A DNA stretch of 24,317 nucleotides from Escherichia phage CBA6: sequence record KM389296.1, one strand, 5' to 3'. How positions within the stretch are numbered: the first letter of the stretch is position 1; each line of letters begins with the position of its first letter. The notes under the pieces are model-generated. The model was not told the DNA's origin. It ran no database searches and was given only the letters and a program-made list of their open reading frames with translations. The position numbers were made by a program, and so were the translations under genes. Of this stretch, positions 1 through 24,317 are shown piece after piece.

Positions 1-120
1 GAATTAAAGGCACATGGCTATAGCATATTTGAAATAAGCGAGTCGATGCCTTGGCATCTTGATTTGCTAACAGAGACACTAAAGATACGTTTGTCCAAGA
101 AATCTTCCAACCCCACGTAA
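1..120 (+). CDS. 3' end of an upstream plus-strand gene (partial, product unknown)
   Basis: Frame 1 is open from the window edge to TAA at 118-120 while the other two plus frames hit stops within the first 21 nt; the stop lies inside a terminator hairpin. Confidence 0.3.
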   Translation, partial: ELKAHGYSIFEISESMPWHLDLLTETLKIRLSKKSSNPT

Positions 121-135
121 TGTGGGGTTTTCTTT
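111..135 (+). terminator. Rho-independent terminator
   Basis: Stem CCCCAC (111-116) / GTGGGG (122-127) with loop GTAAT, followed by TTTTCTTTG. Confidence 0.6.
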
Positions 136-380
136 GTTTACCTGTTTTATAGGTTAAGACAGGAACGTTTAACCTTAAATTGCTATAACACCGTTGTTGC
201 TGAAGTAAGTGTTGTGTAAATTGGGGTTTGAATTTGTTTTGAAGCAAAAATAATCCTTTTCTACGCATGTTCTGAGGTGTACAGTATTTTCCTCGCCTTT
301 ATGCCTCCATGGCATTGGAATGGGACTGCCTGTCAAGGCGGTGTTACGAGCTTCAGCGAGTAGAAACGAAAAGAATAAAG

Positions 381-407
381 TTGAACGGAAGCAGAGCTTC
401 CTATAAT
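381..407 (+). promoter_or_regulatory. sigma70-like promoter candidate (TTGAAC, 15-nt spacer, TATAAT)
   Basis: TTGAAC at 381-386 and TATAAT at 402-407; spacer is shorter than the optimum, so weak. Confidence 0.25.
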
Positions 408-437
408 ATTACTATTCGACAGATTTCAAATCCCCGC

Positions 438-445
438 CATAAATA
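438..445 (+). promoter_or_regulatory. T4 late-promoter-like box CATAAATA (7/8 match to TATAAATA)
   Basis: Sits about 22 nt upstream of the ATG of the gp5-like baseplate gene, where a late promoter would be expected. Confidence 0.3.
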
Positions 446-466
446 ACCCATGATTCTAATTGACTA

Positions 467-2092
467 ATGGGTTTCAATATGTTAGACAACTTGCGTTGGT
501 TTTACGGGCGCGTTGAAGACGTGAACGATCCCGACCAGAACGGGCGCGTCGCTGTGCGCATCTATGGTGTACACACGGAAGATACCACTCTCTTACCTAC
601 CGAATTATTGCCTTGGGGTAAAATGCTCATGCCAGCATCTAACGCCTCCTCGGCAGGTTTAGGCTGGTCTCCAACGGGTATTACAGTCGGGTCGGATGTT
701 ATGGGATTTGCTTTGGATGAAGCATACCAAAATATTCGTATCGCCTGGGTTTGGCCAGCGGCGACACCAACGGATGGTTCAGACACAAACCCGTTGGCGC
801 TGGGCCAGGTTGTTCAATCTATAGAAAGACAGAAATATAACGCCGTTGAAAATGTTCCTGTCAAGATTGAAGACGACCCACAACCAGAACCTCAACCGCC
901 TGTGGACGGTTATGATCCTGAGAAATGGATGACAGTGGCTCGTGGTGAATTAGGTGTCAAAGAATATTCTGGCAAATTCAATAATAACCCAAGGATTTTG
1001 GAATATCACAAGACAACATCTTTGGGCGCTTCGGAAGATGAAGTCAGCTGGTGCGCTTCATTTGTGGGATGGGTGTTGATCCAAGCAGGATACACTTCAA
1101 CGCGCTCGGCTTTGGCTCGTTCATATTTGCAATGGGGTTCCCCTTTGTCGGAACCCCGCTACGGCGCTGTTGTTGTATTCCGGCGTGGCAACAACCCAAC
1201 ATTCGGACACGTTGCGTTCGTGCAGAAATTCGATGCCAATTATGTTTGGTGTATTGGAGGCAACCAATCAGATTCTGTGAAGGTGAGTCGCTTCAGCCGC
1301 TCATCTGTGTTGGGTTATCGTTGGCCTGGTCCTGCTACGACAGCATCGGCGGCTCCTGCGCAACAAAATGGTAAATGGTCTGAGCCAATCCCTGATCGTA
1401 CACCAAAAGTTCAGGAAACTCCGCCCCCTTCTGGGCGTGTTCAAGATATTGATAACACAGGAGAGGTGTCGGTTCCTTCTGCTGGCGGGTCTCGTTATCC
1501 TTACAACAATGTCATGGCATCTCGGTCAGGGCATATCATGGAGGTTGATGACACACCAGGCGGGGAACGTCTCCATTGGATGCACTCCTCGGGGTCTTAT
1601 AAGCAGATGCTTCCTGACGGGGACGTGGTCAATAAATCAGTCAAAGATCATTATGATCTGACGATGTTTGACAAACGTTACTATGTTGGTCGTGATCACA
1701 ACCTGACCATTGGTGGGACTGAAGTTCAGCGCAAGACAGGTGAGGTCTATCATCTACATTCATCGAACTACTCCAATGTGGTTGCTGGCACGGCGTTGAT
1801 GAAATTTTCACAGCTGGCCGAAATTCAGGCGCAAAACGTGATGCGTATCATCTGTGAGATGTTGGAAGTTTCCAATACTTTAAAAGTGCCTAAAATACTG
1901 GCGAGTGAAATAGTTTGTGATAAGTTGTCGGTGGCGCAGACTATTGAAGGCAACATCAAATATGCTGAAGGTGCTGGTCGTGCTGCATCACGCGCTGGGG
2001 CAACTCCAGTATCTACTTCTGGTCCTGGTCCAATTGATATAAAACCGGAACTGGAGGATAATGGCGGCAACTTTGGTGGTAAAGACGCATGA
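467..2092 (+). CDS. Baseplate central hub/spike protein (gp5-like) with cysteine-peptidase (CHAP/NlpC-P60-like) cell-wall hydrolase domain
   Basis: N-terminus MLDNLRWFYGRVEDVNDPDQNGRVAVRIYGVHTED resembles the gp5 N-terminal OB domain; Pro-rich linker; central Cys...His segment (VSWCASFVGWV ... GHVAFV) typical of CHAP/NlpC-P60 amidases; conserved-looking HIMEVDDTPGGERLHW segment. An alternative start at ATG 479 is possible. Confidence 0.8.
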   Translation: MGFNMLDNLRWFYGRVEDVNDPDQNGRVAVRIYGVHTEDTTLLPTELLPWGKMLMPASNASSAGLGWSPTGITVGSDVMGFALDEAYQNIRIAWVWPAATPTDGSDTNPLALGQVVQSIERQKYNAVENVPVKIEDDPQPEPQPPVDGYDPEKWMTVARGELGVKEYSGKFNNNPRILEYHKTTSLGASEDEVSWCASFVGWVLIQAGYTSTRSALARSYLQWGSPLSEPRYGAVVVFRRGNNPTFGHVAFVQKFDANYVWCIGGNQSDSVKVSRFSRSSVLGYRWPGPATTASAAPAQQNGKWSEPIPDRTPKVQETPPPSGRVQDIDNTGEVSVPSAGGSRYPYNNVMASRSGHIMEVDDTPGGERLHWMHSSGSYKQMLPDGDVVNKSVKDHYDLTMFDKRYYVGRDHNLTIGGTEVQRKTGEVYHLHSSNYSNVVAGTALMKFSQLAEIQAQNVMRIICEMLEVSNTLKVPKILASEIVCDKLSVAQTIEGNIKYAEGAGRAASRAGATPVSTSGPGPIDIKPELEDNGGNFGGKDA

Positions 2093-2156
2093 TTACACTG
2101 GCGAGGGTAGATAATGCCCTCTCGTGCCGGAGAGGCAATATCCAAAGGGGTTTAAC

Positions 2157-2537
2157 ATGAAAGAGTACAAGGACATTGACCTGAAGTTTGGCATGCATCC
2201 GGTCACCAAAGATGTCACAAAGAAAACAGGTGTCTATGCCGTGTTGCAATCCGTACGAAATATCGTGATGACAACAGTTGGGGATTGGCCGACATACCCA
2301 AGTATCGGGGCTGGGCTGTATACCATGCTGGGGGAAAATACGAATCCCACAATTCAGGTTGATGTTAAAAACAAAGTTGAAGACGCGATTGCTTTATTTG
2401 AACCGAGAGCGGAGATACAATCAGTTGATGTGTCATTGTCTGAAGATTATCATTCTCTGGGTGTAACCATAACGTTTTATGTGGTCAACAACCCAGAGCC
2501 GATAACAGATACCATATGGTTGAAACGGACAAATTAA
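2157..2537 (+). CDS. Baseplate wedge subunit gp25-like (126 aa)
   Basis: Size and layout match T4 gp25 (YKDIDLKF..., SVRNIVMTTVGDWPTYPSIG, C-terminal ITDTIWLKR). The track's 2124 start is GTG; ATG 2157 has an AAGGGG Shine-Dalgarno 8 nt upstream. Confidence 0.8.
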   Translation: MKEYKDIDLKFGMHPVTKDVTKKTGVYAVLQSVRNIVMTTVGDWPTYPSIGAGLYTMLGENTNPTIQVDVKNKVEDAIALFEPRAEIQSVDVSLSEDYHSLGVTITFYVVNNPEPITDTIWLKRTN

Positions 2538-2872
2538 AGAACGTCGGCGGCGGAACGTTTCGTCACTATCTCAAAATGTGTTAATAAACGATATAATATT
2601 TTCCCACCCGTTCTGTGGACTATGGTGGTTGGTTTCAGATTAACCACCATACCATCCAAATGACCTGTCAACACAAATGTCAGACGGATGCGTAAGACGT
2701 CGGTGTCTTCAGAACACATTATTTGGCAATCATGGCTATATCCTATTTGCTTTCCCTTTAGAACCAGAGGGATACGGACTTTTTCCTTTAACAGAATATC
2801 CAAATTTTCAAATAAAGGACCTTCCTTTTTGTGAGTAGAGTACACCGTTTCTAATATCGGGAATTTGTACAT
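2534..2872 (-). CDS. Hypothetical protein (112 aa)
   Basis: ATG start 2 nt after the stop of the upstream minus gene (TGAtATG); no clear Shine-Dalgarno; convergent 4-nt overlap with gp25 stop. No recognisable motif. Confidence 0.4.
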   Translation of the reverse strand: MYKFPILETVYSTHKKEGPLFENLDILLKEKVRIPLVLKGKQIGYSHDCQIMCSEDTDVLRIRLTFVLTGHLDGMVVNLKPTTIVHRTGGKILYRLLTHFEIVTKRSAADVL

Positions 2873-2873
2873 A

Positions 2874-3332
2874 TCATGGCACCAAAGTAATGACGATCAT
2901 ATTGAGTACTGTGTCAACTGCGATACCAGAATCTTCTTCATGTATAGTTGATGCACGTAAATGAATGTCAGAAATATAATTGTCAATATGCATAGACGTC
3001 AGGTAAGGGCGGTGCTGGTACACAGGGCGATTGATCTGTACATATTCACGCAAGATGCTGAATGAAAAGTCTTCACATTGAGTGGTGTCAATTCGCAAAA
3101 AGCGTTGGGCGTGACAGGTCTTTAATTCAGTCACTTTTCCCAAATAATGAAGGTCTCCGAATGAACCGATGCGGAACATTACATCCACTTCAGATTTGAA
3201 AATTTCACGTTCAATAAGAGTCGCTGGTGCCCAACAAACTTCTTCCTTGTCTTCAGAAAACAACGTGTCTATCACTTCTGGTAATTGGATATAACCAAAG
3301 TTGTGGCGAGGGTTGGTGAGAATTTTATCCAT
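2874..3332 (-). CDS. Hypothetical protein (152 aa)
   Basis: ATG at 3332 preceded by the conserved leader AGCAGGAATTATATC; the track's 3353 start is TTG. No recognisable motif. Confidence 0.55.
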   Translation of the reverse strand: MDKILTNPRHNFGYIQLPEVIDTLFSEDKEEVCWAPATLIEREIFKSEVDVMFRIGSFGDLHYLGKVTELKTCHAQRFLRIDTTQCEDFSFSILREYVQINRPVYQHRPYLTSMHIDNYISDIHLRASTIHEEDSGIAVDTVLNMIVITLVP

Positions 3333-3409
3333 GATATAATTCCTGCTGTTCAATTTGTGGCGTTTGCCAATGAATTACTGGGAAGTATAGGCGGGAAGGT
3401 TTCAAAAGT

Positions 3410-3432
3410 AAAGCCCCTGGATCAGGGGCTTT
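3410..3432 (-). terminator. Rho-independent terminator after the nrdH-like gene
   Basis: Stem AAAGCCCCTG / CAGGGGCTTT with 3-nt loop; on the minus strand it is followed by ACTTTTGAAA. Confidence 0.55.
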
Positions 3433-3438
3433 GAAATA

Positions 3439-3663
3439 TCAACGTTTTAAACTTGCGGCGAGTCCAGTAACATCGGTCACGGTTTGATCAGCCAGGACAA
3501 TCACGGGCATAGACATGCGTTGCTTACCAGTGATTTTCTGTAATTCTTCCAGCTTGTAATCTTTATCAAGTTTCAGAATCTTGTGTTCAATACCGCGAAT
3601 GCGGCAGATGTTTTCGGCTTGTAAACACTGCGCACAACCTTGTTTGGAATAGATCGTAATCAT
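3439..3663 (-). CDS. nrdH: NrdH-like glutaredoxin/redoxin (74 aa)
   Basis: Small redoxin with N-terminal CxxC (YSKQGCAQCLQ) directly downstream of nrdB. Confidence 0.7.
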   Translation of the reverse strand: MITIYSKQGCAQCLQAENICRIRGIEHKILKLDKDYKLEELQKITGKQRMSMPVIVLADQTVTDVTGLAASLKR

Positions 3664-3672
3664 TTCTCACCT

Positions 3673-4776
3673 TTAAACAAATTTCAGACCGTCGGAGACT
3701 GATCCAGTAAGGACACCAGTCAGATAATCAGGGGCTTCCGCTTCCTGTAATGCGTATTGCATTGTTTTATTATCTAGCCACTCATTTATCCATGGAACCG
3801 GATTGTCTTTACGGGCTTGCCCAGGGTACGGGTGGCCAATCGCGCCCATACGATGTGTTGCTAGCCAATCAACCATTTGGTGTAAGATATTTGCGTTCAG
3901 ACCCAGCATGGATCCGTCTTTGAACAGATAGTTCGCCCACTCTTTCTCTTGGTTGACCACATCCACATACATCTGGGTCATTTCGCCACGCAGTTCTTCA
4001 CGGATGATACCAAAATCAGGGTCCAACAACGGAAGACGATTCAGGAAAGTCTGTGTCAGAATGAGGTGATCTTGCTCGTCACGAGCGATCTGGCGAATAA
4101 TCTTGGCATTACCTTCCATTTTGTTGAGGAATTGCATGAATGCCCAAGAGCATGCGAATGAAACATAGAAACGGACGCCTTCGAGGGAGTTAGCAGCAAA
4201 CAGAGCACGCCAGAATGCACGCTTGGCGTTCATGATGTCTTCACGGGTGAACGCGCGTCCAGCCATACGCATCCCGCTGTAACGCACCATGTCGTCGTAG
4301 TATACGCTGATCTGTCCGGCGCAATCTACGATCTCCTCAACGTCCAGAACATGGTCAAAAACGATACCAGGATCATTCACTGTGTTACGAAGGATATGCG
4401 TGTAAGATAGTGAGTGGATGGCTTCTTGGCGCGTCCATTCCAGAATAGCAAATTGCGCTTCTGGTGTTGATGCCCACGGGCCAAACGCTTCGAACGGAGC
4501 AGCGCCCTGAATAGAGTCCAGCATGGTTTGGCGTTTCAGGTTGCTGAAGTAGATGTGTTGTTCCGCAGCGGATAGAGTGGCAAAGTCCGCTTTGTCTTTG
4601 GTGACATCCACTTCTTCCGGACGCCAGAATTGGCTGAGGCCTTTTTCATACCATTTTTGAACAAAAGGCCAAGCCACTTTGTCATAACGCTGGATACTTA
4701 CAGGGTCGCCAAAGAATGGCAGTCCTGTATTATTTGAAGATGGATCGAATACTGAGAATTGCTTTTGTTCGTTCAT
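3673..4776 (-). CDS. nrdB: Ribonucleotide reductase class Ia beta subunit
   Basis: Collinear with E. coli NrdB: FFGDPVSIQRYD, FWRPEEVDV, SYTHIL, RFYVSFACS, MEGNAKIIRQIARDE, PWINEWL. Uninterrupted. Confidence 0.95.
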   Translation of the reverse strand: MNEQKQFSVFDPSSNNTGLPFFGDPVSIQRYDKVAWPFVQKWYEKGLSQFWRPEEVDVTKDKADFATLSAAEQHIYFSNLKRQTMLDSIQGAAPFEAFGPWASTPEAQFAILEWTRQEAIHSLSYTHILRNTVNDPGIVFDHVLDVEEIVDCAGQISVYYDDMVRYSGMRMAGRAFTREDIMNAKRAFWRALFAANSLEGVRFYVSFACSWAFMQFLNKMEGNAKIIRQIARDEQDHLILTQTFLNRLPLLDPDFGIIREELRGEMTQMYVDVVNQEKEWANYLFKDGSMLGLNANILHQMVDWLATHRMGAIGHPYPGQARKDNPVPWINEWLDNKTMQYALQEAEAPDYLTGVLTGSVSDGLKFV

Positions 4777-4796
4777 GTTTCTTTCCTGATGAATAA

Positions 4797-4814
4797 GGGG
4801 TGACGAATCACCCC
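4797..4814. other. Intercistronic hairpin between nrdA and nrdB
   Basis: GGGGTGA / TCACCCC stem with CGAA loop; no clean T-tract on either strand. Confidence 0.35.
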
Positions 4815-4846
4815 TGATATTAAACGATTGTGTGGTATAGACCTAA

Positions 4847-7123
4847 TCAGACAACACAGGTGTCGCAAATTTCTTCAACTTGTTTCAACTCTTCATCTTC
4901 CTTAGAGTCTTTGTTGGTGTTGTAATACAGAGTTTTACCACCCCACATGTAGAAAGACAGAATATCCTGCATCATGAGAGAGCGCGGGATCTTCCCGTCT
5001 GGGAATTTCTCTGGATCATAATGTGTATTAACGCTGATGGATTGGTCTACCCAACGCTGGGCGACCGCCGCTGTTTTCAAATAGTCGATACAAGACAGAT
5101 TCCATTTCAGGTCATATAGAGGACCAAGGGTTTCAACGTCCGGAACGATCTGCTTGTAAACGCCATCCTTGCTGCCTTTGATACTGATGAGGCCTTTGGG
5201 TGGCTCTATACCATTCGTGGCGTTCAGCACCTGAGAGGAGCTTTCAGTTGGTGCTATCGCCAAGAGAGTAGCATTGCGGATACCATGGCAACGCAGAGAG
5301 TCTTTCAAACCGTCCCAGTCAAGGCCGTATGCCATACCTTCCGGCTTTTTACCATTGGGGAGGATATCCAGCGGCAACGGTTGAAGGTCGGCTGTTATCT
5401 TACCAGAACGATGAATGGTTTCCTTCTTACATGCCCCAAACTTCATGGCCAGACGATTCGAAGCCTTTACCAGATAGAAATGCAGGTGCGCCATCCACTT
5501 GTCCAGGAGTTCTAACCCAACAGGAGATCCATACCCTGTGAAGTTCTTGGCGAAGAAATGTGCAACGTTGACGACACCGATACCCAGAGGACGATATTCT
5601 TCCACAGCCAGACGGGCTTGACGTGCTGGATAATCTTGGTATTCCAGCAGCATATCCAAAGCTGAAACCAAGACATATGCAACGTCTTCCATTTCTGTCG
5701 GGTCTTCAAACGCCGTCAGGTTAAAAGAGGCCAAAGTACACAGAGCGATCCGACCTTCTTCATCGTCGTACTGTTGGAATTCACGAGTAGGAAGCGCAAT
5801 CTCCAGACACAGATTAGAACTATAGATTGTATCTAGATTGAATGGGCTGTACTGGTTCATGTGGTCGACAAACGCGATGTAGATGCGGCCTGTATCTGAA
5901 CGCTGATCCAACAACATCTGGAATACTTCTTCCGCATTCATCTTCTTGGCACGAACCAAACCAGCATCAGCAGCTTTGACCATGTTGTCGTACAGGGTAC
6001 GGAACTTATCGACATCTGCGAAAAACGCTTCGTACATATCGCGGTTGTCTTTCGGATCGAACAAATACAGGGGTTGTTTGTTCACCAGACGTTCGAACAT
6101 GACGCGGTTGATCTGAATACCATAGTCGATACGGCGTTCACGGTTCTCTTCAAGACCACGGTTGTTCTTCAGGACCACAACATCATCAAATTGATAATGC
6201 CAGATAGGGATATAGCAAGTTGCTGATCCGCCACGAATACCGCCTTGAGAGCAAGACTTTAATGCCCCAGTCAGATATTTTATGAAAGGAACCAGGCCTG
6301 TGTGCACCATTTCACCTTTTCGGATAGGGCTACCGATGCCACGAATTGCTCCAACATCAAATCCGATCCCAGCGCGTTTGGATACATAATCAACAATACT
6401 TTTGGCTGTAGCATTGATTGAGTCCAAAGTGTCACCGGTTTTGATAAGAACACAAGAACTGAATTGGCGGGTTGGGGTACGAACGCCGGACATGATGGGT
6501 GTTGGAAGACTGAATTTACCTGTACTGGCGTATTCATAAAATTTCTTCACCATCGTCAGGCGAGTTTCTTTATCCCATGCAGAGAACAGAGCCATCGCGA
6601 TCGCCATATACATGACTTGAGGCGTTTCGTAATATACTTTGCTGTCTGCTGAGCGATCGCGCAAAAGATATTTTTGCGTGAGCTGGCCCATAGCCGCCCA
6701 AGTAAAATTCTTGTCGCGTTTGTGATTGATGACCGTGTTCAGTTCTTCAAATTCTTCTTTCGTATAGAGTTCGAGGAATTCACGATCATAAACGCCCTGC
6801 TTGATGTTTTTAGCGAATATATCAAGCAAGTGAGGTGGCTTGTATCGCCCATAGACGACTTTGCGCAGGTCATACGATTTCAGGCGGGCAGCAACATATT
6901 GGTAGTTGGGTTTTTCTACAGAAATCAATGTAGCCGCCGCTTGGATGATAATATCCTGAATGCGTTCGGTTTTCATATTGTCTGTGAACTGAATCTTCGA
7001 TGCTGCTTCCACCTCAGACACCGAAACTCCTTCTAATCCTTCACAGGCACGTTCAAGAACAGTGTGGAGTTTTTCAATGTCAAAGGGGACAGAAGATCCG
7101 TCCCGCTTTATGATGTTAATCAT
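4847..7123 (-). CDS. nrdA: Ribonucleotide reductase class Ia alpha subunit
   Basis: N-terminal ATP-cone (IKRDGSSVPFDIEKL), PTPIMSGVRTPTRQFSSCVLI, NLCLEIALPT, C-terminal Cys pair; collinear with E. coli NrdA. GAGGA Shine-Dalgarno 8 nt upstream. Confidence 0.95.
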   Translation of the reverse strand: MINIIKRDGSSVPFDIEKLHTVLERACEGLEGVSVSEVEAASKIQFTDNMKTERIQDIIIQAAATLISVEKPNYQYVAARLKSYDLRKVVYGRYKPPHLLDIFAKNIKQGVYDREFLELYTKEEFEELNTVINHKRDKNFTWAAMGQLTQKYLLRDRSADSKVYYETPQVMYMAIAMALFSAWDKETRLTMVKKFYEYASTGKFSLPTPIMSGVRTPTRQFSSCVLIKTGDTLDSINATAKSIVDYVSKRAGIGFDVGAIRGIGSPIRKGEMVHTGLVPFIKYLTGALKSCSQGGIRGGSATCYIPIWHYQFDDVVVLKNNRGLEENRERRIDYGIQINRVMFERLVNKQPLYLFDPKDNRDMYEAFFADVDKFRTLYDNMVKAADAGLVRAKKMNAEEVFQMLLDQRSDTGRIYIAFVDHMNQYSPFNLDTIYSSNLCLEIALPTREFQQYDDEEGRIALCTLASFNLTAFEDPTEMEDVAYVLVSALDMLLEYQDYPARQARLAVEEYRPLGIGVVNVAHFFAKNFTGYGSPVGLELLDKWMAHLHFYLVKASNRLAMKFGACKKETIHRSGKITADLQPLPLDILPNGKKPEGMAYGLDWDGLKDSLRCHGIRNATLLAIAPTESSSQVLNATNGIEPPKGLISIKGSKDGVYKQIVPDVETLGPLYDLKWNLSCIDYLKTAAVAQRWVDQSISVNTHYDPEKFPDGKIPRSLMMQDILSFYMWGGKTLYYNTNKDSKEDEELKQVEEICDTCVV

Positions 7124-7162
7124 AGCGATCCTCGGTTTGTGTTAATGCAGGCTGTTATTATA

Positions 7163-7189
7163 CGTCGCCTCCATGGATTGAAGGCGACG
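7163..7189. other. Hairpin in phoH-nrdA intergenic region
   Basis: 8-bp stem CGTCGCCT / AGGCGACG with 11-nt loop; on the minus strand followed by TATAATAACAG. Confidence 0.3.
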
Positions 7190-7207
7190 GGGAAGTTCGT
7201 GTGGTAT

Positions 7208-8047
7208 TTAAATGTTGTACAGGTCGTTAATTTCTAACATCAGGCGGGTGAAGTTACCGCGACCATTACGATCAGACTTATCGAATTCGATGATGCTGAA
7301 TGGCTGAACCCACTCAGGATATTCATCTCCGATTTCTACACCGTCAATTTGCAAAGAACCTGTTTCCAGCTTGTTGTTGAAGTCTTTAAAGGAATCCACA
7401 TACGTCTGTAACGCACTATCACGCAGTCGCTTGTTAGACTGTTTGATATCTCCATTCACGAAGATGTACGAAGAATCTGAAGCACGAGTCAATAAGTTTT
7501 TCAGTTGCTCCATATCGCATTCCTGCGCCTCTTCGATAATCAGGAAACAATCATCGAAAGTCATCCCCTTCACAGTTTCAAGGTCTTGAATTTCTATGAT
7601 GCGTTTCTCCCACAGATAGTTGAAGAAACCGTCGGAACCCGTATCTGTTTTGAGAACCTTTTTGAATGTCTGTATGAGCGGCATCAAATAAGGCATCAGC
7701 TTTTCATATGTGTCACCAGGCCGGAACCCCGCTGTGGTTCCAGTCGGTAAAGGAGAACGCGTGATGATAATCTTGTTGATGGTTTTGTCAATCAGATGCT
7801 TGGCAGCAGCGGACGCACCACAATAGGATTTGCCTGTACCTGCCGGACCGATAGCGATAGTGAGATGTTCATTGAGTGCGGATTGATATGCGAGGTTCTG
7901 ATTTTCTGAGAGGCCATTGAACGGAGCAATTTTGAAATCGCCTTTGGAAAACTTCATCCAGTCTTCTTCCTTCTGGATGGTGTCTTTCTTACGAGCAGAT
8001 TTTGTCTTCGCTGGCTTCATGGATACAACTTTAGACGCAGATTGCAT
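7208..8047 (-). CDS. phoH: PhoH-like ATPase
   Basis: Walker A AIGPAGTGKSY and Walker B-like FLIIEEAQ. The track's 8083 start is GTG; ATG 8047 has an AGGAAGG Shine-Dalgarno. Confidence 0.9.
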   Translation of the reverse strand: MQSASKVVSMKPAKTKSARKKDTIQKEEDWMKFSKGDFKIAPFNGLSENQNLAYQSALNEHLTIAIGPAGTGKSYCGASAAAKHLIDKTINKIIITRSPLPTGTTAGFRPGDTYEKLMPYLMPLIQTFKKVLKTDTGSDGFFNYLWEKRIIEIQDLETVKGMTFDDCFLIIEEAQECDMEQLKNLLTRASDSSYIFVNGDIKQSNKRLRDSALQTYVDSFKDFNNKLETGSLQIDGVEIGDEYPEWVQPFSIIEFDKSDRNGRGNFTRLMLEINDLYNI

Positions 8048-8128
8048 GTTGAACCTTCCTATATCTACAGGGGTTGTCGACACCTTTAATTAAGCGACGT
8101 GCCCAGCATACCTGTATGTTAGATAAAG

Positions 8129-8152
8129 AAAAAGGCCGTTTCCGGCCTTTTG
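8129..8152 (-). terminator. Rho-independent terminator after the endolysin gene (bidirectional in form)
   Basis: Stem AAAGGCCG / CGGCCTTT with TTTC loop immediately after the stop; on the minus strand followed by TTTTTCTTTATC. Confidence 0.65.
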
Positions 8153-8947
8153 TTAACAGAAACTCTTGTATGCCGCCGCTAGTTTGGTGTCATACTGGTT
8201 CTTGGCATATGCTGGACCATTGTACCGACGGGCGAACTCAGCCCAATTTTTGTTCTTCAATGCTTTCCACATATTGGCGTCAGCTTTGATGAATTTCACA
8301 AATGCCAGAAGATGTGCGCGTTCACCAGTCAGAAAATCTGTGAACATTTCTTTGGCGTTCGGATAACCACATATCTGGCAATTGAACCCCATGATCTGGA
8401 ATAAGCCGTAGGACGCACTCTCGTACGCGCAATCCTCATCAAGGGCGATTGCACCCTGAAGGCGTTCCAACTCCGCGTCTCCGCCGATATAGCCACCAGA
8501 ATTGGGGTTAACCAATGTTGGGTAAAGTTGGTACAGAGCATTGGCTCTTGCTTGTCCGAATTTAGCCGCCACTTTCTTATACATGATGTGGCGCTCGAAC
8601 AGAGTTTTGATCTTACCTGTTTTGGTGAAACCCGTTCCCCGAGATTCGACCTGGTTAACAGCTTTCATGCTGGCCAGTTCGACACCAAGTTCACGCGCTG
8701 CGTCAACTAAGTCGGCTTCGGTAAGATGTTCCTGATGAGCGTCTCCGGCATTACGGATAGCATAGAAGGTTTTTGGACCTGCAATACCATCAATCACCAG
8801 TCCGGCACCTGCCTGAACGGATTTGACAGCATTCTCGGTCGCTTTGCCAAATATGCCATCAGCTACAAGAGAGAACCCGATTTTATTGAGGCTTTGCTGA
8901 AGTGATTTGACTTCAGAACCTCGGTTGCCAAGTTTTAGAATGGCCAT
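8153..8947 (-). CDS. Endolysin: N-terminal peptidoglycan-binding domain plus C-terminal muramidase-like catalytic domain
   Basis: N-terminus LKLGNRGSEVKSLQQSLNKIGF...DGIFGKATENAVKSVQ is PG_binding_1-like; C-terminus (FERHIMYKK, GLFQIMGFN, NWAEFARRYNGPAYAKNQYDTKL) recalled as N-acetylmuramidase-type. No signal peptide or TM segment. Confidence 0.75.
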   Translation of the reverse strand: MAILKLGNRGSEVKSLQQSLNKIGFSLVADGIFGKATENAVKSVQAGAGLVIDGIAGPKTFYAIRNAGDAHQEHLTEADLVDAARELGVELASMKAVNQVESRGTGFTKTGKIKTLFERHIMYKKVAAKFGQARANALYQLYPTLVNPNSGGYIGGDAELERLQGAIALDEDCAYESASYGLFQIMGFNCQICGYPNAKEMFTDFLTGERAHLLAFVKFIKADANMWKALKNKNWAEFARRYNGPAYAKNQYDTKLAAAYKSFC

Positions 8948-8951
8948 AAGA

Positions 8952-8982
8952 AAATACCTCCGCAGTGATTGCAGAGGTATTT
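8952..8982 (-). promoter_or_regulatory. 5' leader hairpin sequestering the endolysin Shine-Dalgarno
   Basis: 9-bp outer stem plus 3-bp inner stem; the GGAGGT Shine-Dalgarno (8956-8961) lies in the stem, 8 nt before ATG 8947; a TTTAAATA box (8978-8985) overlaps the 5' arm. Confidence 0.45.
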
Positions 8983-9017
8983 AAAGTGAAAGTGAACTGA
9001 CTTGAGGAACTGTTATG

Positions 9018-9323
9018 TTAGATAGTTGACAAAAGAGTGTTCAGACTAACGATCTGCATTTGAATGCCTCTCTTCAGACTTTCATATGCCTCCACTGGTG
9101 AAGGCACGGAGTTAGATTGCTTATTCCCACCATAAGTCTGAGCCGACCAGCGGCCAGTGTCTTGCCAGTAGAAGAGGACGGCTGTTGACTCTCCGCTATC
9201 AATCATGATCGCCCCTACGCCATCAGGGTGATCTTTGAACAACTGATGCTTCCACTGCTTGCCTGTCTTTTCCTTCAGGAGGTGGCATGTTGCTTCGCCG
9301 ATTTGTTCGAGGGTCAGTTTCAT
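9018..9323 (-). CDS. Hypothetical protein (101 aa)
   Basis: ATG start overlapping the upstream stop (ATGA); no TM segment, so not a holin. Confidence 0.5.
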   Translation of the reverse strand: MKLTLEQIGEATCHLLKEKTGKQWKHQLFKDHPDGVGAIMIDSGESTAVLFYWQDTGRWSAQTYGGNKQSNSVPSPVEAYESLKRGIQMQIVSLNTLLSTI

Positions 9324-9508
9324 CGCGCAACCACCACAGGCATAATTTCGTTGAAGGCTTCACGGACTTCAGTGTCGTACCCGTATTTTTCCAGGATCGT
9401 TAGCATTGCTTGCTCGATTTCTTCTTGAAACTGAGGGAAATGAACTTCAGGGATTCTGGTTATAACCCAGATAGCACCTTCTGAAGCGTGGATAATCGGA
9501 CGTCCCAT
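9320..9508 (-). CDS. Hypothetical protein (62 aa)
   Basis: ATG with AGGAG Shine-Dalgarno; coupled to the downstream gene; no TM segment. Confidence 0.45.
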   Translation of the reverse strand: MGRPIIHASEGAIWVITRIPEVHFPQFQEEIEQAMLTILEKYGYDTEVREAFNEIMPVVVAR

Positions 9509-9537
9509 GATAATCTCCTACCAAAAATCTGAATAAG

Positions 9538-9557
9538 GAGGGGAGTTGCCTCCCCTT
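9538..9557 (-). terminator. Rho-independent terminator after the 162-aa gene
   Basis: Stem GGGGAG / CTCCCC with TTGC loop; on the minus strand followed by TCCTTATTCAGATTTTTGG. Confidence 0.5.
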
Positions 9558-9562
9558 GGGTC

Positions 9563-10051
9563 TTATGCCAGTTTGCTCACCAGAGTTTCAACGGCGTCTG
9601 CGCTCAGTTTACCCATTTTGACATACTGGGATTTTGCTTCACCGCCAGCGGCTTTCACGATATCGCTGTTGTCGTAACCTTTTTTCGGGAATACCATCAC
9701 AGAGAAGGTTCCGTTGTTCAGCGGGTTCAGCTGGATGCGCCCTTTTCCGACAGTGATGGTGCCGTAAGTTTCGGTCGTAGCTTCAACAACGTGGATGTCG
9801 TGTCCAAGGTCTTTCAGCATGCCAACTTTGTCAGCGGTTTTTGCTACGACTGCTTTATCAACCACAACCTGCTCAACCAGGGTGAAGCCGTTGGTCGCTT
9901 TGACTTTGCCGTTCAGCAGGTTCATGAAGGAAGTTTTGCCACCAGTGAAGCCAGCTGCCTGAGCGATGCGGAACATTTCAACTTTTGCAACTTCAGTGTT
10001 CAGTTCAAAAGAGATGGTGCCGTTGGTGATCAGAGTTTTGGTAGTAGCCAT
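9563..10051 (-). CDS. Hypothetical protein (162 aa), likely abundant
   Basis: ATG 10051 preceded by GAGGAATTACATC (conserved leader); the track's 10087 start is GTG. Thr/Gly/Val/Lys-rich; no recognisable motif. Confidence 0.6.
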   Translation of the reverse strand: MATTKTLITNGTISFELNTEVAKVEMFRIAQAAGFTGGKTSFMNLLNGKVKATNGFTLVEQVVVDKAVVAKTADKVGMLKDLGHDIHVVEATTETYGTITVGKGRIQLNPLNNGTFSVMVFPKKGYDNSDIVKAAGGEAKSQYVKMGKLSADAVETLVSKLA

Positions 10052-10201
10052 GATGTAATTCCTCATAATGTAGTTGGTTCGTTTCACTTTTCATTCGGCG
10101 GGGTGTTGTGTACCGCCCTATGTGAACTATAATAGTGCATCATTATTGAAGAGTAAAGTCTTTTTCAATAAAATTTTAAAATATTTTTGAAGTATTTTAA
10201 G

Positions 10202-10222
10202 AGGCCTCATAGAACGAGGCCT
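10202..10222 (-). terminator. Terminator-like hairpin after the primase gene
   Basis: Stem AGGCCTC / GAGGCCT with 7-nt loop, followed on the minus strand by an A/T-rich tract. Confidence 0.45.
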
Positions 10223-10262
10223 GGAGGGAAATATTTTGAGTTAAAAAGTTTTAGGTCAGTTC

Positions 10263-11327
10263 TTATATCTTCCTCAAATCTGAAAACCTCAGGGACGCTG
10301 CCAACCCCTGATACACGTTCTTGGCTATGATCTGAAGCAAATCACGAATAGGGATGTTCCCCTTATCCGGATGGACCATATCGTTGATATCCTTCCATGG
10401 AATTTCTGGTGGGAACAGAACGACTTTGACTCCGCTGTCTATCATTTTCTGTATACCATCACAAACTTGTTTGTTTCGATATTGGTTGTCAGGGATATAG
10501 ATATCCCCCTTGGCGCTCAGAAGGTCAGCATCCGCAGTTGCTAAACAATTCGGGAGGAACAGGCTATCAATTGGACCTTCAACGACCAATTTGGTCTTAT
10601 TCCATATGATGCGCTCTTCCCCATAGATTTTAGTATCCTCGTTTTTGGGCTTGACAGTGGCGTACCGCAACACATTATCAGGAAGGTTATCACCGAATGC
10701 GCGCCCCTGAACGATCTTCATGCGACCGTCTTGAGTCCAGAATGGGATAACCAACCGTTCATCTTCAGGGATCTTCTTCTGTTTTTCAACGTCTGTTTCA
10801 AAATTCAAAAGATCCTCGCGGAAGTTCTTGCTGTAATACAAAAGAGATAACGCGCTCTCCGGCATTCCCCTGCCTTCCACGTAACGACGAGCAATATGGT
10901 CACGATCAAGTAAATCTAATCGTATCATGTTGCCGAGGTGCTCTTCATCTCTTTTGGCAACTTGGGAGCCGATACGCGCTGTTTGGGTGAGGCGCTGTAA
11001 TGGCTTGAGTTTTTGTAGGGGGCGTGAATTGGTGTCCCCCATGATTCTGAATTTTTCAAGATTATATTCGTTGTACAATCTCTCATCAAACTTCTTCAAC
11101 CAAAACTCAAACGACCAACCACTCATCTCGTTGCAGTTGTGACACTTAAAACGAAACACATCTTCATCGCGATCATAAAAGAAGTGACCACGACGTTTGT
11201 TGGCACTCTTCTTAGAGTCCCCGCATAGAGGGCAACGGAACTTGGCGACAGCGCCTACGCGTTCCCAGCTGAACTTGTCAAGTCGAGGGGCGAGGAAATT
11301 GATGTATTGTTCGTCTAAGAATTTCAT
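10263..11327 (-). CDS. DNA primase (T4 gp61-like)
   Basis: N-terminal zinc ribbon (FRCPLCGDSKKS ... FKCHNCNE) and TOPRIM-like acidic core (VVEGPIDSLF, ATADADLL); size matches T4 gp61. Confidence 0.85.
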   Translation of the reverse strand: MKFLDEQYINFLAPRLDKFSWERVGAVAKFRCPLCGDSKKSANKRRGHFFYDRDEDVFRFKCHNCNEMSGWSFEFWLKKFDERLYNEYNLEKFRIMGDTNSRPLQKLKPLQRLTQTARIGSQVAKRDEEHLGNMIRLDLLDRDHIARRYVEGRGMPESALSLLYYSKNFREDLLNFETDVEKQKKIPEDERLVIPFWTQDGRMKIVQGRAFGDNLPDNVLRYATVKPKNEDTKIYGEERIIWNKTKLVVEGPIDSLFLPNCLATADADLLSAKGDIYIPDNQYRNKQVCDGIQKMIDSGVKVVLFPPEIPWKDINDMVHPDKGNIPIRDLLQIIAKNVYQGLAASLRFSDLRKI

Positions 11328-11944
11328 CAGATATTTGGCCTTTGGAATACTTCTGTCACATTATAATTTACACCGCGACTTTGAGCTATGCAAAGCTGTC
11401 TCCATGCACCATATAGAATATTCTGCTCTGCGACTTGATTTCGTTCAAAGTGGGCGAATTCTTCCAACATCTGCTTGTATCCTAACAGATAGGGGGGAAT
11501 ATCTGTCGACCGCTTTTTGTCTAATGCTGTAGACAAATATTTTGCATAATGTTCCGGAGAAGACAAAGAAGAGTATTGCATATTCGGAACGTGAACGGGC
11601 TTCAATGATTTCCGAGGAGTGAAATATAATAATCCCCACTTTGGTGGGAGATCTTCAACTTTGATCACATCAGCGGGACAAACATAAAATCGGTATGCCC
11701 CCATTCCTGTTGAAGGATCCATTCTGTGCGGTTTCTTTTTATCGGTTAGGAAATCAGAACGAGAAACTTTCACTTCCATGAGGATAGAGCAACCGCCAGG
11801 CCTGAAACCGATGGCGTCTGGGGACTCACGATTATCAAAAGAATTTGGTTCTACAAACACAGCGCCACAGTTCATTTGCTTGTGAAGATATTTTGCTGCG
11901 ATTTGACAACCTTCTGAATGTGAAGGGATGAATATTTTGCCCAT
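11327..11944 (-). CDS. Putative PD-(D/E)XK-fold nuclease-like protein (205 aa), translationally coupled to primase
   Basis: Stop TGA overlaps the primase ATG (TGATG); motif PDAIGF...ILMEVKVSRSDF has the D...E-x-K pattern. Fold assignment is tentative. Confidence 0.5.
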   Translation of the reverse strand: MGKIFIPSHSEGCQIAAKYLHKQMNCGAVFVEPNSFDNRESPDAIGFRPGGCSILMEVKVSRSDFLTDKKKPHRMDPSTGMGAYRFYVCPADVIKVEDLPPKWGLLYFTPRKSLKPVHVPNMQYSSLSSPEHYAKYLSTALDKKRSTDIPPYLLGYKQMLEEFAHFERNQVAEQNILYGAWRQLCIAQSRGVNYNVTEVFQRPNI

Positions 11945-12006
11945 TGTTATCTGTATCCTATTGATGACGAATGGGCAAATTATAACCTGAAGGATGTTCT
12001 ATTGAG

Positions 12007-12360
12007 TTAAGACAATTGCTTCAGTTTGTAGATGGTCTGATAGCACAGGGTTTTGATTTCATCGAGCGTATTTTGAAGATGGCTGTCACATTGACCGTAA
12101 ATTCCGTTTACGTCGATAACAACGCTATTGACATACGATATAGGATCTGGGTTGTACAGTTTAATATTCTCAAACCCTGGGACATATACACCACCCGCGC
12201 CGATATATGCCTCTGTAAAGGTATCCAGCAAGTCCTCCAGTTCCCCGTAGAACTCCCCGAGTGCCTTGTGCTTGGCATAGGACGTTGTAACGAAGTGGAG
12301 GGCATGAGAGTGGGCTATAGCAAGCAGTCCACGGTTGATGAAAATACTCGCGTTAACCAT
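12007..12360 (-). CDS. Hypothetical protein (117 aa)
   Basis: ATG with GAGGAAACAATC Shine-Dalgarno; preceded by a terminator hairpin. Confidence 0.55.
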   Translation of the reverse strand: MVNASIFINRGLLAIAHSHALHFVTTSYAKHKALGEFYGELEDLLDTFTEAYIGAGGVYVPGFENIKLYNPDPISYVNSVVIDVNGIYGQCDSHLQNTLDEIKTLCYQTIYKLKQLS

Positions 12361-12382
12361 GATTGTTTCCTCAGAAAAAGAA

Positions 12383-12404
12383 ATCCCCCTGTATTTAGGG
12401 GGAT
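12383..12404 (-). terminator. Rho-independent terminator after the 190-aa gene
   Basis: Stem ATCCCCCT / AGGGGGAT with 6-nt loop; on the minus strand followed by TTCTTTTTCTG. Confidence 0.6.
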
Positions 12405-12420
12405 CTTCATTTCACCACGA

Positions 12421-12993
12421 TTAAATCGGTTTCACTCCGATGTACTTGGCGATATCCGCGGCCAGGGTTTTCCCCTTACTGATATCTTGTTGCTTGCCAC
12501 CAACAGTAACGATCACATATGGGTCATCTTCACCGCCGAAGTCGATTGCCACGGCCTTGCCAATACCAGGGATGCCGGAATATTCATATTCAGTGCGACC
12601 GCTTTTGCGAGACTTGCCGACACCCAGCGCTTTACCGATCATCTTATCCATGTTCGCTAGTTCTTGAGCATAGGATTCTGTGACCTGGCCTTTGCTGGCG
12701 TCTTTACCAAAGAAGAATTCGTATCCGTCATGAACGGCAACAACATCTTTGCCCACAGAAACCGCATGAACCTGGTCCGGCGTCAGTTTCACTTTAGTAG
12801 TATTACCATTAGTCAATTCCAGATTATAGACATCGGCCTGATTATCAGGAGTGATCTGGGTCACGGTAGCGCCGGAGCACCATTGTGTTCCATCGGCTTG
12901 TTTAGTGATGGTTACACTTTTGCCTTGTATACCGCCATGAGTTTGCGGCTGCTGGGCTTGTTCTTTAAAATATTCGATAAACGGTTTCATCAT
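12421..12993 (-). CDS. Hypothetical protein (190 aa)
   Basis: ATG with AGGAG Shine-Dalgarno; flanked by hairpins at both ends; Gly/Lys-rich; no recognisable motif. Confidence 0.6.
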   Translation of the reverse strand: MMKPFIEYFKEQAQQPQTHGGIQGKSVTITKQADGTQWCSGATVTQITPDNQADVYNLELTNGNTTKVKLTPDQVHAVSVGKDVVAVHDGYEFFFGKDASKGQVTESYAQELANMDKMIGKALGVGKSRKSGRTEYEYSGIPGIGKAVAIDFGGEDDPYVIVTVGGKQQDISKGKTLAADIAKYIGVKPI

Positions 12994-13019
12994 GGATCTC
13001 CTAAGGATTTTGATGTATT

Positions 13020-13037
13020 TAGCCCCCGAAGGGGCTA
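13020..13037. terminator. Stable hairpin (CGAA/UUCG tetraloop) between the 906-aa and 190-aa genes
   Basis: Stem TAGCCCC / GGGGCTA; the T-tract (TGGTTTATTT) is on the plus side and is weaker on the minus side, so terminator versus processing site is unresolved. Confidence 0.45.
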
Positions 13038-13041
13038 TGGT

Positions 13042-15762
13042 TTATTTCAGACGGATCTGGAGATTACCACCCAGTGATTGTTCATATTCACTGTAAGCAC
13101 TGTCACCATTGCTCATAGCCCATTCGTCCGACTGACGGGCGCTATCCAAAGTCATGAGATTCGGTTCGGTCGGGTTGTATCCCTTCGCCTTCGCATCGTT
13201 GTATACCGTTTGCAGGTACTGGTTGGCACGGTTAATCTGATCTTTGAACTCACGATATGCACCTTCGGTTGTGTTGCGACGGAAGGTGATACTCCAATCG
13301 ACGTTAAGAACTGCGCCGCTATTGGTCACGTATACCTGCCAATCAAGATCTCGTCCGTTGGGAGCACTGTTGCGGATGGAATCGGAATATGTGGCCAGAT
13401 CGCTGCTGTTCTTGCCCCCAGCAGCTTGGTCTTTGGCGCGAGCCAGGGCATCAATGACTGCAGTGCGGTTTCTAGACTGCGCCAGATCTTTGTCTTGGAA
13501 CATAATTGCACCAAACTTACTGACGGTGATATCATTCAGAAACAGCTTGTTCGGGTTATAGTTTGATGAACTGAGATGGCTCAATTGAGCCGCAGCGTCT
13601 TTCAGGCGTTGTGAAGTCTCATTCAACGCATCTTGCACAGACTTGACAGATAACTGAATGTCATATCCGCTGCTGTTGACTACATTTCGGCCATTTTCGG
13701 TCAGCATGGTCGTGATGTTGGCCTTATTACGATCGAAGTCGTAAGTCACGTTCGTAACGAACCGTGCGGCTTGCAGCTGGCTACCCGCAGGGAACTGGAA
13801 GTCCCAAGCCACAGAGAACCCATGAACGGTTTCACCAAATATCTTCGCATTGCTTGGGGCTTTCAGGTTCGCAGTGATGACAGCGTTATCACTGGAATTT
13901 GTGTTGATTTCGCCGAAGATAGTCTTCCCATCAGAAGACTGGACCATCAGAGTATCTTTGCTGCGCCAGTCATAACGAACAATAAACGTCGTTCGAGGGA
14001 ACTCTTTTATCAGATCGAGTTTGACTGCCTTACCCAGAGTAAAACGATTTAACAATGCATCGGCGATCTTCAAAGTAAACGAAATACAATCGACATAAGA
14101 ATAACCCTGGGAACGGGAAACCTTTTGAATCGGGTATGGGGCACCGTTGATCGGAACAACACGACATTCCACTTCACCTTTGAACTGAGAATCAGCAGCG
14201 CGGGATATCGCACTGACGATTTCAAAAGCAGCGTTTTTCACGTCGCCTTCCAGCAGCAGCTGTTCATTGCCAGATAAATCAGAAACCACTTCTACAGAGA
14301 GTTTGCTGTTGACAATCCCCCAAAAATAGACTTGAATATCCAACCCGCCAGAAGTTCGATATTTGCCAGCACCAACCCGAGACAATTTTTCACCAGCATA
14401 CATGCCGACTTGCTGAGGAGCATATGTATCAACGATGCCCAAGATGCGGGCGATATAACCCTGGTTGCGCAGATCATCCATAGAACCGGTTTTTGGAAGA
14501 GTTTTCATGTCGACGGGAGCAGTAGCCCCTATTCCAAACTCGACGTATGCCACGATCTTCCCACCAGACTTCAGTTCCCAGCCCATTCCCTGACGGTCTG
14601 AAGCCGCCATGATTTTGCGATCCACTTCTCCACGCCCGACATATTCTTTGTTGAATACCGTCACTTGTGCGATAGACTGAGTGCGGGCAATCTTCGCCAT
14701 CGCGCCATCTTTGACCATGATAGCCAGGTCATTGGAACTCAGGGTCACGTCGTTCGCGCCGACCACCTTCACAACAGAACTGAAGATGCCGTTGGACTTT
14801 GCCATAACGGAGATGTTCCAGTCCGGATTTATGGAAGACGGTGCATCAGCATCAACGTCAACAGTCAAAACCACTTGCCCACCTTTCTTGAACACATACT
14901 GATCATAGATGCCTTTATTTTGTTTTGTCATGACAGCGCCGACCAGATCCTGGTTAGTGAATCCCCGCTTCATGCTCCATGCCACTTCGGTGCCGTCCGG
15001 ATATTTGTCGAAATCATACCCAAAGAACTTCGCCACTTCACGTGAGCCACTGACCAGCTGCACGTAATTTCCGCGAATTGGGTCACGGCCATTTTTCAGT
15101 TCAAGACTAGTGTCAGAACTGTTATACCATTGGCGGTTTACTTCAATCTCGGTGCTGGAGCCAGTCCCAACATCAGGGGTGTTGTTCTGAACCGGAACGT
15201 CTCCGACTTTGTCTGGATCGTCCCAAGTCACGCCTTTCATTTTCGGACCATCAAATACCTGAGCAGGATCCTTGCCTTTACGCACAACCCATACGAAGGC
15301 ACGGTCAGGGATTGGGGTATAAGTCAGATCCATGACGTTGAGTTTCTGCTTCAGACCAGATTGACGAATAATTTTTGGGAGTAACGTCGTTCCGCGTTCT
15401 AGAGCTTTCTTGGAGAAGTTAATCGCAAACCCATCAATGGTTTTACCCAGCGGTGTCGCCATGAATTGTTTAGTCGCTTCGATCATGGATGCGATGACAC
15501 GCATTGGGTTTTTGAAACGACCGATTGCGTCTGGATAGGTTGAACCACGTTTCTGGCCTATGAAGACCTGACGAACGTTCTTGCCCAGCCCCTGCGGGGT
15601 ATAAAATTGGATGCGGAATTCTTTTTCATCTTCGTCTACGAACGTGAAGAAAATGTCACCAGCATTTTTCTTGCCGAAAGTCAATTCGTATGGAGCGGAG
15701 TTAAACGCTTCGTCCAATTGTTTGGACTCGTCAAGGAAATTTAAGAAAGATTGGATGGCCAT
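13042..15762 (-). CDS. Large hypothetical protein (906 aa), function unknown
   Basis: Uninterrupted 2.7-kb ORF with ATG and AGGAG Shine-Dalgarno (AGGAGAATTACAATG); bracketed by hairpins; no catalytic motif recognised. Confidence 0.8.
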   Translation of the reverse strand: MAIQSFLNFLDESKQLDEAFNSAPYELTFGKKNAGDIFFTFVDEDEKEFRIQFYTPQGLGKNVRQVFIGQKRGSTYPDAIGRFKNPMRVIASMIEATKQFMATPLGKTIDGFAINFSKKALERGTTLLPKIIRQSGLKQKLNVMDLTYTPIPDRAFVWVVRKGKDPAQVFDGPKMKGVTWDDPDKVGDVPVQNNTPDVGTGSSTEIEVNRQWYNSSDTSLELKNGRDPIRGNYVQLVSGSREVAKFFGYDFDKYPDGTEVAWSMKRGFTNQDLVGAVMTKQNKGIYDQYVFKKGGQVVLTVDVDADAPSSINPDWNISVMAKSNGIFSSVVKVVGANDVTLSSNDLAIMVKDGAMAKIARTQSIAQVTVFNKEYVGRGEVDRKIMAASDRQGMGWELKSGGKIVAYVEFGIGATAPVDMKTLPKTGSMDDLRNQGYIARILGIVDTYAPQQVGMYAGEKLSRVGAGKYRTSGGLDIQVYFWGIVNSKLSVEVVSDLSGNEQLLLEGDVKNAAFEIVSAISRAADSQFKGEVECRVVPINGAPYPIQKVSRSQGYSYVDCISFTLKIADALLNRFTLGKAVKLDLIKEFPRTTFIVRYDWRSKDTLMVQSSDGKTIFGEINTNSSDNAVITANLKAPSNAKIFGETVHGFSVAWDFQFPAGSQLQAARFVTNVTYDFDRNKANITTMLTENGRNVVNSSGYDIQLSVKSVQDALNETSQRLKDAAAQLSHLSSSNYNPNKLFLNDITVSKFGAIMFQDKDLAQSRNRTAVIDALARAKDQAAGGKNSSDLATYSDSIRNSAPNGRDLDWQVYVTNSGAVLNVDWSITFRRNTTEGAYREFKDQINRANQYLQTVYNDAKAKGYNPTEPNLMTLDSARQSDEWAMSNGDSAYSEYEQSLGGNLQIRLK

Positions 15763-15816
15763 TGTAATTCTCCTGATAATAAATCGGTGCGGTTTTCCTT
15801 AATTAGCGAAAAGAAA

Positions 15817-15832
15817 GGGGCATCAAGCCCCC
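15817..15832 (-). terminator. Rho-independent terminator after the 122-aa gene
   Basis: Stem GGGGC / GCCCC with ATCAA loop; on the minus strand followed by TTTCTTTTCGC. Confidence 0.55.
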
Positions 15833-15843
15833 GCATATTCGTA

Positions 15844-16212
15844 TTATAACCCTTCAATCCTTACGTTGACATATTTTGTTTCGTAATTCGGGTCACGGCC
15901 TTCAGAGTAGTCATATGTCTGAATGGTCTGTACGCACAGAGTTATTTTGAATTTGGCAATCTTCATAACCGCGATGCCAAAGTCAACCAGGTCATCCTTT
16001 TTATCTAGCACCAGGCCTTTAGTGCCGAGTTCACGTAATAAGTCTTTAAACAAGCGCTTGGACGGGTTGCTGATATCGAGCGGACCAGTTTTACACAGGG
16101 GAAACCCCTTGATGATTTTGTTGCTACGGTCACGCGCGATTTTATTGTTCCCACGACGAATATTCTTGTACCCAGCAACGTTTAGAATGTTGTTCAATTC
16201 AGTTTTGGTCAT
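15844..16212 (-). CDS. Hypothetical protein (122 aa)
   Basis: ATG 16212 preceded by the conserved leader AGCAGGAACTACATC; the track's 16233 start is TTG. Basic, Lys-rich. Confidence 0.6.
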   Translation of the reverse strand: MTKTELNNILNVAGYKNIRRGNNKIARDRSNKIIKGFPLCKTGPLDISNPSKRLFKDLLRELGTKGLVLDKKDDLVDFGIAVMKIAKFKITLCVQTIQTYDYSEGRDPNYETKYVNVRIEGL

Positions 16213-16285
16213 GATGTAGTTCCTGCTTTTCAAGTTGGTGTCGTACTGCTTATGTTTAGAATTATACGGTAGTTATTGAAGAAGT

Positions 16286-16309
16286 AAAGGGGCGTTTGCC
16301 CCTTTTATT
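16286..16309. terminator. Bidirectional rho-independent terminator
   Basis: AAAGGGGC / GCCCCTTT stem with GTTT loop; TTTTATT on the plus side and TTTACTTCTTC on the minus side. Confidence 0.65.
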
Positions 16310-16317
16310 GAATTATT

Positions 16318-16956
16318 TTAAGGTGTGGGATTGACGACAGGGATGTGAAATCTGATTCCAGCAACGATGTCCTTCAGCTGAGGCTTCCAGCCGTCCACCA
16401 GGCGGGACAACGCATTGGAACCAGGATAGACGATAATGATATCGCTTCCGGTAACATTATGCTGAGGGAATTGTGACATGTATTGCTCCATCGTCACACC
16501 TGTGTCAATCAATACAGGACCAACATCAGAAGATGCATATGTCGCGCCCAGACCGTCAATACCCCATGCCAGAATTCCATAATCGGGAATATTGGCTTCG
16601 GATGTTATGGTGTATCCGAAGATACGATTCAACGCCGAGAAGTCATAGACATTGTGAGCACTATCATATGCCAGATAACCTTTGGCCAACATATCAGCAA
16701 AGATCGCGTCTGTGTCGCCAGCGGCTGGGGTCGGAACGGTAAACAGTAGCTCACCTGCCGGAGGAGTAGGATACGTGCCGAGAGCATAAAGGCACCATGC
16801 GTCGACACATTTCTTGATAAACGCTTCGGGAGCAACATAATCAGCCAGGCGCATCGTTCCAGAATATTCAGAACTGATGATGCCTTCTTTTGCCCCCTGA
16901 ATCGCAATAAACACCATTAAGTGCTCGTATCCGGTCTGAGATGGAGTGATATTCAT
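16318..16956 (-). CDS. Hypothetical protein (212 aa)
   Basis: ATG overlaps the stop of the upstream SLT-like gene by 1 nt (TAATG); no signal peptide; no recognisable motif. Confidence 0.6.
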   Translation of the reverse strand: MNITPSQTGYEHLMVFIAIQGAKEGIISSEYSGTMRLADYVAPEAFIKKCVDAWCLYALGTYPTPPAGELLFTVPTPAAGDTDAIFADMLAKGYLAYDSAHNVYDFSALNRIFGYTITSEANIPDYGILAWGIDGLGATYASSDVGPVLIDTGVTMEQYMSQFPQHNVTGSDIIIVYPGSNALSRLVDGWKPQLKDIVAGIRFHIPVVNPTP

Positions 16957-17573
16957 TATCGGGTCCTCTTGAGTTTCTCAATCGTGCGCTTATTCATGGC
17001 GATCACTCCTGGGTCGACCTTCGGGTTTATTGCCATGCCTTTGAAAGACACACATCGTTGAAGATATTTAGCCTTCTTCACGACATCAGCAGCGTATGAA
17101 TTGGATTTTTGGTTACGACTGAAACCGGCATTGTAAGAGGAGAGCGATTTGCGGATGTTTTGGTTATGATACCCAAGCCAGAAATTCATTTCATCAAGGG
17201 CTGCATTGGCTGCGTACTCTTGATTGACCAGCAATTTAATCGCCACGTTGGCGTAACACTTCTGTGTTTTGCATCCCTCCCGTTTCCCAACGGTTTGGAC
17301 GCGATTTTGGAATGCCCCCATATTAGCCGATTTCAGGTTATTCCGCATGGATACCACATCTTCTCCGGCGCGGCTTTCCCTCCATGATATCGCGGCTAGG
17401 GTGAAACCAAGGTCTTGCTGTTTGCCTATGTGATAGGCAGTGGCCATAGTTGAAAGTTGCTGATCAGAAAATTCGTAATCACATTGGGTGGTACTTTGGG
17501 AAGCGTACACACTCCCGCTGGCAATGGTAAAGGTCACGGACAAGGCCATGGCCTTCAACGTTGTCATCGTCAT
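16956..17573 (-). CDS. Secreted lytic transglycosylase-like protein (SLT domain) with N-terminal signal peptide
   Basis: N-terminus MTMTTLKAMALSVTFTIASGSVYA looks like a Sec signal peptide; SLT family motifs in order: WRESRAG (catalytic E-S), NMGAFQ, SYNAGF, YAADVVKKAKY. Confidence 0.65.
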   Translation of the reverse strand: MTMTTLKAMALSVTFTIASGSVYASQSTTQCDYEFSDQQLSTMATAYHIGKQQDLGFTLAAISWRESRAGEDVVSMRNNLKSANMGAFQNRVQTVGKREGCKTQKCYANVAIKLLVNQEYAANAALDEMNFWLGYHNQNIRKSLSSYNAGFSRNQKSNSYAADVVKKAKYLQRCVSFKGMAINPKVDPGVIAMNKRTIEKLKRTR

Positions 17574-17639
17574 GATGGCGTTCCTTATGTGTTTGTCGAC
17601 TTGCAGCTCGATTGAGCCTCCTGACAGGGTTAAAAGATA

Positions 17640-17665
17640 AAGGGCACTTGATATTTAGTGCCCTT
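17640..17665 (-). terminator. Rho-independent terminator ending the recombination/late-sigma operon
   Basis: Stem AAGGGCACT / AGTGCCCTT with 8-nt loop; on the minus strand followed by TATCTTTTAACC. Confidence 0.6.
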
Positions 17666-17669
17666 CACC

Positions 17670-17954
17670 TTATTCGTAGATCAGATGGTATGATTCCTCA
17701 ATACACTCTATCCAGCCGTAGACAAACTCCATAGGATCGTCCCATGCTGATTTTGATGCCACTATGAAATCCCCTTGGAGGATTTGCATATCTGTGTACT
17801 TGTTGAAACCCAAGACGGCGTCAACAACGATCAACCCACCTTGCTCTAGGTAACGTTTTGGTGTCAATGCTACCTGATGATGTTTATTTCGCTGATTCCA
17901 TAATTCCACAGCGATATCACAAGCAATCTGTATTTCATCTTTCTCTTCTGACAT
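17670..17954 (-). CDS. Hypothetical protein (94 aa)
   Basis: ATG start overlapping the 3' end of the upstream gene by 20 nt; acidic; no recognisable motif. Confidence 0.5.
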   Translation of the reverse strand: MSEEKDEIQIACDIAVELWNQRNKHHQVALTPKRYLEQGGLIVVDAVLGFNKYTDMQILQGDFIVASKSAWDDPMEFVYGWIECIEESYHLIYE

Positions 17955-18264
17955 ATGTTTGTCTCAAATATTCAGTAAAAGATTTACCTAACTTACGGAA
18001 TAGTTTAATACGACCGATCACTTTGACGTAAACATCCCCGTGACAGGGGCGTGGTTTACACCAGCACCCTAGAATCTTTCCGTCCAGTTCAAGGAGTTCA
18101 TCCTCAGTGATTTCCCCTTCAATCAGACGCACATACAAATCGTCTTCGAATAACTCGATACAAACGCCGCGCCCATGGTCTTTGACTTCGAAGTCATTAC
18201 CCCATTTGCCAGGCCGCCCAATGTAGACGTCATATGGCTCCTTCTTGAAGTGGACGACTTTCAC
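17935..18264 (-). CDS. DUF4326-like protein (109 aa)
   Basis: Motifs VYIGRPGKWGN and LGCWCKPRPCHGDV match my recollection of the DUF4326 family; GTG start overlapping the upstream stop (GTGA). Confidence 0.55.
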   Translation of the reverse strand: MKVVHFKKEPYDVYIGRPGKWGNDFEVKDHGRGVCIELFEDDLYVRLIEGEITEDELLELDGKILGCWCKPRPCHGDVYVKVIGRIKLFRKLGKSFTEYLRQTYVRRER

Positions 18265-18569
18265 GACATGTCCTCATAATTCGATAGATTGATCAGGAAA
18301 GACAGATTCCGGTCTTCGACAAGGTCAATTGCCTTGCGACTGCCCACAGCCTCACATGTCCAATACTTGTAATTTCCTGCGATCTTCATCGCCAAACGGA
18401 TAACGCGTTGCTTCATCTGGTACTGGGCGACTTGGTAGCGGACACGCGTCTTCTTGCGCCAGCATTGATTCTCAGCAGTGTACTTGTAGAGGATCATCAG
18501 GCGAACAGCTTTGTACAGGCGCTTTTCAGCGCCCTTGGATTTCTTTGATACACGGATCAGACTTCCCAT
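18261..18569 (-). CDS. Hypothetical basic protein (102 aa)
   Basis: ATG at 18569 two nt after the gp46 stop; the track's 18575 start is TTG. Lys/Arg-rich. Confidence 0.5.
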   Translation of the reverse strand: MGSLIRVSKKSKGAEKRLYKAVRLMILYKYTAENQCWRKKTRVRYQVAQYQMKQRVIRLAMKIAGNYKYWTCEAVGSRKAIDLVEDRNLSFLINLSNYEDMS

Positions 18570-18571
18570 GA

Positions 18572-20905
18572 TCAATCCTTCTTAATCACTTCAGTCATGC
18601 CATTACGCAGACCATAACGGATGTTGTGTTGGAAATACTCTTGGAATTCCTGCTCGCGTTGACTGATAACGAACAGATTGTTCCCGCCAAATTTATGCTT
18701 CAGCATCTCAACCGATTCTTGTACGCCGCGCTCACTCATGTTCTCAAGGATTTCATCTAACACAAACAGGTTACATTGCACCGACGCCTTGAGGTTTGCA
18801 ACATCTCGTAAAGCTAATGTCACAGCCAGGTTCAGGCGACTACGCTGACCAGTAGATAATGAGAAGATGCTTTGCCCTTTACGACCTGCAGCGCTCATGG
18901 TGATTTCAAATGTATCATCAACAGCAATATCCAAGAACATATTGAGTGCTTCAAGATACTCGTTTATTTTACTATTGAGGAAAGGCAAATACAGGCTGAT
19001 AATTCGAGCCTTGGTCTGATCATCTTTTAGGAAGAACAGAAGATGGTTCAGGTCTTGCAATTTCTCATCCAACTCTACGCGCCGCGCATTCAGATCTTCC
19101 ATTAACGCCGTGATGCGAGCGATCTCTTCTTCCAGGGCGTCAGTTGGTGTCGGCTTAACCGCCAATTTACGCTCTAAATCGGCAATGGATGCCTCCAGAG
19201 GGGCACGGCGTGATTTCAGGCTGGTGAGTTTATCAGCCGTGTCGTTGATGCTCTTAGAGAGCTGCTCACGCGCTTGACGGATTGACGTCGTGATATCTTC
19301 ATAACGGGTGTCTACGGCCTTGAGGACGTCGTTAATTTTGGACTGTTGTTCCCGCTGTAAAGATGTTTTCTCAACAGCTGCCACATCATAGAATCCTTGG
19401 ATGTCGCGTTTTAATGCAGCGATCGCAGATTCCGCTTCTCGGATTTCATTGCGCAAAGCATCCAGTTCTTTGTCAACAACCGAAATCTGAGAAGATAATT
19501 CTGAATCTTTGACGTTGTAATTCTCAATCAGGGAATTAACTTCTTCTAGGGCTGTGTCAACCTGAAGAATCTTGTCAGTCAGTTCACTGATTTGTGGATA
19601 ATATTGACTTTCAATGCGTGATTTGGTATCGTCCGACACTAATTGCGTACACGTAGGGCAAGTGCCCATATCGTGGAAACGTTTGATGGCAGATTCATGT
19701 CCTTCCATTTCTGTTACGAATTTGATACGGAAGTTCTCACCCTGCTGACGCCGCGCTAATGCTTTGTTCAGTTCATCCAGGTTAGCATTCCGTTGGCTGA
19801 CCAGATCATTTTTACGTTCCGCGACTACCGCCATTCTCTCCCGAATTTCTTGTAATGAACGTTCGCCATCAGACACCTCGATACGTTCATAGTCTTCAGC
19901 CTTGGTATCAGCCTCATCCTGAACCGCTTGAATTTTGGCAAAATACTCGTCATTGATGGAATCGATATCCACCTTCATTTCAGCGTTCAGGCGATTACGG
20001 ACTTCTGATAATTCTGATTCCAATTTAGAGTCTTGAGCACGGGACTCTGTCAGTTGTTCCTGCACTGCGCCGATATCTGAATTCAGGCTATTCAGACGTT
20101 CCTTCTCTTGGACAAGGATATCCGCAGATTGTTGCTGAATCATCGCATTGGAATTATTGATCTGTTCCAACTGCGCTTGCTGGCCTTTTAGATTCACATC
20201 ATGAAAGGCGTAATCATTGGTGACCGTCGTGAGTTCGTTCGTTACCGCCTTGATAGATGCTTTAACATCCTCATTCATCAGGCTGAAGAAACCCAAGTCC
20301 CAAATTGTTTCAACCATGGCGCGGCGGTCAGCAGTATACATCTCTGTGAAAGGAATAAACTTCTCCTTGCCCAGAACCAAAGAGTTCTCGAACATCTTCT
20401 GGTCCACGCCGATGAGATTCACGATGTACTTGTTCATATCAGCTTTGGCCGCATCGTTCACGACTTGCTTCCACTCTCCTTCCACCATCTGATAAACTTC
20501 TACAAAATCTGGTTTGATACCCCGACGGACTTTCCATTCACTACCGCGAGTTGAGAACTCAACTTCACCCACGCATTCCTTTTTGTTTTGAGAGTTAACC
20601 AATCCGGCTTTCTTCTCTTTCTTGCTGTACGTGTCGTTGTACAGAACGAAGAACAGCAGCCAGACAAGCATGGTGGATTTACCAGCGCCATTGTCATCGG
20701 ATGTAACCAAGGTTGCCGAATTGCGTTGGTAATCAATTTCCATGAATTCATTACCGATAGAACGAAAGTTCTTAGCGCGACCACGATGGAAAGTCAGTTT
20801 GTGAGTAATTTCCCCACGGATTTCAAATGGTGCTTCAACAATAACAGGAGCGTCCGCTTCTTTCAACAGCGAACCAAATTTTGATAATAGATCTACGTTG
20901 CTCAT
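18572..20905 (-). CDS. Recombination endonuclease ATPase subunit (T4 gp46 / Rad50 / SbcC-like), 777 aa
   Basis: Walker A DNGAGKST, long coiled-coil, zinc hook CPTC, ABC signature LSTGQRSR, Walker B LFVLDEILE. Confidence 0.9.
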   Translation of the reverse strand: MSNVDLLSKFGSLLKEADAPVIVEAPFEIRGEITHKLTFHRGRAKNFRSIGNEFMEIDYQRNSATLVTSDDNGAGKSTMLVWLLFFVLYNDTYSKKEKKAGLVNSQNKKECVGEVEFSTRGSEWKVRRGIKPDFVEVYQMVEGEWKQVVNDAAKADMNKYIVNLIGVDQKMFENSLVLGKEKFIPFTEMYTADRRAMVETIWDLGFFSLMNEDVKASIKAVTNELTTVTNDYAFHDVNLKGQQAQLEQINNSNAMIQQQSADILVQEKERLNSLNSDIGAVQEQLTESRAQDSKLESELSEVRNRLNAEMKVDIDSINDEYFAKIQAVQDEADTKAEDYERIEVSDGERSLQEIRERMAVVAERKNDLVSQRNANLDELNKALARRQQGENFRIKFVTEMEGHESAIKRFHDMGTCPTCTQLVSDDTKSRIESQYYPQISELTDKILQVDTALEEVNSLIENYNVKDSELSSQISVVDKELDALRNEIREAESAIAALKRDIQGFYDVAAVEKTSLQREQQSKINDVLKAVDTRYEDITTSIRQAREQLSKSINDTADKLTSLKSRRAPLEASIADLERKLAVKPTPTDALEEEIARITALMEDLNARRVELDEKLQDLNHLLFFLKDDQTKARIISLYLPFLNSKINEYLEALNMFLDIAVDDTFEITMSAAGRKGQSIFSLSTGQRSRLNLAVTLALRDVANLKASVQCNLFVLDEILENMSERGVQESVEMLKHKFGGNNLFVISQREQEFQEYFQHNIRYGLRNGMTEVIKKD

Positions 20906-20907
20906 TA

Positions 20908-22023
20908 TTATGCATCCAATGTGTTCAGGCGTTGTTGGGCAGCATTATAGAATTGTTCTGCTAATTTGCAAACATTTTCAGGGCGCTGGATATTATTGGC
21001 GGCGCGGATATCTTTCTTTAGGACTTCCACAGCATCAGTCGCCACCATCTCTTCAGTGACTTCTACCTTCTCAGACGAGACTGTGATAGTCCGATCTATA
21101 AAGTTGTAATCGATGCATTTACAGCGCTTCAGCGCGTCGCAGAACTTTTCATAATGCTTGGCATTATCGCGGTTCTGTACAATCACTTTAACGATTTGCC
21201 CTTCAATACCCAAACCATTGTTTAGCCAATCTGGGTCAATCCAGTTTCCTTCGGTGTCGGAAGACATTTGGGTGTAGTCGTATTCGATGAATCGGAACAA
21301 CGTTTGTTGCTCGTTGTTGGGAATAAACAATTCCCCGCCTTTCATGTCGTCTACATAGAATCCTCGGTTCGTCCCGTCTTTATGGTCTTCCCAGGTAAGG
21401 TGATAAGGAGTCCCAATATACTGAATGTTACCTTCCATCGAACGGGTATGGAAATGTCCGGTATCCACGCGCTCGAACTTGGAAAGGAGCGCCAAGTCGA
21501 TCTGACCTTTATCACATACAGAGGACTGGTACATTTTGAACCCTGCCAACTCCAGATGCGCAAAACAGTACTTGGCGTCTGTATCTTGTATCGCTTTAAC
21601 AGATGCATCATAATTCTCTTTATTGATCCATGGGAGAAGCAATACCTTTTCGCCTTCAATCGAAACTTCAGTGGGTTCACTGTAATAATGATAGACGTCT
21701 GGCGCTAATTCATTCAGATAGGATGGCCAGTTGATACGGTTAGATTCTTCTAAGGTGATATCATGGTTTCCAACGATGCCATTCCATTTGATACCCGCCT
21801 TTCTCAGGGCTGGAGTCAGTTCATCTTTCAACCAATCTTTGTCGCGCCCGTACATAAATTTACGAACATCAAATGTGTCGCCGAATTGCCAAACTTCTTT
21901 AATGTCTGCATCTACCAATTCGGGAATAAAATAGTTGATGAGATAATTCTTTATGAATTCACGAACGTAACGGGAACCATTGCGGCTCCCGATGTGTAAA
22001 TCGCCAATTTTAGCAATCGCCAT
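20908..22023 (-). CDS. Recombination nuclease subunit (T4 gp47 / Mre11 / SbcD-like), 371 aa
   Basis: Calcineurin-like phosphoesterase motifs (IGDLHIG, GDTFD, GNHD, GHFH). The track's 22038 start is TTG; ATG 22023 has a GGAG Shine-Dalgarno. Confidence 0.9.
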   Translation of the reverse strand: MAIAKIGDLHIGSRNGSRYVREFIKNYLINYFIPELVDADIKEVWQFGDTFDVRKFMYGRDKDWLKDELTPALRKAGIKWNGIVGNHDITLEESNRINWPSYLNELAPDVYHYYSEPTEVSIEGEKVLLLPWINKENYDASVKAIQDTDAKYCFAHLELAGFKMYQSSVCDKGQIDLALLSKFERVDTGHFHTRSMEGNIQYIGTPYHLTWEDHKDGTNRGFYVDDMKGGELFIPNNEQQTLFRFIEYDYTQMSSDTEGNWIDPDWLNNGLGIEGQIVKVIVQNRDNAKHYEKFCDALKRCKCIDYNFIDRTITVSSEKVEVTEEMVATDAVEVLKKDIRAANNIQRPENVCKLAEQFYNAAQQRLNTLDA

Positions 22024-22780
22024 TATTCTTTTCTCCAACTGATTCGGCTAACAATGTGGGGCTGTCCATTATATCTTCAAGACTAAATTGAGTAGAGCCG
22101 AAGTCATTATCTGAATTATCTTCGGCGTCAGCGGTAATGGTATTTTCACTCTTCGTAAGACATTGAAGTATACCGCGAGGGATTTTCTTATTCTTTTCCT
22201 CTTCTTTGATAGCCGTTTGTTTTTGGCGTTCCTTTTCACGCTGGGCTTCTTTCTTATTTTCGAAATTACCGATGCGTTCACGAAAGTCCATCGTTATCCC
22301 AGTGCTATCAACGAAGGTTTGTTGTTGGAAGTCTGGGTCATCCGATAAAGCTGCGAACCCACCTGCTTCTTCAAAGGAACGCAATTTAATATAGTTGTGT
22401 TCTTCTTCACTCGTGAGTTTCTTGGCGAATGAGCGATCAGCACACATAGTCACCCAAGAGAAGAAGTTGATCTTTCCTTTCTTGCCGATATGGCTAACAT
22501 CAAAGGTGTGAAGGTAACGAAGGATGTTCACAACCGCTTCACTCACCATGTCTTCACGATATGGATAATCACGGTAGTTGTAGCGCATACTCATATTCTT
22601 GATTATCATCTGAACATTCATGGCCACATAATTGGGGATTCTTGGTAGGGGTGTTCCTTCGGCTAATGCCTTTTTACGAGCAGGGATCCAATCACGCAAT
22701 ATCCCCACAACTCGATCGTTATCTTCGTCAGTGAAATATTTGGTGACGTTATCACCCCTGTCTACAAAATTCATACCCAT
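22010..22780 (-). CDS. Late-transcription sigma factor (T4 gp55-like) with extended charged C-terminus
   Basis: Collinear with recalled T4 gp55 (ILRDWI; YVAMNVQMIIKNMSMRYNYRDY...LHTFD; NFFSWVTMCADRSFAKKL); position next to gp47/gp46 as in T4. The track's 22795 start is TTG; ATG 22780 has a GAGGA Shine-Dalgarno. Confidence 0.7.
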   Translation of the reverse strand: MGMNFVDRGDNVTKYFTDEDNDRVVGILRDWIPARKKALAEGTPLPRIPNYVAMNVQMIIKNMSMRYNYRDYPYREDMVSEAVVNILRYLHTFDVSHIGKKGKINFFSWVTMCADRSFAKKLTSEEEHNYIKLRSFEEAGGFAALSDDPDFQQQTFVDSTGITMDFRERIGNFENKKEAQREKERQKQTAIKEEEKNKKIPRGILQCLTKSENTITADAEDNSDNDFGSTQFSLEDIMDSPTLLAESVGEKNNGDC

Positions 22781-22791
22781 CGTGATAATCC

Positions 22792-23319
22792 TCAAATACC
22801 AATGAATTCATTGAAAGAACCAACAACCTTTCTGACCAGGAAACGATTATTTTCAAGAACCATCGAGCTATTTTCTTTGGCTCTGACGCTCCACTGATCT
22901 GCGATTTCGTTGCCGATATTCCCCGCATGACCTTTCACCCATTTTAATTCAAGTTCACAAATTGAACAAACTTTGTCATAATAATTGAACAATTCGAGTA
23001 GGAGTTCTGTGTTCTTAGGCGGCATCCCTTCATATTCCCATTTTCTACGCCACTCCAAAACACTATTGATAACATATTGGCTATCGGATATAATACGGGC
23101 TGGGGGAATACAGCGTTCACCGCAATTCGAGAATTTCCATAGAATCTTCAAGGCGTTTATAACCCCAAGCAACTCAGCGATATTATTCGTTGACGGTGGG
23201 GGTAAATACCCATAAAACACTTTCCATTGCTCTCCAGTGATTGGACTGATAGCAAATGCCCAACCTGCGGCTTGTGTCTTCTGCGGGGAAGATGCCCCGT
23301 CAGTGTATATTTCAATCAT
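22792..23319 (-). CDS. rnhA: Ribonuclease HI (bacterial RnhA-type)
   Basis: Catalytic motifs IYTDGA, NNIAELLGVINAL, SDSQYVINSV, WVKGHAGNIGNEIAD. The track's 23334 start is TTG; first ATG is 23319. Confidence 0.8.
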   Translation of the reverse strand: MIEIYTDGASSPQKTQAAGWAFAISPITGEQWKVFYGYLPPPSTNNIAELLGVINALKILWKFSNCGERCIPPARIISDSQYVINSVLEWRRKWEYEGMPPKNTELLLELFNYYDKVCSICELELKWVKGHAGNIGNEIADQWSVRAKENSSMVLENNRFLVRKVVGSFNEFIGI

Positions 23320-23361
23320 GTATAAGTATCCCAAACTGGTTTTATCGATGAGGAACGAATC

Positions 23362-24129
23362 ATGTCAGAACGCGCATATCGTTTCAGTCTGACCGCCCCA
23401 GAAATTGAGCGTTTGCTCTTGTCTATAAATGATTCCATACAAAAGCTGGACATCGTTTATGACTACACGGCGGGTGGGACTGAAGGTCAAGTCGCAGCTG
23501 CGTCAGCTGTCAAAAACATGTGGCTAAAACTCAATGAGATGGTCACAGGTGAAGGTCTTAAAGACGCAATCAATGCAGCTAACGACAGCAACGTATTCAC
23601 CGATTATTATAAGTCTATTTTAGATCGCGAAACCTGGAAATTTATTGGTTCTCCAGCTGATTTATTAGCACGTGATGATATAGACACTTCTAATTTTGAA
23701 GGCGGTGAAGTAATCCTTCTGCAAAAGAACGCTTCGGGTAATCCAGAATTCCAATACTGGAAGAGAACTCCCGTGGCGGGAGGAGATCCAACATTTGGTT
23801 GGGCTTCAGTATATGAGGGCAATTCCAACGACTCTGCTATTGATATCCCTGTTGTCGGAACCAGCATACTGAAAACAATCCCAAAAGCATTGTTCCATAT
23901 GATAGAATTCCGAGTACATGCTCATGAATCCACGTTAGGCCATTGGCAGGATACTGATGGTAAAGTCGGATACCGTGGTGAAGATTTGATATACAGCCTG
24001 TACAACCACGTTCAGACTAAACCAATAGCAAATATATCTTTCAGCCAAGATGTGGATAATATGATCATCACGATAACGACACTTGAACCAAATATCAAGT
24101 GCCATTTATCGTTTATTGCAGGTTATTAA
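23362..24129 (+). CDS. Hypothetical protein (255 aa)
   Basis: ATG with GAGGAA Shine-Dalgarno 6 nt upstream; only plus-strand gene in the right half; stop overlaps the convergent minus gene; no recognisable motif. Confidence 0.6.
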   Translation: MSERAYRFSLTAPEIERLLLSINDSIQKLDIVYDYTAGGTEGQVAAASAVKNMWLKLNEMVTGEGLKDAINAANDSNVFTDYYKSILDRETWKFIGSPADLLARDDIDTSNFEGGEVILLQKNASGNPEFQYWKRTPVAGGDPTFGWASVYEGNSNDSAIDIPVVGTSILKTIPKALFHMIEFRVHAHESTLGHWQDTDGKVGYRGEDLIYSLYNHVQTKPIANISFSQDVDNMIITITTLEPNIKCHLSFIAGY

Positions 24130-24317
24130 ACTTCAAATACTGCATCGGTGAACCAGGTTGGGAAGAACTCTGGGTTGCGCATCATAAGAGATTCAAAGGA
24201 AGAATCGATTATGTATGTTGCAGCCCAGTCATCCACACCCCTGACCGAACGTCCGCACATCTGAACAATGCGCAATACTGCGTTGCGGAAGTACGCAGAC
24301 GGATCCACTGAATTAAT
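24126..24317 (-). CDS. C-terminal fragment of an SF2 helicase-like protein (DinG/XPD-type motif VI), truncated by window edge
   Basis: QMCGRSVRGVDDWAATYIIDSSF resembles helicase motif VI (QxxGRxxR...D); the ORF runs to the window edge. Confidence 0.4.
   Translation of the reverse strand: MNSVDPSAYFRNAVLRIVQMCGRSVRGVDDWAATYIIDSSFESLMMRNPEFFPTWFTDAVFEV

Follow-up and report, generated by a model that had tools for sequence, protein, structure and literature searches.

In bacteriophage T4, the trimeric baseplate protein gp9 fastens the wedge and the long tail fibres together and contributes to the triggering of contraction, and in the gp9 structure the N-terminal region is a single coiled-coil helix. 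Late promoters of the T4 type are just an 8-bp -10 box, TATAAATA, which is read by gp55 together with gp33 and the gp45 clamp (PMC3184105). For the Ackermannviridae, a review describes gp9-gp11 as absent (PMC11721090), and no baseplate protein is named as the partner of the TSP4 anchor domain (PMC8825819). The gene considered in the present work, the virion location of its product and its predicted late promoter are already known from LIMEstone1, for which they were described in 2012, with support for Kuttervirus following in 2024.

The window analysed here is a stretch of 24,317 nucleotides from Escherichia phage CBA6 (record KM389296.1), which megablast assigns to Kuttervirus (Ackermannviridae) with 98-99% identity to Salmonella phages Vi01 and SeF3a. 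Near its right end an open reading frame (ORF) on the plus strand diverges from an RNase HI gene and converges on a helicase gene. The features of this region, in positions of the window, are as follows.

22792 to 23319, minus strand: RNase HI gene, which heads the minus-strand run RNase H - gp55 late sigma - gp47 - gp46 (Pfam RNase_H, E 5.6e-25; Vi01 annotation)

23320 to 23361, both strands: divergent spacer of 42 nt, holding on the plus strand the late box, the presumed transcription start and the Shine-Dalgarno sequence of the ORF, and on the minus strand the 5' leader of RNase HI

23321 to 23328, plus strand: late-promoter-like -10 box TATAAGTA (T4 consensus TATAAATA), 33 nt upstream of the ATG

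23350 to 23354, plus strand: Shine-Dalgarno sequence GAGGA, 7 nt 5' of the ATG, as read from the sequence

23362 to 24129, plus strand: coding sequence of the 255-residue virion protein, stop codon included (Vi01_105, LIMEstone1 ORF093, Sajous1 gp203)

23362 to 23631, plus strand: codons 1-90, helical N-terminal region with helices at 12-25, 47-61, 63-72 and 81-89 (AF2 model, pLDDT mostly 55-79)

23641 to 23811, plus strand: codons 94-150, small middle beta domain with F94, G96, R104, G114, E116 and W147 (AF2 model and alignment)

23836 to 24123, plus strand: codons 159-254, eight-stranded beta-sandwich, homologue of the gp9 C-terminal domain (pLDDT 94-97)

24126 to 24129, both strands: TTAA, shared by two stop codons, the TAA of the ORF at 24127-24129 (plus) and the TAA of the helicase gene at 24128-24126 (minus)

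24126 to 24317, minus strand: 3' end of the convergent DinG/Rad3-type helicase gene (Vi01_106c), cut at the window end (Pfam Helicase_C_2, E 5.4e-6; PHROG 2488, E 3e-30; Vi01 annotation)

An earlier reading of the window, made from the sequence alone (the sequence-only reading), had described the ORF as the only plus-strand gene in the right 20 kb, and this is what it is: to the right of position 2537, the remaining plus-strand ORFs of at least 90 residues are all nested within longer minus-strand genes. The annotation of Vi01 has the same pattern: 105 is the single plus-strand gene there amid 078c-104c and 106c, which are all minus-strand. The 42-nt gap that was reported between the ORF and the divergent RNase H gene is likewise found when RNase HI is taken to start at the ATG at 23319, as it is annotated in Vi01 (position 71005), LIMEstone1 and others; a mechanical ORF listing starts the RNase H ORF further upstream, at a TTG at 23334 that has no Shine-Dalgarno sequence. 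At the other end of the ORF, the stop codon does overlap that of the convergent helicase gene as had been noticed, and an identical overlap of 4 nt appears in the annotations of Vi01, LIMEstone1, Ag3, FKP10 and Det7.

The ORF listing places the ATG of the ORF as the first start codon past the upstream in-frame stop, and therefore no 5' extension is possible; the alternative that the ORF is a mis-framed part of a longer gene, which the sequence-only reading had raised against itself, is ruled out on the same grounds. The Shine-Dalgarno sequence is kept as GAGGA or AGAGGAA in other genera. Some records carry longer annotations of this gene (308, 280 and 279 residues), and these are probably upstream start choices, because the ATG is the first after the stop and because almost all homologues have 254-257 residues. 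The product has a calculated mass of 28.34 kDa and a pI of 4.8.

The ORF had also been called an orphan whose product has no recognisable motif. The absence of a motif is borne out by Pfam, NCBIfam and PDB sequence searches with the ORF or a shallow family profile, which gave nothing meaningful (the ORF has no Pfam match at E <= 1, and no PDB chain matching its sequence was found), but not by PHROG 3833, which the ORF matches over its full length (residues 1-255 on profile positions 1-255 of 255, E 1.2e-164). The term orphan has to be abandoned, given homologues in 357 phage records (tblastn), synteny that is conserved from Kuttervirus to the Vibrio Ackermannviridae, and the virion proteomics described below. 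Amino acid identity is 97-100% to the Kuttervirus orthologues and declines from 100% to 27-35% in the Vibrio Ackermannviridae, and an HMM search of 1.84 billion representative proteins returned 81 relatives, mostly of about 250 residues. The gene order gp46-gp47-gp55-RNase H (minus), ORF (plus), helicase (minus) is kept in Kuttervirus, Limestonevirus, Agtrevirus, Taipeivirus and Miltonvirus, and the opposite-strand position between RNase HI and the helicase is seen in Vi01, LIMEstone1, Ag3, FKP10, 3M and Det7. Two Vibrio phages retain the gene order with one additional gene between the ORF and the helicase; in the Acinetobacter clade alone the gene is co-oriented with its neighbours, which are different ones. 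A distant homologue, P0039, lies in a same-strand topoisomerase neighbourhood that is functionally uninformative.

Between genera, dN is 0.04-0.34 and dS is at or near saturation in most pairs, and in the one clearly unsaturated pair dN/dS is 0.087. In a five-genus alignment 49% of nucleotide columns are invariant, as against 18% of third positions. By these measures the ORF is under strong purifying selection, and genome comparison marks it as a real conserved gene of Vi01-like phages, so that the check on conservation proposed with the sequence-only reading comes out in favour of the gene. Public names for it are inconsistent (hypothetical, structural, baseplate wedge, DNA-binding, head and packaging), and Vi01_105 is annotated as a 'conserved phage associated protein'.

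That the product is a virion protein is shown by published mass spectrometry on orthologues. LIMEstone1 ORF093, Sajous1 gp203 and Vi01_105 have 83-100% amino acid identity and share flanking genes, orientation and late-box position; Sajous1 gp203 is the same gene, with 99.6% nucleotide identity across the tested region. In LIMEstone1 virions, ORF93 was detected at 28.32 kDa with 40.78% coverage and 8 unique peptides (PMC3296691), and the record of that phage lists ORF093 as 'unknown structural protein; confirmed structural protein'. In CsCl-purified Sajous1 virions, gp203 gave 39 spectra, against 33 for the neck protein, 24 for the baseplate tail tube protein and 924 for the capsid protein (PMC10892097). 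For phage ViI, presence in the virion is based on the record wording 'phage associated protein' and on the statement in the LIMEstone paper that every unknown structural protein of LIMEstone1 has a structural counterpart in ViI (PMC3296691). Virion mass spectrometry is silent on the place of the protein within the particle.

An AF2 model built from a 37-sequence alignment (mean pLDDT 80.8, pTM 0.43) divides the product into the three regions listed above, with the C-terminal sandwich spanning residues 158-255 in the model. The helical N-terminal region is common to the N-termini of longer tail-fibre-like proteins (profile matches P0086, P0095, P0098, P0114, P0115 and P0101) and includes the motif DSNVFTDxxKxxL, which long proteins carry in repeated copies. 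Residues 1-150 have sequence homologues at the N-terminal end of fibre-like proteins of 407-628 residues, one of which, P0115, carries BppL_N. The middle beta domain contains most of the invariant residues of the family.

A Foldseek search of the PDB with the model gave T4 gp9 as the best match (1qex_A, E 5.4e-8, 268 columns) and gp9 again as the next (9f4a_LA), with a whole-chain TM-score between the model and gp9 that is low, at 0.36. In BFVD, the entries that follow the family's own members are named 'Gp9plus10' and 'baseplate wedge tail fiber connector'. At the profile level, hhalign of a deep profile of 51 representatives (A4) against a gp9 alignment (A3) gave a probability of 94.3% (E 1e-7), with ORF residues 159-254 placed on gp9 177-280, so that the C-terminal domain alone is aligned; with the ORF against T4 gp9 alone (0.9%) and with the shallow profile A2 (5%), hhalign was non-significant. 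PF23618 (T4_gp9_10_C) is the sole Pfam family that matches several members, with weak, sub-threshold matches in 4 of the 51, and PF07880 (T4_gp9_10) gave no match for the ORF or among the 51 family members. The HMM and structure searches that the sequence-only reading had recommended thus produced a link to gp9 by way of the deep profile and Foldseek, and none by way of Pfam with the ORF alone. Profile comparison shows the C-terminal domain of the ORF product to be homologous to that of T4 gp9 (residues 177-280; Pfam T4_gp9_10_C), and the product is most likely a distant relative of this baseplate protein, with homology established for the C-terminal domain only.

The spacer upstream of the ORF contains a late-type box, TATAAGTA, which begins 2 nt past the RNase H start codon on the opposite strand and differs from the T4 consensus in one position. 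It occurs as a single copy in the window, in which TATAAATA itself does not occur. At the same position, the exact TATAAATA is present in LIMEstone1, Ag3, FKP10 and Serratia phage 3M, which represent four other genera, while Det7 has TATAAGTA and the Vibrio phages have TCTAAATA or CCTAAGTA; the LIMEstone1 record annotates a 'putative late promoter' just 5' of the orthologous gene. The evidence for the box lies in its position and cross-genus conservation and not in its abundance: a degenerate form, whose consensus was derived after inspection of the data, is not enriched by count within the window (5 found, 4.97 expected). Since a late promoter is a -10 box without a -35 element, a spacer of 42 nt is large enough for it, and since a late-type box lies inside the spacer, the promoters within coding sequence that the sequence-only reading had supposed on account of the short gap are not needed for the plus-strand gene. 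The literature searched contained no Ackermannviridae transcriptomes or mapped start sites, and the late timing and the start site of the plus-strand gene are accordingly given here as predictions.

The same type of box was followed across the Vi01 genome, assembled for this purpose from four fetched pieces. The exact TATAAATA lies 26-34 nt upstream of gene starts in all four cases in which it occurs. The hexamer TAAATA is found 15-50 nt 5' of a Shine-Dalgarno sequence and start codon in 45% of its 58 occurrences and CTAAATA at such a position in 70%, compared with a background of 5% and with 6-21% for control AT-rich hexamers. Boxes of the form (C/A)TAAATA(C/T)C precede gp48, gp22, gp18, gp14 and gp6, as well as three tail-spike genes and several 'phage associated' proteins, and the major capsid gene gp23 has CTAAGTAA, with the same A-to-G variant as the box of the ORF. 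These distributions suggest that the Kuttervirus late-promoter consensus is (C/A)TAAATA(C/T)C and not the T4 octamer TATAAATA. Vi01 has further lone opposite-strand late genes, namely 033c (annotated as head completion/closure) and 066 (baseplate tail tube protein), of which the latter, a lone inverted gene, has an exact TATAAATA.

Transcription in the minus direction is a separate question. The 42-nt spacer contains no terminator hairpin and no sigma-70-like promoter, and a terminator-plus-promoter pattern is present in many other minus-strand gaps of the window. A scan of 22600-24317 for sigma-70 promoters and terminators gave matches at chance level, including none resembling a terminator hairpin at the convergent junction; inside the ORF, the minus strand has a single weak sigma-70-like match (9/12). 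An element embedded within the ORF was looked for in five genera, where there is no invariant nucleotide run of at least 11 and third positions near the 5' end vary freely. The Vi01 genome has a strong hairpin 5' of the helicase gene, in a part that is beyond the window. The simpler reading is that transcription of the RNase H/gp55/gp47/gp46 run would come from the helicase unit by read-through, antisense to the ORF, and that the late plus-strand transcript would extend antisense into the helicase gene up to a hairpin of the Vi01 type. For the minus-strand genes, promoters within coding sequence are conceivable, with no support for them found, and for the plus-strand gene the proposal is displaced by the box in the spacer.

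The ORF is probably a late, gp55-dependent gene, and its product a gp9-like peripheral baseplate or fibre-connector protein; within this reading, the late timing, the gp55 dependence, the trimeric state, the baseplate location and the binding partner are what we infer. Once DNA replication has begun, host RNA polymerase with gp55 would recognize TATAAGTA at 23321-23328, with gp55, which is encoded two genes away (22010-22795, Vi01_103c by record annotation and phrog_234 in SeF3a), acting together with the homologues of gp33 and gp45 (Vi01_069c and Vi01_135c in the annotation of the Vi01 records), and the transcript of the ORF would start a few bases 3' of the box. Vi01-like genomes, like that of T4, place isolated late genes inverted within pre-replicative runs, and the ORF would oppose its neighbours because these are pre-replicative genes of replication and recombination. 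The acidic 28-kDa product would form a trimer at the baseplate periphery, anchored by its fibre-type N-terminus and displaying its gp9-like C-terminal domain, and would link the tail-spike or fibre apparatus to the baseplate wedge, a role that gp9 has towards the long tail fibres in T4. A more specific proposal, which is possible although doubtful, is that the product is the gp9 equivalent of the Ackermannviridae, a trimeric adaptor whose N-terminus inserts into the wedge and whose C-terminal domain docks the TSP4 anchor domain. If so, it would carry the entire branched complex of tail spikes and couple the binding of a receptor to contraction of the sheath; it would also correct the claim that the gp9-gp11 periphery is missing (PMC11721090) and supply the baseplate partner of TSP4 (PMC8825819).

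An alternative is a location elsewhere in the particle, where the protein, for example a head-associated one or a short fibre of the collar or whisker type, would reuse a widespread fibre beta-sandwich and have no gp9-like connector role. The module of about 100 residues does turn up across many unrelated tail-fibre-like proteins in BFVD, the first 150 residues are found again at the N-terminus of long fibre-like proteins such as P0114 and P0115 (the latter with BppL_N), one pharokka-style record lists the gene under 'head and packaging', and the gene is remote from the baseplate cluster. Such a location is nevertheless unlikely, because each of two independent structure searches gives gp9 proteins as the best match to the whole chain, because the profile-profile match is specific for the C-terminal domain of the gp9 family, and because the Sajous1 count of 39 is similar to those of neck, tail and baseplate proteins and far below the 924 of the capsid protein. 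It is scarcely credible that the product is instead a non-structural protein, for example a DNA-binding one, which acts with the replication and recombination genes that surround it and contaminates virions, as might be argued from this neighbourhood, from the name 'putative DNA-binding protein' in one GenBank record and from the low counts at which some replication proteins also appear in virion proteomes. The protein reached high coverage and spectral counts in independent virion preparations of two phages that belong to different genera, the product is acidic (pI 4.8) and has no nucleic-acid-binding domain in Pfam or NCBIfam, its fold is gp9-like, and its gene is inverted relative to those neighbours and preceded by a late box.

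The original picture of an orphan in a tight divergent pair, with both promoters buried in adjacent coding sequence, draws on the spacer of just 42 nt, on the remark of Kutter et al. that wherever transcription diverges in CBA120 there must be promoters, as yet unidentified, for both directions (PMC3184105), and on the failure of the present analysis to find a promoter for the RNase H run. It is very improbable in view of the correctly spaced late-type box within the spacer, which is conserved across genera, and of the ORF itself, which has no conserved nucleotide block and offers one weak minus-strand sigma-70-like match; with homologues and virion detection, moreover, the gene is no orphan. 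On the reading of the ORF as a late gene for a gp9-like protein, the inverted ORF is an ordinary T4-style arrangement of a late gene among early replication genes.

What the present work adds to the earlier descriptions is the recognition that a 42-nt divergent spacer suffices when the late promoter is a mere -10 box, the profile-level tie of the C-terminal domain to T4 gp9, and the suggestion of a revised late-promoter consensus for Kuttervirus. The link to gp9 favours 'gp9-like baseplate protein' in place of the inconsistent names under which hundreds of GenBank entries carry this gene, and it yields a candidate baseplate partner for the tail-spike complex. The significance beyond annotation is small.

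Compared with the late units of T4, the ORF has the same elements: an 8-bp box of the -10 type, with no -35 element, lies about 30 nt 5' of the start codon, homologues of gp55, gp33 and gp45 are annotated in Vi01, and the gene is inverted relative to the pre-replicative genes around it, as is Vi01_066. It differs in the box itself, which is TATAAGTA, and in the Kuttervirus consensus, which as predicted from the genome is apparently (C/A)TAAATA(C/T)C, unlike that of T4 (PMC3184105). With phage tail fibres and spikes (Kp9 gp42, Acinetobacter phage tail spikes and the BppL_N proteins) the product shares the N-terminal homology over residues 1-150, but a long shaft, a beta-helix and an enzymatic or receptor-binding body are all absent from it, and unlike them it ends directly in the gp9-like domain.

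The resemblance to T4 gp9 (PDB 1QEX) extends to length (255 residues, compared with 288), apparently to the domain order as predicted by the AF2 model, in which a helical N-terminus is followed by a beta domain and an eight-stranded C-terminal beta domain, and to the occurrence of both proteins in the virions of T4-related phages with contractile tails. The differences are that the N-terminus of the ORF product consists of four helices and is of the fibre-N-terminus type, that its middle domain is about half the size of gp9 XD1, and that its gene lies outside the baseplate cluster: T4 has the order 7-8-9-10-11-12, whereas the ORF is flanked by the RNase H gene and the helicase gene, some 60 kb away from where Vi01 has its gp6/tail-spike cluster. 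The putative partner of the ORF product, finally, is the tail spikes and not, as for gp9, the long tail fibres.

Apart from the open reading frame (ORF) at 23362..24129, the sole plus-strand genes in the window are gp5 and gp25. The features considered here are as follows, with window coordinates except where Vi01 is named.

467-2537, plus strand: gp5 (hub and lysozyme) and gp25, late baseplate genes
12361-12420, 12994-13041 and 17574-17669, minus strand: hairpins with late-type boxes
12391-12398, 13015-13022 and 23321-23329: putative late-promoter box sites
13042-15762, minus strand: maximal ORF of 906 aa
23317-23334: alternative RNase HI starts
23542-23631: segment GEGLKDAINAANDSNVFTDYYKSILDRE, codons 61-90 of the ORF 23362..24129
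Vi01 73585-73610 (9200-9225 of the fetched piece L001), just beyond the window: strong bidirectional hairpin AAAGCCGAGG-N6-CCTCGGCTTT
Vi01 (NC_015296, pieces L011/L012): inverted-repeat leaders upstream of Vi01_171c, 172c and 173c (tail spikes), 183 and 142c

In Vi01, gp5 is preceded by a CATAAATA box, in keeping with a rule by which the genes read from the plus strand in this region are late. A late transcript of the ORF 23362..24129 would cross the helicase gene in antisense for 1.7 kb before reaching its first terminator-like site, the bidirectional hairpin, which lies between that gene and Vi01_107c. At the other end of the ORF, the opposite-strand late box begins two bases past the ATG at 23319, which is the RNase HI start in Vi01 and LIMEstone1; a TTG start at 23334 results from a mechanical ORF call, and the longer form is also annotated in SeF3a.

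GenBank records disagree on the name of the Vi01_105 orthologues, which appear as hypothetical protein, putative structural protein, virion structural protein (head and packaging), baseplate wedge protein or putative DNA-binding protein, and in some of these records upstream starts extend the product to 279-308 aa. The N-terminal segment of the ORF product matches a unit (for example, DAEIRTAIExALDSNVFTDDEKTKLNDIE) that occurs 4-9 times in long metagenome proteins (378-2407 aa; P0101-P0121 of the profile search), for which Pfam gave only hits below the domain threshold (DUF2922, Lectin_like). The length or start choice of another virion-associated protein, 094c, may also vary among close relatives: it is annotated as a 'phage associated protein' of 799 aa in Vi01, as against the 906-aa maximal ORF in the window, and the window itself aligns with Vi01 in several pieces at 97% coverage.

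In several late-gene leaders of Vi01, the late box and the bases immediately 5' of the ATG make up an inverted repeat (in one instance, AATACCCCATA...TATGGGGTATT-ATC-ATG), which, in leaders that lack a canonical SD, may form a hairpin acting on translation or mRNA stability. The ORF 23362..24129 is without such an inverted-repeat leader. On the minus strand of the window, GC-rich terminator-like hairpins contain or directly precede late-type boxes (for example, GATCCCCCTAAATACAGGGGGATTTCTTTTT, GGGCACTAAATATCAAGTGCCCTTTATC and GCCCCTTCGGGGGCTAAATAC). These look like compact terminator-plus-late-promoter units, and the minus-strand genes that follow them include the orthologue of Vi01_093c ('phage associated protein').

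The 2011 paper on CBA120 had left the late consensus of this phage family unidentified (PMC3184105). In a survey of the Vi01 genome (NC_015296, loci L010-L013), exact TATAAATA occurs only 4 times in the whole 157 kb, most structural genes are preceded by CTAAATA, and the box of the major capsid gene is CTAAGTAA. The Kuttervirus late-promoter box appears to be (C/A)TAAATA(C/T)C, which differs from the T4 octamer.
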